56,294 nt of DNA from Bacilli bacterium (GTDB lineage: Bacteria > Bacillota_I > Bacilli_A > RFN20 > CAG-826). Location: positions 1-56,294 of the forward strand of contig JAFSPN010000025.1 of NCBI GenBank assembly GCA_017442875.1, in the 5' to 3' direction. Shown here piece after piece: positions 1 through 56,294 of this stretch. A program made the position numbers and the translations under genes. The notes beneath the pieces are model-generated. The model saw only the letters and a list, made by a program, of their open reading frames with translations, was not told the origin of the DNA and did not search any database. Numbering within the stretch: the stretch's first letter is position 1; every line of letters starts with the position of its first letter.

Positions 1-488
1 ACAGGATTATAAAGACCTCTTGGTTCAGGACCGTTTTCATAAGTTTGATAGTCCGCTCCATCATCTCTTTTGTTATCAACGATAGACATTTGATAAGTGA
101 TTGAGTCGGATGTGATTAATAAAGAAGTTAACTCACAACTATAATCATGCAAAGCAACTGAAATACCAGTTACAGTAGCAATGGCCACGACTGCAACTGT
201 TGATGCTGCTACTGCTGTTGCAGCAGCTGCAGATGCGGCGCTTGTTGCGGTGGTCGCGCTAGTGGTGACCGTCTGAGTAGCGTGCGTTTGCACTTTATTG
301 ACATAATCAACATTGACCTCAGTGACTTTTTTAATTGTCTTACCAAGATACTTTTCGTTGAGCTCACCTTCTGGTGTTTCGTTATCTTTTTGACTAGAAA
401 ACTCAAATTTTTGAGTTTTTCCATACTCAACTTTTAAAAGTTGTTTGTCGTTAGTCACTTCTATGTTGTTAAATTCATCGCGAATCAT
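1..488 (-). CDS. N-terminal part of a membrane-anchored hypothetical protein; the gene runs off the left edge
   Basis: My own minus-strand translation from the ATG at 486-488 reads MIRDEFNNIEVTNDKQLLKVEYGKTQKFEF...TTSATTATSAASAAAATAVAASTVAVVAIATVTGISVAL... and stays open to position 1. It has an Ala/Thr/Ser-rich linker followed by one hydrophobic helix. The ORF is absent from the supplied track, presumably because it is edge-truncated. No clear SD is present, so the start is uncertain. Confidence 0.4.
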   Translation of the reverse strand, partial: MIRDEFNNIEVTNDKQLLKVEYGKTQKFEFSSQKDNETPEGELNEKYLGKTIKKVTEVNVDYVNKVQTHATQTVTTSATTATSAASAAAATAVAASTVAVVAIATVTGISVALHDYSCELTSLLITSDSITYQMSIVDNKRDDGADYQTYENGPEPRGLYNP

Positions 489-667
489 GAGAAAATTTTA
501 CTCTATTTATAGAGAAAAGATAAGTATTAGCGTAGCAAAAAAGACTGACAATCTTTTGATGCAGTTATGACAGTCCATCGAGTTTTAAAAAACATTTATA
601 AATAACTTTTATAATGGTATATACTTAAAACGAACTTTTACAGATATTTCACATCAGGAGGTTTTGT

Positions 668-2752
668 ATGGCTGAAAAGACCAAAAAAAGCTTTTTTGAA
701 ACGGGGCTTATGCGCTCAAGAATTAAAAGCAGAACCGTTTCGCTTTTCCCTGAAGCTGGATTAGGTTACTTATTAGGACCTATCTTAGCTTTGTTTTGTA
801 ATGGTGTCGTTAACGTTTGGTTAGTCCAATACTGGCACAACGTTATCGGTATGGGTTCATGGGCTCCATGGCTCGAAACCGTTATCCCATTAGTATCTTC
901 GATTATTATTATCGTTGGTAACTTACTAGTCGGTAGATTGATGGAAAGAAAACCATCACTCGCTGGTAAAGCAAGACCATTAATTTTATTAGGCATGCCA
1001 TTAATCGCAGTGGCTTTAGTATTATTATTCGTCTTCCCAGTTCCAGGCGCCGCGGATGAAGAAACAATTCTCCAAGGTCTCATCTCTGGTAATCCATCAA
1101 TGGAAGGTGGCTTATTAGCCTCTATCTTCGCCGCTGTTGGTTATAACTTATACTATGCGTTCGCATGGCCAATGTATTACACATCACATAGCGCGTTAGT
1201 CAACTTATCCACACGTGATGGTAGCAAACGTGGTTTATTAGGCACCGCTGTTATGGCCGCTCAATTAGCCGCTGCTGGTATCTCTGGTATGTTCGGTGGC
1301 GTTATCGTTGACGCATTAGGTTTATTGCCTGTTTATAAATATTCAGAAGCTTATTGCTTAACTCATGGTACTGCTCTCAAAGAACAAGGTGCCTTAGGTT
1401 GGCAAACATGGGTAAAGCTTGATGCTGAAACCGGCATTTTAACTCCAAAGACTGTTACCACTAACGACTTCTCCAAAGTCAGTGGTTTAGATCAAACATC
1501 ATACTCCATTGAAATCTCTCGTGCTGAAGCTAACCAAAAATGGTTCGTTCTCATGATTGTTATGATCGCTGCTTTGGTTGTTGGCTGTTTATTAGAATAT
1601 TTCTTCACACGTGAACGTATCACAGAAGAAAATATCAAAAACGCTGAAAGCAGAGGCGAACAAGAAAATGTTAAGAAAGCCACAATGGGCGAACAAGCTA
1701 AGGTTTGTATGAAAGACAAATACTGGTGGATGCTCATGGCCTTCTGGTTCTTGTATCAATTCGGTGGCATGATGAAGAACAACGCAATGTCATTCTTCTC
1801 ACAAGCCTATACCGGTCAAGTTTCATTATCTTCATTTATTAATACTGTCGGTGCTGTTCCAACAGCGTTAGGTATGGTTATTGTCTGGCCACTTGCGGCC
1901 AAACTAACTAAAGCTAAAGCGATTAGTGTCGGTGGCGTACTTGCCGCATTAGGCGCATCCTTAGCCTTCTCTTGCTTAGCGTTTGTTGGTAACGAAGGCG
2001 CGGTCACAGGTATTTCCATTGCTTCCTTCTGTATTAAAGCAATCGGCACCGCTCCTGCGATGTATATCTCCTTAGCTTTAATGGCTAACGTCTTAGATCA
2101 CCAAGAAGCAGTCCATGGTATCCGTACCGATGGTTTCTCAATGGCAGTTTATGGTTCCATCATGGTCGCTATGAGTGGTATTTGTAACGGTATCATCGTC
2201 GGTTTAGACAACGCTATTACAGGCGATGCTGCCAAACAATTCTTACACACATTCTTAGCGTTCGGTGTTGAAGGCGTCTGCTACGTCATCATCGCTATCA
2301 TGTTCTTATTCATGGGCGTTGAAAGATTTACCAACGTTGACAACAAAGCCATTATCGCTGACCAAAAAGCTGAAGTTTTAGCGGCTAATGGTAACTGGGT
2401 TGAACCAGATGAAAGATTAAGGCTCGAAGAAGAAGAGAACAATCGTTTAGTTGAAGAAGCTAGAGTCGCAGAATTAAAAGAAAAATGCGAAAAGAAAGGT
2501 CTTAACTTCGAAGAAGAAAACGCTAAGTTCTTAGAAAAGAAAGCGGAAGCAGATAAGAAAGCGGCTGATAAGAAAGCGGCTCAAGATGCTAAGAAACAAG
2601 CTAAACTTGATGCGATGAGCGCTGAACAAAAAGCAGCAGCGGAAAAGAAAGCCGAAGAGCTTAAAGCTAAACAAGCTGAAAAAGACGCTCAAGCTTTAGA
2701 AGAACTTAATAAGATTAGAGAAAAATTCAATAGGCCTGCTGTTGAAGCCTAA
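668..2752 (+). CDS. GPH/MFS-type cation:solute symporter-like transporter with a charged C-terminal tail of about 130 aa
   Basis: AGGAGG lies 7 nt upstream of the ATG. The protein has about 12 hydrophobic helices. The loop motif GRLMERKPSLAGKARPLILLG resembles the GPH/MFS D-R-x-x-x-R-x-G-K-x-R-P signature. A K/E/A-rich coiled-coil-like tail starts at about aa 560. Confidence 0.65.
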   Translation: MAEKTKKSFFETGLMRSRIKSRTVSLFPEAGLGYLLGPILALFCNGVVNVWLVQYWHNVIGMGSWAPWLETVIPLVSSIIIIVGNLLVGRLMERKPSLAGKARPLILLGMPLIAVALVLLFVFPVPGAADEETILQGLISGNPSMEGGLLASIFAAVGYNLYYAFAWPMYYTSHSALVNLSTRDGSKRGLLGTAVMAAQLAAAGISGMFGGVIVDALGLLPVYKYSEAYCLTHGTALKEQGALGWQTWVKLDAETGILTPKTVTTNDFSKVSGLDQTSYSIEISRAEANQKWFVLMIVMIAALVVGCLLEYFFTRERITEENIKNAESRGEQENVKKATMGEQAKVCMKDKYWWMLMAFWFLYQFGGMMKNNAMSFFSQAYTGQVSLSSFINTVGAVPTALGMVIVWPLAAKLTKAKAISVGGVLAALGASLAFSCLAFVGNEGAVTGISIASFCIKAIGTAPAMYISLALMANVLDHQEAVHGIRTDGFSMAVYGSIMVAMSGICNGIIVGLDNAITGDAAKQFLHTFLAFGVEGVCYVIIAIMFLFMGVERFTNVDNKAIIADQKAEVLAANGNWVEPDERLRLEEEENNRLVEEARVAELKEKCEKKGLNFEEENAKFLEKKAEADKKAADKKAAQDAKKQAKLDAMSAEQKAAAEKKAEELKAKQAEKDAQALEELNKIREKFNRPAVEA

Positions 2753-2772
2753 TCAAAATAAAACATACTAAG

Positions 2773-2800
2773 AGAGTGGCTTCGCGCCACTCTTTTTCTT
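2773..2800. terminator. bidirectional intrinsic terminator between convergent genes
   Basis: AGAGTGGC-ttcgc-GCCACTCT forms a perfect 8-bp stem and is followed by TTTTTCTT. Confidence 0.75.
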
Positions 2801-4844
2801 ATTCTTCTTCAGGTTTTTTCATTATCTTTAGGCGATAAACCAAACCAAATACACCACCAGAGACCAAAAGGAATAAACCGATATAGAATAATGGTCTAGT
2901 TGCTTGATATTGTGTTGACCCTTTGAAACTAATAGAAACATCATATGTGCCTTTCTTTAATTCAAAAGCCACTAGGCCATCGACGTTTTTAGCTTCGCCT
3001 AAATAAGTGGCACCACTATAAATGTAATAACCTTTGTAATAAAACTGTGGTAACTGCACTAAAGCGATATCGCTTGTAATATCAGCGTGGAATTTATTGT
3101 TAGGAGAATTATATTCATAGATTTGCAAAGATCCACTGCCTTCTAAGAAAGCTGGTTCATAATAATCTTCTATGGAATAAATAAAATTTGCGTGGCTATT
3201 AAGAGCGCTTCTCACTTTTGAATGCAAAGAGTTTGGATAAGACGGTTCAAAATCTTCTCTTTCGAATATTTGTGGCACCATTTCATTTTGTACGCCGGAA
3301 TACCTAATCTTTTTAGCGTATTCATAGCCATCATTAACAATAACGCTTTCGGGTTTTACTTCGTAATAGATTCTCTTTTCTAATGTGCCCATGGTAACGG
3401 TCATAACAAAGCAAGCCGCGACTGCGGTTCCGATTAAAGCAAAACTCTTAGCCTTGAAACGAGAAAGAAGTAGCGCCACAAGCATCGCCACTAAAAACGC
3501 CGTAATGCTCCACATTCTCCAGGCAAATTGGCCTTTATATAATATGGATGGGACATAGTACCAAGAAGTTGGTACGAAAATAAGAATGATACAAATAATA
3601 ATGGAAATAGTGAGGAAATATAAATCAACATTCTTATATAAAGGAATATTTTCTTCGTTTTGGCTTGGTAATTTCTTAATTAAGAAAGAAATAAAGAAAT
3701 AAAGGATCAAAGATATAGCAATCGCTAAATAGATTTCTATTCTCACTTGGAAAATAAGCGGGAAGACAAAAGCCGCTAACGTAGCAGCGGGATGACGGTA
3801 GTATTTACTATATTTAAGTGGTTTTAATAAGTAATCCACTAAAATTGCACCAATCATCGCTACGAAATATAAACCTGCACTAAATAATAGAGACGAAACG
3901 TTTTCATTGTTCCACCAGTCAGCGCCTTGACTGTTAAAAATATGGATGAGATTAAGAAAACCACTGAAATTATATGATCTTGATGTTTCAGAGGCCATAT
4001 GTTCATAGGTCGTCCACTGCCTTACATCGTCAGAAACGTTATAGTAATTTAAGCCATCATAGTAATAAGTATTACTGACATAGAAGAGCACTAAAAAGAC
4101 TGTGATAATCAATGATGCACCTAAAGAGATAAATGCTTTGTAGTTTTTACGGTTATCATAGATAGTTTTAACATTACATATGACATATAAACCACCAAAA
4201 ATAGCGGTTATAAGACCCGTAAATGGGTGAGATAACACAATTAACGCTGCACCAAGAGAAAAGGCCACATATGGTTCAACTCGATAATCTTTATCGTGTA
4301 AGAAACTATAAGCACCATAGAACACCATCGGAATTAATGCCATAGCGACGCTTTCAGCGAACGCACATCTCGCTAAGGCACAGAATATACGATATGGAAG
4401 GAAAATGAATAAGACCGCGGAAATAAGAGCTACCACTTGATGACCTTTAGACATTTTAAGGGCGAGTTTATACATGTAAATGCCACCTAAAATGCCACTG
4501 GCAAAAACCATGAACTTAAGGCCCACTAATGGAGTAGCGCCAGCCCAGCTAAATAAAACAACAAATAATCCTGCTCCATAATGGGTAACTGGTCCATAAA
4601 AACCAAAATTATATAAAGCAAAGCCACCCATAAACAAATGATTTGTGGATAAACCAAAATAGCCATGTCTAATGCCATAGACGACATCATTAACCATACT
4701 TAAATGGAACGCGACATCATCTCCACCCGCTAAACCAGGAAGAAAATAAACATAGCAAGACAATAATGCTGCGATAGTAACGACAACATACGGGAAGTAC
4801 TTTTTAAAAATGTTAAGAAGTCTTTCTTTGGTCATGGTGAACAT
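2799..4844 (-). CDS. polytopic membrane protein, GT-C-fold glycosyltransferase-like (YfhO/ArnT/PMT-like)
   Basis: The protein has more than 12 predicted TM helices, an acidic GGDD motif in the first external loop, a soluble domain of about 190 aa near the C-terminus, and a final TM helix. The family assignment rests on architecture only. Confidence 0.45.
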   Translation of the reverse strand: MFTMTKERLLNIFKKYFPYVVVTIAALLSCYVYFLPGLAGGDDVAFHLSMVNDVVYGIRHGYFGLSTNHLFMGGFALYNFGFYGPVTHYGAGLFVVLFSWAGATPLVGLKFMVFASGILGGIYMYKLALKMSKGHQVVALISAVLFIFLPYRIFCALARCAFAESVAMALIPMVFYGAYSFLHDKDYRVEPYVAFSLGAALIVLSHPFTGLITAIFGGLYVICNVKTIYDNRKNYKAFISLGASLIITVFLVLFYVSNTYYYDGLNYYNVSDDVRQWTTYEHMASETSRSYNFSGFLNLIHIFNSQGADWWNNENVSSLLFSAGLYFVAMIGAILVDYLLKPLKYSKYYRHPAATLAAFVFPLIFQVRIEIYLAIAISLILYFFISFLIKKLPSQNEENIPLYKNVDLYFLTISIIICIILIFVPTSWYYVPSILYKGQFAWRMWSITAFLVAMLVALLLSRFKAKSFALIGTAVAACFVMTVTMGTLEKRIYYEVKPESVIVNDGYEYAKKIRYSGVQNEMVPQIFEREDFEPSYPNSLHSKVRSALNSHANFIYSIEDYYEPAFLEGSGSLQIYEYNSPNNKFHADITSDIALVQLPQFYYKGYYIYSGATYLGEAKNVDGLVAFELKKGTYDVSISFKGSTQYQATRPLFYIGLFLLVSGGVFGLVYRLKIMKKPEEE

Positions 4845-4885
4845 ATCATAGCACTATAAAAACATCATGAACAACGTAAGATGTT

Positions 4886-5827
4886 TTATTTAAGAAAATC
4901 CGCTACTACCTTGATATAACGATCAGCGTCAGTTAGATATGATGAGCCGTGATTAGCGCCTTTAAATAATTCATATTGGATTTTATCTGGATAGGTTTCG
5001 TATAGTTTTTGGCTAATATGATGAGGCACAACCTGATCACTGTCACCATGGACAATTAATATCTTATTTTTTGTGTTTTTAACAGAGTCATAGGCTGATA
5101 CTTTATTGAGATTGGTATGACCATATATTATCGAAGATAAATTGACTAGTGGATAAAAGAACTTTGGCGATAACTTAATGGCTTTAAGCGTCTCTTGTAA
5201 GATGATTCTTGGGCTTGAATAAGGACAATCCACTAATAATTTCATATTCTCGACTTTATCAGCGGCTAATAAAACAGTGGCACCACCCATTGAAATACCG
5301 ACGAGAATGTATTCATAGTCTTCACCAAATCTATTTTTAGCGTAATCTACCCACGATACTAAGTCTTTTGACTCTCTAACACCAAAGGTGATGGAATGAC
5401 CTTGGCTCAGTCCGTGAGCGCGATGGTCAACCGTAATAATCGAATAGCCTAAATCCATGAATATTTTTGAAGCCGCACAAAAATCACGATAAGTTGTGCC
5501 GCGATATCCATGGAACATAAGAGCGACTTTTTTAGAGCCCTTAACTTCAAAATAACGGGCATGAAGTTTTAACTTATCAAACGATTCAATATATAAATCT
5601 TCAAATGGTCTCTTTTTAAAAGCGTCAATCATTGGAATAAGTCTTTCCTTATACGGACCAAAAATTGGCCCATCAAGGTCTGTATAATCATCCAATTGTC
5701 CTTTTTTTGGAGAATAGAAAGAGAAGCGATATAGTAAATATAACGCCAAGAAAAATAGGATGGTGAACAATAATAAGACGCTACCAATGACAATTAAAGC
5801 TATCAACATGTTTTTATTATAAAACAT
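4886..5827 (-). CDS. membrane-anchored alpha/beta-fold serine hydrolase
   Basis: It has an N-terminal TM helix, the nucleophile elbow GISMGG (G-x-S-x-G), a later HGDSDQVVP (Asp) and ANHGSS (His), which together fit a catalytic triad. Confidence 0.8.
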   Translation of the reverse strand: MFYNKNMLIALIVIGSVLLLFTILFFLALYLLYRFSFYSPKKGQLDDYTDLDGPIFGPYKERLIPMIDAFKKRPFEDLYIESFDKLKLHARYFEVKGSKKVALMFHGYRGTTYRDFCAASKIFMDLGYSIITVDHRAHGLSQGHSITFGVRESKDLVSWVDYAKNRFGEDYEYILVGISMGGATVLLAADKVENMKLLVDCPYSSPRIILQETLKAIKLSPKFFYPLVNLSSIIYGHTNLNKVSAYDSVKNTKNKILIVHGDSDQVVPHHISQKLYETYPDKIQYELFKGANHGSSYLTDADRYIKVVADFLK

Positions 5828-5952
5828 TATTTAAAAAATATTGAAATAACTATTGACTATTAATAAAAAAGGACTAATATAATGTATTCCTAATCGGAAT
5901 ACCTCGTCCCAAGCACGACGTTAAAAGGCTATAGAAAAGAGGTATTCTGATT

Positions 5953-6174
5953 ATGAATAAGTACACATTGGAAGCCATTGTAGACGGTGAGTACATCAAA
6001 TTCAACCGCCTCTTCGCAAGTAGAGATGCGGCAATCGATTATATCTTCCGTTACTACGACAATCACTATCTCGTGAACTTAGCCGTCAATGAAGAATATT
6101 GCATTGATGGAAACAAACACGATATCGCTTATGTCTATGATTACTACAATCGCTTCAGAATCGCTAGAGCATAA
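5953..6174 (+). CDS. small hypothetical protein (73 aa)
   Basis: An AAGAGG-like SD lies upstream and the terminator hairpin follows directly. No recognisable motif. Confidence 0.4.
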   Translation: MNKYTLEAIVDGEYIKFNRLFASRDAAIDYIFRYYDNHYLVNLAVNEEYCIDGNKHDIAYVYDYYNRFRIARA

Positions 6175-6192
6175 TGCTCTTATCAAGAAATA

Positions 6193-6230
6193 ACGACCAC
6201 ATGCATTAATTTGAGGTGGTCGTTTTATTT
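6193..6230. terminator. bidirectional intrinsic terminator
   Basis: ACGACCAC...GTGGTCGT forms an 8-bp stem with a T-run on the plus side and an A-run on the other side. It overlaps the stop codon of the minus-strand acyltransferase gene. Confidence 0.7.
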
Positions 6231-7049
6231 ATCTATTCTTTTTGAATTATTGAATATCGGTGGGTATGGATTTTCTTTCGGATCGACATCTGCAAGATGA
6301 CAAACAGCGTTATGAACGCGTGTTGTTAAATCGATTCTTTGCTCTTGTTCTGAGAGATTATCATCTTTTAAGATTGGTTCGCCCACTACCAAAGTGATGG
6401 CAACTTCTTGCCTCATAATATGTTTTCTAAACCAACTTGGTTTCCTAAAGGAAAAACCAAATGGTAGTATCGGTTTATTGGTGCGGCACGCTAAAGAAGC
6501 AGCGCCTAGTTTAAATGGACGAATATATGGGTAGCATTCCCACATACTGCCTTCTGCATATATTTGTAAGAATTCGCCTCTAGCAAGGGAATCTTCAATT
6601 GCTTTATTAAACGCTACTTTGCCAGCCAAATCACCATCAGGAATTGGAATTCCGCCCACCATTCTTACTAACGGTCCGTTTTCGCCTCTCACATTAGGGG
6701 CCCACACAATAACATGTGGCTTCCTTGGTCTAATGGCCTTCATGATGGCGATATAGTCCCACATATGAATATGATTACTAACTGTAATAGCCCCTTCTTT
6801 TAATTGATCTTTATATTTCTTAAGATTCTTTCTATTTTGGATTCTTAAACCCATATATAAAGGACACATTGGGAAAACAATGAGGTTTAATAATAAGCGT
6901 ACCCACCACTGTTTAAATCTAAAGCCTTTAGAACGATCAATATATGGATAATTTTCATCAAAAACTGCACCATTATTCTTTTTAACAACTAGATAATGAG
7001 CGTCAGTATTTTCTGGATAATTGTATTTAGTACTATGTGGGTCAAACAT
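6225..7049 (-). CDS. lysophospholipid (1-acyl-sn-glycerol-3-phosphate) acyltransferase family protein
   Basis: It carries the H-x4-D acyltransferase motif (NHIHMWD), an EGS block (YAEGSMW), and one TM helix near the N-terminus. Confidence 0.75.
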   Translation of the reverse strand: MFDPHSTKYNYPENTDAHYLVVKKNNGAVFDENYPYIDRSKGFRFKQWWVRLLLNLIVFPMCPLYMGLRIQNRKNLKKYKDQLKEGAITVSNHIHMWDYIAIMKAIRPRKPHVIVWAPNVRGENGPLVRMVGGIPIPDGDLAGKVAFNKAIEDSLARGEFLQIYAEGSMWECYPYIRPFKLGAASLACRTNKPILPFGFSFRKPSWFRKHIMRQEVAITLVVGEPILKDDNLSEQEQRIDLTTRVHNAVCHLADVDPKENPYPPIFNNSKRIDK

Positions 7050-7081
7050 GTCTCAATAATATTAACATATTCACAAATAAC

Positions 7082-7114
7082 AAAAAAGAAGCGGACAATT
7101 CCGCTTCCTTTTTT
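7082..7114. terminator. intrinsic terminator closing the minus-strand ncRNA candidate
   Basis: GAAGCGGA-caat-TCCGCTTC forms a perfect 8-bp stem flanked by A6 and T6. It lies upstream of the acyltransferase start, so it can only terminate a transcript arriving from the right on the minus strand. Confidence 0.75.
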
Positions 7115-8140
7115 GTAACCGTGGTACCCGAATTATAAGGGCGAGCCTTATCGATACCCGAGTTAAGCTGCATTCGCTGGTGATGCTTCTTTCTTACAAT
7201 GCGTTTTGAACTGAGTAGCGCATTGATGGCCAGCTTTCCTAAGTTATTTGCTTTAGGACTGTTACCCTCTTCGTCATGTCCGGTGCCGGATTTACTCTGC
7301 CAAGCTTTAACGCAGATGCCGGTGGCTATTGCTAGCCAGGTGGGGTCGTACCGATTACTGCTATTTCTAACAGCCGTTGCTAGTGCAACCAGTTAACTGT
7401 GGCTCTTTAATCCTCAGATGCTCCCGTGTCAGTTTAGAGGAGCTGGTTGACTGATCTAGTCTTAAGTTCTTTAGGCCATTTCTTCGCGGAATTTCCATTC
7501 TGGGTTCTTCCGTTATCTCCACACTTTGAGTTGAGTAATGTGGATTAGGCTTTTCCGTTATGTTTTGCATAACAGGATGCTTGTTTTTCCCTCTTCGTCT
7601 TTGTGTCCGGCGGAAGTCTTACGCTGTCAAACTCTAATTCAGCGGCTTCTGAAACAGTGAGGTTTGCCGTTTGGATTTCCCGAAGGATTTCCAGCCTTTT
7701 GCGATCATTGACTGGGAACTTTAATCCCAGAGCCTTACTATCAACGTCGTTTTAGTGGTGATCGTCTTACTTTTAAGGCTAAGTTTTCGCCCATTTGCTA
7801 TCTGTGCCATTACTGACCAGGTAACTTATTTCAGGTTTTGAGTTGCTTTAGCCTGAATGTGGGGGGTTGATGGGTAATTGGCCTTCATCATCCTCTTCGA
7901 TCGTGTCGGGCGGTGGATTTACGCTGTCAAACTCTAATTCAGCAACCACTGTAGCAGGGAGGATTCGCCTTGGTTGAATTGCTTCAACCTGCCAGTGCAA
8001 TCATTGATCTAGGCTTTTTCTTTAATCCTAGAAGACGCGTTATCAACTTAGCTTCCTACGCTGATTGTCTTACCTGGTCTTGAGATACTAAGAATCTATC
8101 AATTCTTAGTTTCTCACTCACTCGGTTTCCCGGGTGGGTT
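7085..8140 (-). ncRNA. candidate large structured ncRNA (about 1.05 kb) built from three tandem homologous modules of about 300 nt; class unassigned (GOLLD/ROOL/OLE-like size class)
   Basis: The region is ORF-free apart from two SD-less overlapping 65-67 aa ORFs and is visibly more G+C-rich than its flanks. It is bounded by a promoter-like site and a terminator. On the minus strand it has many tetraloop-capped hairpins: GGUUGAA-GCAA-UUCAACC (7972-7989), GGCUA-GCAA-UAGCC (7324-7337), CUGUUA-GAAA-UAGCAG (7358-7373), a UUCG-capped stem (7673-7692) and a 9-bp stem (8087-8110). An exact 25-nt repeat occurs at 7619-7643 and 7919-7943. Stem changes between modules are compensatory. Confidence 0.55.
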
Positions 8141-8176
8141 TCTATAGTATGCCACAAAATAAAATATTAATGCAAC
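8141..8176 (-). promoter_or_regulatory. putative sigma-70-type promoter of the ncRNA candidate
   Basis: The minus strand reads TTGCAT (8170-8175), an 18-nt spacer, then TGgCATACT (-10 at 8146-8151). Confidence 0.35.
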
Positions 8177-8349
8177 ACTTTTTTTAATTTTTTTCATTTT
8201 TTTATAAAATATTTTTCTAAATAACATAGTTATTTAAATTTTTAATATTTTTTTAAATATTTATTAATTAATTGTTTTTATAGGAAAAATAAGTCATTTT
8301 TTATCGAAATTTTAATTATTTTTATTTTTGCCCATTTTATATATACGCA

Positions 8350-8372
8350 TAAACGTGCCCGTATGGACACGC
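8350..8372 (-). terminator. probable terminator of the ABC exporter operon
   Basis: The minus strand reads CGTGTCC-atac-GGGCACG, a 7-bp stem with one G.U pair, followed by a T-rich tract. Confidence 0.45.
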
Positions 8373-8397
8373 TCGCTCGCTTTCTTTTATATATTAA

Positions 8398-10113
8398 CTA
8401 TTTATATTGTGATGAATATAAGGAATAGTAGAATCCTTGTTTTTGCATTAATTCTTTGTGATTACCAGTTTCCACTATTCCACCATCTTTCATAACGATA
8501 ATAATGTCGGCTTTTTCAATTGTGGATAATCTATGAGCAATAACGATTGATGTTTTTTCTTTCATCATTTGATCAAACGCTTGTGTAATGAGCATTTCAC
8601 TACGAGTGTCGATATTAGATGTCGCTTCATCCAAAATGACTAGTTCAGGATTTAAGAGCATCACTCTAGCAATCGCAATCATTTGTCTTTGACCTTCTGA
8701 TAAACCAGATTTGTTACTCACTAACGTCATATAGCCATTAGGAAGAGTGTTAATAAAAATATCAGCGTGTGCCTTTCTTGCGGCCTCAACAACTTCTTCT
8801 TGGCTAGCCTCTTTTTTGAAGTAACGAATGTTGTCTAAAATCGTCCCACTAAAAATCCAAGTGTCTTGCAAAACCATACCGATTTTTTGTCTTAAAGATT
8901 GCTTAGAAATGTCCAAAGAAGATTGTCCGTTTATGCATATATTTCCAGAGACCGGATCATAGAATCTCATGAGTAAATTTATGAGTGTTGTTTTGCCAGC
9001 GCCAGTCGGTCCAACAACCGCTACTTTTTGACCTTTTTTGATTGCTAAGTTAAAGCCCTCAATAAGCTTCTGATTTTCACTATATGAGAAGGTCATGTTT
9101 TTAAATTCAATAGACTCAATTGAAGAGATATTGTCGAATCCGTCATCAACATCGTTTTCAAGATTTAAGAAGTTATTAATCCTAGTAAAAGACGCCTTAG
9201 CATTCTCATATTCTGCAGCGACATTTGAGATCTCGTTAAATGGTTTACTATATTGATTTGTATAGGATAAAAAGCTTGACAACCGACCAATGGTCATGAC
9301 TGCGAAAACGACCGCAAGCTTTGCATCATATGAGAGCATAACAACGCCAACAACACCGATTAAAATGTAAATTGTGTTGTTCACTAATCTTGTTGATGGA
9401 TTGACCCAACAAGCAGAAAACTGCGCAGATCTGGCTTCTTTTTGCAGTTTTCCGTTCATTTCGCCGAATTTTCTAATAGATTCTTCCTCATAATTCAAAG
9501 ATTGGACTATATCGATGTTATTAAGCGTTTCTAATGAGATAGAGGAGACATTAGCTTGAAGTTCACTTTGCTTTTTGAAACGCTGACGATTGGCTTTCGA
9601 AATGATGTTTGCCATGATCATACTAAGCGGGGAGAGAACAATAACGCCAACGGCCAAAATCCAGTTCACTGCAAACATCATGATAATCGTTACAGCAATG
9701 GTGAAAATACCTTGAATTAATGTTTTGAAGACAGCATATAATCCAGCGGATAAATTCTCCATATCTCTAATCTCAAGAAGCACTAAATCACCATGGGCTT
9801 TTTGATCAAATTCTTTTATCGAAATAGCGTTGATTTTTTCAAAGACATCGTCTCTTGCTTTTTTAATTATTTTTTGAGAAACATTCATTACAATAACTTC
9901 AAAAATATAAGCAAAAATAGCGCCGATAACGACCAAGCCAAGAGCGATGAAAACATAAATATAAAACTCTTTTTGTTCAGCATCTAGCGCTCTGCCCAAT
10001 AAGAAAGGTTGTCCGATTTGGCTGATAGTAAAAAGCAAAGCAAAAAGTAGCGAAGTGACAAGCGACACACGCATTGGTTTTAAATATTTAAACAATCTCT
10101 CTTTAGATGTCAT
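8398..10113 (-). CDS. ABC exporter fused permease/ATPase subunit with a consensus ATP site
   Basis: It has a six-TM N-terminal half, Walker A GPTGAGKTT, signature LSEGQRQ, and Walker B VILDEATS with the catalytic Glu. Confidence 0.9.
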   Translation of the reverse strand: MTSKERLFKYLKPMRVSLVTSLLFALLFTISQIGQPFLLGRALDAEQKEFYIYVFIALGLVVIGAIFAYIFEVIVMNVSQKIIKKARDDVFEKINAISIKEFDQKAHGDLVLLEIRDMENLSAGLYAVFKTLIQGIFTIAVTIIMMFAVNWILAVGVIVLSPLSMIMANIISKANRQRFKKQSELQANVSSISLETLNNIDIVQSLNYEEESIRKFGEMNGKLQKEARSAQFSACWVNPSTRLVNNTIYILIGVVGVVMLSYDAKLAVVFAVMTIGRLSSFLSYTNQYSKPFNEISNVAAEYENAKASFTRINNFLNLENDVDDGFDNISSIESIEFKNMTFSYSENQKLIEGFNLAIKKGQKVAVVGPTGAGKTTLINLLMRFYDPVSGNICINGQSSLDISKQSLRQKIGMVLQDTWIFSGTILDNIRYFKKEASQEEVVEAARKAHADIFINTLPNGYMTLVSNKSGLSEGQRQMIAIARVMLLNPELVILDEATSNIDTRSEMLITQAFDQMMKEKTSIVIAHRLSTIEKADIIIVMKDGGIVETGNHKELMQKQGFYYSLYSSQYK

Positions 10114-10114
10114 T

Positions 10115-11911
10115 TCAACTCCTCTTCACCTGTGTCTCATATATCTCTTTATAAATTGGACAATTATTTAACAAATCATCGTGCTTTCCTTGCCCCACAA
10201 CTTGTCCACCTTCTAAAACCAAGATGAAATCAGCGTTTTGAATCGTCGATATTCTTTGAGAAACAATAACTTTGGTCATTTCTTTAATAGCGGCTATATT
10301 TGTTCTAATCTTTTTATCAGTTAAAAGATCTAACGCTGACATCGAATCATCAAGAATTAATAACTCAGGTTTTTTAACTAATGCCCTACCAATGCACAGC
10401 CTTTGTTTCTGGCCACCTGAATAGTTAGAAGCGCCTTCTTTAACGGGATGATCGATTTTGTCCTCATATCTATCAACAAACTCAAAAGCCTCTGCTTGTT
10501 TTAAAGCGCTATAAATATCTTCATCACTTGCGGTCTTGTTGCTCATTAAATAATTGGACTTAATCGTGCCATTGAATAACGATGATTTCTGATTAACTAA
10601 TCCAATATCATTTCGTAAAGCTTTTAAATCATATTCCCTGATAGGAACACCTTTGTAATAAATCGTGCCTTCAGAGACATCGTAAAACCTTTCTATTAAG
10701 TTAATAATCGTGGTTTTACCGCTACCAGTTCCACCGATAATGCCGAACGTTTCGCCTTTTCTTATCTCAAAGTTGAGATTATTTAAAAAATAAACACCAT
10801 CATTAAATGAAAAACTGACATTTTCAAATTTAATGAGTTCTTCGCCTGCTTTTACTTCGCTAATTTTAGAATTCGTATTGCTGGTAATTTCTGATTCAAT
10901 AGCAAAAACGGTATTGATTCTTCTTCGGCAAATGCCGGCTTTAACAATTTCCACACTGATTTGCGATAACTGTGTAAAGGCAAAGAATATCTGTGCCAAG
11001 AAAGCCATTTCGGCAATAATTGTGGAAGATACTAAAACGCGATTCTCAAATAAATCATTTTGTAATAACAAAACAATGACAATTAAGACTGTTGAAGTGA
11101 TTGCAAATGTTAATGGATTGATAAGGGCGTTAAGGCGATTTACTTTAATGCTCTTTTCTTTATAAGATCTCGTTTTTTCTTCAAATTTTTGGTTTTCTTG
11201 TTTTTCTTGATTACTTGCTCTTATGACACGCGCACCATCACTTGTTTCGTTTGTGCTTTCTGACAAACCTTCTAAGTCATTTTGAATTTCGATATATTTC
11301 TTTGATGATTGTTTAAGAATCAAAATGTTGACTAAAAGCACTAAAGGGGCAATGGCGGTGAAAGCCAAACCCACTCTCCAATCCAAAACAAAGGAAAGAA
11401 CAAGTGAGCCAATAACAGTAAAAGGAGCGCGAACAATTAGTCTAATTAGTAAGTAAACGCCTTGCTGCACTTGATAAGTATCACTATTCAATAAGGTGAC
11501 TAGCTTAGCTTCGCCTATATCTTCTCTTTCTTTTTTGGATAAGCTTAATAATTTAGCGTATAAAGAGGTTCTGATTTCCGTTCCGACATTTGTTGAAGCT
11601 CTCGCGGCCAAATATTGGCTACACATGGTGATAGCATATCCGACAATGCCCATTATCAGAATGATTAGAGCTCCAGCAATCGCATCCCCTATCGCAGTTT
11701 TGCTAGGATTAAAAATCCTAATAAAAGAAGCTAAACGAGAACTTATAATATGCGGAATATCGCTAGGATTTTGGTAGGCATTTAAATCAATAATAGCCTT
11801 CATGAATAAAGGGATAAGCAAATCAAAAAATGCTTCAATAATCTTTAAGAACGGACCAAAGATGATGCTAGCAAGATTGCGTTTATATGACTGTTCAACT
11901 CTCGTTATCAT
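10115..11911 (-). CDS. ABC exporter fused permease/ATPase subunit with a degenerate ATP site
   Basis: It has Walker A GGTGSGKTT and signature YSGGQKQ. Walker B is LILDDSMS, with Asp replacing the catalytic Glu. Its stop lies 1 nt before the next start, which suggests translational coupling. Confidence 0.9.
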   Translation of the reverse strand: MITRVEQSYKRNLASIIFGPFLKIIEAFFDLLIPLFMKAIIDLNAYQNPSDIPHIISSRLASFIRIFNPSKTAIGDAIAGALIILIMGIVGYAITMCSQYLAARASTNVGTEIRTSLYAKLLSLSKKEREDIGEAKLVTLLNSDTYQVQQGVYLLIRLIVRAPFTVIGSLVLSFVLDWRVGLAFTAIAPLVLLVNILILKQSSKKYIEIQNDLEGLSESTNETSDGARVIRASNQEKQENQKFEEKTRSYKEKSIKVNRLNALINPLTFAITSTVLIVIVLLLQNDLFENRVLVSSTIIAEMAFLAQIFFAFTQLSQISVEIVKAGICRRRINTVFAIESEITSNTNSKISEVKAGEELIKFENVSFSFNDGVYFLNNLNFEIRKGETFGIIGGTGSGKTTIINLIERFYDVSEGTIYYKGVPIREYDLKALRNDIGLVNQKSSLFNGTIKSNYLMSNKTASDEDIYSALKQAEAFEFVDRYEDKIDHPVKEGASNYSGGQKQRLCIGRALVKKPELLILDDSMSALDLLTDKKIRTNIAAIKEMTKVIVSQRISTIQNADFILVLEGGQVVGQGKHDDLLNNCPIYKEIYETQVKRS

Positions 11912-12016
11912 TGCAATTTAGTTTATCACTTATACAAAATAATTACTATTTTGATTTAGCCCTTCTATCATAATAAAAGACTATGCTAAAATAATTTCAT
12001 TCTGGAGTCTTATCAT

Positions 12017-14965
12017 ATGAGTAAAACATTTATTTCGTATTCGTCAAACGATCAGCTTTTTGCTGACCGTCTTGTTGCCTATCTTGAAGACAAGGGAATT
12101 CCTTGTTGGATTGCCTCTCGCGACATTCCAAGTGGCAAAGATTTTACTGAGTGCATTACCGAGGCTATTGAAAACTGTCAATACTTTGTATTAATTGGTT
12201 CTGAAAGTTCCAATATATCTCGCCAAGTCAGAAATGAAATAGCCATGGCTTTTGATCAAGAAAAAACCATCATTCCCTATAAAATTGAAGACTTTAAATT
12301 TTCCGACTCCATCAACTACTATTTAAGATTAAAGCAATACATTCACGCTTTTAGGTATTCAGAAACGGAAGGCTTTGACAGACTCGCCAATTCAATTCTT
12401 AACGACATTAAAGAAATTGCCGACGACAAAATGTCTTATGCACCAGCATTAGAAAGTGATCTTGGATCTGACTTTGATCGAAAAAGAATCGGTGAATTAT
12501 TAATTGAAAGGAATAGGAAATACCCTTCTTCACTCTACTCAAAATTTAACAAGCAAAAAGAGAAGGTTGACGAGTATCGCCAATTATCCAGCGTTTTTTA
12601 TAAGCAAGCCTTTACATTAAAACATCTCAATAAAGCAATCGAAACCGATGATTTAATCAATGAACTTATTGATAGAATTGAAGATTGTAACCAAGAGATG
12701 GTCTTTAGATTACAAGCACCAGCGGGTGTTGGCAAAAACCATCTCATGCAATCGTTATTCTTTAATATGATAGAAAGATTCATGAATAACGAGAGTGATA
12801 TCCTTCCTATCTATATTCCTTTTGATTATTTCACGAAGGTGAATAGAAATGACCATGATTCGGAAATTTCGATGTATACCATTTTAAAAAATGAATATAT
12901 TGAGGCTATTAACTTCTGTTTAAACAACCATGAAGTCACCGCTTTTATCATGTTTGATTCCATCACAAATTATTTAATTTCACAAAAACCACCGGAGACG
13001 TGCACTAAAAGATTGTTCTCGTTCCTACCAAACATCAAAAAAGCAATGGCTATTGACCGCGGCCCAACGAGAAACCCAATAAGACTTAAAAAAGACTACA
13101 TTTTCATGGATCAAATACCCCGCTATATCATCGAGGCTAATTTAATTTTTGCATCCGATAAAGAAGGCGCGATGAAATATTTGGAAACAGTCTGTAAATT
13201 ATTTGATTGTAGTGTTACTCCAGAAGATATTTACGAAACAAGCAAAGAATTAGGCTTTGGCTGGTTTGATCCTAGCATTTGCAATCTCATTGAAGAAGAG
13301 ATTATGGGTAATATTTCTGACATCTCTTCTTTAACCATGGCAGATGTTTATGAAAATCATGTTTTAAGAATATTAGATAATAACAAGAACGCTTTAGTGG
13401 CCACTGCGAAGATGGCATATCGCTACATGACCACCAACGAAAAATTTGACGACGAATATTCTAACGATGGCTGGATTGTTATTGGTAAACATGGAACATT
13501 CACTTCTTTCTTAATGGCATACTATCTAAGGTGCGAATTAGAAAATTATTCTAAAGAAAGCAATCCTGAATGTTTTATTAGATTCTATCCAAAACGCGTT
13601 GTTAGTTTTATTGCCATGTATATTGAAAAATCAAACGTTCTCCAAAGAGCGGTTATTAACTTAATTAAAGATAATTACAAGGAAAGAAACGACTCTGAAA
13701 GAGCGAGATTGATTTTCTGGGCTGCCTATATATCCAACCCCGCTTTAAAATCTGAAATCGATCAATTTGTGCTCGATGAATTAAAACGTATCACACCACT
13801 AGTAAAAGAGAGTAATAAAAAGAACCCAGAAGAAGATACCGAAGGTGTAAGATCGTTACAAATTCTTTATCGAATCCTTGTTCAAGTATCTCTTGAAATG
13901 GGCAAGACCACATATATTGATGGCTTCTTATGCAATTTGCTTGTCTCCGACCAAGCTAACAGTATAAACAAAGGTTATTTGTTGTTCTATTACAGTGATG
14001 TCCCTGTAGATTTCACCGAAAGATCAATACGTTTTTATGATCCAGTTGAACTTGGTTTTAGAACAATCAATCGTTTAAACGAGATATTATCAACCGAACT
14101 ATCTAGTCCACGCAACAACCGACCAATCGAGTTGTTCTTGTTCTCCTTCTTCTCCCTTTTGCAAACACGTATTGAGTTTGGCACGCCAGAACTCCCCAGA
14201 GTGGATTTGGTCCAAATGTGTAAAAACGCTATTAAATACTTCCAACAATATAAGAGGAGGCAATCAGTTATTACCTCAAGAAGAACAATACGATACTTTG
14301 AAAGTATGTGTGAAGACTTTAGCACTTTCATTGAAAGAGGAAGAAAAATTAATTTCGGCGCGGAAATTCTCAATCCGATGCTCAATCCAAACCTCACACC
14401 AAGAGCAAACTGGCAAGGTGTCAAAACAAGCCGCGTTGAAACAGTAGCAGAACACTTGTATGGCACTTTCTTAATCGGTATGTTCCTTTTACCAGCGCAA
14501 AGTAATGATGCGGAAGGATATAACAAAAAAGAAATCCTAGATATGCTGTTAATTCACGACATTGGTGAGGTACGTGCGGGTGATAATTCCAGTATAGTTA
14601 ACGAAACACAAAAGCTGGTTGATGAAGCTAATGAAGACAAAGAAATGCGCATGCTCATGCAAAAAGGCACATACGCAGAAATCGCTAACTTATCAACATT
14701 CTATAATCAATGGAGTGGCTTCGAAGAGAAAATGAATGTCAACGCCAAGATAGCTCACGACATTGATATTATTCACACAATCTATCGCTTTTTGCTTTAT
14801 TACAACGAATCCAAAGAAAACTTCACACAAGAAGAAATCGAAGCCTTTGCGGATAGACGCAACGACATCATTACAGAAATCGGCATGAAAACATACCAAA
14901 CGATTATCTTGGATAACGAATTGTTCTTTGATGCATGCCAAGAATTAGGATTAGAAATTATCTAA
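12017..14965 (+). CDS. TIR - STAND-like P-loop NTPase - helical region - YfbR-type HD phosphohydrolase fusion protein
   Basis: A GGAG SD is present. The TIR domain reads TFISYSSNDQLFADRLVAYLEDKGIPCWIASRDIPSGKDF...SRQVRNEIAMA. The P-loop is QAPAGVGKN and the Walker-B-like motif is AFIMFDS. The C-terminal HD reads VAEHLYGTF...LLIHDIGEVRAGD, the 5'-deoxynucleotidase YfbR/HDDC2 pattern. Confidence 0.75.
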   Translation: MSKTFISYSSNDQLFADRLVAYLEDKGIPCWIASRDIPSGKDFTECITEAIENCQYFVLIGSESSNISRQVRNEIAMAFDQEKTIIPYKIEDFKFSDSINYYLRLKQYIHAFRYSETEGFDRLANSILNDIKEIADDKMSYAPALESDLGSDFDRKRIGELLIERNRKYPSSLYSKFNKQKEKVDEYRQLSSVFYKQAFTLKHLNKAIETDDLINELIDRIEDCNQEMVFRLQAPAGVGKNHLMQSLFFNMIERFMNNESDILPIYIPFDYFTKVNRNDHDSEISMYTILKNEYIEAINFCLNNHEVTAFIMFDSITNYLISQKPPETCTKRLFSFLPNIKKAMAIDRGPTRNPIRLKKDYIFMDQIPRYIIEANLIFASDKEGAMKYLETVCKLFDCSVTPEDIYETSKELGFGWFDPSICNLIEEEIMGNISDISSLTMADVYENHVLRILDNNKNALVATAKMAYRYMTTNEKFDDEYSNDGWIVIGKHGTFTSFLMAYYLRCELENYSKESNPECFIRFYPKRVVSFIAMYIEKSNVLQRAVINLIKDNYKERNDSERARLIFWAAYISNPALKSEIDQFVLDELKRITPLVKESNKKNPEEDTEGVRSLQILYRILVQVSLEMGKTTYIDGFLCNLLVSDQANSINKGYLLFYYSDVPVDFTERSIRFYDPVELGFRTINRLNEILSTELSSPRNNRPIELFLFSFFSLLQTRIEFGTPELPRVDLVQMCKNAIKYFQQYKRRQSVITSRRTIRYFESMCEDFSTFIERGRKINFGAEILNPMLNPNLTPRANWQGVKTSRVETVAEHLYGTFLIGMFLLPAQSNDAEGYNKKEILDMLLIHDIGEVRAGDNSSIVNETQKLVDEANEDKEMRMLMQKGTYAEIANLSTFYNQWSGFEEKMNVNAKIAHDIDIIHTIYRFLLYYNESKENFTQEEIEAFADRRNDIITEIGMKTYQTIILDNELFFDACQELGLEII

Positions 14966-17186
14966 TAACATCGATGATGCTAATATCTTCATCTCTTAAG
15001 CCTCTTTGCTTTTTGGCAATTAAGAGATTGTGATAAGTACCACCTTGATTCATATAAGCGCCCTTCTCATCCTGTAAAACTTTTTCAAAACCATCCCAGA
15101 TAGCAATCATTTTCTGGGATCTTTTGATGTTATATAGGGCAGCGCCCAAATAGATATAATCAGGATCATCAATAACTTTTAGCGAAACACATTGGGCAAT
15201 TAAGTTTCTCCAACGATTTTCATCATCTTCATTAAAACGATAACCACATGCTTTTGCATCATTTTTAATGCTTTCTACATACTTTTCATACGGCATTGGA
15301 ATAGCCGCTTTTATGGTGATGCCGAGTTCAACTGCGCATTCGGCGATTAAAGTATCAGCGCCATAGGCGAAGTTTGTTCTCACCACAACACGGTAATCTT
15401 TTTGATAACCTTTTAAGATATCTTTGATTTTTTCTTTCAACCCCGGATATTCCATCGAAAGATCACGATGACCACAACCAGTAACGTTCAAGACCGGTTT
15501 CCAACCTCTTCTATACGAATAAATACGAACACCGTGTCCTTTTTCATAGAGCAACGGAACCATATTTTCAATCATTTGATAGTCTTTCTTTTTATCAATT
15601 TCACTAAGGACATCAAATGGAACGATGTCTTTATGAATTTTCTTCTTGTTTCTTTCTTGACTGTCTTTATAGTCAGTGCCATATTTCCAACCAGCGGCAA
15701 GTTTTTCTCTCACCCATCGTAGATGCTCTTCTCTAGCAAGGAAGGATAAATCGTTTTTATTACCATTTCCATCTTCTTCATCTGAGAACTTTTCAACAAT
15801 GGGATAATCAAGTTCCTTGTCGCTATAGAAGCAGTTGATAAGTTCCAATTTCCAAGAATATGATTTAGCTTGTTCAATGTTGGAAATCTTATATTCTAAC
15901 GGTAAATCGTTAAAGTCTTCAGGAACATTCGGTTTTTCACCATTATCCAAACATAGTTTGATATAACTATTATGGATTGCCAAAGCAAAGTCCGCTAAGT
16001 TGATAAGCTTATCACTGCTCGCGAATGTCTTGATGTCTTTATGCTTGTGCTCGATTTTAAATGCGGCATTGATTTTTACGTGTGGAATAACCGCATCAGT
16101 AATTTTGCTTAAGAACTTACCATTAATAATCTCGTTAGCGTTCTTGTTATCATAAGTACCATCGATCATTCTGTGGCAGGAGTCATCATCAAAGATGAAT
16201 AGGAGATTGATGCTTTCATCATCAACACCCATTCTAAAATCCCAAGCGATTGGGGTTTTCTTGCTTTTCAAGCCGAAGGCTTGCCTATCCCAGTTTTGTA
16301 GCTCATCACATAACATGAGAAGATAAGCTAATGGGTGAACGTTCATCGATGTTGGATGTTTAATGCCTGTTGTTAAATCTAAACCAAACCTCACGATGCT
16401 GTTGTGGAGCAATATTGCTGTTAAAGCATCTAATAATGGTTCATTTAATGGAATACGCTCCACCATCAATTGATGAGCGATAATAATAGAAGAGAAATAA
16501 GCATGATCAGCAAAACCAATGCCAAGTGGTCTTTTTTCCAATAAATCAAAGAGCTGCTCATATGAAAAATAAGTAAGTCTTTTAGAAACCGCTTCTGCAT
16601 ATAACTCTGTGAGCGTTTTCTTTTTGCTAACGCTTTGCCAGTCTTCCGACAAAGTTAATAATTCATCGATATCAAGATAGGCGACATGGGGCACTTTCAT
16701 CTCTTCCCCCAAAGTATCTTTCACATAGTTTTTGATTTGTTCATGCGCTAATTGGAAAGGATAACCAATATCATGGAAAAGACCCACCAAACCCCAATAT
16801 CTTAAAAAATCTGTATCGCTAAAATGTTCTTTATCATAAAAGCATTTTATTTTGTTTCTGAATGACAAGTTATTCGCGTATATAGCCAAGCCTAGTGCAA
16901 AAACATAAACGGAATGGGAATAATGGTCTCTATGTTTTTCAAGTAGTTCACCACTATGGTATTCGTGGTCAGAAAGGAATTCGACCAGTTTACCTAATCT
17001 ATCATATGAAGAACCGAATATTTTGAATATTTCACAATAACAATAATAGACAGTAAAAGCGTCTTCTTTCTTACCAGAAAGACAGAAACTATGTAACGAG
17101 CGCTTTAGACAGTCTAAATCATTTTTATCAATATCAAAACTACTATCAAAAAACTTCGTTGATAAATCGGCTAAGTGTTCATACAT
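14958..17186 (-). CDS. HD phosphohydrolase - RyR domain - SLOG (LOG/DprA-like Rossmann) fusion protein
   Basis: The N-terminal HD reads HYSHSVYVFALG...GLFHDIGYPFQ...LCDELQNWDR. The RyR domain reads EEHLRWVREKLAAGWKYG...IVPFDVLSEIDKKKDY. The C-terminal SLOG-like module reads AYGADTLIAECAVELGITIKAAIPMPY...IAIWDG...NQGGTYH. Its stop overlaps the stop of the TIR gene by 8 nt. Confidence 0.65.
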   Translation of the reverse strand: MYEHLADLSTKFFDSSFDIDKNDLDCLKRSLHSFCLSGKKEDAFTVYYCYCEIFKIFGSSYDRLGKLVEFLSDHEYHSGELLEKHRDHYSHSVYVFALGLAIYANNLSFRNKIKCFYDKEHFSDTDFLRYWGLVGLFHDIGYPFQLAHEQIKNYVKDTLGEEMKVPHVAYLDIDELLTLSEDWQSVSKKKTLTELYAEAVSKRLTYFSYEQLFDLLEKRPLGIGFADHAYFSSIIIAHQLMVERIPLNEPLLDALTAILLHNSIVRFGLDLTTGIKHPTSMNVHPLAYLLMLCDELQNWDRQAFGLKSKKTPIAWDFRMGVDDESINLLFIFDDDSCHRMIDGTYDNKNANEIINGKFLSKITDAVIPHVKINAAFKIEHKHKDIKTFASSDKLINLADFALAIHNSYIKLCLDNGEKPNVPEDFNDLPLEYKISNIEQAKSYSWKLELINCFYSDKELDYPIVEKFSDEEDGNGNKNDLSFLAREEHLRWVREKLAAGWKYGTDYKDSQERNKKKIHKDIVPFDVLSEIDKKKDYQMIENMVPLLYEKGHGVRIYSYRRGWKPVLNVTGCGHRDLSMEYPGLKEKIKDILKGYQKDYRVVVRTNFAYGADTLIAECAVELGITIKAAIPMPYEKYVESIKNDAKACGYRFNEDDENRWRNLIAQCVSLKVIDDPDYIYLGAALYNIKRSQKMIAIWDGFEKVLQDEKGAYMNQGGTYHNLLIAKKQRGLRDEDISIIDVIR

Positions 17187-17245
17187 AAATAATTACCCCA
17201 ATAAGGATATTATAACGGCACTTATTGTTTTTTAAAACCAAATGC

Positions 17246-17875
17246 CTAAATATAATGACTTAAAACAACCCAAACCGCTAAAAGTATAAGAATGCATCCA
17301 CCAATAATAACAGATATTTCCGTTTTGCCCTTTAATAGTTTTAAGATTTGTTTGCCGAGGAACAGACCGATTAAACACATTACAAAGGTAATCACGCCGA
17401 TAATGGATATGTGTAACCAGATTGTAAGATTATTCGATAAACCAGCATATAAAGATATACCAACCGCCATCGCATCGATCGCGGTCGCCACACCCATAAT
17501 TAATACTTCTTTAATAGAAAATAGTTTAGTTTGTTTTTTTTCGATAGGTTTTCTAATTTCAACAATGCCTTCAATAACCATTTTGATACCGATGAGCAAT
17601 AAAAGGGTGAAGGAAACCCAAGTAATAACAACACCAAAGATATGAATCGCATCAGAAGAATCGCTTGATCCAACGGCAAACGATATTAATTCAACAGCAA
17701 AATAGCCAATTGCTGGCATAAGCGCTTGCATAATTCCAAATGTCGCGGCAATAAAGAAAATTTTCTTCTTATTGATATCGCTATAAACTAGACCATCAGT
17801 CAAAGCGACAGCAAAAGCGTCCATTGCTAAAGCAATTCCAAAGAAAATGATGCTAACAATTATTTCCAAAGTCAT
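17246..17875 (-). CDS. mntP: manganese efflux pump MntP family
   Basis: It has six TM helices in a duplicated arrangement, with the two characteristic motifs LAMDAFAVA and TAIDAMAVG. A TATAAT box ends 7 nt before the ATG and no SD is present, so the mRNA may be leaderless. Confidence 0.85.
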   Translation of the reverse strand: MTLEIIVSIIFFGIALAMDAFAVALTDGLVYSDINKKKIFFIAATFGIMQALMPAIGYFAVELISFAVGSSDSSDAIHIFGVVITWVSFTLLLLIGIKMVIEGIVEIRKPIEKKQTKLFSIKEVLIMGVATAIDAMAVGISLYAGLSNNLTIWLHISIIGVITFVMCLIGLFLGKQILKLLKGKTEISVIIGGCILILLAVWVVLSHYI

Positions 17876-18123
17876 AAGAGTTATTATAGACTCTATTTGC
17901 TTTATTAAAAGCAGTATTTAAATTTACTTCAAATTCTAAAAGCCACAAAAGACAAAAATAAGAGATACGTGCATCAATTAACGCCGTTTTAAGACACCGC
18001 GGATGACTGGCTTGACTTCAAGAGTATTTAGCAATTTCAATTTGCTTTACGAAAACTGCCTATCGTAAATGCTAATTTGCTTTTATCGCGTGGGTGTGAT
18101 AATATACTCGCGGCGTTAAAAGC

Positions 18124-20466
18124 ATGGACGATTTTAGACTCTATTTTATAACATTTATAACCGCCATTTTTATAATTGGTGGTTATAGCCTGACTAAACT
18201 GCTACTCAAAACATATAACAAAAATGTCGATGGTTTTAAGAAGTGGTTTTTAATTGCCTTAGCTGGTGTAACAGGTTTAATTATATTAACCGCTCTTTTC
18301 TTAGTGCCTGGAGCAATGGCTTCTAAGACATGGGATAATGGGCATTTAGCACCATGGATTGGTTGTATCAACTTAGTGGGTGTTCCTTATGGCGATAACA
18401 AGTTCTTAAACTTCTTAGCGTGGTTAGGCAATGCCTTCTTCTTACCGACCGCAATCATTGTGATATTTGATGTTTTCTTCCCATCAAAAGTTAGCAAGCT
18501 AATTAATAAATACATTGCATGGCCTGTTCTTTTGATCGAACTCTGGTTTATCTCCAACTTTGTGAGATCGCTATTAGGTTTAACGATTTTTAATTATCAA
18601 TCGATTTTATTGGCGCTTGAAGTTGGCTTATCGTTTGCTTTATCAACAATCTGTTTCCTAAGAGATAGAAAAGACATAAAACCATCTTCTTGGAAAGAAA
18701 TAGTATACTTTATCGCTTTCTTCTTATTCGTATTCATCGCTTGTTTACCAGTCGGTACATTTAGCACACTATTTGATACTGAGGTTAGTTATCTTGGTGC
18801 GTTAGGTAGTTCTTGGAGAGTTGTTGACTTCAAACTCATGCATCGTTTATACATTTACGCCGGTATTTTAATTCCTGTTCTCATTTACTTTGTAAATAGG
18901 GATAGGGATGAAAACGCTAACAAAGTTTTATTACTTTCAATGTCCATTGGTGTAATATCTGTCTTCTTCTCAGAATATGGATTCCAAGGCATTTTCCCAG
19001 TTGACGCTAACGGTAATTTAACAATTAGTGTCGGTCACTTACCAATTCACTTATGTCATACCGCTTTATTTGTGGTACCACTCTGTATTGCTTTTAATTT
19101 CAAAAGATTGTTCTATTTCACATATTTTATCAATGTCTTCGGTGCGGTAATGGCGATGTTATGGCCAAATGTTGGTGAGACACAAAACATGTTTGATAGC
19201 GGGGTTATCCTCTTCTGGTATAACCACATTGCCGCTTATTCGATGCCTTTATTAGCGGTCGCCCTCGGCTTATTCCCAAAACCAAAGATGAAACAAATGC
19301 TCTGGTCGTTGTTGTTCTTTGGCATTTATATGGGCTCAATTGTCATCGCTAACGCATGGTTATCTAATTACGTTTCTGGCTATGATCCAAATAAGTTAGG
19401 TACCGGTACTGACTACTTATTCATTAATGGCACTTATATCCTAGATATATTATCCGATAAAGCTTATCACATGCTTGATAACAAGGTGGTATTCAACATC
19501 GGTAAAAATACATTAGTTATTTATCCACTTTATCAAGGCTTATTCTTCCTTGGTTATGTGGCTATTGCTTTTGGCGTTTGGTTTGTCTATTCATTATTCT
19601 TTAGAATCGCCGACGCCCACAAAGATTTGCACAATCACATTGTGATAATGAGAAAACAGAGAATTACTTTTAAGGAGAAGATGGAAATGGCAAAGATTAA
19701 CGAAAGCGCTTTAAATCATGAAAAAGCAACACTAAAATTCATCAACTTTTCAAAAAGATACGGTAACTCCGCGAAATTAAGTGCTGACCACGTTAATTTG
19801 GAAGTTAACGGTGGCGAAATATTTGGTTTCCTTGGCCCTAATGGTGCGGGTAAATCCACATGTATTAAAACCACTATCGGTATTCAACCAGTCACGGAAG
19901 GCGAAATCGAAGTATGCGGCTATAACGTTTCTAACCAATCTGTCTTAGCTAAAAGAGTGATTGGCTATGTCCCAGACCACTACGCTTTATATGAAAAATT
20001 AACGGGACGTGAATATATTAACTATATCGCTGACCTATATGGCGTCAATAAAGATGATCGTGACAAACGCATCTCTAAATACGTCGACTTATTTGAATTA
20101 AATCAAGCATTTGATAATAGAATGCAAACATATTCACATGGCATGAAACAAAAGATGACCATTATGGCCGCTTTAATTCATAATCCAAAAGTATGGATTC
20201 TCGACGAACCATTAACGGGCTTAGATCCTCAATCCATCTATCAAGTTAAAGAAGTGATGAAAGAACACGCTAAGGAAGACAATATTGTGTTCTTCTCATC
20301 TCATATTATTAACGTCGTTGAAAAACTATGTACACGTATTGCCATTATTAAGAAAGGGCAAATCGTTTTCGTCGACACGATGGAAAACGTTGAAAAGAAC
20401 CATCCAGAAGGTTTGGAAGAGTTCTATATGAACACGATTAGAGATAACGGAGATTTAGATGAATAA
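18124..20466 (+). CDS. fusion of a membrane domain of about 520 aa (YwaF/TP0381-like, HLPIHLCH motif) with a C-terminal ABC ATPase
   Basis: It has Walker A GPNGAGKST, signature-like YSHGMKQK and Walker B WILDEPLTGLD. More than 12 TM helices lie upstream in the same ORF. Confidence 0.8.
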   Translation: MDDFRLYFITFITAIFIIGGYSLTKLLLKTYNKNVDGFKKWFLIALAGVTGLIILTALFLVPGAMASKTWDNGHLAPWIGCINLVGVPYGDNKFLNFLAWLGNAFFLPTAIIVIFDVFFPSKVSKLINKYIAWPVLLIELWFISNFVRSLLGLTIFNYQSILLALEVGLSFALSTICFLRDRKDIKPSSWKEIVYFIAFFLFVFIACLPVGTFSTLFDTEVSYLGALGSSWRVVDFKLMHRLYIYAGILIPVLIYFVNRDRDENANKVLLLSMSIGVISVFFSEYGFQGIFPVDANGNLTISVGHLPIHLCHTALFVVPLCIAFNFKRLFYFTYFINVFGAVMAMLWPNVGETQNMFDSGVILFWYNHIAAYSMPLLAVALGLFPKPKMKQMLWSLLFFGIYMGSIVIANAWLSNYVSGYDPNKLGTGTDYLFINGTYILDILSDKAYHMLDNKVVFNIGKNTLVIYPLYQGLFFLGYVAIAFGVWFVYSLFFRIADAHKDLHNHIVIMRKQRITFKEKMEMAKINESALNHEKATLKFINFSKRYGNSAKLSADHVNLEVNGGEIFGFLGPNGAGKSTCIKTTIGIQPVTEGEIEVCGYNVSNQSVLAKRVIGYVPDHYALYEKLTGREYINYIADLYGVNKDDRDKRISKYVDLFELNQAFDNRMQTYSHGMKQKMTIMAALIHNPKVWILDEPLTGLDPQSIYQVKEVMKEHAKEDNIVFFSSHIINVVEKLCTRIAIIKKGQIVFVDTMENVEKNHPEGLEEFYMNTIRDNGDLDE

Positions 20467-22570
20467 ATTTAAAAACTTCATCACTAATAATCGCTTTGCT
20501 AGTGGCGCTCACCACTGGTTTAGAGACTTTATTACTTTAATTGCTATGCAGTTAAAGGAGCATTTAAGTTTCTCTTTTAAAGCCGATAAAAAAGGTGCGT
20601 TGACCAAGATTATCTTGTTCGCCATTCTTTTAATTGGTGTGACTGCGATTATCGCCGTTGTTTTCTGGTTATTAGGATATTTGAATATCGTCGGTAATGG
20701 CATCATTCCAGTACCACTATTCAATATTTTGCTTTACTTTGTGATGATTCTTAACATCTTCTCTTGTTTACATAAGCTCACCAAGTCTTTGTACTTTAGC
20801 GAAGATAATCAAGTTTTATTAAGCTATCCAGTTAATAGCGGCGTTATTTTCCTATCTAAATTAGTGGTTTTCTACATCTTAGAATTAGTAAAAAGCTTTG
20901 CTTTCTTAGTGCCTTTATTCTTAGCATATGGTATCACTAATATCATCCCCACAAATTCAATCACAGTAATGATTGGCTATATCCCATGGGTTTTCTTCTG
21001 TTTCTTTATCATTTCCTTTATTCCTGTGGCTATAGGCGCATTACTATCCATCCCATATATGTACGTCTTATCCTTCTTAAAGAGATCACAATATATTCAA
21101 AGCATTTTAGCTTTCCTTGCTATTATGACTATTGTCGTCTTCCTATTCATTGGTTTTAGCAAGATACCGGCAAACCTTCAAATTGCTTCTAAGTGGGCCA
21201 CAACTTATTACCCCCGTGTCATTGGTTTCTCAGAAACTGTCGAAAAATATGCTGGCCCATTATACTTTGTGGCGATGCTCGTTCTTGGCTACTATGGCTA
21301 TGAACACAGTGGCAATCCACACGCTTTAAGAATTGTTAACGCTAATACCGGTTTAGTCTTACTTGGCTTTATCGGTGTCATCTTAATTTTACTCGTCATT
21401 AGTTATTTCTTAGCGAAGCCATTATTCTTTAAGATGGCCACTAAACCATTTGAATATCAAAAGAAGATTATTAACCATAACTATAAGCTCAATATCGAAA
21501 AGGCTGATATTTCAATTAAAGCCTTTAGACCAAAACTTCAATATCCAATCTCCAAAAAGGATAGAGAAGGTATTATTAACAAGCTCTCAAGATTATTAAG
21601 GAGAGTGAATAGAGAAGAAAAACTCTTCTTGAGAAGAAAAATTGATAATAAGAGAATTTTAAAGTTCTTAAATAAATATTCCCACTCCTTAAGGTTTGAA
21701 ATCATCGATGCTTCCGAAATCACTGATTTTGGTTTCATTGTTGAAAAACGAAACGAAGTTCCGTTCCTAGTGCTCGTAAAAGATAAGAATAAGAATGTTT
21801 ATTCCTGTTACGACCCATACTATCTAGGCAAGAAAAACCGCGTTAAAGATAAGAGATTAACGTTGTTTGTTAAAGAAATCTTATTAGATACTAGAACACC
21901 AGGAATTATGCTATCTAATTTCTTGCTATTTATCATTACGCCTTTAGCCATTTCTTTGTTAAATGCTTTATTCGCTGCCATCAACACATCTTTCCAAGGA
22001 AAGACATATACTGTCATGTTTAACGTTTTGATTATTATGCTCATCGTTTTAGCGAGCAATGTCACAATGGCAAGCATCTATTCAAGAGAAGGTAAAACCT
22101 CATATATGCTTAAGGCAATGCCTGTTAACTATATGGCGTCACTAGCCTTTAAGCTCATCATTAGAGCGGTTATCGTAATCGCTTCTTTAGCGGTGACAAT
22201 TATTCTTTATTCAACATATTGCAAAATCAGTTTCATTAGGTATGACTTATTGTTCTTTACCTTTGTCTTTATCTATCTAGGCCACCTCTTATGGTCAGCG
22301 GAACTAGACTTTATGAACCCTAAAGATAACTTGTATGCCGCTTTAGGACAAAATGTTAATAATCCTAACGAAACCACAAGTGCGATATTAACGTTTATTA
22401 TTTCTTTTGCGATGATGGGCATTTCCTTCTTCTTGATATCCACAGAAGTCTCGAATGCTTTCATTAAACTATTTATTATTGGTCTCATCTTCTTCTTAGC
22501 GAGATTAGGCCTATTTGTCTTAAAGATTCTTGCTTATGGCACATCGAGGGCGGAAAGGAGGGATAGCTAA
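20459..22570 (+). CDS. large polytopic membrane protein, putative ABC-exporter permease partner
   Basis: Its ATG overlaps the preceding stop (ATGAATAA). It has two clusters of TM helices separated by a basic cytoplasmic region of about 150 aa. Confidence 0.55.
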   Translation: MNKFKNFITNNRFASGAHHWFRDFITLIAMQLKEHLSFSFKADKKGALTKIILFAILLIGVTAIIAVVFWLLGYLNIVGNGIIPVPLFNILLYFVMILNIFSCLHKLTKSLYFSEDNQVLLSYPVNSGVIFLSKLVVFYILELVKSFAFLVPLFLAYGITNIIPTNSITVMIGYIPWVFFCFFIISFIPVAIGALLSIPYMYVLSFLKRSQYIQSILAFLAIMTIVVFLFIGFSKIPANLQIASKWATTYYPRVIGFSETVEKYAGPLYFVAMLVLGYYGYEHSGNPHALRIVNANTGLVLLGFIGVILILLVISYFLAKPLFFKMATKPFEYQKKIINHNYKLNIEKADISIKAFRPKLQYPISKKDREGIINKLSRLLRRVNREEKLFLRRKIDNKRILKFLNKYSHSLRFEIIDASEITDFGFIVEKRNEVPFLVLVKDKNKNVYSCYDPYYLGKKNRVKDKRLTLFVKEILLDTRTPGIMLSNFLLFIITPLAISLLNALFAAINTSFQGKTYTVMFNVLIIMLIVLASNVTMASIYSREGKTSYMLKAMPVNYMASLAFKLIIRAVIVIASLAVTIILYSTYCKISFIRYDLLFFTFVFIYLGHLLWSAELDFMNPKDNLYAALGQNVNNPNETTSAILTFIISFAMMGISFFLISTEVSNAFIKLFIIGLIFFLARLGLFVLKILAYGTSRAERRDS

Positions 22571-22572
22571 TT

Positions 22573-23139
22573 ATGAAAAAAGCACTTATCGCTATTATTT
22601 CCACAATTTACGTTGTGGCGTTAGTTATCGTTGCCTTCCTTGGCACTCGTGCGGAAGTCATCAATAGAGTGGTTTTCGTGGAAGATATTGTCTTAAACAA
22701 TACAAGTATTTATAAAAGAAACGCTGAACAAATCCCCGCAAATCGTATCGTTGCTGTATATAAACGTCCAGACGCCTCTCAAATCGATGAAAACGGCCGT
22801 GATAAGGTTGAAACGCGTATAAATTGGGACTTCGAAGGCACGAAAAGAGACTACGCTATCTTTATTGACGATTATTATTATTACTATGAATTAATTTCAA
22901 CAAGATATACAATTGACGTTAGCGTCATTCCAGAGGACGCCACAAATAAGGAGCTTTCATTCTATTTGCAAGCTACCGATACATTAAAAGAACAGATTAA
23001 AATGACAAGCTATGGTGAGATTGACCTCACCAACTTAAAACACAAGAGCGGTTATGTCGATGTTGATATCGTTATCTCGTCAACTGACCATTCTGAAGTG
23101 TCAAAAGACATCTTGTTAAAAATCAATAAGTACGAATAA
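22573..23139 (+). CDS. membrane-anchored extracytoplasmic protein, function unknown
   Basis: The start lies 2 nt after the preceding stop. It has an N-terminal signal-anchor helix. Confidence 0.45.
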   Translation: MKKALIAIISTIYVVALVIVAFLGTRAEVINRVVFVEDIVLNNTSIYKRNAEQIPANRIVAVYKRPDASQIDENGRDKVETRINWDFEGTKRDYAIFIDDYYYYYELISTRYTIDVSVIPEDATNKELSFYLQATDTLKEQIKMTSYGEIDLTNLKHKSGYVDVDIVISSTDHSEVSKDILLKINKYE

Positions 23140-23153
23140 AGGAGATATTCCAA

Positions 23154-25793
23154 ATGAAAAAATCACTTATTGCGATTACTGCGGTATTAGCCCTATCAAT
23201 GATGATGGGCTGTAACCAACATGGTAATCCATCAAGTTCCACCAATCCTAATCAATCAAGTTCATCTGATGGTGGCGCTAGTAGTTCACAAGAACAAACA
23301 GTTAAAGTCACATCCGTTACCGTGACTCCAGGAAGAAGCAAAATTTATCTAAGCCAAGGTGACACCGTTCAATTAACGGCCATAGTTGCCCCAAATAACG
23401 CGACTAACCCAACTGTTAAATGGTCAAGTTCTAATACCGAACTCGCCACTGTTGATAATAATGGTTTAGTAAAATGCTTAGCCAAAGGTACAGTTCGTAT
23501 TACCGCTACAAGTGATGACGATGCCACCATCAAAGACATTGCAACAATCGAAATCTTGCAATACGAATCACAAGATGACACATTAAGTGCTCTTAACCAA
23601 CCGCTCTTCTATGAATCATATAAGAGAAACACACAAGATTTAGATGATGTTGAAAACATCAATGGCGCCACAGAGTTATTAGCCACTAAATACTTCAAAA
23701 ATGTTGAAGGAAAGAAAGATAACTACCGCGTTGGTGCGGATAACGCATTTAAATTAAACGTCACTGGTAAAGTTACTGACGATGCAGGTGGTGATACCGT
23801 TGTTAGCGATCCACACGTTTTAGTGAGCATTGCTAAATGGGATAAAACACAAAGCAAATACGTTGACTTAGCCGGTCAAGATTTAGCGGCTTATGCCTCT
23901 ATTGCCGCTGATAATAAATCTGTTGATTTCACTGACGCTGCTGTTGACTCATTATTTAAAATTACCATTGCCGCTGACAAATCATACTATGCTGCTGTTG
24001 GCGATGGTTATTCACCAGTCGTTTTAGAAGTAGAAGTTACAAAGGGCATTAACGCTTATGATAAATATGATTTATCCGTCTTCGATAACAGAAATAGCGA
24101 TTGGGCCACAATTAGAGCAAACAACAATAAAAGCGAAGTCGTCACCGAAGGTATTGTCTTACATAGTGACATCACTATCGATAACAGCGACATCCCACAA
24201 TCATTAAAATATAGCGAAGCTGAAGTCAACGAATACATTTCTAAATTCTCGACAGACTTTGCTGACTGGTGCGCTAAAAAAGAAGTGACCACCGCTCAAG
24301 GTAAGGACCTTTTAATTGGTTCAGTTAAAGACGAGGTTGATATTTTCAGACGCTATACTCTTCCAAATCAAGAAAACTTTAACTTAGAAGGTAATTATTT
24401 CAAAATTAACTGCTCGGGCATTAAACAAGTCTATGCTTTCAATGGTTCTATTGAATCAGGCAAAGTTGCTGACCAATACTCTCCAGATGATCCATCCAAG
24501 GGTTGTGATGGCTCCCACTCACAACTGTTTTCTATTAATGTTGATGTAGGAGAATCAGATGGTTATGTTCCAGGTGGCGCAGTTAACTTTAAAAACGTCA
24601 CCATTATCGGTAACGGTGATTTAAGCGATGATGATAAGTACATGGGTGGCTTAATTACATTTAAGTTCAACTCCATTACATTCACCGCTTCTAACGTTTT
24701 AACAAGTAAATCATTCACCACATTCATGCCGCAACTCGTCCGTTACAGCTTTGCATCAGGTGCGACAACATCAATGCTTATTGATAGAAGCAAATGCTAT
24801 GACTCATATAACTCCATGATCTATGTTTGGGGTAATGAAAATAATATTGTCACTAACTCTGTTATGAAAAGAGCGGGTGGCGCGATTGCTTTATTAGATG
24901 AAGTTAATGCAGCGGATAGATCTTCTGAAACACACGGCACTCCAAAAGTTGATTGCTTCAACGTTGATTTAGATAACCCAGTTACTGGTCTTGAACCTTG
25001 GTTCGTCGCCCATAAAGCCACTGCTTTGGTTCAAATGATGGAAATCTTTGGCGATCCAACAAGCGGAAGATGGATTGGTAGAAACGCAGCATTGCATGGC
25101 GATCACAAAAACATCCTCACTCTCGATGCCACTGGTCAACCATACATCAACTTAATCGCTGTTGATATTGATGGTAGAGATCCACTATCTAACTCTTTAG
25201 ATAAAGGCTCAATGCTCAAAGGCCATTTCAACATCTATAACGATAAAGAATTAACCACACTTGTAGGCGGTATGGATATGGCTAAGCTCGCTGCTGCTGA
25301 TCCAACTCTTTCGCAAGAACAATTTGTTGGTCAAGTTTTAGTGGCTTCACAACAAGGCAACTATTTACCAACATACCGTTTATTAGCGGCTTCTCAAGGC
25401 GCACAAGGTATCATTACCGAAACATTAACAGGTCACGCAATGTTATCAGATGCCCCTGAATTAGATGGAGACGGTAATATCAATCCGTCAACCGGTTTCA
25501 GAAACGGCGTTATTGCCGATTACAATAACCCAGTTACTATGTCGGGAATGGTTCCTTCATTACCAAAACAACAATTAACCGAAGATATTGCCTTAACACC
25601 AATTCCTTTATATGCCGGTAACTCAGGCACCGATGATGAAGTTGCAGGCGCTGATTATATGAGTGGCAGATTGACATCTACATTAAACGGCTTGGCAAGC
25701 GGTACATACATGAGCATCTATCTCCAACCATCCGCTTCTACCGAATACATCGGTGCGTTCATCAAAATGCAAAAATTAGAAATGGGCAACTAA
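23154..25793 (+). CDS. large surface lipoprotein with an Ig-like (Big_2-type) domain
   Basis: An AGGAG SD is present. The lipobox is LSMMMGC, followed by a Ser-rich linker. The Big_2-like segment reads VTSVTVTPGRSKIYLSQGDTVQLTAIVAPNNATNPTVKWSSSNTELATVDNNGLV. Confidence 0.7.
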   Translation: MKKSLIAITAVLALSMMMGCNQHGNPSSSTNPNQSSSSDGGASSSQEQTVKVTSVTVTPGRSKIYLSQGDTVQLTAIVAPNNATNPTVKWSSSNTELATVDNNGLVKCLAKGTVRITATSDDDATIKDIATIEILQYESQDDTLSALNQPLFYESYKRNTQDLDDVENINGATELLATKYFKNVEGKKDNYRVGADNAFKLNVTGKVTDDAGGDTVVSDPHVLVSIAKWDKTQSKYVDLAGQDLAAYASIAADNKSVDFTDAAVDSLFKITIAADKSYYAAVGDGYSPVVLEVEVTKGINAYDKYDLSVFDNRNSDWATIRANNNKSEVVTEGIVLHSDITIDNSDIPQSLKYSEAEVNEYISKFSTDFADWCAKKEVTTAQGKDLLIGSVKDEVDIFRRYTLPNQENFNLEGNYFKINCSGIKQVYAFNGSIESGKVADQYSPDDPSKGCDGSHSQLFSINVDVGESDGYVPGGAVNFKNVTIIGNGDLSDDDKYMGGLITFKFNSITFTASNVLTSKSFTTFMPQLVRYSFASGATTSMLIDRSKCYDSYNSMIYVWGNENNIVTNSVMKRAGGAIALLDEVNAADRSSETHGTPKVDCFNVDLDNPVTGLEPWFVAHKATALVQMMEIFGDPTSGRWIGRNAALHGDHKNILTLDATGQPYINLIAVDIDGRDPLSNSLDKGSMLKGHFNIYNDKELTTLVGGMDMAKLAAADPTLSQEQFVGQVLVASQQGNYLPTYRLLAASQGAQGIITETLTGHAMLSDAPELDGDGNINPSTGFRNGVIADYNNPVTMSGMVPSLPKQQLTEDIALTPIPLYAGNSGTDDEVAGADYMSGRLTSTLNGLASGTYMSIYLQPSASTEYIGAFIKMQKLEMGN

Positions 25794-25818
25794 ACATTTC
25801 TGAAAAACTTAATAATTA

Positions 25819-25842
25819 GGGAAAGTAAACTTTCCCTTTTTT
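25819..25842 (+). terminator. intrinsic terminator of the ABC/lipoprotein operon
   Basis: GGGAAAG-taaa-CTTTCCC is followed by TTTTTT. Confidence 0.8.
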
Positions 25843-25864
25843 ATTGTTTAAGAAAAAAACAAAA

Positions 25865-25916
25865 CTTTTTTGGACAAAACCGAAAAATCTCCCGATTAGT
25901 AAGTAGGGAGGTTTTT
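25865..25916 (+). repeat. cassette leader repeat, copy A (about 50 nt, identical core in copies C and D)
   Basis: The sequence is CTTTTTTGGACAAAACCGAAAAATCTCCCGATTAGTAAGTAGGGAGGTTTTT. It contains a TTGGACA box and an 11-bp hairpin (AAAAAUCUCCC/GGGAGGUUUUU) whose 3' arm is the SD. Confidence 0.8.
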
Positions 25917-25930
25917 ACTAAAAGATATTC

Positions 25931-26281
25931 ATGAAAAGAAAAGCAAAAAAGCAAGTTTTAAGAAAGAAAAAGGAATTTCGATACCACAACATAGAAATAG
26001 TCAACGAGAATGGGTCGATCACAAAAATCAGGCACCCATCGTATGTATTTCTCGAAAAAGGGAACATCTATATTTATATTTCCATTACCCATTCTGACAG
26101 TGTGAAAAATGCAATTGTTATCAAATTGAAGAAGAATCCAAATCCCCAAGACAAAAGAGAGTCTTATCGAATTGTGGAAATAAAAGAAGACACGAAAGAT
26201 AAATTTAGTAAGCGTCTTAAAAAATGGGTTATGGACTGTGAAGATGATAAAGACATTAGAGAAGAGTACAAAAAAAGATGA
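25931..26281 (+). CDS. small basic hypothetical protein (116 aa)
   Basis: It is preceded by repeat copy A, which supplies the SD. The protein is Lys-rich and has no secure motif. Confidence 0.5.
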   Translation: MKRKAKKQVLRKKKEFRYHNIEIVNENGSITKIRHPSYVFLEKGNIYIYISITHSDSVKNAIVIKLKKNPNPQDKRESYRIVEIKEDTKDKFSKRLKKWVMDCEDDKDIREEYKKR

Positions 26282-26380
26282 TTCTGTCGATTGGCAAACG
26301 CCAACTTATGGACACCGGAGAACATGCTCCTAGGAATCATCATTTGTTATTTAACCAAAAAAATGGTTGCTTTGCAAATA

Positions 26381-26429
26381 TTTTGGACAAATTTTATTTT
26401 CAAACCGATTAGTAAATAGGGAGGTTTTT
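26381..26429 (+). repeat. cassette leader repeat, copy B (diverged; anti-SD arm lost)
   Basis: The sequence is TTTTGGACAAATTTTATTTTCAAACCGATTAGTAAATAGGGAGGTTTTTA, directly upstream of the ATG. Confidence 0.7.
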
Positions 26430-26434
26430 ACATT

Positions 26435-26815
26435 ATGGAAGAAAAAAACGAATTACTATTTAACGAATTAAATGAAGAAAACTTAGAATCAATGATTTAT
26501 GAAATTAGAGGAGAACGCGTCATGTTAGACTTTGATTTAGCGAGAATCTATGGGTACACGACAAAAGCATTCAACCAGCAAATCAAAAACAATATTGAAA
26601 AGTTTCCAAGTGACTTTATGTTCCAATTAACTTCGATTGAATCTGATGTTTTGGTGATGTCAAAAAAAATGACTTCACGGAAAACGACATTTTTCTCTGG
26701 CCAAACAGGGGGCACTAGAAAGTTACCAAACGCCTTTACCGAGAAGGGCATCTATATGCTTATGACTGTATTGCGGGGTGAACTTGCCGTTAAAAAAAGA
26801 ACTGGATATGTCTAG
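26435..26815 (+). CDS. ORF6N (KilA-N-like DNA-binding) domain protein; short paralog lacking the C-terminal domain
   Basis: IYEIRGERVMLDFDLARIYGYTTKAFNQQIKNNIEKFPSDFMFQLT is the ORF6N signature. The first ~65 aa are near-identical to the product of 30689-31663. The short copy ends after AFTEKGIYMLMTVLRGELA. Confidence 0.7.
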   Translation: MEEKNELLFNELNEENLESMIYEIRGERVMLDFDLARIYGYTTKAFNQQIKNNIEKFPSDFMFQLTSIESDVLVMSKKMTSRKTTFFSGQTGGTRKLPNAFTEKGIYMLMTVLRGELAVKKRTGYV

Positions 26816-26874
26816 CATCATACCCAGTTCCAAATAGGCGTTTTAAGAGGCGATAACCTTTTCTAAAGGTTCTA

Positions 26875-28581
26875 TTACTCTACATCCCTTAAAGCGTTTA
26901 AGAAACTGTAATAAGCTGGTTTTTTCGAATAATCAGAGTTGAACAATAAAGGATAATTAGTGCTGTGCCATGATAAGTCATCAGTAATGCCCCAAAGGAT
27001 AACTGCATTAACATCCATCTTGCCTTCATCCTTACCTTTAACAAGACCTTTAATCAACTTACTATAGGCTTCTTTTTGTTTGTTATCAAATTCCGAAGAA
27101 CCACTACAATTGATATCTAATTCGGTAAGTTGACATTTGACACCCGCTTTATAAGAGATTTCCGCGCATTCTAAAATCGCATCAACATCGTTATAACTCA
27201 AACAGTGGCTTTGAATACCAATACCATCAAGAATCTTTTCATCGATTGCTTTCTTAAGAAGCCTATCGGTGGTCACTGCGGTTTGCAAACGCTTTGGGCC
27301 ACCCCATTGACTTTGTTCGAAGGCATAATCGTTATAATAAAGATTCATATAATCTTTTTTATAAGTGGACGCTGCCACAAAGGCTTGATAAATATAATCT
27401 TCACCAATGGTTTTCATCCAGTTGCTATCTCTAATTTGGCCTTCTTCTGGAAGAGCTTCGTTAACAACATCAAGTGCATATACTAGTCCTGGCCAATTTT
27501 CATCAAGAGCGTCAATCATTTCTTTAAAGAAGTTATTAAGTCTTCCAATCATCACATCTCTAGAAACGAATGAGCCACCACCTTGATAGCCTTCTCTAAA
27601 GAACCAATCTGGTGTTTGATCATGCCACACAAAGGTGTGATGTCTAACTTTGATATGAGCGGCTTCACACCAATCATAGATATCTTTAAAAGGAGATATA
27701 TTAACCACTACTGCTGTTGGATCGTTTTTAACGAGTGCTTGTGAGCCCGCTTGATCAAGAGTGCTATTTGGTTTTGCTTCGTTTTCCGCAGTGACAGAAC
27801 AGAAGTTTTCTCTAGTGATTTGTCTAAACTTGCTATTCTTCGCCATATTCGCGGATAGTTCAGTACCAACGATGAAATAATCTTGATAAGTCTTATATAA
27901 GCTTTCGCTATTAAAAACATATCCTGTTTCAACTGTTTCCGCACCAAAGGTGATATTGATATCATCAACATAGAACTCGACTTCTTGATTATCATCAACA
28001 GGTACGAAGTTTAATCTAATCGAATTTAAAACATATAAAGTATCATAAGAAACTTCTAATCTAATCCACTTTTCTTGTTTATCAGCATTTATTTCAAGTT
28101 TGTCACTTTTAAATGTATCGCTAGAGGCATTACCTCCCCAGCCACCACCATAACTAACAGAATTAACTTCTAATTCTAAGGAAGATAGATTGCTAGTAGA
28201 TGGAACATAAACATATAAGGAAATAATATCTCCATTTTTTGCATCTAAATCAGAAAAGAACTTATCTTCTAGTTCACTAGTGATATAGCCTTGATTGCTT
28301 TTTACTTTGTAATGCAAACTGACTTTATCATCATTACCAAGTGATTTGCTTATTTCTCTTATACCTGTTCCACCTTCTGGAACATCTAAAGGGATAGATT
28401 TAAAATCTTCACTAGATTTCCATTCCTTAACTGTATCACCAATTTCATAAACGGCTTCTGGGTCATATTCCCATTTGCCGTTTTCTTCTTCGCTATTTTG
28501 ATTGCCTTTTGAGCACGCCACTAAAGATGTCACGGTCAACAAAACTAACGCAGACATCAAAAAACTTTTGTTGCTTTTCAT
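26875..28581 (-). CDS. lipoprotein endo-1,4-beta-xylanase, glycoside hydrolase family 10, with an N-terminal non-catalytic (CBM-like) domain
   Basis: The lipobox is LVAC. The GH10 catalytic motifs are LDVVNEA (acid/base Glu) and QLTELDIN (nucleophile Glu). Confidence 0.85.
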   Translation of the reverse strand: MKSNKSFLMSALVLLTVTSLVACSKGNQNSEEENGKWEYDPEAVYEIGDTVKEWKSSEDFKSIPLDVPEGGTGIREISKSLGNDDKVSLHYKVKSNQGYITSELEDKFFSDLDAKNGDIISLYVYVPSTSNLSSLELEVNSVSYGGGWGGNASSDTFKSDKLEINADKQEKWIRLEVSYDTLYVLNSIRLNFVPVDDNQEVEFYVDDINITFGAETVETGYVFNSESLYKTYQDYFIVGTELSANMAKNSKFRQITRENFCSVTAENEAKPNSTLDQAGSQALVKNDPTAVVVNISPFKDIYDWCEAAHIKVRHHTFVWHDQTPDWFFREGYQGGGSFVSRDVMIGRLNNFFKEMIDALDENWPGLVYALDVVNEALPEEGQIRDSNWMKTIGEDYIYQAFVAASTYKKDYMNLYYNDYAFEQSQWGGPKRLQTAVTTDRLLKKAIDEKILDGIGIQSHCLSYNDVDAILECAEISYKAGVKCQLTELDINCSGSSEFDNKQKEAYSKLIKGLVKGKDEGKMDVNAVILWGITDDLSWHSTNYPLLFNSDYSKKPAYYSFLNALRDVE

Positions 28582-28698
28582 AATATATTTTCCTTACATT
28601 TCTATTTTATATAGAATTCTATTTACAATAAAGCATTTATGTCGCTTGTTTACATGTAGCGGCGTTTTATTTTATTTTGTTATAATGCATCGTGCGTT

Positions 28699-29646
28699 AT
28701 GAAAAAGACGATTGAAATTATTATTGTAACTCTCGTTGTTATCTCCTTAAGTATCTTAGGATTTATCTTTAATCCAATTACACTTTCAGACAACCAAAAA
28801 GAAACACTTTTAATTTTAGTTATTACTTGTGGCGCGAGTGCGTTATATTGCTTTGTTGTGGGTGAGATATCTCGTAATAACTCACAAATGGATAAACTGT
28901 GGTCCATTATGCCAATCGCTTATACATGGATTATCGCTGCGAAAAGCGGTATGAATCCAAGACAAGTGATCTATGCCATCTTAGTTACCCTTTGGGGTAT
29001 TAGATTAACAATGAACTTCGCTAGAAAAGGTGCTTATAGCATTAAGTTCTGGAGTGGTGAAGAAGATTATAGATGGAAGATCTTAAGAAGCAAACCTGCC
29101 TTCCAAAACAAGTTTGTTTGGGCACTATTTGATTTGTTCTTTATCTCTATTTATCAAAACGCTTTAGTGTTAGCTATTTGCTTACCATCTTTCGCAGCGA
29201 TGGATTCTGCTGCTACATTGGGTTTATTTGACTTTATTGCCTTTGGTGGCGCGTTCATGTTCTTGCTTCTTGAAACCGCTGCGGATGAGCAACAAATGTT
29301 TTTCCACACCACTAAAAGAAAAATGCTTAATGAAGGTAAAACCTTAGAGGAATTACCAGAACCATTTAATAAAGGTTTTAACACCTTGGGTTTGTGGAAT
29401 TATTCTCGTCACCCTAACTACTTAGGCGAACAAGGATTCTGGTTGGCTTTATATTTAGTCACCATAGGCGCAGGAGTAGTTTCTTATAACTTTTTCTCCT
29501 ACACTCTTGTGGGACCATTACTTTTAATCTTTATCTTCTTAGGAAGCTCAATATTGCAAGAAGGCATTTCATCAAAGAAATATCCTGAATATAGTAACTA
29601 CGTCAACAAAGTATCTAAATACATTCCATTTAGGAAATATAGATAG
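28699..29646 (+). CDS. DUF1295 / steroid-5-alpha-reductase-like membrane protein
   Basis: It is a multi-TM protein with the family motif YSRHPNYLGEQGFW near the C-terminus. Confidence 0.7.
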   Translation: MKKTIEIIIVTLVVISLSILGFIFNPITLSDNQKETLLILVITCGASALYCFVVGEISRNNSQMDKLWSIMPIAYTWIIAAKSGMNPRQVIYAILVTLWGIRLTMNFARKGAYSIKFWSGEEDYRWKILRSKPAFQNKFVWALFDLFFISIYQNALVLAICLPSFAAMDSAATLGLFDFIAFGGAFMFLLLETAADEQQMFFHTTKRKMLNEGKTLEELPEPFNKGFNTLGLWNYSRHPNYLGEQGFWLALYLVTIGAGVVSYNFFSYTLVGPLLLIFIFLGSSILQEGISSKKYPEYSNYVNKVSKYIPFRKYR

Positions 29647-30615
29647 TTATTTAATTTCTTTCATTCTTTCTTCTAAGTATCCTGGTAGTTCATCAAGAAT
29701 CTTATATTTAGAAACACCAATAGGAGCATAAGAAGTTTTAAGTGTTGTTTTAACAACATAACTATCCGCGGTTTTACATAGTAATAAACCCACAGTGGGA
29801 TTATCTCCTTCTCCTTTTTCTAAATCATCAATCGCATTGATATAGAACTGTAATTGACCAATATCACTAGGTTGGAATTCCCCTATCTTCACTTCAATCA
29901 CCACGAACGCATGAAGCCTAATGTGATACATAAGCAAATCAATATAGTAATTCTTCTTAGATGGTGTCACTAGTTTATATTCTCTACCCACAAGTGAAAA
30001 ACCTGGTCCTAATTCTTGAAGAAACGAAATAATATTGTCCAAAAGCCTATCTTTTAAGTCTCTTTCATCTTTAATATTAAGCTTTCCTAAAAAATCAAAC
30101 GAAAGAGTGTCTTTAAATACTTCTTTGAGCCGTGCGTCTTTTTCCACTATTTCGGTTACTTGAGGTTCAATCAGTTTTCTTTCGTATGCTTTGGCTTTGA
30201 ACTGTTCGGTGACCACTCTTTTTGACCACTTATTTTCATATGTCTGATTTATGTACCAAAGCATTTCTTCTTTAGAAGATGACTTAGACATTATTTCAAT
30301 AATTGTTCGCCACGGAATTTGGATCACGGCCCGTGAGCCAATTTCATCAGCATCAAATATTCTTGCAAACAAAGACATTCTTTTAAGTTGTGGATAAGAG
30401 TAACCTTTACCATATTCTTTAAGGTCTTGTGCTAGTCTTTGAATATATTTGTTGCCCCATTCTTTTCTTTCGTTAATAATCGTCCCGATTCTGTGGTAGG
30501 TCATAATCATGGCACTGTTGACCACCACTAATGCTTTGTAGCGGTTCTCACTGATCGTTTCTTTGATTTTTTGTAAATCCACCAGATAGGATTTATCAAT
30601 TGTGTTTTCTAACAT
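29647..30615 (-). CDS. YhcG/DUF1016 family PD-(D/E)XK nuclease-like protein
   Basis: The C-terminal core reads YYIDLLMYHIRLHAFVVIEVKIGEFQPSDIGQLQFYINAID (D...E-V-K). It is preceded by repeat copy C. Confidence 0.8.
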   Translation of the reverse strand: MLENTIDKSYLVDLQKIKETISENRYKALVVVNSAMIMTYHRIGTIINERKEWGNKYIQRLAQDLKEYGKGYSYPQLKRMSLFARIFDADEIGSRAVIQIPWRTIIEIMSKSSSKEEMLWYINQTYENKWSKRVVTEQFKAKAYERKLIEPQVTEIVEKDARLKEVFKDTLSFDFLGKLNIKDERDLKDRLLDNIISFLQELGPGFSLVGREYKLVTPSKKNYYIDLLMYHIRLHAFVVIEVKIGEFQPSDIGQLQFYINAIDDLEKGEGDNPTVGLLLCKTADSYVVKTTLKTSYAPIGVSKYKILDELPGYLEERMKEIK

Positions 30616-30620
30616 AAATA

Positions 30621-30673
30621 AAAAACCTCCCTACTTACTAATCGGGAGATTTTTCGGTTTTGTCCAAAAAAAG
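30621..30673 (-). repeat. cassette leader repeat, copy C
   Basis: Its reverse complement is identical to the core of copy A. Confidence 0.8.
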
Positions 30674-30688
30674 TGAAAAAGCTGTCTT

Positions 30689-31663
30689 TTAAAGCGTTAA
30701 CAATGAATCTAATATCTTTTCGTATTTTTTAGTGTCTTCTGTTTCATATATCACCGCAATGCGGTTACCTGCGTCTTTTAAAGATGGTCCAGATATAAAG
30801 ATCTTTTTGTCAGAAAAAGAATAATCAATCACTATATAACGGTCGTGATATAAATTGTTCGTTGGTTTGATAGTGATATTAAGACCGCTTTGCGATTTGA
30901 AATAATCGATATATTCTTCCTTTAAAGGATTTCTGGACACATTGTCTGAATAGATGGTTATCCTAATGTCTTTATTAACACCCAATAAAAGATATAGAGT
31001 TCTTTCGTTTATATAATCATCGATAATATCTATTGTGCTTTTAGCGGAAGAAAATATCGTTTGATAAGCATGATCTGATTCCGCTCTTTGTCCGTTGAGA
31101 ATGATAAAAGGCTTATAAGTTGATGGATCTACGAAATAATTCATAACTACCTCTAATTTCTTTTTAGCATCATCATTAACTTGGTTAAGTCTTTCAATTG
31201 ATTTTGTATTTTCATTAACTTGGTTAGCAAGTTTTAATAGTTCATTTACTGTCGTTAAGTTATTCGATGAAACAATGTAGTTCTTCATCTTTTCGAAGAG
31301 TCTAATCAAAGTGATGCTTTGTTTAGTGGCAAGTTCACCCCGCAATACAGTCATAAGCATGTAGATGCCTTTTTCGGTAAAAGCGTATGGATTATATCTT
31401 CTTTTAGAAGATAACTCATTTGCGGTCGATTTTTTGGACCGCAAAATTTGATCTAGCTCTTGTCGAGTCAATTGAAACATAAAGTCTTCTGGAAACTTTT
31501 TAATATTGTTTTTGACTTGCTCATTCAATTTTCTTGTCGTGTAACCATAGATTCTCGCTAAATCAAAGTCAAACATGACGCGTTCTCCTCTGATTTCATA
31601 AATCATTGATTCCAAGTTTTCTTCATTTAATTCGTTAAATAGCAATTCGTTTTTTTCTTTCAT
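30689..31663 (-). CDS. ORF6N domain protein with a C-terminal PLD-like (HDR...D, GPSLKDAG) module
   Basis: The N-terminal ORF6N signature matches that of 26435-26815. The C-terminal segment reads TIDIIDDYI...LYHDRYIVIDYSFSDKKIFISGPSLKDAG and resembles single-HKD-type PLD nuclease folds. Confidence 0.7.
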   Translation of the reverse strand: MKEKNELLFNELNEENLESMIYEIRGERVMFDFDLARIYGYTTRKLNEQVKNNIKKFPEDFMFQLTRQELDQILRSKKSTANELSSKRRYNPYAFTEKGIYMLMTVLRGELATKQSITLIRLFEKMKNYIVSSNNLTTVNELLKLANQVNENTKSIERLNQVNDDAKKKLEVVMNYFVDPSTYKPFIILNGQRAESDHAYQTIFSSAKSTIDIIDDYINERTLYLLLGVNKDIRITIYSDNVSRNPLKEEYIDYFKSQSGLNITIKPTNNLYHDRYIVIDYSFSDKKIFISGPSLKDAGNRIAVIYETEDTKKYEKILDSLLTL

Positions 31664-31668
31664 AATGT

Positions 31669-31722
31669 AAAAAACCTCCCTACTTACTAATCGGGAGATT
31701 TTTCGGTTTTGTCCAAAAAAAG
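31669..31722 (-). repeat. cassette leader repeat, copy D
   Basis: Its reverse complement is identical to the core of copy A. The SD-to-ATG spacer is the same as in copy B (TTTTTACATTATG). Confidence 0.8.
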
Positions 31723-31741
31723 TTTTAAAAAATGATAAATT

Positions 31742-32197
31742 TTATTTCAACTCTACCGATAATCTTTGATTAAGAGCTGAAAGAACTTTACTTATTTGCT
31801 TAATAGATGGATTAGCGAGCCCTTTTTCAATTTTTGATAAATCTGATTGATCAATACCCGCTTTTGAGGCGAGTTCAACTTGTGACAAATCAGCATTTCT
31901 TCTTAACTCTCTGATTTTATATCCTAAGACGACATTATCGATATCATCATATTCTTTAGACACATCAATACCTTCTTCATAAACAGTATCACATTCAATA
32001 TCCAAATCATCATTCCAATAAACACCACTCCAACCCAAGAGTTTTCCTTTGGTAAATAAGTTTCTGTCTTTTAAGGCATTCAACTGTGGAAATTTGTCCG
32101 CAAGGGAAAGAATGTCGTATCTTTTGACTGTTCCGTCAATAAAATACAAATCGAATGTTGTGCCTTCTTTGATAACTAATTTAATTGATTTCAGCAT
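31742..32197 (-). CDS. DUF2442-like N-terminal domain fused to an XRE-family helix-turn-helix
   Basis: The C-terminal HTH reads YKIRELRRNADLSQVELASKAGIDQSDLSKIEKGLANPSIKQISKV. The N-terminal half (DLYFIDGTVKRYDI...GWSGVYWNDDLDI) fits DUF2442. Confidence 0.65.
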   Translation of the reverse strand: MLKSIKLVIKEGTTFDLYFIDGTVKRYDILSLADKFPQLNALKDRNLFTKGKLLGWSGVYWNDDLDIECDTVYEEGIDVSKEYDDIDNVVLGYKIRELRRNADLSQVELASKAGIDQSDLSKIEKGLANPSIKQISKVLSALNQRLSVELK

Positions 32198-32199
32198 AA

Positions 32200-32262
32200 T
32201 TAATCTAGTGCCGGTAGTTTCTTATAAACACACAATTCATCGATAGATGAAATTGTTGGCAT
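32200..32262 (-). pseudogene. 20-codon remnant of a DUF4160-type gene
   Basis: GGAGG lies 9 nt upstream. The ORF reads MPTISSIDELCVYKKLPALD*. MPTIS is the typical DUF4160 N-terminus, and DUF4160 genes normally sit directly upstream of DUF2442 genes. The stop lies 2 nt upstream of the next ATG. Confidence 0.4.
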
Positions 32263-32334
32263 AATTGATATACCTCCTATATTTTATGTTATATATTCCC
32301 TAAAATCAATAAATCACTGGTTAAGCAAGTCAAA

Positions 32335-32386
32335 CTCTCCATAATTAATAATCGGGGGTTTTTTTGAAATTTGTCCAAAAAAGTTT
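32335..32386 (-). repeat. cassette leader repeat, copy E (diverged)
   Basis: The reverse complement reads AAACTTTTTTGGACAAATTTCAAAAAAACCCCCGATTATTAATTATGGAGAG. Confidence 0.6.
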
Positions 32387-32395
32387 AAAAAATTT

Positions 32396-34471
32396 CTACA
32401 CTTCTTTAGCGTCTATCTTTAGTTCGCCTAGATAAATGTTCTTAATAATATCGTAAATAATAACAGTGCCCCAGGAATCAATCTTGCAATACGCTAAAGC
32501 TTCATTAAGTAAGTCTTGTGTGGATGGCCCGATATCTTGTTCGTTTAAATGGCTTCTCACTAGTAATGATTTATATAAGTCTAAACAAATGCCACCGTTA
32601 TAAACTAAGCACTTTTCACCCTTGTGATAATCAAGAGAATAAGTTAAATCAAACGGGAGTTTTTTATTATAGAAATCTAAGACATCTTGATCCGCTGCTA
32701 ATGTTGGTTGCACCACTTTTAAGGAACCACGTCCATTGAAATCGACGCAGTAGATGCTACCTGATGTAAAGAAATCAAGTAAGTCCACGACATTGTCATT
32801 AAAGTTATTAACAAACCTAATTAAGTCGTTATCACATAGGCCCACAAAGTCTTCAGCGAAATCGTCCATCCTGGTCTTTTCAAAGTTTTTGTTAAAGACC
32901 ACGACTCGATAATTACGGGCGTATGGATCAATACCAGACTTTTCTAATTGGGCTTTAAGCGTCTTATATAGTTCAATGCTTGGATTCTCATATTTAGTGA
33001 TATCTGGATTAGCAATATACTCGTAGTGGGTCACATCACCGCCTACGCCTTTATCAAAGTCGTGCTTACCTAAGTCATAGCCTTTTTTAACAATATGCAT
33101 TGAGTATTGCGAAACAATCTGCTTCCAAGGATGAGAGTGTTTTACTAAAGGGATTGGATATTGGAATGATTCAAAATCAAAGAATAAGAGGTATTCAATT
33201 TCAGGATTATAGTAATCTCTTTCAATTATTTCCTTAATCAGACTACGGACAATGATATACTTTTCTTTAATGTCGCCTCTTTGATACTCAATCTGACGAT
33301 AAGCATTAGATGGATTACCATTCTTTTTAACCATTGGATAAAGGGATATATCAATATCACTAATCTTTGTAACGCCAACTTCCATTTGCTTTTTTACTCT
33401 GTCAAAGTAACCACCAAATGTCGTCCAATTTGTTAATTTGAATATCGAGTTAGGATCTTTTTCGACTTCAGGGAAACACATGTTCATAAATTCACATGTT
33501 GGTCTCTTACGGCACCAGTATTGTTTTTTAGGCTCGACAACGCTGTCTTTAGAAATCCTATCAATGTCGTCAAGGATATTCTCGATTGTTTCAAGTGTTT
33601 CTCTTGGCGCATAGATATAAAGTCCATCATCAAAGTATTGTTTTAGAGGGATCGTGCCGTCTTTATGATTGAATTCTCTTTTGATAATAAACAACTTATC
33701 AAGCTCGCTTCTATCCACTGGGTAGCACAATTTTGTTAATTCAAATTCGCGGTTGGTGAACATATAACTGATTTCTTTGATTGGATATCCCGCTTTTTTG
33801 TAGACATAGTATTGGAATAATAAGTCATAGAGATATTTGACTCTGATTTTACTATCAAGGTCATAATCCTTAACTCCATCTTTTGATGGATGTTCAAAAA
33901 CAGTATTGGTGCCTTTGACTTCGATGAGTTCGAATGTGTCATCACCGTTTTTAATTAATACGTCGAATCTCGCTCTTAAGCCATCTACTTCAATTTGTCC
34001 TTCAAAGACAACAGTGACATTTGGATCGTTAATATACCTAGTAGTTAAACCAAGTATCTCGTTTTGATCTAATAATTCATTTCCATCTTTATCAATATCA
34101 CATCTAGCGCATTTTTCTTTGCCGTAGTGATTCTCATAGTATTGTCTAGAGAGCTTAGATATTAATTGGTTATCGTTATACTTTTCAATTAACTCTTCAG
34201 CGGCGTTCTTTTTGGCGTTTTTCTCATATTCTAAGATTTCTTTTTTTAATTGAGGGTAATCTTTTAATACCTCGTATAAATCAAAGGTATCATCGTCATC
34301 GCTGTTATCAAAAGCTTCCGCTTTTTCTTCTGCCACTAACTCACGATACTGAACTTGATTATCAATAGACTTCTTAAGAAGGGCTACAAGTGTTTTGTCT
34401 TCCAGCTCTAAAGAAACTAAATAAGGACATTTTCTAGCAACATAGTCTTTGATAATGGTTTTTGTAATCAT
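32396..34471 (-). CDS. DUF2779 family protein (N-terminal PD-(D/E)XK nuclease-like domain plus C-terminal DUF2779/exonuclease-like domain)
   Basis: The PD-(D/E)XK motif reads RFDVLIKNGDDTFELIEVKG. The DUF2779 signature reads LLFFDFESFQYPIPLVKHSHPWKQIVSQYSMH. A GGAG SD is present. Confidence 0.65.
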   Translation of the reverse strand: MITKTIIKDYVARKCPYLVSLELEDKTLVALLKKSIDNQVQYRELVAEEKAEAFDNSDDDDTFDLYEVLKDYPQLKKEILEYEKNAKKNAAEELIEKYNDNQLISKLSRQYYENHYGKEKCARCDIDKDGNELLDQNEILGLTTRYINDPNVTVVFEGQIEVDGLRARFDVLIKNGDDTFELIEVKGTNTVFEHPSKDGVKDYDLDSKIRVKYLYDLLFQYYVYKKAGYPIKEISYMFTNREFELTKLCYPVDRSELDKLFIIKREFNHKDGTIPLKQYFDDGLYIYAPRETLETIENILDDIDRISKDSVVEPKKQYWCRKRPTCEFMNMCFPEVEKDPNSIFKLTNWTTFGGYFDRVKKQMEVGVTKISDIDISLYPMVKKNGNPSNAYRQIEYQRGDIKEKYIIVRSLIKEIIERDYYNPEIEYLLFFDFESFQYPIPLVKHSHPWKQIVSQYSMHIVKKGYDLGKHDFDKGVGGDVTHYEYIANPDITKYENPSIELYKTLKAQLEKSGIDPYARNYRVVVFNKNFEKTRMDDFAEDFVGLCDNDLIRFVNNFNDNVVDLLDFFTSGSIYCVDFNGRGSLKVVQPTLAADQDVLDFYNKKLPFDLTYSLDYHKGEKCLVYNGGICLDLYKSLLVRSHLNEQDIGPSTQDLLNEALAYCKIDSWGTVIIYDIIKNIYLGELKIDAKEV

Positions 34472-34584
34472 AATGGTGTCTCCTTGTGCGATTCATACAC
34501 AATTAGTTTAACCAAAATTCTGTTGGTTAGACTATAACATTTATTTTTGTGTATACATATGTACATTACTCTTATTATCGGGAG

Positions 34585-34617
34585 CAAAAAAGCCGTTGTC
34601 ATGGACGGCTCGTTTTT
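34585..34617. terminator. bidirectional intrinsic terminator
   Basis: The structure is A6-AGCCGT-tgtcatgg-ACGGCT-cgTTTTT. Confidence 0.7.
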
Positions 34618-34641
34618 GTGTTTTGTTTAGAACATTTTAAA

Positions 34642-34923
34642 TTATGATTCTTGGCAAAGCATTTGACCTGTCTTGGTATCAAATAATCTAATTTGTCTCC
34701 ATTTGATATAAGCTCCTGGTCTTCTAAATGCTCTTCCTTGTTCTTCAATGACTAAATAGAAAGCTTTACGTGCCTCTTCTTCCGAACAAGATAAACTAAG
34801 CACCTTTTCCATACTGCCGTCTTCGTTTTTTAATGTAATGTAGTAGGTCTCGTCATTCAACGATTTGGCCGTGATGTGATCTAATCTGCTTTTAACTTCA
34901 TTTGTCACTTTATATTGTTCCAT
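34642..34923 (-). CDS. hypothetical protein (93 aa)
   Basis: An AAGGAGA SD is present and the terminator follows directly. It is driven by promoter-operator module 1. Confidence 0.5.
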   Translation of the reverse strand: MEQYKVTNEVKSRLDHITAKSLNDETYYITLKNEDGSMEKVLSLSCSEEEARKAFYLVIEEQGRAFRRPGAYIKWRQIRLFDTKTGQMLCQES

Positions 34924-35086
34924 TTTGTTTCTCCTTATATAAAAGTTTTATAATTAATAAATTTGTTTATATCAACCACCAATCAGAAAGATAGAGATAA
35001 GAATGATAAAGGAGGTAAGAAAGGTGTGATTGGATTGGTGGTTGATATTGTTGGAGGAAAGTGAGGTTTTGGGTTGTTGCGAGAAT

Positions 35087-35148
35087 ACAATAACACTCCA
35101 AGGATGCTTTCCTCAAACAACCAAAAGAAATGTACACAACTTTGTACA
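35087..35148 (-). promoter_or_regulatory. promoter-operator module 1 (TGTACA-N6-TGTACA, N14, TTGAGG, N18, TATTGT)
   Basis: Boxes lie at 35131-35136 and 35143-35148, the -35 at 35111-35116 and the -10 at 35087-35092. The geometry is identical to modules 2 and 3. Confidence 0.5.
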
Positions 35149-35166
35149 AATCGCGATAATTAGAAA

Positions 35167-35280
35167 AACGAATTGGTAAGAAGGATACTTATCTAGAACG
35201 GTAAATCATCGCCGTCAACAATGCTGTTTTCGTCTTTTTATGTGTTTATTTCCTGAACCCGAAAACAAAACAGCTTTTAA
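35167..35280 (+). ncRNA. possible short orphan transcript (about 110 nt) from the plus-facing side of module 1
   Basis: On the plus strand, TGTACA-N18-GATAAT ends at 35160. A GCTGTTTTCG / CGAAAAC-AAAA-CAGC stem is followed by TTTT at 35275-35278. No ORF is present. The region occupies the position that holds the WYL gene in the paralogous module 2. Confidence 0.25.
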
Positions 35281-35312
35281 CTTTTCCAATAAAGGAATTC
35301 TGACCTAGTATG

Positions 35313-36131
35313 TTATTGTAACCTAATCTCGACTTTGATCAAGCCGTCTTTATTCTTTGTGCGCCAGAAAGGTCTGGATTTGATATTATTCAAAAGATCT
35401 GAATCAGCGTTGAAATTGTTTGCCTTCCATTTCAGCATTTTAGGATTGCCAGTTTCGTAAGTAAGAATGATGTTGGCTTCTTTTTTGACTAAAAGTTCCT
35501 TTTTGAAGTCTTCTATGCTAGAAGGGTTGAGAACAATCTCTGGTTGATTTTTCGAGGAATTTTTCTTCTTTGTTACAACATTTTGTGGAGCTGGTGTTAG
35601 TCCGGCTAAGCCAATAGCCTTATCAATTCTTTTTTCTTGTTCTACACCAACTTCATCATATATAGAAAAAAGATATGGAGAGATTGCGTTCCTAATTTGA
35701 TCTGGATTGTATCCACAATCTTTTTGGAATTGCTTAATTTTATTTAATCTTCTTTGTCTTTCTGCTTGTGAAACACCCGCTAAAACTGTGTTGTCATTCA
35801 ACAAAAAATCTTCCACTGTTTTACTTGATTTTTTCTGATTAGCAATTTTATCTGCGTAAACCAAATTACCCATTACATTTAAGCCACAGCATTCCTTGTT
35901 TTGAGGAACGATATGATCAATAGCATAGTTCTCGCCTTTTTCGATATCTTGTCTTAAGTCTCTATCCGTATATGGGCATTTATAATCAAAGTATCTCAAG
36001 GTTTCTTCTATGTCCGCTTGAGTAAATTTTCCGAACACTTTTCGGCTAATACCTGTGAGTATGTTTCTAATAACAATGTTAGATGCATCACCAGGCTCTG
36101 TTCCGCGTGCTGATTTTGGTAGTTTTGACAT
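35313..36131 (-). CDS. HNH endonuclease domain protein
   Basis: The HNH core reads YAIDHIVPQNKECCGLNVMGNLVYADKIANQKK. A GGAAG-type SD is present. Confidence 0.75.
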   Translation of the reverse strand: MSKLPKSARGTEPGDASNIVIRNILTGISRKVFGKFTQADIEETLRYFDYKCPYTDRDLRQDIEKGENYAIDHIVPQNKECCGLNVMGNLVYADKIANQKKSSKTVEDFLLNDNTVLAGVSQAERQRRLNKIKQFQKDCGYNPDQIRNAISPYLFSIYDEVGVEQEKRIDKAIGLAGLTPAPQNVVTKKKNSSKNQPEIVLNPSSIEDFKKELLVKKEANIILTYETGNPKMLKWKANNFNADSDLLNNIKSRPFWRTKNKDGLIKVEIRLQ

Positions 36132-36245
36132 ACGTTACTTCCTCTATTTCTGTTTATAAGTCATTATTTTTGTGCCTCTGACAATGAAGTCAGCAAAGCA
36201 AATCAATCAGATGTATAGATGATTTAAATCAGTATAGCATTTTTA

Positions 36246-36647
36246 TTATGATGTTTTTAACATCTCGTCAATTGCTTTGATGTAATTAGCGTAGATAGTG
36301 ATATAACCGAGATTAGCACCTTCATCAACGAACCAGAAGATATCTTTTGGTGAGGATACCACACCACATTCGGTTTCGTTTGGATGATAATCTTGAGCGT
36401 ACATTAATAAGTTGTTTAAGTATTCTTCTCTTAGTTTGAGAAGATTCTCTTTACTCATGATTTTGAGTTTTCTTTCTTTAAGTACTTCTGGAGTGAAGTA
36501 GCCTTCTTCACCTTCAACTGTACAAGAGAAGTTGAAGAGTTCTGCCGCTCTATCAAGAGCGTCCTTCATACTCTCTTTGTCCTTGAATTTAGAGAGTAAT
36601 TCATAAGTGTTTTTATCGTTTTCAGTAATAGTTAATTTAATTTCCAT
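36246..36647 (-). CDS. hypothetical protein (133 aa)
   Basis: An AGGAGA SD is present. No motif recognised. Confidence 0.5.
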   Translation of the reverse strand: MEIKLTITENDKNTYELLSKFKDKESMKDALDRAAELFNFSCTVEGEEGYFTPEVLKERKLKIMSKENLLKLREEYLNNLLMYAQDYHPNETECGVVSSPKDIFWFVDEGANLGYITIYANYIKAIDEMLKTS

Positions 36648-36746
36648 ATTGTTTCTCCTTTCAATATCTATATTAATGACACAGAAAAATAGACTATGTA
36701 ATTAACGCCACTTTTTGTGCGTGTTTTTGAACAATGTTTTGTTTTT

Positions 36747-37121
36747 TTACATCATGCCCACGACACGGAAATGATGCCTACGTGCATAACTATTTAGATA
36801 TTTATTATCTATAGCGGTGCTAAAGATATGGAATGTAATATCTTGATTACAGCCATCAAAGGCATCTTCAGCGATTTCGACGATTTTATCTTTGTCGATA
36901 ATAGCGAACCAGACATCTTTTAACGACTTACAGTCGATGAAAGCCCCATGGCTAATCCTAGTGATGTCAAATCCAAAGTAGGCATCAGTTAATGATTCGC
37001 ATCCCCTGAAGGCATCAGCACCCACGAAGATAGCGTCTTCCATCACCACTGTTTCTAACTCCTTGTCATTTTCGTGACTATATTTTTCAACGAATTGTTC
37101 CTTTAAATATAATTTACTCAT
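36747..37121 (-). CDS. small BspA-type leucine-rich-repeat (LRR_5-like) protein
   Basis: I moved the start to the ATG at 37119-37121 (M27 of the track ORF), which has an AAGGAGA SD and an ATGAGTAA overlap with the stop of the ARH gene. The repeats GADAFRGCESLTDAYF / ISHGAFIDCKSLKDVWF / IAEDAFDGCNQ fit the LRR_5 pattern. Confidence 0.55.
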   Translation of the reverse strand: MSKLYLKEQFVEKYSHENDKELETVVMEDAIFVGADAFRGCESLTDAYFGFDITRISHGAFIDCKSLKDVWFAIIDKDKIVEIAEDAFDGCNQDITFHIFSTAIDNKYLNSYARRHHFRVVGMM

Positions 37122-37977
37122 TGTTATTCTCCTTATTAAATTTCTCACTACCGATTTTATCGTGTAGTTCTTTAATGAGTTGTTCCACTTCTGGATCAAT
37201 CATTAAATATAAATATTTATCTTCGAATTCTGATAATTTATCTCTTTGATAGAAAGCTTCCGCGATAGAACCCGCAATACAAGCTTGGGTATCACTATCC
37301 GCACCTAAAGCGACAGCGTTTCTAATCGCATCTTCTTCACTATCGGAAATTAAGAAGCAATATATCGCTTGAGGAACGCTATCTTGTGACTTAGAAGAAA
37401 ACGTACACGTCTCTACTAATTTATCAAAGTTATAGAAAGCTATTTCTGGATAGTATTCATCAACCATTCTCTTTTTAAGTTGTCCTTTTGAATAACCGTT
37501 ACGCGCTAGATAGATACACATCGCTACTGCTTCCGCGGCCTTTAATGCTTCCGGATGGTTATGAGTAATTTCTGTTACCGCTTTTGATAGCATCTTTACT
37601 TCGCCTTCGTTATTAGCGATCCATCCAACTGGAGATATACGCATAGCACCGCCGTTACCAAATGAATAATATGGACCTACATCACGAGTAACATACGCTC
37701 TTTCACACCATTGATAGAACATATAGCCATATCCCGCTGTTCTAAAACATCTCCAGGTATTAACAAACTCATTAATAAGTTCCCTCTTAATCGCCTTTAT
37801 TCCTTCTTCGTTGTATTGAATTGGATAATGCTTTAATAAAGCTCTAGCGACCGCCATAGTGAGATAGGAATCGTCTGTCATATGGCTGTTAGGATTAAAG
37901 ATATTGAACTTTTTGGTTTTTATAGGATGGAATTCATATGTTGAACCCACCATATCGCCAATAATTGCACCTAGCAT
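37114..37977 (-). CDS. ADP-ribosylglycohydrolase (ARH/DraG) family protein
   Basis: The N-terminal motif is MLGAIIGDMVGSTYEF and the C-terminal motif is LGADSDTQACIAGSIAEA. Both are hallmark metal-binding motifs of the family. A GGAGGA SD is present. Confidence 0.85.
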   Translation of the reverse strand: MLGAIIGDMVGSTYEFHPIKTKKFNIFNPNSHMTDDSYLTMAVARALLKHYPIQYNEEGIKAIKRELINEFVNTWRCFRTAGYGYMFYQWCERAYVTRDVGPYYSFGNGGAMRISPVGWIANNEGEVKMLSKAVTEITHNHPEALKAAEAVAMCIYLARNGYSKGQLKKRMVDEYYPEIAFYNFDKLVETCTFSSKSQDSVPQAIYCFLISDSEEDAIRNAVALGADSDTQACIAGSIAEAFYQRDKLSEFEDKYLYLMIDPEVEQLIKELHDKIGSEKFNKENNNE

Positions 37978-37991
37978 ATGTTCCTCCTTTC

Positions 37992-38129
37992 TTATTCGTA
38001 ATAGAACTCCTTTAGTTCTAATTCTTTGAGCTCTTCTTCGAGCTCGATGAGTTTTAACTCATCATCAGTGTTGATAAGGTCTTTTTGATTATCACCAAGA
38101 CAATCTGGTTTAAGGTTTTTAAGCGTAAT
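37992..38129 (-). CDS. possible 45-aa acidic small ORF with a non-canonical ATT start
   Basis: AAAGGAG lies 5 nt upstream of an ATT. The open frame reads ITLKNLKPDCLGDNQKDLINTDDELKLIELEEELKELELKEFYYE* and ends 14 nt before the ARH start. No ATG, GTG or TTG is in frame, so this call is tentative. Confidence 0.25.
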   Translation of the reverse strand: MTLKNLKPDCLGDNQKDLINTDDELKLIELEEELKELELKEFYYE

Positions 38130-38202
38130 AAGAACTCCTTTTTATAATAATATGGATAAATAATTAATATTTTTAATGGATGAAAAGGAAGTCTGTGCCT
38201 AT

Positions 38203-38264
38203 AGTATAGACACGAGACAATAGATATCTCAAAGATTCAAAGGAAATGTACAAAGTTATGTACA
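38203..38264 (-). promoter_or_regulatory. promoter-operator module 2 (TGTACA-N6-TGTACA, N14, TTGAGA, N18, cgtgtcTATACT)
   Basis: Boxes lie at 38247-38252 and 38259-38264, the -35 at 38227-38232 and the -10 at 38203-38208. It drives the small-ORF/ARH/LRR transcription unit. Confidence 0.5.
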
Positions 38265-38276
38265 AAATGCTATAAT
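38247..38276 (+). promoter_or_regulatory. divergent promoter of the WYL-like regulator gene, overlapping the TGTACA boxes
   Basis: The sequence reads TGTACA-N18-TGcTATAAT, with an extended -10 at 38271-38276. Confidence 0.5.
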
Positions 38277-38328
38277 ATAGAGTATAGATTTATTGATTTC
38301 TTACACTGTTATTGATGGAGGTTTTCAT

Positions 38329-39624
38329 ATGGCAGGAAAACAAGTAGACGCCACCAGGCAAGAATTATTCATTACATTAGAGTACTTAATTGAGAATTGT
38401 TATGATTCTGAACACACATCTAAGACAATCGAACTCACCGAATTCGCTAAAAACAAATATGGTGTGTTACTAGATAGAAGAAGAGCGAATAGTATTTTAG
38501 AGTTCCTTGCTAGTTTAAATAATAGCTTCGCTGGTATTCTTCCTTTCACTATTAAAAAGGTAGAGAGAAAACCTCGTTACTACATCGAAAGAACTCTATT
38601 CACTGAAAGTGAGATTAAGAAAATCGCTCAAGCTGTCTTTAAAGATGAGAACTTATCCAGCGATACCGCTAGAAGAAATGTCTGTGCCTTCTTAGATAAA
38701 GTCTGTAATAACGAAGATAAAAACAAAATATTAAGAGACCTCGACAGAAAAGAAAGACGTATTATCCATTCAACTAGAAACACTGCTGAAAAGCATGAGG
38801 CCATGGATGAATTAATCGAAAACCATAACAGATTTTACTTTAGACCAAAGCATAGAATTAAAAGAGATGCCTTTTCAAACAGCGAAGTCATGATTAGAGT
38901 TAATGGTTTGCTCCAAATCACACCAGATGTCAAAGGCAAAGGCTATATTGATGCGATTGGTTATTCGCAAACCAAAGGTGATGATGTTTGCTTATACCTA
39001 CCTGATTTAGAAGGAGCAGTAATTATCAATATTAACAATATCTCTATCATGAGAGGCTCAATCGCCCCATCTAGAAGAGGTGACGCTGACTTTGAAATCA
39101 GAAACTCTAGATATCACGATATTGATGAAATGATAGACTTGTACTACGAAGGTGGCACTGGTATTCAATACCGCATTTATTTCAAATATGTCTTAGGTCG
39201 TCAAAATGATATCGATAATGTCACCGTTGAAAGAATGAAAACAGATTATGAGAAGTATTTCGGTAGACCACTTGAATACACTCAAGAAGAAAGAGAAGAA
39301 ACCGAACTAGACCAAGACGGTAATCAAGTCAAAGAAACTTGGGTTGATTTACACGGCATGGTTAAATGCAACCTCTCTTCATTTAAGAAATGGTATTGGG
39401 AACACGGATGGTTTGAACACCTTGTTGTTGTAGAACCAAAAGCTCTTAATAACCGTCTATTAGAAGGCTATATCGCTCGTTTCCAAAGAAGATTAGATAA
39501 ATACGGTGAGAAACCAGAAGAAAGAGAAGAACGCATTAGACGCATTAGAGAAATACGTGAACAAAGGCTGGCAGAGCTTAGAGCGGCTAGAGCTAATAGA
39601 GAAAACAATGATGGCGGAAATTAA
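38329..39624 (+). CDS. wHTH - WYL-like - WCX-like transcriptional regulator (BrxR/CapW-type architecture)
   Basis: I moved the start to the ATG at 38329, which has GGAGG 7 nt upstream. The protein has an N-terminal wHTH-like region, a central beta-rich segment (DDVCLYLPDLEGAVIININNISI), and a C-terminal ...WFEHLVVVEPKALNNRLLEGYI typical of the end of WYL regulators. An R/E-rich tail follows. Confidence 0.5.
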   Translation: MAGKQVDATRQELFITLEYLIENCYDSEHTSKTIELTEFAKNKYGVLLDRRRANSILEFLASLNNSFAGILPFTIKKVERKPRYYIERTLFTESEIKKIAQAVFKDENLSSDTARRNVCAFLDKVCNNEDKNKILRDLDRKERRIIHSTRNTAEKHEAMDELIENHNRFYFRPKHRIKRDAFSNSEVMIRVNGLLQITPDVKGKGYIDAIGYSQTKGDDVCLYLPDLEGAVIININNISIMRGSIAPSRRGDADFEIRNSRYHDIDEMIDLYYEGGTGIQYRIYFKYVLGRQNDIDNVTVERMKTDYEKYFGRPLEYTQEEREETELDQDGNQVKETWVDLHGMVKCNLSSFKKWYWEHGWFEHLVVVEPKALNNRLLEGYIARFQRRLDKYGEKPEEREERIRRIREIREQRLAELRAARANRENNDGGN

Positions 39625-40292
39625 TCCGCCATCTTTTCTATTGCGCGTTTGATGTGTTTGGACTTTAATCCACCATTCTCATAACTAGTTCTGACTAGAT
39701 GCTTTGTTAATCCTGTTTTTAAGTAATCAAAGATCTCATCATCTAGGATGATAAACTTATGTATATCAACGCCCATATGTTTAAGTCTCCAAAGATATTC
39801 GAGAATACCTTCACCTCGACCATGGACATCAAAATCAACAGTTTTGTCATAGATAGCCAAACCTTGTTTTTCTAACTTTTGATTTAAATACATAGCAAGT
39901 TCGTCTTGCTGATTTTTTAAACGTTCTTCTTTGTACCAATAGAACTTCCATGTAGATACCAAAACGATTTTAGCGTTTGTTTGATCCACAAGTTGTTTTA
40001 ATAAATATACTTTTTCATCTTCGATACCGGTATATTCATTAATCTTATCTTTTGTGGTGCTGCAGTTAAGTACACCATCAACATCAAGGAAGATTAAATT
40101 GATACCAGAGTTCTTTGTTTTTCTCTTAAAGGCATATTTACCTTGTTCGTTTTTATAGACGTATTTTTTATCAATGAGATCCACTAAATACTTAGCAGCA
40201 CTTATATATCCAACGCCCATTCTTCTTTGGATATCTGATATAGAGATATATTCATCGTTTTTGAATTCAGATAGTAATTTTCTTAGATTCAC
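39621..40292 (-). CDS. FtsK-gamma-like winged helix fused to a HAD-superfamily phosphatase (the HAD type found in RNA-repair 'Swiss army knife' proteins)
   Basis: ISISDIQRRMGVGYISAAKYLVDLIDKKYV matches the FtsK gamma domain. The HAD motif I is LIFLDVDGVLN and the distal motif is FIILDDE. Its stop overlaps the stop of the WYL gene (TTAA). Confidence 0.65.
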   Translation of the reverse strand: MNLRKLLSEFKNDEYISISDIQRRMGVGYISAAKYLVDLIDKKYVYKNEQGKYAFKRKTKNSGINLIFLDVDGVLNCSTTKDKINEYTGIEDEKVYLLKQLVDQTNAKIVLVSTWKFYWYKEERLKNQQDELAMYLNQKLEKQGLAIYDKTVDFDVHGRGEGILEYLWRLKHMGVDIHKFIILDDEIFDYLKTGLTKHLVRTSYENGGLKSKHIKRAIEKMAD

Positions 40293-40317
40293 TATATATA
40301 AACTCCTTTATGAAAAC

Positions 40318-41670
40318 CTACCCAATGACGGATAGGATTTCTGTTGATTTAAGGTGTTTCTTTTCAAAGAGCAAATTGGCTAAGGTCTTAATCTTCTCTT
40401 TGTTAGCTTTAACAATTTTATATGTTTCTTTTTCACACTTTCGAAGAAGTCTTTCGATTTTTCTTTCCATTCTTCTTCTCTTGAGTTGTGTTTCTGTTCT
40501 TGATCCTGCTCTAACAACAGGTAATGTTTCAGAGCAAGTAGAGTAACCACTGATATTGAATAAGTTATAAGCGGAGACACGAGCGTTTTGTAAATCTGAT
40601 TCGCATCCTCTGCATGCTCTACCGAACATAACCTTTTGTCCAATAACACCAGCCATAGAGATTCTGATATCTGCTAAGACCTTATCATATGGCCAGAAGT
40701 CTTTCTCTACTTCTCTAGCGTGGAATGATCCAGAGGCACCACTAATATTGAGTCTATTGATATCGAAGAACTGTGGATATTGCTTTGCAACCACTGCGTG
40801 AGCGGCCTCATGTGTTGCCACTTCAATATTGTCTTCTTGAGGTGTGCTCTTCACTCTATCAGTGATGTTATAGATTGAATTATCAATCATTTCACTGGTG
40901 ATATTCTCAAAGCCGTTTCTAAGCACGATATCATTAACAACGGCTTTGATACCTGAACAGTTAAGACCATGGAGAGATAAGGATACCTCATCTTCATCAA
41001 AGTCCTTTGGTAATGTAATGCCATAATCATTAACGTGCTTCTTAAATAACTCCATAGCCTCTTTGGCGGTTGGATATGGAACCTTAATAAGTTTCTCTAA
41101 TCGACCACATCTCACTAATGGGTCTGGGATAGCTTCTAAGTCATTAGTAGCGGCAAGTACTAAGATGTCATCATCTGATTCGACACCATCTAAGCTTTCT
41201 TGTAAGGCTCTTAAGACACGTCTCTCCTTATTAATTAATAAATCAAGTTCATCAAACACGATAATAGCGTGTCCAGCTTTTCTAGCCTTCTTAAATGTTT
41301 CGATAATGCCTTCAACAACAGCGTTATCTTTTTCGCCTTGGAAGACGAAGACAGGAGCGTCACAGCATTTGATGATTTCCTTAATCATTAAGCTCTTACC
41401 GTTTCCTGGATCCCCAAATAAGATACAGCCTCTTGGGATAGAGACGCCTTTGGCTTTTAATTCTTTAGAGTTTTTGAACCACTTAATAACGTTAAGCAAT
41501 TCAGCTTTTTGGTTTTCATGACCAATCACTTTAGAAAGAGGTTTTTCTCCCTCTTTTAAGCGGGTATTATATACAACCTCAAATACCTTATTCTGGTTAT
41601 TATTCTCGGTTGTTGCTTCTTCTTCATTCAATTCATCTGGTTTAATTAATAATTTTTGGTTTTCTTCCAT
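40318..41670 (-). CDS. soluble FtsH-like protease: AAA+ ATPase fused to an M41-type HExxH peptidase, with no TM helices
   Basis: Walker A is GDPGNGKS and Walker B is IIVFDELD. Sensor and Arg-finger region reads LAATNDLEAIPDPLVRCGRLEK. The zinc site is ATHEAAHAVVA. Confidence 0.85.
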   Translation of the reverse strand: MEENQKLLIKPDELNEEEATTENNNQNKVFEVVYNTRLKEGEKPLSKVIGHENQKAELLNVIKWFKNSKELKAKGVSIPRGCILFGDPGNGKSLMIKEIIKCCDAPVFVFQGEKDNAVVEGIIETFKKARKAGHAIIVFDELDLLINKERRVLRALQESLDGVESDDDILVLAATNDLEAIPDPLVRCGRLEKLIKVPYPTAKEAMELFKKHVNDYGITLPKDFDEDEVSLSLHGLNCSGIKAVVNDIVLRNGFENITSEMIDNSIYNITDRVKSTPQEDNIEVATHEAAHAVVAKQYPQFFDINRLNISGASGSFHAREVEKDFWPYDKVLADIRISMAGVIGQKVMFGRACRGCESDLQNARVSAYNLFNISGYSTCSETLPVVRAGSRTETQLKRRRMERKIERLLRKCEKETYKIVKANKEKIKTLANLLFEKKHLKSTEILSVIG

Positions 41671-41747
41671 AGTATGTGCTCCTTAATTCTGTGTAGATAG
41701 ATTGACACATTTAGATACCACGTGTCATGGTTATGCCCTGTTTGTTC

Positions 41748-42248
41748 TTAACTTTGGACATTTTGGTTTTTATCTTTAGGTGGTTTTGGTTTAAGTGTCG
41801 GAGAACAGATGTGTTCGATAATCATTTCGAACTCATTCTTCTTCCTTTTTGCGTGTGGGAACTTCTTCTTGAGTAGTTCGAATGGAGGATATACAAAGTC
41901 GTATCCAAACAAGCGTTTTAAGGCTTTGTCTTTTTTTTCGAGCTCAATATATTTATCCGAGGCCATTTTGTTCCTCTTAATGGCTTCTTTGTTGATTTTG
42001 TCTATTTTTTGCTGATAGACGATAGAGGTATTGTCTCTATCTTTCATATCACCATTGACTAAGTCATTGTATTTATCATCCAGGAACACTAGGGCTTTAT
42101 TTTTGAAGGCGATGTCAGGGTTATAGGTAATCTGTTCGCCGCCTTGTTGGATGACGATATGGTCATTATCAAAGGCAACAACATAACCTGTTTCGCCTTT
42201 ATAATCTTTAACTTGTTGGTTAATGAATAATTGGTAATTCATTAGCAT
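41748..42248 (-). CDS. hypothetical protein (164-166 aa)
   Basis: The start is coupled to the upstream stop; the ATG at 42242 forms a TAATG overlap. The N-terminal half looks SH3/Tudor-like (KGETGYVVAFDNDHIVIQQGGEQITY) and the tail is basic. Confidence 0.5.
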   Translation of the reverse strand: MLMNYQLFINQQVKDYKGETGYVVAFDNDHIVIQQGGEQITYNPDIAFKNKALVFLDDKYNDLVNGDMKDRDNTSIVYQQKIDKINKEAIKRNKMASDKYIELEKKDKALKRLFGYDFVYPPFELLKKKFPHAKRKKNEFEMIIEHICSPTLKPKPPKDKNQNVQS

Positions 42249-43225
42249 TCCTCCTCTTCTTCAGGGTTGTCTTGATAGACTTCTTCATCGAGATAGGTAT
42301 CCTTGATTGGTAAATCAGTGAACCTTTTATTGTTTTGGATGCGTTCATAAATCATAAAGAACAACTTTTCAAACGCATCGAATGAACGAGGCATAAGTTT
42401 GATTAAGTTATCGTATCTTGTATGATTGCCTAGGATTTTATCCGCGAAGACATTAGCAAAGAACTCTTGTGCCGCTCTCGCGGAATACCGCATATAGTAT
42501 TCAAGATCGTGACCCACGAGGTATAAGCCTGTAATGTCATACACGCTTGATAAGGCATCCATAATTGGGATGTATTTTTGTTCCAATACTTTGAAGCATT
42601 TTCTCGTGTTGATTTGATAATAGACTTCAACGAAACCACATTCGTATAGTTCCTTCTGTAGTTTCTTTCTTAACTTTGGTTCTTCGGTATCACAAAGAGT
42701 TAAGTATTTAGGCATATTGTTAATGAATATGTTGTATGCGCCTTTGTGGATGTTAGCGTCAATATTTAGACGGTATTCATCCATTAAGAATTCATATAGC
42801 TCTTTATGATGGTTGTTGAATTCTTCCTGGAATATATCGTTAAGGGTTTTACCATCATAAATGACTATATTACCCGAGAAGGAGTTAAATTCTCCAAACA
42901 AGAAGTCAACGGAATGACCTAATTCATGAGCGAATGTTCGTGGGTCAGAGAAATCCACTTTGATTTTGTTTTTGCATCTCTTTTTAAGCGAGTATATTTC
43001 ACCGTATTCAATTGGTCGACATTCACCACCGCTATAGCGGTCAATTAATAATTTATTGTTAGATAATAACCTATTAACAAAATCGCGATATGCGGGCGAG
43101 ATTTCTCTGGCGAGCTTATGGATGGCTCTTCGATTCCATCTATAGAGTAATTTACCTTTTTTCTTAAAGGCATCAGCGAATAGTTGGATATCCATCTGTG
43201 GATTAGATTGAGTGATTGTTTGCAT
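42242..43225 (-). CDS. cytoplasmic HExxH zinc metallopeptidase (gluzincin-like; HELGHSVD plus distal QEFFANVFA, reminiscent of anthrax-LF/MtfA-type motifs)
   Basis: An AAGGAGA SD is present and there is no signal peptide. The motifs are TFAHELGHSVDF and, about 150 aa later, SARAAQEFFANVFADK. That spacing is longer than in the classical M34 family, so the family assignment is tentative. Confidence 0.55.
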   Translation of the reverse strand: MQTITQSNPQMDIQLFADAFKKKGKLLYRWNRRAIHKLAREISPAYRDFVNRLLSNNKLLIDRYSGGECRPIEYGEIYSLKKRCKNKIKVDFSDPRTFAHELGHSVDFLFGEFNSFSGNIVIYDGKTLNDIFQEEFNNHHKELYEFLMDEYRLNIDANIHKGAYNIFINNMPKYLTLCDTEEPKLRKKLQKELYECGFVEVYYQINTRKCFKVLEQKYIPIMDALSSVYDITGLYLVGHDLEYYMRYSARAAQEFFANVFADKILGNHTRYDNLIKLMPRSFDAFEKLFFMIYERIQNNKRFTDLPIKDTYLDEEVYQDNPEEEEEC

Positions 43226-43611
43226 AGCTATTTATATCTCCTTTCTTGGTTGTTTGTTTTGATAATAAAAAATATTTAAAATTTTTAATAAATTAAAAAA
43301 GTATTGAATAAGGATTTGTTTATATAAAATATTAAGAATTATTTTATTAAATTTATTTAATAATTCGTTTTAAATTAGCAAGCAGAGCGAAGGTGAGCGT
43401 TAAAGTAGTTGTATATATCTTCCTCGTAAGATATATATACCCGAGTTTTGGATAAATTTTTATTATTAATTTTTTTAATATTTAGAAGTGAAAAGATCGG
43501 ATTTTTTACAGTTTTTTTATCAGAAAAAGAGAGTAAAGAAAAAAGATATGGGAATGATGGATGTTTGAAGATTATTAATTTTTGTGAGGTTTAATATTTC
43601 AAAGCCCCTAC

Positions 43612-43673
43612 ATTATAGACACGCATTTTAGGACATTTCAAAAGGTCATAAGGTTTGTACAAACTCTTGCACA
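43612..43673 (-). promoter_or_regulatory. promoter-operator module 3 (TGTGCA-N6-TGTACA, N14, TTGAAA, N18, cgtgtcTATAAT)
   Basis: Boxes lie at 43656-43661 and 43668-43673, the -35 at 43636-43641 and the -10 at 43612-43617. It would give a leader of about 380 nt before the peptidase operon. Confidence 0.5.
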
Positions 43674-43712
43674 TTTTTGTTTTTAAAAAGAATTGTTGGT
43701 TTATAAAGGCTT

Positions 43713-45445
43713 TTACTTGATTGATCTCAAGTAGAACATCTCAATCATGCTCTTCTCTAAAGAATCATCTCTATCGTTAGCTTGCCTTTTCAAAGAGATG
43801 ACGAAATCGCTTAAGAAATATTTTTCTTTCCCTTCTACCATTTTCTCTAAGTGCTTTTCAAAAACAGGCATTATATCTTTATAAGTAATGAGCTTATATT
43901 TCTCTTGTAAGAAAAGAACTTTGTCGTCACCAATAAATGTATTGTTTTGTAAATGTTTATCTCTTCCTGCCGTTTCATAGAACGACGCAGAATAATTAGG
44001 GCATAAGAAGAAGCACTTAATATCGTCTTCTATTTTTCTCTTACTCCAACCCCTTTTTTGGCGACAACAACAGCATAAATATAATATTTACTCAATTGGC
44101 TTGGCACCTTGCTGTTATCAATATTTAAAAGATCGGCTATTTGTTTAATTTCATCTTTTTGCCTTGCGGTAATATCGCCTTTCTTTTCAATCTTCTGAAC
44201 GTGCATATAGATCTTTTCAATTTGCTCTTCTAGAGTCTTTTCGTTATCGCTTGGCGTGACATTTGCTTTGATTTTGTTCTCAATAACAACGATCTTTTCC
44301 GCGTCTTTATTTTCGGGTTTCTTTAATTTATCAAAATTTGTGAACAAGAGGTCGATATTATATTCTTCTCTATCGATATTAAACTTTTCTCCTCTTTTGA
44401 CTTCGCAGCCAATTTTTCTAAGGAAAGCGTTCGTCAAGTTTTGATTATTTAGGAAGAATTTCAAAGCGTTAGAGTATTGAAGCTCCTGGTCTTCAACACC
44501 AAGTTCTTCAAAGTATTCAAATGTTGTATTTTGTTCGAAGCCTTCGGCATATTCCTTAAATGACTTGATTGGAGTCTTTTTCCACAATTCTTCTGCATCA
44601 ACAAGTTCTTCCAACATCTTTTGATCAGTTGGGCCAAAATCGACATATTTTGGTGTTCGACCTTGATCTGTCGAAACTATCTTATAAATTCCTTTTTTGT
44701 TACCGTGCTGTTTAAAAGCTTTGAAGGCGATATAAATTGGCTTTGTTGGTTCATATATCCCTTCGCATTCAAAAGAAACAAAGACTGCGTTGTCTCCCTC
44801 GTTTTCTTCGAAATACTTTTCTATATATTTACCATTATATTTGTATTTGTTTTTTTGCTTTAAATACAATTTGGTGCTTTTGGCTTCGGTTTTTGAGGCA
44901 AGCGCTACTTTGTCCGCCTTTTTAATAACCGCTTTATTCAAAATCTTATATAAACCTGTAGACGATTGACATATTGAAATAACAACTTCTGGAATGTTGT
45001 TTTCAGAAACTAGTCCCCATGGATTGAAATAATAATAATATTTGCCATCATCTGCTCCAAAAATATCGATGATTTCATGGCCGATGTTTCCGTTGGTGTT
45101 CACATACTCTGCCGAAAGAGGAAATACAACATTTAAGAAAACGCGCTTATTGATAATGGTTTTCTTTCTATCGTTAGCAGCAAGAATGGCTTTGGCTTCT
45201 TTTCCATTTCTAACGGCAATAATCTTCTCTTCTTTGTAGCTCGTTCTAAAAACAAAGCCAGCCTTCATAATGGCTTGACCAATTAGGCTTCTTACCGTGA
45301 TTCCTTTACTGTCAATTAAGTATTGAGGCAAATTGCCAAGTTTTTCACGTAAAAGATTAAACGTTAACTCAACTTCGTTTCGTTCTTTTGACACGTCATC
45401 GAGAAGATAATTGGTGAGATTTTTGTAATTTGCCTTTTTGGCCAT
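43713..45445 (-). pseudogene. PD-(D/E)XK (PDDEXK_4-like) nuclease family gene interrupted by a frameshift in an A6G4 tract
   Basis: The track ORF (44030-45445) ends 7 codons after GCC AAA AAA GGG. The -1 frame then stays open for 113 more codons (RGWSKRKIEDDIKCFFLCPNYSASFYE...MFYLRSIK*) down to 43713. The nuclease core reads IDLLFTNFD...KIVVIENKIKA...QLSKYY. Confidence 0.6.
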
Positions 45446-45483
45446 TTGTAGTTCCTCCGCGAGCAGCTCTGATTATTAAAAAG

Positions 45484-46197
45484 TTATTTCCTGCTTTCTT
45501 TGATTAGTTTTTTAACTTCTTTGAAATACGATTCAGGAATAATAGTTATTGAATCTCTATATTTATCAAAGTTAGTTATTCTATAAACTCTATGTTCGCG
45601 ATAAAAACGATCAAGATCATTTTCATCAACGCGAAGTTCTTCCCCTCTTTCAGATAACATATCTTTGAATTCAACATATTTAACTGCAGCAACTATACGT
45701 TCTGAATTCTGGTGTTTATCATATTCTTTTTCAAATAGTTCCATGGCTTTATTAACTTCATCAGGTACTGCCACTTTAAAGTCTTTTAAACCAACGACAT
45801 TGCAATGTGTTATATCAGCGTATTCACCACCTGGGTTGTTTGAGTAATGAAGCGCATCTTCAAAACTAGTGGTTACATATAAATCACCATATTGAAATAA
45901 ACTATCTGGTTTGGTTGTGCCTCTCGCAAGAGTTGGCCAACCAAAAGAAGTGTTATGACCATTCACTATTTTTGTTTGTAAATACTTTGTTAATTCTTCT
46001 TGTTTGAAATAGCCATTATTAAAAAGGTTATCTGTGAAAGTATTAATTACTTCAGCGGCATTGTAAAGAGCTTCTCTTTCTTCTTTAGAACATTCAAAAG
46101 AATATCTTCTTGTACCATGGAATAAGAAACCATAGAAAATATCTGTTCTATATATAGGTTCAGCACTTAATTGTTTTAAAAAATTATCATCAAACAT
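45484..46197 (-). CDS. hypothetical protein (237 aa) with weak H-Y-E ADP-ribosyltransferase-like motifs
   Basis: A GAGGG SD is present. FLFHGTRR and GDLYVTTSFEDALHYS resemble PARP-type motifs 1 and 2. The third (Glu) motif is not identifiable by eye. Confidence 0.45.
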   Translation of the reverse strand: MFDDNFLKQLSAEPIYRTDIFYGFLFHGTRRYSFECSKEEREALYNAAEVINTFTDNLFNNGYFKQEELTKYLQTKIVNGHNTSFGWPTLARGTTKPDSLFQYGDLYVTTSFEDALHYSNNPGGEYADITHCNVVGLKDFKVAVPDEVNKAMELFEKEYDKHQNSERIVAAVKYVEFKDMLSERGEELRVDENDLDRFYREHRVYRITNFDKYRDSITIIPESYFKEVKKLIKESRK

Positions 46198-46211
46198 AGA
46201 AATGCCCTCGT

Positions 46212-46766
46212 TTAATTAATAAACGTCTCTATTTTTAGGCCTACCCACGATAAGCCTTCATCAACATCTTCTTCGATAAAAACAGTATAAGATAAATAGA
46301 CGTTATCTTCATAGAGATAATATGTTGTGAAGTAATTAGAGGCTGAACTAATGTAGTAGTCAGGGCCTCTAATTTCTTTATACTCGCTAGGAACATATTG
46401 TTTCATCTCTTTCAAAACACCAATTTTATCAATCGTGTCATAACATCTACCCATTGTTAAATAGACAGTGGCGTCATAACTAATATCTGGTTCAGAGTCC
46501 CATAATAACGATGACACATACCTAATGGTTGATAAAGGACACCACTTCCCATAAGTAATGATTTGATCGCCACAACTGCATGAATAAGAAGCAACACTGA
46601 CGCTATCTTCTTTCGCGGGAGCAAAAGAATAAATGTAATGATGTTCATGAGTATGTACGGAAGTAGAAATATCACTAGATGTTGAACTTGAAGGAATAGG
46701 ATTGGTTTGTGAACAACCGCCCAAAAGTAAGAATGAGGTAAAGAAAAAAGTAAAAAGTCGTTTCAT
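46212..46766 (-). CDS. lipoprotein, function unknown
   Basis: The signal peptide carries the lipobox LLLGGC and is followed by a Ser-rich linker. Confidence 0.65.
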   Translation of the reverse strand: MKRLFTFFFTSFLLLGGCSQTNPIPSSSTSSDISTSVHTHEHHYIYSFAPAKEDSVSVASYSCSCGDQIITYGKWCPLSTIRYVSSLLWDSEPDISYDATVYLTMGRCYDTIDKIGVLKEMKQYVPSEYKEIRGPDYYISSASNYFTTYYLYEDNVYLSYTVFIEEDVDEGLSWVGLKIETFIN

Positions 46767-47003
46767 GCTTCGAATTATAAAACAGGTGAAATGACAAATA
46801 ACGGTTATTTAATATTTGTTCACGAAGATGCACAAAAACCACTTAAAGAAAAAATGTCATCAAGGATATATTCAATACTAAATAGGGACATCTTTTAGCG
46901 ATATAATCTTTAATAACGGTTTTGGTAATCATATTGTTCGTTTTTATTTTAGCGGTATTCGCTTAAATAATAAACGATATATAATTGACTTGAGGAATTA
47001 GTT

Positions 47004-47507
47004 ATGGACATAGAACAAGGCAACAAAGAGTTTTTAGATAAACTAGAAAAAGATGAAGCATTAAGAAATAGAAGAGATGAACTAGTTAAAGGGCAACATC
47101 CAGAAACATTAGTCATCACTTGTTCTGATTCTAGAGTTATACCAGAATTAATATTTAACTCTTCATTGGGGGATCTATTTGTCATAAGAACCGCAGGTAA
47201 TGTTATTAATGAAGGCGAATTAGCCACAGTAGAATACGCGATTGAGCATTTAAAAGTTAAGCACATTATTGTTTTGGGTCATACACATTGTGGAGCGGTA
47301 CGCGCTGCGATCAATAATGAAAAAGGTCAATACCTAGATCCAATATTAAAAAGGATTAGAAGAAATATCGGTGACGTACCCAATGAATTAATCGCCACCA
47401 CGATGAACGCTATCGCAGAAAAAGACTATTTAAAAGAAAAGTTCCCTCAATATGAAGGAACGATTGAATATAAGATATACGATATAGAAAACTCAGTTGT
47501 GTTTTAA
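47004..47507 (+). CDS. beta-class carbonic anhydrase
   Basis: The zinc-ligand motifs are ITCSDSRV and GHTHCGAV. A GAGGA SD is present. Confidence 0.85.
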   Translation: MDIEQGNKEFLDKLEKDEALRNRRDELVKGQHPETLVITCSDSRVIPELIFNSSLGDLFVIRTAGNVINEGELATVEYAIEHLKVKHIIVLGHTHCGAVRAAINNEKGQYLDPILKRIRRNIGDVPNELIATTMNAIAEKDYLKEKFPQYEGTIEYKIYDIENSVVF

Positions 47508-47515
47508 TTTATAAC

Positions 47516-48133
47516 TTATTTAATAAAATGAGTAAACTTAACGTCTTCTTTTATAGGAAGACCATACTTATCTTTCGCGTCTTTAATAGCCTTCATTAAG
47601 AAAACCATATTACGGGCTACCACTCTCGCGTTTTGTAAACCTTCTTCATCTTTTTCAATTTGGCCTTGTTCTCTACCAAAGCCGTTATTCCAATATCTAC
47701 CAGATGCGATAGGCATTTGGTTAATGGTGAAATATTTATTTAATTCATCAAATGTCGCTACTGTACCCGCGCGTCTAGCGATAGCGAACGCTGCACCCAC
47801 TTTAAAGCGTTTATCAAAATGTGAACTATAAAATAATCGATCTAGTAAAGAGACAACTGATCCATTCGCTGAACCATAATAAACAGGAGATAAAATAACC
47901 AAACCATCAGATGATTCAAATCTCTTGTTTAATTCATTCACGTCATCCTTAAATACGCATTCTCCGTGTTCGTGGCAATACCCACACGCCATACAGCCTC
48001 TTATAGCTTTAGGCCCTATTTGATAGTTATCTACTTCAACACCTTCATTATTAAAGATGTTTATCGTCTCGTTAACTAATTTAGATGAATTACCGTTTAA
48101 ACGCGGACTACCATTGATTATTAATACTTTCAT
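47516..48133 (-). CDS. flavodoxin-like NAD(P)H-dependent FMN reductase / iron-sulfur flavoprotein (Isf-like)
   Basis: The N-terminus reads MKVLIINGSPRLNGNS. A compact Cys cluster CMACGYCHEHGEC (C-x2-C-x2-C-x5-C) is present. Confidence 0.75.
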   Translation of the reverse strand: MKVLIINGSPRLNGNSSKLVNETINIFNNEGVEVDNYQIGPKAIRGCMACGYCHEHGECVFKDDVNELNKRFESSDGLVILSPVYYGSANGSVVSLLDRLFYSSHFDKRFKVGAAFAIARRAGTVATFDELNKYFTINQMPIASGRYWNNGFGREQGQIEKDEEGLQNARVVARNMVFLMKAIKDAKDKYGLPIKEDVKFTHFIK

Positions 48134-48240
48134 ATACTATTAGTTCCTTTATTAATTTGATTATGACATTTTTTGTTTTGAAAAACATATCTAATTATTT
48201 AGATAGAAAACAATATTTAGATAATCTATTATTTTGATAT

Positions 48241-49038
48241 ATGGGCAATATATTAATTACTGGTGTATCTGGTGGTATGGGCTTAGCCACCGCGAAAAGA
48301 TATATAAATAATGGTTATAAAGTCTATGGTTTAGATATAAAGGAACCTAATGAACCATTAGGGGACCACTTTAGTTTTATCAAAACTGATTTAACTAATA
48401 TTAATGAAGTATATAAAGCCTATAACTATATATCTAAAGAAATCGATCGTTTAGATAATATTATTACCTTATCAGGTATATATAACTTAGACTCTTTAGT
48501 GGAAATTGATGAAAAGGAATTCATCAGAATATTTGATATCAATGTCTTTGCTATCTATAGAGTTAATAAGGTATTTTTACCTCTATTAGATAAACATTCT
48601 AAAATCATCATGATATCTAGTGAATTAGCCCCATTAGATCCTTTACCGTTTACTGGTTTATACGGCATTACTAAATCCACATTAGAAAAATATGCCTATT
48701 CATTAAGAATGGAATTACAAGTATTTGGTATCAAAGTCGTTATCGTTAGACCGGGAGCGGTTAAGACAACCTTATTAGATGATTCAATGAATTCAATTAA
48801 TCGATTTGTCGATAATACTAAACTATATAAAACAAACTCGATTAAATTTAAAAAGATTACTGAAAGTGTCGAAAATAAAAATATCACTCCTGATAAGATT
48901 GCCTATCTCATCTATAAGATTAGTCAAAAGAAAAGAGTGAGATATGTCTATAACATCAATAGGAACTTATTATTAACATTATTAAACATTCTCCCTCAAA
49001 GGATGCAAAATAGGATTATTTATAAGATCATTAAATAG
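48241..49038 (+). CDS. short-chain dehydrogenase/reductase (SDR)
   Basis: The nucleotide-binding motif is TGVSGGMGLA (TGxxxGxG). The catalytic motif is YGITK (YxxxK), preceded by ISS. Confidence 0.85.
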   Translation: MGNILITGVSGGMGLATAKRYINNGYKVYGLDIKEPNEPLGDHFSFIKTDLTNINEVYKAYNYISKEIDRLDNIITLSGIYNLDSLVEIDEKEFIRIFDINVFAIYRVNKVFLPLLDKHSKIIMISSELAPLDPLPFTGLYGITKSTLEKYAYSLRMELQVFGIKVVIVRPGAVKTTLLDDSMNSINRFVDNTKLYKTNSIKFKKITESVENKNITPDKIAYLIYKISQKKRVRYVYNINRNLLLTLLNILPQRMQNRIIYKIIK

Positions 49039-49043
49039 AGAAA

Positions 49044-49075
49044 ACACCAGGGTTCATTCCCTGGTGTATTTCTAA
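49044..49075. terminator. bidirectional intrinsic terminator between the SDR and aquaporin genes
   Basis: ACACCAGGG-ttcatt-CCCTGGTGT forms a perfect 9-bp stem with a T-rich 3' flank. Confidence 0.75.
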
Positions 49076-49090
49076 TTATAATTTTTCAAA

Positions 49091-49819
49091 TTATTCCGCT
49101 GGTTGATTCGCTTCTTTTTTGCCTTGAATAAATTTCCAAGTGAGGGCTGCTAAAGCAGCACCGATGAATGGGCCAATGACACAAGCGATCATGGTTAAGG
49201 CATCAATCTTAACAGCGTCACCACCATTGAACATATGTAACACTAAAGCGGATAATGCTCTCGCTGGGTTAACGGATGTACCAGTTAATGGAATACCTAA
49301 TAAATGAACACCAAATAAGGCTAAGCCAATAACGATACCAGCAATGCCGCCCCATTCTTTCTTAGATGTGACACCTAATACAGCGATAAGGAATAAGAAT
49401 GTTAAAACGATTTCGGCCAATAAACCTAACATGACGTGACCGAAGTTAACTTCGCTTGCACCTGTAAAGATTACAAAGCTAGCAATGCTATTACTACCAG
49501 TGGCTTTAACGCCCCAGAATAATAACGCTAATAAGCCACTTCCTATAAAAGCGCCAACGACTTGGGCTAAGCAATATAAGAAGAATTCTTTCCAAGAAAT
49601 GTCCCCTCTAATTGCCATCGCCAAAGAAACTGCTGGATTAGCGTGACCACCAGATATTTGGCCAACTGAATAGGCTAAAACAATAATGGATAAACCAAAT
49701 GCCGCTGCGGTAGCAACAATACCACCTGTATCAGCACATCCTACCCCAATTGCGACACCACAACCAATTAATACTAGAAACATTGTGGCAAAACATTCTG
49801 CAATTAATTTTTTAAACAT
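49091..49819 (-). CDS. MIP-family channel (aquaporin/glycerol facilitator)
   Basis: It has six TM helices and two NPA boxes (HANPAVS and SVNPARA). Confidence 0.9.
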   Translation of the reverse strand: MFKKLIAECFATMFLVLIGCGVAIGVGCADTGGIVATAAAFGLSIIVLAYSVGQISGGHANPAVSLAMAIRGDISWKEFFLYCLAQVVGAFIGSGLLALLFWGVKATGSNSIASFVIFTGASEVNFGHVMLGLLAEIVLTFLFLIAVLGVTSKKEWGGIAGIVIGLALFGVHLLGIPLTGTSVNPARALSALVLHMFNGGDAVKIDALTMIACVIGPFIGAALAALTWKFIQGKKEANQPAE

Positions 49820-50155
49820 AATGTATGAACTCCTTTTGCTTAATTAGTATACCACTAATAAACGCACGGGGTCATTTATTTAATGGTTTTTCACAGTGCT
49901 TTTTATTGAAAATGCTTTAAGTATTCAACAAAGTAATTCTCAATAAATAACTATTATTTAATGACACAAACATATTTCCTGATACAGGGTGATTCTTGTC
50001 TTGGTTTATAATACAACTATGTATTATAAAAGTTGCAATCAATCGTTACTTTTTTTAGCTTCTTTAAGCATTGTTTCACAAATCGATTTGTCATTAATTC
50101 TCATTATGGAAGTTTTGCTATTAATTCATCTTTATTATTCATATCAAAAAAACAG

Positions 50156-51478
50156 CTATAAAAACATAATTAAATAAATAGGTAGAGTTACAAGATTATT
50201 TTCTTTTTTTACTATGTTCTTATTCCCAAAAACAAATCCAAAAGGAATTTTATAATTACCATTAGGATCCACTAGTTTAGGAATTGCTCTAAAATTCGTC
50301 TGATCTTTTCCTGACTTTATTTCAATAGGCAAAATAGAAAGATTGTCGTAATCATTGATTAAGAAATCAACCTCACCAACTTTTTTACTATCAAAATAAT
50401 ATAGTTCATGACCGTGAGCGATTAATTCCATTGCCGCTGCAGTTTCATACACAGAGCCTAAATTAACTCCTTTATCTTGGTTTAAAATCGCATCAATGCT
50501 ATTTTTGTATAACACATTAGTTAATATGCCAACATCGTTATAATAAAGCTTAATAAGATTCTTGCTACTAGATTCCGTTAAAGGAAATACAGGATTGCTA
50601 ATTGCTTTGACTGCATGAGCAACACCCGAAGACACTAGGTAATCAAATTCATCTTCGTATTTATTAAGGGTGTCTTTTTTATTATCATCAATTTTATTTG
50701 CTTGAATTCTTTTAACGTTGTTTCCCATTCGGGAAGCCATCATTTCATAAATTCTAGTTATTTTTAATTTGTGCTCTAAATCATATTGCGAGCAGTCGTC
50801 TTTATAATAAGTGTACGTTAATGAATGTACTCCTCTCATTTCCATGACATTTTTATTGGCCACAAATTGTTTTACTGCATCAGGAAGGCCGCCAGAAAGA
50901 AGATACTCTTTAAATCTCGAAAGGAGAACCGAATGAACAACATCAGTGATGGGTTCTAATTTATCAAAGCATTTTTTGACGTATTCAATCACATCCTTGC
51001 CAACATGACTTGCCCATAAAAACTCCTCAAAATCCATAGGAAACATTTTGACTTCTTTAATTGAACCCATTGGAATAAATGTATGCTTAAGCGTAACACC
51101 AAGAAGAGAACCACTAACTATATAAGAATACTTTTTCTCTTTATTAAGTGGTTTTAACATCGATATCAAATGCGGGTATACCTGGATTTCATCTAAAAAG
51201 ATAATCGTGTCTTCTCTTGTGCCTAGTTTGTCGCCAAAAAGTGATGATACCGCAAGATAGAACTTATCGGCGGTATTAACTTTAGCGTGTTCAAAATTTC
51301 TTTCGCCATCAAAATCATCTTTGAGGTTTATTTCAATGTAGTTTTTGAATTTTGCTTTAGCTAGTTTATTGATGATATATGTTTTTCCAATTTGTCTAGC
51401 GCCCTCAATAATGAGTATTGTTTCTTTGTCACTATCCAAATATTCATTGATTGTTGTTTCAATTTTTCTTTTAAACAT
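50156..51478 (-). CDS. AAA-type ATPase with DUF4143-like C-terminal domain
   Basis: Walker A is GARQIGKT and Walker B is IIFLDEIQ. The C-terminal segment EVDFLI...PIEIKSG is PD-(D/E)XK-like and typical of AAA_14/DUF4143 proteins. A GGAGGA SD is present. Confidence 0.8.
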   Translation of the reverse strand: MFKRKIETTINEYLDSDKETILIIEGARQIGKTYIINKLAKAKFKNYIEINLKDDFDGERNFEHAKVNTADKFYLAVSSLFGDKLGTREDTIIFLDEIQVYPHLISMLKPLNKEKKYSYIVSGSLLGVTLKHTFIPMGSIKEVKMFPMDFEEFLWASHVGKDVIEYVKKCFDKLEPITDVVHSVLLSRFKEYLLSGGLPDAVKQFVANKNVMEMRGVHSLTYTYYKDDCSQYDLEHKLKITRIYEMMASRMGNNVKRIQANKIDDNKKDTLNKYEDEFDYLVSSGVAHAVKAISNPVFPLTESSSKNLIKLYYNDVGILTNVLYKNSIDAILNQDKGVNLGSVYETAAAMELIAHGHELYYFDSKKVGEVDFLINDYDNLSILPIEIKSGKDQTNFRAIPKLVDPNGNYKIPFGFVFGNKNIVKKENNLVTLPIYLIMFL

Positions 51479-51498
51479 CGTTTAATCCTCCAGTAATG

Positions 51499-51577
51499 GG
51501 ATTTTTCCAATTAAATTATGTCACGATATTAGGATTTTTCCAATACTTTTTAACGCAGAATACAGTATTTTTCCAAT
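51499..51577 (-). repeat. three direct 13-bp repeats phased at exactly 33 bp in the ATPase promoter region
   Basis: GGATTTTTCCAAT occurs at 51499 and at 51532, and GTATTTTTCCAAT at 51565. On the coding strand this reads ATTGGAAAAAT(C/A)C. The middle copy supplies a TTGGAA -35 element 17 nt from CATAAT. Confidence 0.75.
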
Positions 51578-51948
51578 CATCCATCTCTTCAAAAAGTTAT
51601 AATTGAAAAACTCAAAATAGCGCATTGTTATCACCTATTCAACTTAGTATTAATTGATTATTATATTTATATAATAAATGCAACGAAATTTGCATCTTTT
51701 GACCATATCCTATTCCCTGATATGGGGTGTCAGTAAATGTTTATGGGTAGATGCCCGTAAAGGTAGAGACATAAAAATGATATAACTTTAGTATTATGTT
51801 GGGTCATATTGCCCACGAAAAGATGAATTTCTATATATTGAAGTTGAGATGGTTGAAGAAACATGTTCTCTTAGCACCATTATCCTTAACAGAATAAAGT
51901 TCGTTTCTATAATAGCATTCGACTTCTTTGTCAAAAATATCTATTATT

Positions 51949-52368
51949 CTATTCATCTTTCTTTCCAGCTTTTTTCTTTTTACTGAGAATGTAATTCACA
52001 ACAAAGAAAATAATTATTCCTGTCATAATTATTCCCATCACTATTCCAATAACCATAATATATGTTTCTATAGTCCATACGAGGTATGCTAGTGCAAAAG
52101 CAATTAAAGTTGAAACAATGAAATAGACAATTCTCATTACTTTGCTATTGAACCATCCCAAGGCAGTAAATAAAACGTCTACTAATCCATAGGAAATTAA
52201 AAAAGTTAAAACTCTAACAATAATGCCACCAGCAATCGAGGTTTCAGGAGCAGAGTATTGCAATGTGAAAAGCCATGCAAAAAATCTAATAATATTTGCA
52301 AAAGCTCCACTACATAAAAGGAGTAACAAAACTATAGACGAAATTATTCCAGCTATTTCTTTTTTCAT
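51949..52368 (-). CDS. small four-TM membrane protein with a basic C-terminal tail
   Basis: I preferred the start at M22 of the track ORF (MKKEIAG...), which avoids a 47-nt overlap with the upstream gene. No clear SD is present. Confidence 0.45.
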   Translation of the reverse strand: MKKEIAGIISSIVLLLLLCSGAFANIIRFFAWLFTLQYSAPETSIAGGIIVRVLTFLISYGLVDVLFTALGWFNSKVMRIVYFIVSTLIAFALAYLVWTIETYIMVIGIVMGIIMTGIIIFFVVNYILSKKKKAGKKDE

Positions 52369-52384
52369 AAATATTGAGCGTATA

Positions 52385-53452
52385 TTATTTAAAATCTGGA
52401 GGAACCAAACCAAGTTTATTGATGGATTCAAAAGCGTTACTTAAACTCTCATGGACGCTTCTCACATCATCAAAATCCCATAAAACCAGATCAAAGTTTT
52501 TTAACGGAGCAACTTCTTCTTTTATTTTTTGAAGCTGCTTAGAATCAGAAACGGCTATTAATCTTTGGACAGCTTGGTTGTAGCTTGCTTTCTGCAAATT
52601 TAAGATAAGACTATCAATCGCGCCTTTGGACTGCACTTCAAAAACATACATGATCATTCCCATGTTTCCAATTCTTACCTTCCATATGGCATCAACAACA
52701 GCTCCAGCAGCAACCTTAATTTCTTTTTCTGATTCAAATCCAAGGCAGGAACCAATATCAACTATCATATCTATGATTTCAGTATGAAGCGACTTTGTAA
52801 TTGATTTGTCCGAATCTTTTTTGGCAATCTCTTCAGTTAGAATTTCTTTGCTTTTTGCAATGTCCCAAAGAAGATAATCGACCGATGATAAGTTTTCAAC
52901 TGTTAAGCCGTTGGCTTTCATGACCTCAGAAATCGATTTAACATAACCGCATATTTCAAGATACTTCTTGCCGTTCATTTGATCTCTTACTCTGGTCATA
53001 TTAGGCACTTCTAAAATATCTAGAGCTTTAACAACTTGACTATTCGCGATTGCATAATCGTTTGGATAGAAATAACTAAGCATTTCACTTAGATATGATG
53101 AACCGAACATAGATACTTCTTTTCTAAAAGCATCCCATCTTTCATCAACTGATTCTTTTCCATATATAAAGTTCGCAAGTTTTTTCCCGAGGTATTTCAG
53201 ATCGTTCTTGTTTGCAGCTATAATTCTATCAACTAAATATTTTTTGTTTCCATACATCGAGGAAGCCCACAAAGTTCCAATAAATGAGGTAAAATCTTCA
53301 TAAGAAATATTGCTTAGTTTTTCCTTAGAAAATGATTGATAAAAATCTATCCGCTTTTTTCTTTCGTTAATGTCATCAGATTCGTTATATACAGTACCGA
53401 TGAATTGTTTTTTGTATAAATCAATATACTTGTTAAGTTTGGCAATATTCAT
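52385..53452 (-). CDS. hypothetical protein with a restriction-endonuclease-like C-terminal motif
   Basis: A GAGG SD is present. The C-terminal segment VVDAIWKVRIGNMGMIMYVFEVQSKG fits a D...E-x-Q/K PD-(D/E)XK core. The N-terminal helical domain is not assigned. Confidence 0.4.
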   Translation of the reverse strand: MNIAKLNKYIDLYKKQFIGTVYNESDDINERKKRIDFYQSFSKEKLSNISYEDFTSFIGTLWASSMYGNKKYLVDRIIAANKNDLKYLGKKLANFIYGKESVDERWDAFRKEVSMFGSSYLSEMLSYFYPNDYAIANSQVVKALDILEVPNMTRVRDQMNGKKYLEICGYVKSISEVMKANGLTVENLSSVDYLLWDIAKSKEILTEEIAKKDSDKSITKSLHTEIIDMIVDIGSCLGFESEKEIKVAAGAVVDAIWKVRIGNMGMIMYVFEVQSKGAIDSLILNLQKASYNQAVQRLIAVSDSKQLQKIKEEVAPLKNFDLVLWDFDDVRSVHESLSNAFESINKLGLVPPDFK

Positions 53453-53514
53453 AAAGCACCTCGACTATTTTTAAATTATATCAGCCAAGCTCCTCTTTTA
53501 ACATGCCAACGTTT

Positions 53515-54429
53515 TTACAAAATATCCTTAAGCATTTTTTCAATGCATCTCTTTTTCTCTGCATTATCTGGATGAACATATAAATTCATTGTTGTTGTTA
53601 TATTTGAATGTCCAAGAATAACACTTACTGTTTTAACGCTATTTTTAGATTCTATACATCTTGTTGCAAAGCTGTGTCTTAATCCATGAAATTTCAAATA
53701 TGGGATATTTAATTGTTTTAAAACTTTTTTGTAATAGTTTCTATATGTTCTAGGCTCGATTGGTTTTTCATCATTGCTTAGAACATAGAACTCAGGATTA
53801 ACAACCTTCATTAGGGGTTTAATGACTTTTAATAATTCTGATGATAAAGGAATATCCCTATTTGATTCCTTTGTTTTGGGTTCATTCACCACTATCTTTG
53901 TATAGCGGATTTCTTCATCAACAACATAAATTCTTTGAACGGTATGTCTTACTTTGACCACATTATTATCCATGTCAAAGCTGCTCCATTTAAGTGCGCA
54001 TAGCTCTCCTATTCTCATGCCTGTGCATAAACAAATAACTATGCCAAGATTCCTAAAAGAAAAATTAGCTTTTAGATACTCAAATAATGTTTTTTGATTG
54101 TCTTTAGACATTATTTCTAGTTCTCTTTTTGATGATTTGGTTGGAAAAATCACATCAATTTGATTTAGATTCATTAATTTGTTTTTGGCGCCAAACTTTT
54201 GAATCATCTTAATTACAACAATAATATCTTTAATTGTTTTTTCACTAAGACCGTTTGCCAGTGAATCAAGCACGAACTGTTGAACATCTGCCTCAGTGAA
54301 TTCTCCCTTATCACCAAAATAAGGGACTATGTGATTCGTTAATAATAAACAATAGGCAGAATATGTTGATTCTTTAACGAATTGTTTTTTGTTATCTTTC
54401 CACAAGATAGCAATATCTTTAATGACCAT
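53515..54429 (-). CDS. tyrosine site-specific recombinase (phage-integrase/Xer family)
   Basis: The catalytic motifs are GMRIGE (Arg), HGLRHSFAT (H-x-x-R) and LGHSNITTTMNLYVH (His...Tyr). A GGAGGA SD is present. Confidence 0.9.
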   Translation of the reverse strand: MVIKDIAILWKDNKKQFVKESTYSAYCLLLTNHIVPYFGDKGEFTEADVQQFVLDSLANGLSEKTIKDIIVVIKMIQKFGAKNKLMNLNQIDVIFPTKSSKRELEIMSKDNQKTLFEYLKANFSFRNLGIVICLCTGMRIGELCALKWSSFDMDNNVVKVRHTVQRIYVVDEEIRYTKIVVNEPKTKESNRDIPLSSELLKVIKPLMKVVNPEFYVLSNDEKPIEPRTYRNYYKKVLKQLNIPYLKFHGLRHSFATRCIESKNSVKTVSVILGHSNITTTMNLYVHPDNAEKKRCIEKMLKDIL

Positions 54430-54513
54430 AATTATTTTTCCTCCTTATATAGTCCCCATATTCTAAAAACATAGGAAAAATATAAGAAAACTTAGTTCAT
54501 TAATGTTCCTAAT

Positions 54514-55614
54514 TTGAGATTCTCTGACGATGCCTGGCAAATAGCAAAAATTGGTGATGTCCTAACAATTGAAAGAGGGGGTTCTCCTCGCCCTATACAA
54601 AATTTCGTTACTAGAAGACTGGACGGAATAAATTGGATAAAGATTGGAGACACATCGGATGATGGTTATATTTATTCTGCTAAAGAAAAAATAATTCCAG
54701 AAGGAGCAAAGCGTTCTAGAAAAGTAAAAGCTGGAGATTTATTGTTGTCGAATTCAATGTCATTTGGGAAACCGTACATTTTAAAGATTGACGGATGCAT
54801 ACACGACGGTTGGCTCGTCATTAGAGACATAGATAGCAAATTTAATAAAGAATTTCTCAGAAATTATCTAGGATCATCTTTTTGTATCTCTCAATATAAA
54901 AAACTAGCTGCCGGTGGAGTTGTTACTAATCTCAATAAAGATTTGGTTTGCAGTGCAATTATCAAATATCCTCCAATAGCGTCCCAAGAAAAAATAGCAT
55001 CTTTTTTATGCATATTAGATGAGAAAATTAGAACTCAGAACAAAATCATTAAGGAATTAGAAACTTATAAAAGTGCAATCGAGAACATGATTTTTAAATC
55101 AATAAATTTCCCACTTTTTGCCATTGGCGATTTATGCAAAATTACTACAGGAAAACTGGATGCCAATGCAACAGTTTCTGGAGGAATGTATAGATTTTAT
55201 ACATGTGCTGCTAATTACACTTATATTGACAAGTACGCTTTTGATTGTGATGCAGTTTTAATTTCTGGAAACGGAGCAAACGTTGGATATGTGCACCAGT
55301 ACAATGGTAAATTCAACGCATATCAAAGAACCTACGTTCTCTATGATTTTGCAAATATCACATCAACATATCTTAGGTTCTTTCTAGAAAAATATTTAAA
55401 GCAACGAATTAATTCTGAAAAGAATAATGGAAATACGCCATATATAAGACTTGAGACTATTTCAAAAATGAAAATCGGTGTTCCTGATCAAAACAAGCAG
55501 AATCTAATAGTGAATGCTTTATTAGCTATAACAAGTAAAATTGATAACGAACAAAAACTATTGGAAAACTTTTATAATCAAAAACGTTTTTTGTTAGCCA
55601 ATTTATTTATATAA
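54514..55614 (+). CDS. hsdS: type I restriction-modification specificity subunit HsdS (two TRDs); TTG start with no SD, possibly a silent or variable copy
   Basis: The N-terminus reads WQIAKIGDVLTIERGGSPRP. The central conserved helix is QEKIASFLCILDEKIRTQNKIIKELE and the C-terminal helix is KLLENFYNQKRFLLANLFI. Confidence 0.85.
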   Translation: MRFSDDAWQIAKIGDVLTIERGGSPRPIQNFVTRRLDGINWIKIGDTSDDGYIYSAKEKIIPEGAKRSRKVKAGDLLLSNSMSFGKPYILKIDGCIHDGWLVIRDIDSKFNKEFLRNYLGSSFCISQYKKLAAGGVVTNLNKDLVCSAIIKYPPIASQEKIASFLCILDEKIRTQNKIIKELETYKSAIENMIFKSINFPLFAIGDLCKITTGKLDANATVSGGMYRFYTCAANYTYIDKYAFDCDAVLISGNGANVGYVHQYNGKFNAYQRTYVLYDFANITSTYLRFFLEKYLKQRINSEKNNGNTPYIRLETISKMKIGVPDQNKQNLIVNALLAITSKIDNEQKLLENFYNQKRFLLANLFI

Positions 55615-56294
55615 ACAAGTTATTTAACAAGAATTCCTTTTGTTTTAGAAATTTGGCAAGAATGTCTTCGTCAATTTTTATTTTTTCTAATAATAAATCG
55701 CATAATTTTGCCCTAATAAAATTTCTATCTGTAAATGAGGGGATTTGCGCAGAACTATAATCGCTAAAATAAATATGAGGAATTCCGCTACCGACTATAT
55801 ATTTTTCAAATTTGATCTTTTTTAACGAAAGCCATAGGTAGTCTTGAGAGATGCCATTTTTAGTTTCAATTAAGCCCATTGTTCCTAAAATAGAATATTT
55901 GTCATTTTTTATTTTCAACAACCTTCCAACACCGGCACCATCTTTTACGATTGCTATCCCTGCTTTAGAAAAAACGTAGTCATCAAGATATCCACATATT
56001 CCAGCTGCGCCAAACACAGGATATTTGCCGTTGTTATTAACAACGCTTTCTTTGACATTAGAAGAATTGTAATATGCTATATCTTTTAATTGCCTATTAG
56101 CGCTCATTTCAGCGTTATCACAAATGCATTTAATTAGAGATTTACATTTATCTATGATTTTGTTTTGAGTCTCGATTCTTTGATCTATTAAATCCAAAAA
56201 ATCAGATATCTTTTTCTGCTCTTCTTTAGATGGGAAATTAACATAATTTTTGAGAACCTCATCATTTCCAATTTTCATATCGTGTTTAGCACCG
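55607..56294 (-). CDS. hsdS: type I R-M specificity subunit HsdS; C-terminal TRD and conserved helices, with the gene continuing beyond the right edge
   Basis: The frame stays open upstream of the listed Met to the window end (..GAKHDMKIGNDE..). The central helix is EEQKKISDFLDLIDQRIETQNKII and the C-terminus is FLKQKEFLLNNLFI. It overlaps the other hsdS tail-to-tail by 8 nt. Confidence 0.8.
   Translation of the reverse strand, partial: GAKHDMKIGNDEVLKNYVNFPSKEEQKKISDFLDLIDQRIETQNKIIDKCKSLIKCICDNAEMSANRQLKDIAYYNSSNVKESVVNNNGKYPVFGAAGICGYLDDYVFSKAGIAIVKDGAGVGRLLKIKNDKYSILGTMGLIETKNGISQDYLWLSLKKIKFEKYIVGSGIPHIYFSDYSSAQIPSFTDRNFIRAKLCDLLLEKIKIDEDILAKFLKQKEFLLNNLFI

Follow-up and report, generated by a model that had tools for sequence, protein, structure and literature searches.

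A G+C-rich locus without a conserved open reading frame

The window analyzed here, positions 1 to 56,294 of a contig from a Bacilli bacterium (JAFSPN010000025.1), includes a stretch of about 1 kb that is richer in G+C than its surroundings, which raises the question of what is encoded there. The G+C content was 0.43 to 0.49 over positions 7100 to 8100, compared to 0.19 to 0.30 just upstream (8100 to 8500) and 0.28 to 0.44 in the flanking genes. The open reading frames (ORFs) within the locus were only 40 to 67 amino acids long, and none was conserved, in agreement with a previous reading of these letters without database searches (the sequence-only reading), which had described a G+C-rich region with no credible ORF. 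The longest antisense ORF (7199 to 7396, 65 amino acids) was ruled out as a coding region: it was intact in 2 of 52 homologues, and its variability by codon position (0.165/0.187/0.173) lacked codon periodicity. In rumen metagenome-assembled genomes (MAGs), the small ORFs that gene callers currently annotate within the locus are spurious.

The features described below indicate that the locus, which extends from position 8140 to position 7082 on the minus strand (~1,060 nt), is probably a stand-alone noncoding RNA gene with a promoter and an intrinsic terminator of its own. Its anatomy is very probably that of a leader, three chained homologous modules, a tail, and a terminator (Table 1). Single-sequence folding gave z = -4.2 for the minus strand versus -3.8 for the plus strand, and folding energy did not discriminate between the two; the G-U intermediates in the helices are correct only when read on the minus strand.

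Table 1. Features of the RNA gene in the window, in order of transcription within each group
Feature	Positions	Strand	Description
Promoter	8146-8200	-	Sequence, and block kept in register in 32 homologous genes
UP-like A/T-tract region	about 8200-8178	-	Part of promoter block
-35 element TTGCAT	8175-8170	-	18-nt spacer to -10
TG-extended -10 element CATACT (TGgCATACT)	8151-8146	-	
5' leader	8081-8139	-	~60 nt; hairpins P1 and P2; helices 1-4
Leader hairpin P1		-	ACCCAC...GNRA-type loop...GUGAGU; covaries
Leader hairpin P2		-	GAGA..AAGAAU-UGAUAG-AUUCUU..UCUC; covaries
Module 1	7781-8080	-	300 nt; Rfam 83.1 bits; helices 5-15
Module 1 junction core	8080-7953	-	Pa, Pb, Pc, GGAUUAAAG hairpin, GCAA hairpin
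Module 1 cow-rumen-1 motif	7952-7892	-	
Module 1 linker	7891-7781	-	CAACU hairpin loop 7845-7841; receptor AAACUU 7786-7781
Module 2	7464-7780	-	317 nt; Rfam 70.3 bits; helices 16-27
Module 2 core	7780-7653	-	
Module 2 cow-rumen-1 motif	7652-7590	-	
Module 2 linker	7589-7464	-	UCAAC hairpin loop 7534-7530; receptor GAACUU 7469-7464
Module 3 and 3' tail	7117-7463	-	347 nt; Rfam 73.2 bits; helices 28-43
Module 3 core	7463-7326	-	Extra GCAA hairpin
Module 3 cow-rumen-1 motif	7325-7266	-	
3' tail	7265-7117	-	UCAGUU hairpin loop 7214-7209; receptor AGCUU 7169-7165; closing helices T4/T5
Intrinsic terminator	7082-7113	-	GAAGCGGA-AUUG-UCCGCUUC then UUUUUU; 14 pairs and U-run
Motif 1 apical loop GAGUUU	7929-7934	-	Pairs with receptor 7786-7781
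Motif 2 apical loop	7634-7629	-	Pairs with 7469-7464
Motif 3 apical loop	7307-7303	-	Pairs with 7169-7165
Module 1 Pc loop AGUUG	8044-8048	-	Kisses CAACU hairpin loop 7845-7841
Module 2 Pc loop	7745-7741	-	Kisses 7534-7530
Module 3 Pc loop	7434-7429	-	Kisses 7214-7209

Three modules, each with a cow-rumen-1 motif

Three copies of one motif were found in the window, with start-to-start spacings of 327 and 300 nt, as expected from the three tandem homologous units reported previously; the motif pattern occurred three times, versus zero expected by chance. The exact 25-nt repeat at 7619 and 7919, the CTTTAATCC loop in every unit, and the covariation of stems between units, together with their tetraloops, were likewise as described in the sequence-only reading. 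A shared CCTCTTCG box was also present, at 7266, 7590, and 7892, but the first two coordinates given for it had been one off. The unit boundaries proposed at that time were arbitrary; structurally, the modules run from 8080 to 7781, from 7780 to 7464, and from 7463 to 7117.

Each unit contains a full-length match on the minus strand (model positions 1 to 61) to the Rfam family RF02946 (cow-rumen-1), with scores of 83.1, 73.2, and 70.3 bits versus a gathering score of 53.4 and E values of 1e-14 to 2e-18, contrary to the earlier statement that no RNA family could be matched. According to its curators, copies of cow-rumen-1 reportedly tend to sit near one another; matches to the model number three per three-module gene and five per five-module gene. 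Cow-rumen-1 was described as a 61-nt motif (Weinberg et al. 2017, Nucleic Acids Res 45:10811, PMC5737381). It resembles the RNA studied here in its strand, its two nested stems, its conserved 3' tail CCGGACA..CGAAGAGG, and its habitat, which the record titles of the present loci indicate to be ruminant fore-stomach microbiomes. However, the model accounts for ~20% of each 300- to 347-nt module and, relative to the entire transcript, about 6%. The already known part is therefore the 61-nt motif in each module, and the rest of the larger RNA is new. In the literature searched, there were no papers mentioning "cow-rumen-1" or RF02946, and no paper was found on a three- or five-module gene with leader, tail, promoter, terminator, and named MAG lineages.

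Each module opens with a multihelix junction, comprising Pa, Pb, and Pc as well as a GGAUUAAAG-loop hairpin and a hairpin capped by a tetraloop, and continues with the cow-rumen-1 hairpin and a linker. The GGAUUAAAG hairpin occurs once per module, with GG in its stem; each unit ends in an invariant box, GACA..CGAAGAGG, and many invariant unpaired nucleotides stand at equivalent places in all modules. Conservation along the gene is highest in module 3 and the tail (0.81 to 0.93).

Related arrays in rumen Bacilli

In rumen MAGs and metagenomes, 135 related loci were found (40 in genome contigs and 95 in metagenome contigs). Among the genome loci, 32 arrays were complete and had exactly three motifs, spaced ~300 and then ~325 nt apart, and the metagenomes contained another 38 complete three-motif arrays. 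Nearly all complete copies share the three-module layout, and the aligned genes were 1,050 to 1,105 nt long. A rarer form of about 1.7 kb has five modules in the order 1-2-1'-2'-3. The 40 genome loci are from MAGs, most of whose isolate or contig names indicate the ruminant fore-stomach (rumen, reticulum, or omasum) of cattle, goat, yak, water deer, water buffalo, and reindeer. Among the relatives found, the RNA is restricted to uncultured rumen Bacilli.

Units at the same position were 68 to 72% identical across genomes, compared to 49 to 55% for units at different positions, and the order of the modules was fixed (1-2-3 or 1-2-1'-2'-3). Judging from these identities, the triplication of the modules is ancient and each position is now an orthologous type. 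Several diverged copies can be present in one genome, two complete genes can stand in tandem, and partial, decayed copies were found beside intact ones.

Promoter, leader, and terminator

A predicted sigma-A-type promoter places the start of transcription near position 8140. The minus strand does carry the TTGCAT-N18-TGgCATACT site noticed previously, and the block formed by the -35, -10, and UP elements keeps its position in 32 homologues with 60 to 87% overall identity. A simple sigma-70 scan of the locus missed this promoter. In the leader, the inner helix of P2 was 98.8% paired with five compensatory pairs, and P1 and the outer part of P2 covaried too.

At the 3' end, a hairpin followed by a U-run was present in 32 of 32 aligned homologues. 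The sequence-only reading had assigned a terminator here that could serve only a minus-strand transcript; the hairpin with its U-run is indeed located at 7113-7082, but it also scores as a terminator on the plus strand and is thus bidirectional in shape. A helix closing the 5' end on the 3' end (AACC/GGUU) was considered and dropped, as its 5' side varies while its 3' side is invariant. The conserved leader and the 3' tail, like the pseudoknots and the contacts that chain the modules, were absent from the sequence-only reading.

Covariation supports a structured minus-strand RNA

The curated structure consists of 43 helices and 217 pairs in four layers of crossing helices. Whole-molecule RNAalifold predictions gave spurious long-range pairs and served as a starting point only; contigs encoding an identical acyltransferase carried 100% identical RNAs and were of no use for covariation. 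An unbiased scan over all column pairs found local as well as long-range helices. Pairing over the 217 pairs was 93.6%, and 123 of them carried compensatory changes, part of the structure having been derived from the same alignment first used to count it, which is mitigated by 20 held-out RNAs less than 95% identical to the training set. When the structure was slid along the alignment, pairing was 28 to 42% with 27 to 39 compensatory pairs, and none of 500 shuffles matched the support for the curated structure. The homologues thus retain the conservation and covariation on which the original proposal of a structured RNA had been made to depend.

These results bear on the question of whether the locus is an RNA gene at all. 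A repeat acting at the level of DNA (the end of a mobile element, iterons, or satellite DNA), or a coding region that is small or has decayed, would also be multicopy in varied genomic contexts, could leave decayed partial copies beside intact ones, and might explain the small ORFs called inside the locus. However, 123 pairs keep pairing through two-sided changes with G-U intermediates that suit the minus strand only, there is no conserved ORF or codon periodicity, no transposase or integrase was consistently linked among the flanking genes, and a promoter and a terminator are conserved at fixed ends. Covariation effectively refutes this explanation, which we consider extremely improbable.

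The outer 4-bp and inner 5-bp stems of the motif (helices 12/13, 23/24, and 36/37) were 98 to 100% paired, with compensatory changes. The Rfam model draws the 3' tail of the motif unpaired; in the RNA studied here, the tail appears to pair in a pseudoknot made of helix a (GGGC/GCCC, CGGC/GCCG, and CGGU/ACCG in modules 1 to 3) and helix b (CCUC/GAGG), which cross each other, and the CGAAGAGG box is base-paired in helix b. A pairing of AUCAAC with GUUGAU within module 1 was dropped, as it breaks in several species, whereas Pb (CAAUCA/UGAUUG) covaries. Low pairing (58 to 62%; helices 9 and 26) was obtained for the variable hairpins of the first two linkers and for the module 1 hairpin with the GGAUUAAAG loop because MAFFT misaligns them; the hairpins are not absent.

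Long-range contacts between neighboring modules

Two kinds of long-range helices were found in every module. The first joins the apical loop of each cow-rumen-1 motif to a receptor that sits just 5' of Pa, the first helix of the next module. These helices (14, 25, and 38) were 100%, 99%, and 100% paired, with three, two, and three compensatory pairs, and were 99 to 100% paired in the held-out RNAs. The best receptor for each apical loop was the one directly downstream in 52/52, 50/52, and 52/52 sequences, and the five-module form obeys the same rule, each loop pairing with the receptor that abuts the next module. The Rfam model assigns the same nucleotides to an apical 3-bp stem with a UAGA loop. 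This stem was 87.8% paired (68% in module 3), with two compensatory pairs, and it appears weaker than the competing long-range helix of 5 to 6 bp, which is the better-supported of the two.

The second kind (helices 8, 19, and 31) consists of kissing interactions between a GUUGA loop and a UCAAC hairpin loop. These were 97 to 98% paired, with four compensatory pairs in the helix of module 3, and 94 to 100% paired in the held-out set, with further compensatory variants. The kissing helices of modules 1 and 2 are almost invariant, and the main grounds for assigning them are their resemblance to the module 3 helix and a handful of variants. Considered together, the long-range helices were 94 to 100% paired in the 20 held-out RNAs, compared to 4 to 66% when slid, a covariation compatible with pairing within one molecule or between molecules.

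In the model that we propose, the apical loop (GAGUUU) would pair with the 6-nt strand leading directly into Pa of the next module, the GUUGA loop of Pc would kiss the UCAAC hairpin loop in the linker, and the 3' tail would provide the receptors for module 3. Given the loop-receptor and kissing contacts, the modules would be chained head to tail, structurally as well as covalently.

Genomic context and RNA-only contigs

The genes flanking the arrays fell into 42 unrelated protein clusters, and no protein gene was consistently adjacent. In the window, the acyltransferase gene (7049-6225) is on the same strand as the RNA, the terminator ends 33 nt before its ATG, and a gene of the same family lies downstream of the RNA in 10 related arrays. 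It could be imagined from these observations that the RNA is a long 5' untranslated region whose three tandem sensor domains decide whether transcription continues past the terminator (7113-7082) into the acyltransferase gene, much as homologous structured domains stand head to tail, with a terminator after the last, in tandem glycine riboswitches and tandem T-boxes. This seems very unlikely. Other arrays precede unrelated genes, at least six arrays have an oppositely oriented gene as their nearest downstream neighbor, and the RNA occurs in several diverged copies per genome and as tandem complete genes. The domains are several times larger than those of the tandem riboswitches and T-boxes, no pairing alternative to the terminator was seen, and Rfam searches gave no riboswitch or T-box match in this region at E ≤ 10.

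There were no tRNA genes in the window and one tRNA in 46 related loci. Blastn searches of phage and plasmid records gave no match, a strict motif pattern had no matches in viral contigs, and the 14 matches to a looser pattern were all chance 30-nt matches without a module by nhmmer. ROOL and GOLLD RNAs, in contrast, often adjoin tRNA genes or lie in prophages (PMC5737381). The varied flanks, the lack of a tRNA or phage link, and the several diverged copies per genome point to a stand-alone RNA acting in trans rather than a riboswitch. That it functions as a large folded architecture in trans, and not as an antisense or cis regulator, is a possibility that we advance tentatively.

About 20 contigs consist of the RNA alone (1.0 to 1.05 or 1.58 to 1.69 kb), with ends just inside the predicted ends of the transcript; they begin 10 to 25 nt downstream of the inferred start, and the samples that they come from are largely separate from those giving contigs with flanking DNA. 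These contigs are likely transcripts, with metatranscriptomes and collapsed repeats in DNA assemblies both compatible as their source.

A different fate for such a transcript would be that of a ~1-kb polycistronic precursor, cut behind every CGAAGAGG box, whether by RNases or through self-cleavage, into three or five separate RNAs of ~300 nt that then work individually, like a tandem array of small-RNA genes. The homology and regular spacing of the units, the single-stranded appearance of the invariant box that closes each unit, and the existence of three- and five-unit arrays, expected if copy number matters, would fit such processing. Nevertheless, we consider it improbable, since the positions have diverged to orthologous types of their own in a fixed order, the box is paired in helix b, covarying contacts link each module to elements abutting the next, a dedicated leader and tail are conserved, and the RNA-only contigs are full length.

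Relation to large bacterial RNAs and possible function

Longer than 500 nt, noncoding, and with covarying helices and pseudoknots, the RNA falls within the operational definition of a large ornate noncoding RNA. The sequence-only reading had placed a large structured minus-strand RNA of three units in the size class of GOLLD, ROOL, and OLE; this was borne out, and the RNA is in fact longer. ROOL, too, was discovered in data from the rumen. The RNA shares with ROOL, GOLLD, and OLE many junctions, pseudoknots, kissing loops, and a length above 500 nt. At E ≤ 10, the region had no Rfam match to GOLLD, ROOL, OLE, HEARO, or raiA, the families against which a check had been suggested, and there was none to these in six homologues at E ≤ 1. 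The other Rfam matches at E ≤ 10 were weak, terminator-like small-RNA noise at the hairpin.

Cryo-EM structures of ROOL, GOLLD, and OLE are homo-oligomers (Kretsch et al. 2025, Nature, PMC12286853). In those RNAs, as in the one studied here, repeated copies of one fold are held together by long-range, covarying contacts; the copies are separate molecules in ROOL, GOLLD, and OLE, whereas here they are covalently joined in one transcript and have diverged to position-specific types. Its size (1.05 to 1.7 kb) exceeds those quoted for ROOL, GOLLD, and OLE, and it does not share the association of ROOL and GOLLD with tRNA genes or viral contigs.

The function that we favor, as a guess, is that of a structural or scaffold RNA in which the modules form a covalently chained oligomer, each presenting an equivalent surface for protein, ligand, or self-assembly, so that the RNA would be a covalently linked counterpart of the ROOL, GOLLD, and OLE homo-oligomers. 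It is conceivable, though short of an even chance, that the RNA represents a new class of giant modular RNAs in bacteria (1.05 kb with three modules and 1.7 kb with five), in which a fold of ~300 nt that once self-associated through loop-receptor contacts was fused head to tail and its copies specialized by position. The result would be a covalent hetero-oligomer folding into a defined nano-architecture, equivalent within a single molecule to the cages of ROOL and GOLLD. On that reading, its role in rumen Bacilli would probably be protein independent or scaffold-like.

One specific form of trans action is that the loops of the modules (GGAUUAAAG, GAUAG, and GUAAG) each bind one copy of a protein, which would be titrated or assembled in threes or fives. 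The many invariant unpaired nucleotides at equivalent places in each module, the modular build with a varying number of modules, and the strong, conserved promoter are consistent with such a scaffold or sponge. We nonetheless consider it unlikely: no protein gene is consistently adjacent, the conserved loops are equally explicable as tertiary contacts between RNA elements, and the modules are far larger and more intricate than known sponge repeats. Sponges of the CsrB/RsmZ type consist of many short hairpins with GGA loops, whereas the present RNA has a single GGAUUAAAG hairpin per module, with the GG in its stem, and large, complex folds.

To our knowledge, very few bacterial noncoding RNAs exceed 500 nt, rRNA and group II introns aside, and this RNA would rank among the largest. 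We know of no other such RNA in which covarying pseudoknots and kissing loops link tandem homologous modules into a chain; this would be the first. A small orphan Rfam motif becomes a complete gene with defined ends, a secondary and tertiary model, host lineages, and three- and five-module variants. If the RNA is indeed a concatenated relative built on the ROOL/GOLLD/OLE principle, it would show that RNA quaternary structure can evolve through gene fusion and subunit specialization, as in proteins. The RNA lends itself readily to cryo-EM, and RNA nanotechnology might make use of its modules.

Identification of a stand-alone RNA gene

In order to identify known RNA families, the whole 56-kb window was scanned with Rfam at the gathering threshold. 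Exactly three matches were obtained, all to cow-rumen-1 (RF02946; gathering score, 53.4 bits) and all on the minus strand, one in each unit of the triple-module RNA that a sequence-only reading had placed at 7082-8176. No tRNA, riboswitch, T-box, or other Rfam family matched at this threshold in the window, and GOLLD, ROOL, OLE, HEARO, raiA, riboswitches, and T-boxes gave no match even at E ≤ 10. The observation was confirmed and its interpretation partly supported: a large, ornate RNA does exist here, but Rfam already catalogues the core of every unit. The cow-rumen-1 model (61 nt) spans only ∼60 nt of each repeat of at least 300 nt, and the whole RNA should greatly interest RNA structural biologists. 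The source of the motif is Weinberg et al. 2017 (PMC5737381), whose main text does not discuss it, and no mention of its name or accession was found in the literature searched.

The other reported features were largely reproduced. The interval is G+C rich (0.43-0.49, versus 0.19-0.30 just upstream and 0.28-0.44 in neighbouring genes), has only 40-67-aa ORFs, and contains direct repeats spaced 327 and 300 nt apart, an exact 25-mer at 7619 and 7919, all of the CTTTAATCC loops, and three CCTCTTCG boxes (7266, 7590, and 7892; two had been placed one base off). The promoter-like site and a terminator with a 14-pair hairpin and U-run were also present. However, the terminator scores as intrinsic on both strands because its hairpin is flanked by an A-run and, on the opposite side, by a T-run, so the claim that it serves only the minus strand is not strictly correct. 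Folding energy alone did not tell the two strands of the gene apart; the minus-strand assignment is based on the promoter and terminator, the Rfam matches, and G-U intermediates.

Positions of features in the window
Feature	Position	Strand	Remarks
Acyltransferase gene	6225-7049	minus	Pfam Acyltransferase
RNA gene	8140-7082	minus	only one in window
Promoter-like site	TTGCAT at 8175-8170	minus	18 nt, then TGgCATACT
Terminator	7113-7082	both	
cow-rumen-1, module 1	7952-7892	minus	83.1 bits
cow-rumen-1, module 2	7652-7590	minus	70.3 bits
cow-rumen-1, module 3	7325-7266	minus	73.2 bits
Helix t, module 1 (U1t)	7934-7929 with 7786-7781	minus	100% paired, 3 compensatory pairs; held-out, 99.2% (slid, 29-65%)
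Helix t, module 2 (U2t)	7634-7629 with 7469-7464	minus	99% paired, 2 compensatory pairs; held-out, 100% (slid, 32-66%)
Helix t, module 3 (U3t)	7307-7303 with 7169-7165	minus	100% paired, 3 compensatory pairs; held-out, 100% (slid, 20-60%)
Helix k, module 1 (U1k)	8048-8044 with 7845-7841	minus	held-out, 97% (slid, 6-39%)
Helix k, module 2 (U2k)	7745-7741 with 7534-7530	minus	held-out, 100% (slid, 21-42%)
Helix k, module 3 (U3k)	7434-7429 with 7214-7209	minus	ACUGA/UCAGU versus AUUGA/UCAAU covariation; held-out, 94% (slid, 4-49%)
ABC-transporter pair	8398-11911	minus	
TIR_2/HD_3 gene	12017-14965	plus	982 aa

Relatives were collected with a degenerate pattern of 34 nt derived from the motif (3 matches in the window versus 0 expected; 0 in viral contigs), which yielded 40 loci in species-representative genomes and 95 in metagenome contigs. 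All 40 genomes are MAGs labelled Bacilli, Bacillales, or Erysipelotrichaceae, and isolate or contig names mostly point to the rumen, reticulum, or omasum, with cattle, goat, yak, water deer, water buffalo, and reindeer named as hosts. The RNA is so far confined to uncultured rumen Bacilli. According to a motif HMM, nearly all complete loci have exactly three motifs, the first spacing being ∼297-315 nt and the second ∼316-334 nt; genomes contributed 32 such complete arrays and metagenomes another 38. When aligned, the genes measured 1,050-1,105 nt. A conserved block of A/T-tract, −35 (TTGaca-like), and −10 (cATACT) precedes each of them, and each ends in a hairpin and U-run; homologues are 60% to 87% identical to the window copy. 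The locus is a conserved, stand-alone noncoding RNA gene of ∼1.06 kb.

The region upstream of the promoter (8180-8330) is extremely A+T rich (G+C, ∼0.19), with A/T tracts in phase as well as a palindromic AT stretch (8197-8224); the conserved block adjoining the −35 is UP element-like. Further upstream, the gene divergent from the ABC-transporter pair encodes N-terminal TIR_2 and C-terminal HD_3 phosphohydrolase domains, an architecture that looks like that of an anti-phage defence or NAD-signalling protein.

Other readings of the locus were considered. An antisense 65-aa ORF (7199-7396, plus strand) was intact in only 2 of 52 homologues, without third-position excess, and thus the small ORFs (37-80 aa) that gene callers place inside the RNA gene, at this position and in related loci (L001, 4823-4936; L003, 765-962; L004, 3-245), are annotation artefacts. 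A cis-regulatory leader, one of the main alternatives, would fit the acyltransferase gene downstream in the window, but it was rejected: that gene is kept in one lineage only, the closest proteins on either side form 42 clusters, and at least 6 arrays are followed by a gene on the opposite strand. A ROOL- or GOLLD-like context was also rejected: there was no tRNA anywhere in the window and 1 in 46 loci, and the module was found in no viral contig and matched no phage or plasmid record.

Several MAGs have two or three genes with mutual identity of only 73-79%, and tandem pairs of complete genes occur (L011, L020, and L029 in one MAG, JAZQVN01; L023/L040; L046, L059, L080, L107, and L132). These paralogues may represent separate isoforms and not recent duplicates. 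In L037 (oriented 2186-2405) and L097 (oriented 3248-3474), degenerate partial copies were found at a distance of a few hundred bases from intact genes; one is a lone module-1 fragment, and the other is half of module 3 with the tail. These copies suggest gene turnover or decay.

Modular fold with chained modules

In order to model the fold, all column pairs of a MAFFT alignment of 32 whole genes (A1; 1,235 columns) were scanned for runs of three or more pairs in which 85% or more of the pairing was canonical. Both the expected hairpins and long-range helices emerged, the latter once per module. In the curated model (four bracket layers, 43 helices, 217 pairs), 93.6% of cells were paired, versus 28-42% in slid controls, and 123 pairs had compensatory changes, versus 27-39, bearing out the stem covariation noted from the sequence; 0 of 500 shuffles matched the observed values.

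Every module has helices Pa and Pb (Pb CAAUCA/UGAUUG, CGAUCA/UGAUCG, and CAACCAG/CUGGUUG in modules 1 to 3; 97-99% paired), Pc with GUUGAUA in its loop, Pd with a GGAUUAAAG loop, Pe capped by GCAA, UUCG, or GAAA, the cow-rumen-1 stems Pf and Pg, and helix b (CCUC/GAGG), which encloses the motif. Because helix a (GGGC/GCCC, CGGC/GCCG, and UCGGU/ACCGG, respectively) crosses b, the motif tail that Rfam treats as unpaired is a pseudoknot.

Two further helices are long range. Helix t pairs the motif apical loop with a strand 140-170 nt downstream that adjoins the Pa of the next module, and helix k is a kissing contact between the Pc loop and a hairpin loop of the linker or tail. Rfam's apical 3-bp stem, which shares nucleotides with t, is weaker (87.8% paired, 2 compensatory pairs; 68% in module 3). 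Since t and k were first found on A1 itself, they were counted afresh in the 20 of 38 added metagenome genes that were <95% identical to any A1 row. Pairing was maintained, with new compensatory variants such as U1k AGUCA/UGACU, U3k AAUUAG/CUAAUU, and U1t AGACUU/GAGUCU. The best partner of each apical loop was the receptor strand directly downstream (U1-R1, 52/52; U2-R2, 50/52; U3-R3, 52/52), and module 3 was orthogonal to the other receptors (0/52). The receptors sit 5′ of the next Pa or tail helix, and thus the 3′ tail, where conservation of the gene is highest (0.81-0.93), is the receptor set for module 3. These results demonstrate that the fold is modular and that covarying pseudoknots and kissing loops link successive modules head to tail. 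A main alternative is a processed array of ∼300-nt RNAs; the repeats are of about that size, but the covarying contacts, which run from each module to the border of the next, speak against it.

Module types and a five-module form

Identity was 68-72% between units that occupy the same position in different genomes, whereas it was 49-55% between units at different positions, within one array or between genomes alike, and position-specific HMMs also matched the other units (E-values, 1e-7 to 1e-34). Thus, the triplication took place before these species diverged, and every position is maintained as a distinct type.

A second architecture, leader-U1-U2-U1′-U2′-U3-tail (∼1.65-1.7 kb), has the U1-U2 pair duplicated (L022, oriented 5249-6899; L025; L047; L097; and many truncated contigs). 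Its chaining is the same, with each receptor directly 5′ of the next module's Pa or the tail helix.

Possible role and expression

ROOL, GOLLD, and OLE are homo-oligomeric, with subunits joined by kissing loops and A-minor contacts (PMC12286853). By analogy, we infer that the rumen RNA may act in trans as a large folded object, either a scaffold or an assembly, to which each module contributes an equivalent surface. Those RNAs have separate subunits, whereas in the rumen RNA the “subunits” are fused and specialised. A protein sponge is another of the main alternatives.

About 20 metagenome contigs consist of the RNA only, starting 10-25 nt inside the leader and stopping in the tail or terminator, with sizes of 1.00-1.05 kb (three modules) or 1.58-1.69 kb (five modules); whole contigs of this kind are L045, L052, L053, L056, L069, L073, L075, L077, L088, L094, L104, L108, L113, L115, L117, L119, L120, L121, and L137. 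By contig names, their samples are almost disjoint from those with flanking-DNA contigs. Assembled transcripts would have this appearance, and the contigs may be from metatranscriptomes, a hint of expression; a multicopy repeat collapsed in DNA assemblies would be an alternative explanation.

Follow-up and report, generated by a model that had tools for sequence, protein, structure and literature searches.

A TIR-NLR gene convergent with an HD-like-RyR-SLOG gene in a Bacilli bacterium: a probable Thoeris-like module

TIR-derived nucleotide signalling is common to bacterial, plant and animal immunity, and to our knowledge the bacterial receptors known so far are SLOG, Macro, caspase-associated and a few other domains. 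Burroughs and colleagues reportedly described, in 2015, associations of SLOG with TIR or PNP domains (the TPALS clade) in nucleotide-centric conflict systems. [quoted passage not shown] In type III Thoeris, as given in the text covered of a later source, several TIR proteins accompany the SLOG effector ThsD (van den Berg et al. 2024, cited in 10.64898/2025.12.03.692087). The Repeat12 (R12) domain of ryanodine receptors (RyR), on the other hand, has so far been tied to TIR signals solely as a phage counter-defence, in a 2026 preprint (PMC13232231) according to which phage RyR-R12 domains bind or cleave 2'/3'cADPR.

The locus described here lies in a 56,294-nt stretch of DNA from a Bacilli bacterium (the whole stretch is called the window below), and its best reading is that of a known, Thoeris-like principle in which the new part would be the combination of a TIR-NLR with a RyR/SLOG-gated hydrolase. 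Gene A (12017-14965, forward strand, 982 aa) encodes an NLR-like protein made of a TIR domain, a probable NACHT-type STAND NTPase, a helical array and an HD_3 domain, while gene B (14958-17186, reverse strand, 742 aa) encodes an HD-like domain, a small beta-rich linker, a tandem RyR domain (R12) and a SLOG domain. Both open reading frames were found where the original prediction had placed them, and the 8-nt overlap at their stop codons that it reported is there (14958-14965), because the TAA stop of A occupies 14963-14965 on the forward strand and the stop of B 14958-14960 on the reverse strand. The genes are convergent (tail-to-tail) and therefore not co-transcribed. A consensus scan alone picks out a promoter-like site on the upstream side of A (11882-11911, forward strand, 9/12 matches) and another, TTTAAA-16-TATAAT, in the 59-nt gap between mntP and B (17209-17236, reverse strand, 10/12 matches), a resemblance that is no proof of function. 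On either side lie genes of a housekeeping kind, namely two for an ABC exporter, mntP and one for an ABC fusion, in agreement with the predicted position of the pair between an ABC exporter and mntP, and no recognisable defence island was observed around the locus.

Protein A opens with a TIR domain, as had been proposed: TIR_2 (PF13676) matches aa 5-123 (12029-12385, forward strand) with an E-value of 1.2e-22 and 81 bits, well above the Pfam cutoff of 28. Its putative catalytic residue, Glu74, is invariant in the seven-sequence alignment A3, so that A has both the domain and the intact catalytic glutamate by which a Thoeris TIR protein is recognised. The same region gave weak matches to the PADLOC models ThsB, SAVED_TIR and Aga_TIR; outside the TIR domain, no PADLOC Avs or bNACHT model matched A. 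The STAND module that follows (aa ~200-790; 12614-14386, forward strand) consists of a P-loop with the Walker A motif APAGVGKN at aa 234-241 and then the helical array. The window copy of A has no NTPase match in Pfam, and its Walker A ends in GKN, not GK[ST]. Among 46 relatives, NTPase families have matches in the numbers NACHT 7, NPHP3_N 6, KAP 1 and AAA_16 1, and the pattern GxxGxGK is conserved across the family, with G234, G237 and K240 at least 90% conserved in alignment A4 and K240 slightly below 90% in A5. Judged from these sequences the central P-loop is real at the family level, and at that level the predicted P-loop/STAND NTPase probably holds.

The C-terminus of A is a YfbR/HDDC2-type HD_3 domain (aa 794-954; 14396-14878, forward strand), again in line with the prediction. 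It matches PF13023 with an E-value of 5.4e-19 and 69.1 bits (cutoff 22.5) and, more weakly, the YfbR-like family PF12917 (E 2.7e-4), and has sequence matches in the PDB to 2cqz, 5yox (YGL101W) and 4dmb (HDDC2). Alignment A3 shows no variation at the metal ligands H813, H847-D848 and D915, and this, together with the above-threshold Pfam match, gives the H…HD…D signature of HD_3/YfbR-like 5'-nucleotidases. An exhaustive search placed the A family in 110 representative clusters, with P0121-P0125 as the close homologs. HD_3 is kept in 44 of 46 family members, while the N-terminal domain varies (TIR in 14, PNP in 7, and CHAT, PRTase-CE and a metallophosphatase in one each), an exchange that resembles that of bacterial NLR-like defence proteins. 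Since the N-terminal domain is swapped and HD_3 is constant, HD_3 holds in A the position usually taken by the sensor, and is not obviously a second effector.

Protein B belongs to a large family, with at least 1,985 homologs and 467 species genomes, and its AF2 model is of good quality (pLDDT 86.9, pTM 0.88). The RyR domain that had been predicted is clearly present (PF02026, aa 483-550, 36.1 bits against a cutoff of 27.4) and occurs in 48 of 48 family members. In the model it forms a full tandem Repeat12-like domain (aa ~390-550; 15537-16019, reverse strand), which Foldseek matches to human RyR3 Repeat12 with probability 1.0, including structures with ATP or ADP, as well as to phage RyR-domain proteins; PDB sequence matches to RyR1-3 repeats fall in the same region, so that the R12 assignment has both Pfam and fold behind it. 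The second repeat has invariant H488 and W491, and its H518 and D535 are at least 90% conserved. These residues correspond to H75, W78, H100 and D117 of RyDEP, as aligned through the RyR1/3 repeats and not to RyDEP itself, and their spacing (3 from H to W, 17 from H to D) is the same as in RyDEP. By sequence, then, the cADPR ligand/catalytic residues of RyDEP-type R12 domains are conserved in B, and binding is predicted. Catalysis is not, since six of eight phage R12 homologs bind without cleaving despite strong conservation (PMC13232231), and conserved residues therefore do not predict it. The original prediction had treated the RyR domain as a passenger, but it is probably central, because R12 domains bind or cleave 2'/3'cADPR and because the constant partners of A-family genes are RyR-domain proteins, not SLOG proteins; the B homolog at locus L096 lacks SLOG altogether.

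The C-terminal SLOG domain of B, likewise foreseen, is YpsA-like (aa ~560-742; 14961-15509, reverse strand), with the motifs GxGHR, GAD, WDG and QGGT. Its top Foldseek match is YpsA (2nx2, E 6e-5, target TM 0.63), and further matches include ShosA, DprA, LOG, the Moco carrier protein and the SLOG domain of ThsA with 3'cADPR (7uxs), along with many phage SLOG proteins (target TM ≤0.74). Residues G572-H573, G609, D698 and G716-T717 are invariant, and A610, D611, G699 and G715 are at least 90% conserved. Pfam gave sub-threshold matches only (YpsA, YAcAr and DprA), whereas the SLOG domains of neighbouring SLOG-SLATT proteins are matched with an E-value of 2.4e-16; membership in the SLOG superfamily follows from the Rossmannoid fold and the glycine-rich loops. 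Judging from ThsA and RyDEP, the protein adjacent to A would thus carry domains fit for ADPR-derived signals.

The N-terminal domain of B (aa 1-315; 16242-17186, reverse strand) is all-helical and is probably a divergent HD phosphohydrolase with dGTPase/SAMHD1-like motifs (RxxYSHS, FHDIGYPF). The H…HD…D motif of the HD superfamily is there: alignments of 20-48 sequences show no variation at H88/H91 or H138-D139 and at least 90% conservation at D294. PF01966 matches below threshold (14-17 bits against 22) in 6 of 48 and 4 of 10 members, always over the same motif region, and hhalign pairs the domain motif-to-motif with E. coli Dgt (E 9e-4, probability 22%). There was no above-threshold match for it in Pfam, NCBIfam or PADLOC, no match in profile searches against PDB sequences, and no significant Foldseek match for the isolated model (best E 0.89; Cas3 HD probability 0.08). 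Hence the motifs support the HD domain of the original prediction but its fold lacks support from Foldseek or PDB profile searches. Its further idea of two nucleotide-hydrolysing effectors needs revision, as the HD_3 of A sits in the usual sensor position and the HD of B lacks fold and profile confirmation.

A TIR gene lies within 10 kb of a B homolog at 26 of 80 species-representative loci, 15 of them with direct adjacency; among the 45 loci with complete flanks, 16 have a TIR gene no more than three genes away from B. In the first 2 kb around B, TIR genes reach a density of 6.4 per 100 kb, compared with 1.4-2.4 at 2-10 kb, so that the enrichment is strong and the association of the B family with TIR genes is non-random. 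The TIR partners vary in architecture (A-like, TIR-LRR_5 and several other families), and two to four TIR genes lie beside B at L007/L066, L048, L054 and L070. Conversely, A-type genes adjoin B or RyR-domain genes in 6 of 9 sampled contexts. Such neighbours are seen in the window and at L001, L002, L028, L066, L096, L097 and L098, and at L028 and L066 the identity of the A protein is only 27-29%. Yet both families also occur alone: A homologs of 36-50% identity lack B at L092-L095, no B was found near the A homologs P0125, P0130 and P0131 (though their contigs are short), a TIR, RyR or SLOG partner is absent at 12 of the 45 fully flanked B loci, and no partner lies within three genes of B at 30 of 79 loci. 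The linkage is real yet not obligate; it recurs across genomes, as the original prediction would have it, but the two-gene module that it described is not an obligate one. Related loci also carry TM-Rossmann-RyR proteins, SLOG-SLATT proteins and a TIR-ParA cassette, and what the window holds is a pared-down form of this broader and variable network, beyond what that prediction could see. The recurrent partners of TIR genes (HD-like-RyR-SLOG, TM-Rossmann-RyR and SLOG-SLATT) each join a ligand-binding domain to an effector-like one, a layout that is a grammar of signal-gated effectors.

Because a TIR-NLR adjoins a protein with RyR-R12 and SLOG, domains that elsewhere bind cADPR signals, A and B probably form an undescribed Thoeris-like anti-phage module. 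That they represent, in minimal form, a hitherto undescribed Thoeris-like network signalling through NAD-derived molecules we consider about an even bet. In such a system a phage cue would be read by the helical array of A and/or by its C-terminal HD_3, leading to NTP-dependent oligomerisation of the NACHT module, by which the TIR domains at the N-termini would be gathered and set to work on NAD+. B would then bind the resulting derivative of ADP-ribose (a cADPR isomer or a related molecule) in its R12 pocket and/or its SLOG domain, and this would turn on its N-terminal HD-like metal-dependent hydrolase, possibly dNTPase-like, so that a nucleotide pool would be depleted and the infected cell arrested. 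Speaking for the network are Glu74 of A, the NACHT matches and conserved Walker A of its family, and the presence in B of both SLOG, which binds TIR-made cADPR isomers in ThsA, and R12, which does so in phage RyDEP. The same can be said of the clustering of TIR genes on B, of the diversity of TIR partners, which parallels ThsB diversity in Thoeris, and of the A-family genes beside B or RyR genes in independent lineages. Both binding domains of B also have phage-encoded counterparts, in keeping with an arms race in which phage and host compete for these ligands. Speaking against it are the convergent genes, the non-obligate linkage, the lack of a recognisable defence island, the lack of a match to B or its partners among PADLOC defence models, and the unconfirmed fold of the B HD domain.

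One may also consider that the TIR of A could simply be an NADase effector, A being a self-contained Avs/bNACHT-type abortive-infection protein that depletes NAD+, and B an unrelated or loosely associated neighbour brought near by accessory or defence-gene clustering at a variable locus. Around the NACHT-HD_3 core, which stays constant, the A N-terminus is exchanged with domains typical of killing effectors (PNP, CHAT), and this suggests that the TIR may itself be the terminal NADase effector instead of producing a signal; A homologs stand alone beside ROK, RecX or BirA genes, a published Thoeris survey excluded Avs and standalone TIRs as non-signalling, and the convergent arrangement fits as well. 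We nevertheless regard this explanation as rather unlikely, given the A-family genes beside B or TM-RyR genes in those six of nine contexts, which span very divergent lineages, the sharp peak of TIR density at B, and the fact that both types of ligand-binding domain in B are known to recognise TIR products. That the neighbourhood means nothing functionally, B being a housekeeping protein of nucleotide metabolism or of regulation in Christensenellales-like Clostridia, seems very improbable. Although the family is large, is full-length at 46-56% identity, recurs near ABC exporters, MarR/MntR-type regulators and mntP, and often has no partner close by (the 30 of 79 loci above), TIR genes are 3-4 times as dense near B as in the distal flanks, the association spans several unrelated TIR architectures and distant lineages, and the domains of B have phage counterparts.

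A different role for B, as a signal-processing or off-switch enzyme, appears as unlikely as a self-contained A. Like that of RyDEP, its R12 would break 2'/3'cADPR at the ribose-ribose bond, and further processing of ADPR would fall to the HD-like and SLOG domains, in order to reset TIR signalling, avert autoimmunity or salvage NAD+, comparable to the ring nucleases of type III CRISPR. H488 and D535, the equivalents of the RyDEP catalytic dyad (PMC13232231), are kept, LOG-type SLOG domains are N-glycosidases (PMC9503650), the spread over 467 species, often with no TIR neighbour, would suit a general metabolic or regulatory role, and the membrane proteins TM-RyR and SLOG-SLATT could be the real effectors of multi-gene loci. 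However, the binding-only phage R12 homologs make these residues no guide to catalysis, the B SLOG is nearer by Foldseek to YpsA/ThsA-type sensor SLOGs than to LOG enzymes, and the window holds no other effector candidate, so that an off-switch would there regulate nothing but the TIR of A.

Under the preferred reading of a signalling network, the locus and its relatives suggest that bacteria themselves use R12, with or without SLOG, in fusions to enzymatic or membrane effectors, and that these R12 proteins are linked to TIR genes, NLR-type TIR proteins included. If confirmed, this would extend Thoeris-like immunity by one class of effectors and one of TIR-NLR signal producers, both new, would offer a tractable bacterial system for R12 as a cADPR-isomer receptor, a question that bears on animal ryanodine receptors, and would mean that abundant uncultured gut Clostridia (Christensenellales-like) hold a whole uncharted family of signalling systems. 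More tentatively, host R12 domains might be bona fide bacterial receptors for TIR-made cADPR-type signals and A a TNL-like TIR-NLR that signals to separate effectors (the HD-like-RyR(-SLOG), TM-Rossmann-RyR and SLOG-SLATT proteins) instead of killing by NAD+ depletion. Were this true, the link between cADPR and the animal ryanodine receptor would have a prokaryotic origin, and the plant pathway from TNL through small molecule to effector a bacterial counterpart.

As the original prediction had supposed, no described system with this architecture was found: no PADLOC or NCBIfam system model fits the pair, and a 2025 catalogue of 29 Thoeris types mentions no RyR or HD effectors in the parts of its text and supplement covered. 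With type I Thoeris the locus shares a TIR protein adjoining a protein whose C-terminal SLOG could sense a TIR-made cADPR isomer and control an enzyme at the N-terminus, and the ThsA SLOG with 3'cADPR (7uxs) is among the fold matches of B. We rejected B as a type I ThsA, as it has no SIR2 by Pfam, PADLOC or NCBIfam; it also has no PADLOC ThsA match, its N-terminus is all-helical and HD-like, and R12 sits between it and SLOG. Furthermore, the TIR domain belongs to a 982-aa NACHT-HD_3 protein and not to a small ThsB, and the genes are convergent and not constantly linked. Type III Thoeris is similar in joining a SLOG effector to multiple TIR genes, as do the B loci with two to four of them, but the text covered does not describe RyR or HD-like domains in ThsD. 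Assignment of the pair to type III was rejected, A scoring 16.4 bits against a cutoff of 220 for NF058526 (ThcB4) and B having no NCBIfam match. The SLOG domain of B is linked to a family with a TIR or PNP N-terminus, mirroring the association said to define the TPALS clade, whereas its best SLOG matches are YpsA-like. Like Avs/bNACHT proteins, A has a swappable N-terminal effector-type domain, a central NTPase of probable NACHT type and a C-terminus in sensor position; unlike them, it ends not in TPR/WD40 repeats but in a conserved YfbR-type HD_3 that appears to be catalytically intact, and A recurs beside RyR-domain genes. Finally, the R12 of B belongs to the same Pfam family (PF02026) as phage RyDEP (PMC13232231), conserves its H-x-x-W, H and D residues, and matches phage RyR-domain proteins by fold. 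In contrast to RyDEP, which is a homodimer, B is host-encoded and carries R12 in tandem within one chain, fused to HD-like and SLOG domains, and while RyDEP serves immune evasion, the role proposed for B is that of a host-side receptor or regulator.

Genes A and B, which encode a TIR-STAND-HD_3 protein of 982 aa (12017-14965, + strand) and an HD-like/RyR/SLOG protein of 742 aa (14958-17186, - strand), are convergent, and the positions of their stop codons (TAA at 14963-14965 for A, 14958-14960 on the opposite strand for B) confirm the 8-nt overlap of the two ORFs described in the original prediction. An ABC exporter pair (8398-11911, -) lies on A's side and mntP (17246-17875, -) on B's side, with an ABC-fusion gene beyond mntP. 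The locus has no compositional anomaly (GC 0.34-0.38), and upstream of each gene there is one promoter-like hexamer site, a consensus match only. The same arrangement was observed in two metagenomic contigs (L001 and L002), where B is 92% and A 73% identical. The neighborhood has further features of its own. At 18124-22570 (+) the gene for a 780-aa protein that joins a TMEM164-like membrane domain to an ABC ATPase overlaps by 8 nt with that for a 703-aa multi-pass membrane protein, a pair also conserved with L001. Three copies of the Rfam RF02946 "cow-rumen-1 RNA" (7892-7952, 7590-7652 and 7266-7325, all -; 83, 73 and 70 bits against a gathering score of 53.4), spaced by about 320 nt, occupy a GC-richer stretch between the ORF at 6225-7049 and the ABC exporter genes.

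The description of A as a TIR-STAND-HD protein proved correct. In Pfam, residues 5-123 match TIR_2 (E 1e-22) and residues 794-954 match HD_3 (E 5e-19), with a YfbR-like family as a weaker match, and the sequence relatives of the C-terminus in the PDB are HD proteins of the HDDC2/YGL101W type. Seven aligned sequences (27-92% identity) share without exception Glu74, the putative catalytic residue of the TIR domain, G237 and K240 of Walker A, and H813, H847-D848 and D915, the ligands of HD_3. Word-indexed database searches reached only the close clade of A, five full-length clusters, and the wider family became visible only when HMMER was run exhaustively with the central 640 residues as query, giving 110 representative clusters, mostly of about 1,000 aa and laid out as in A. 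Pfam scans of 46 of these clusters found HD_3 in 44, while the central region matched NACHT (seven members), NPHP3_N (six), KAP (one) or AAA_16 (one), and the N-terminus varied between TIR (14), PNP_UDP_1 (seven), PRTase-CE, metallophosphatase and CHAT (one each). This layout, the NACHT-class matches and the variable N-terminus mark A, judged by its sequence, as a probable NLR-like STAND protein of bNACHT/Avs type whose N-terminal domain is swappable. The constancy of a C-terminal YfbR-type HD in an NLR-like family, seen in the alignment of the central-module family, appears to be unusual. The original prediction had taken this HD as a second effector, which is unsupported: HD_3 sits where STAND proteins normally have their sensor, and the architecture speaks for a part in sensing or regulation no less strongly than for one as an effector. 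One homolog, P0130 (881 aa, L092:5341-8364), was called without a TIR and was considered as a natural TIR-less form, but rejected, since the TIR coding region is present just upstream, split over two reading frames by a frameshift or assembly error; its locus also has a HipBA toxin-antitoxin pair.

In B, RyR (aa 483-550) is the only domain above the Pfam threshold, and searches against NCBIfam and PADLOC gave no matches, with no ThsA, SIR2 or other defence model among them. Since these three resources yield RyR only, B is not, as far as its sequence can tell, a known Thoeris effector. B belongs to a large family, with at least 1,985 clusters in the database that match over the full length at 46-56% identity, and relatives are present in 467 of 185,579 species-representative genomes, mostly of gut Clostridia of the Christensenellales, Borkfalkiaceae and Coproplasma type and some Coriobacteriia. 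A confident AF2 model (pLDDT 86.9, pTM 0.88, 48 homologs) shows that residues ~390-550 form a complete tandem R12 domain resembling human RyR3 848-1055, of which there are crystal structures with ATP and with ADP; phage "RyR domain-containing" proteins match it as well. In the second repeat H488 and W491 never vary and the conservation of H518 and D535 is at least 90%; the spacing matches RyDEP, the phage RyR-R12 proteins that act on 2'/3'cADPR, a correspondence drawn via the RyR1/3 repeats rather than by direct alignment to RyDEP. When 50,697 phage records were searched by tblastn with B's R12, a single, unannotated match came up (MT836912.1:3925-4467, 30% identical over the whole R12, E 2e-17). 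It lies in an 8.3-kb "Bacteriophage sp." record from human faeces, and could be a RyR protein of a phage, or the record could be a bacterial contig filed in error.

The C-terminal third of B has a SLOG fold, the best match of the model-based fold search being YpsA (E 6e-5, target TM 0.63), followed by ShosA, DprA, LOG, the Moco carrier protein and the SLOG domain of ThsA, the type I Thoeris SIR2-SLOG effector, with 3'cADPR; many phage SLOG proteins also match. The motifs GxGHR, GAD, WDG and QGGT are conserved. Both the RyR call, by Pfam threshold, and the SLOG call, by fold and motifs, hold. SLOG is nonetheless dispensable for the core of the family: shorter homologs of about 553 aa (L096:16484-18145, as well as L081, L082, L085 and L087-L090) retain the HD-like and RyR parts without it. 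They come from MAGs of Flavonifractor, Coriobacteriaceae and Eggerthellaceae and from a multi-TIR island.

The N-terminal 315 residues of B, proposed to be an HD domain, are all-helical in the model. In them H88/H91, H138-D139, D227-H228 and H261 are invariant, and D294 is conserved to at least 90%. Two motifs, R-D-H-Y-S-H-S and F-H-D-I-G-Y-P-F, resemble the dGTPase/SAMHD1 signature and align in register with the metal-ligand motifs of E. coli Dgt (hhalign, E 9e-4, probability only 22%); a SAMHD1/Dgt-like reading would have these motifs as its sole basis. Only PF01966 recurs among the family matches to these residues, in the same place each time and always below threshold. Yet profiles of 13 and of 20 sequences both had no matches among PDB sequences, a Foldseek search of the PDB with a model of residues 1-315 alone returned nothing significant, and hhalign found no relationship to the HD_3 of the A family. 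We thus regard the N-terminus as only a probable, very divergent HD phosphohydrolase.

Does the A-B pairing recur at other loci? ORFs were called in 80 species-representative B loci and searched for TIRs with an iterated profile whose seeds were Pfam-confirmed. A TIR gene lies within 10 kb of B in 26 of the 80, directly adjacent in 15, and TIR density is 6.4 per 100 kb at up to 2 kb from B versus 1.4-2.4 at 2-10 kb. The partners, sometimes two to four per locus, belong to several unrelated architectures, namely A-like (the window, L028 and L066, the latter two with A relatives of only 27-29% identity), TIR-LRR_5 and other clusters. The remainder of the 56-kb window contains no other TIR gene.

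TIR genes are not the only recurrent neighbors. The commonest (~35 loci) encodes a protein of about 620-790 aa, typically ~725 aa at B loci, that starts with TM helices, continues with a Rossmann-like segment and ends in a RyR domain (L003:5822-7996; L048:12241-14109, Pfam RyR E 1.8e-5; L096:10770-12749; L097:14725-16746; L098:12710-14503), which could be a membrane effector gated by its RyR domain. Such genes also adjoin distant NACHT-HD_3 genes in multi-TIR islands; on three long contigs (L096, L097 and L098) they lie within ~3 kb of A-family members still more distant than those of L028 and L066; in L096 the SLOG-less B homolog (29% identity over residues 27-553) is present too. At nine loci (L013:12343-14118 and eight others) B is adjacent to a SLOG-DUF4231 (SLATT) protein of ~590 aa whose SLOG is of B's subtype (E 2.4e-16). 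A further recurrent cassette reads TM-RyR, B, TIR (TIR-LRR_5 or other) and then a ParA-like ATPase (AAA_31, ~320 aa) between two helical proteins, one of ~700-900 aa before it and one of ~795 aa after it. The part next to B, from the TIR gene onward, is seen at L012:12248-19000 and in similar form in L003, L016, L018, L034, L047, L055, L056, L072 and L078, often with AdoMet_dc and radical SAM genes following. At the 45 B loci where three genes could be called to the left and to the right, TIR occurred at 16, TM-RyR at 14, parts of the ParA-like cassette at 13 and SLOG-SLATT at five. PADLOC gave no matches on these partners beyond weak TIR ones. By analogy, the non-TIR partners, each joining RyR or SLOG to an effector-like part, have the usual build of signal-gated effectors, and the window holds a minimal version of this variable network.

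In the best-supported model, A would act as the sensor and also make the signal; B, receptor and effector in one, would recognise the TIR product via R12 and/or SLOG, whereupon its HD-like hydrolase would be switched on. One may also consider, as a serious rival, that A is a self-sufficient NADase-type NLR and B incidental. No B lies on the contigs, which are short, of three A homologs, P0125 and P0130 at 48-50% identity and P0131 at 36-39%, and 12 of the 45 B loci had none of the four kinds of partner; yet B recurs with TIR genes, and the A-B association is thus real and repeated, but facultative rather than obligate. A second serious rival is that B serves as a signal-degrading off-switch or a salvage enzyme; RyDEP, described in a May 2026 preprint, cleave or tightly sequester 2'cADPR and 3'cADPR (PMC13232231). 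That B recognises ADPR-derived molecules, our most secure inference, fits the receptor-effector model and both of these rivals. The observations behind the original prediction largely stand. Its interpretation as Thoeris-like TIR signalling is partly supported, for what would be a facultative module, but has to be reframed with the RyR domain and A's NLR nature at its centre.

A December 2025 preprint catalogues 29 putative Thoeris types (10.64898/2025.12.03.692087). The accessible portion of its text lists as SLOG effectors SIR2-SLOG (type I), SLOG (type III, with multiple TIRs), 4TM-SLOG and SLOG-Patatin, gives the type X effector as an "ion channel", deliberately leaves out TIRs in Avs and in standalone proteins, and makes no mention of RyR or HD effectors; nor did the literature searched mention a "RyR domain" together with SLOG. 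Like bNACHT/Avs STAND proteins, A has a swappable N-terminal domain, but unlike usual STAND proteins its sensor position is taken by a conserved, apparently catalytically intact YfbR-type HD. In RyDEP, H75 and D117 are catalytic, W78 stacks on adenine and H100 contacts phosphates, and all four are conserved across PF02026 (PMC13232231); H488, W491, H518 and D535 are their equivalents in B's second repeat. Next to the phage proteins, the A/B locus points to a host-side use of R12 and to a TIR-NLR that may signal.
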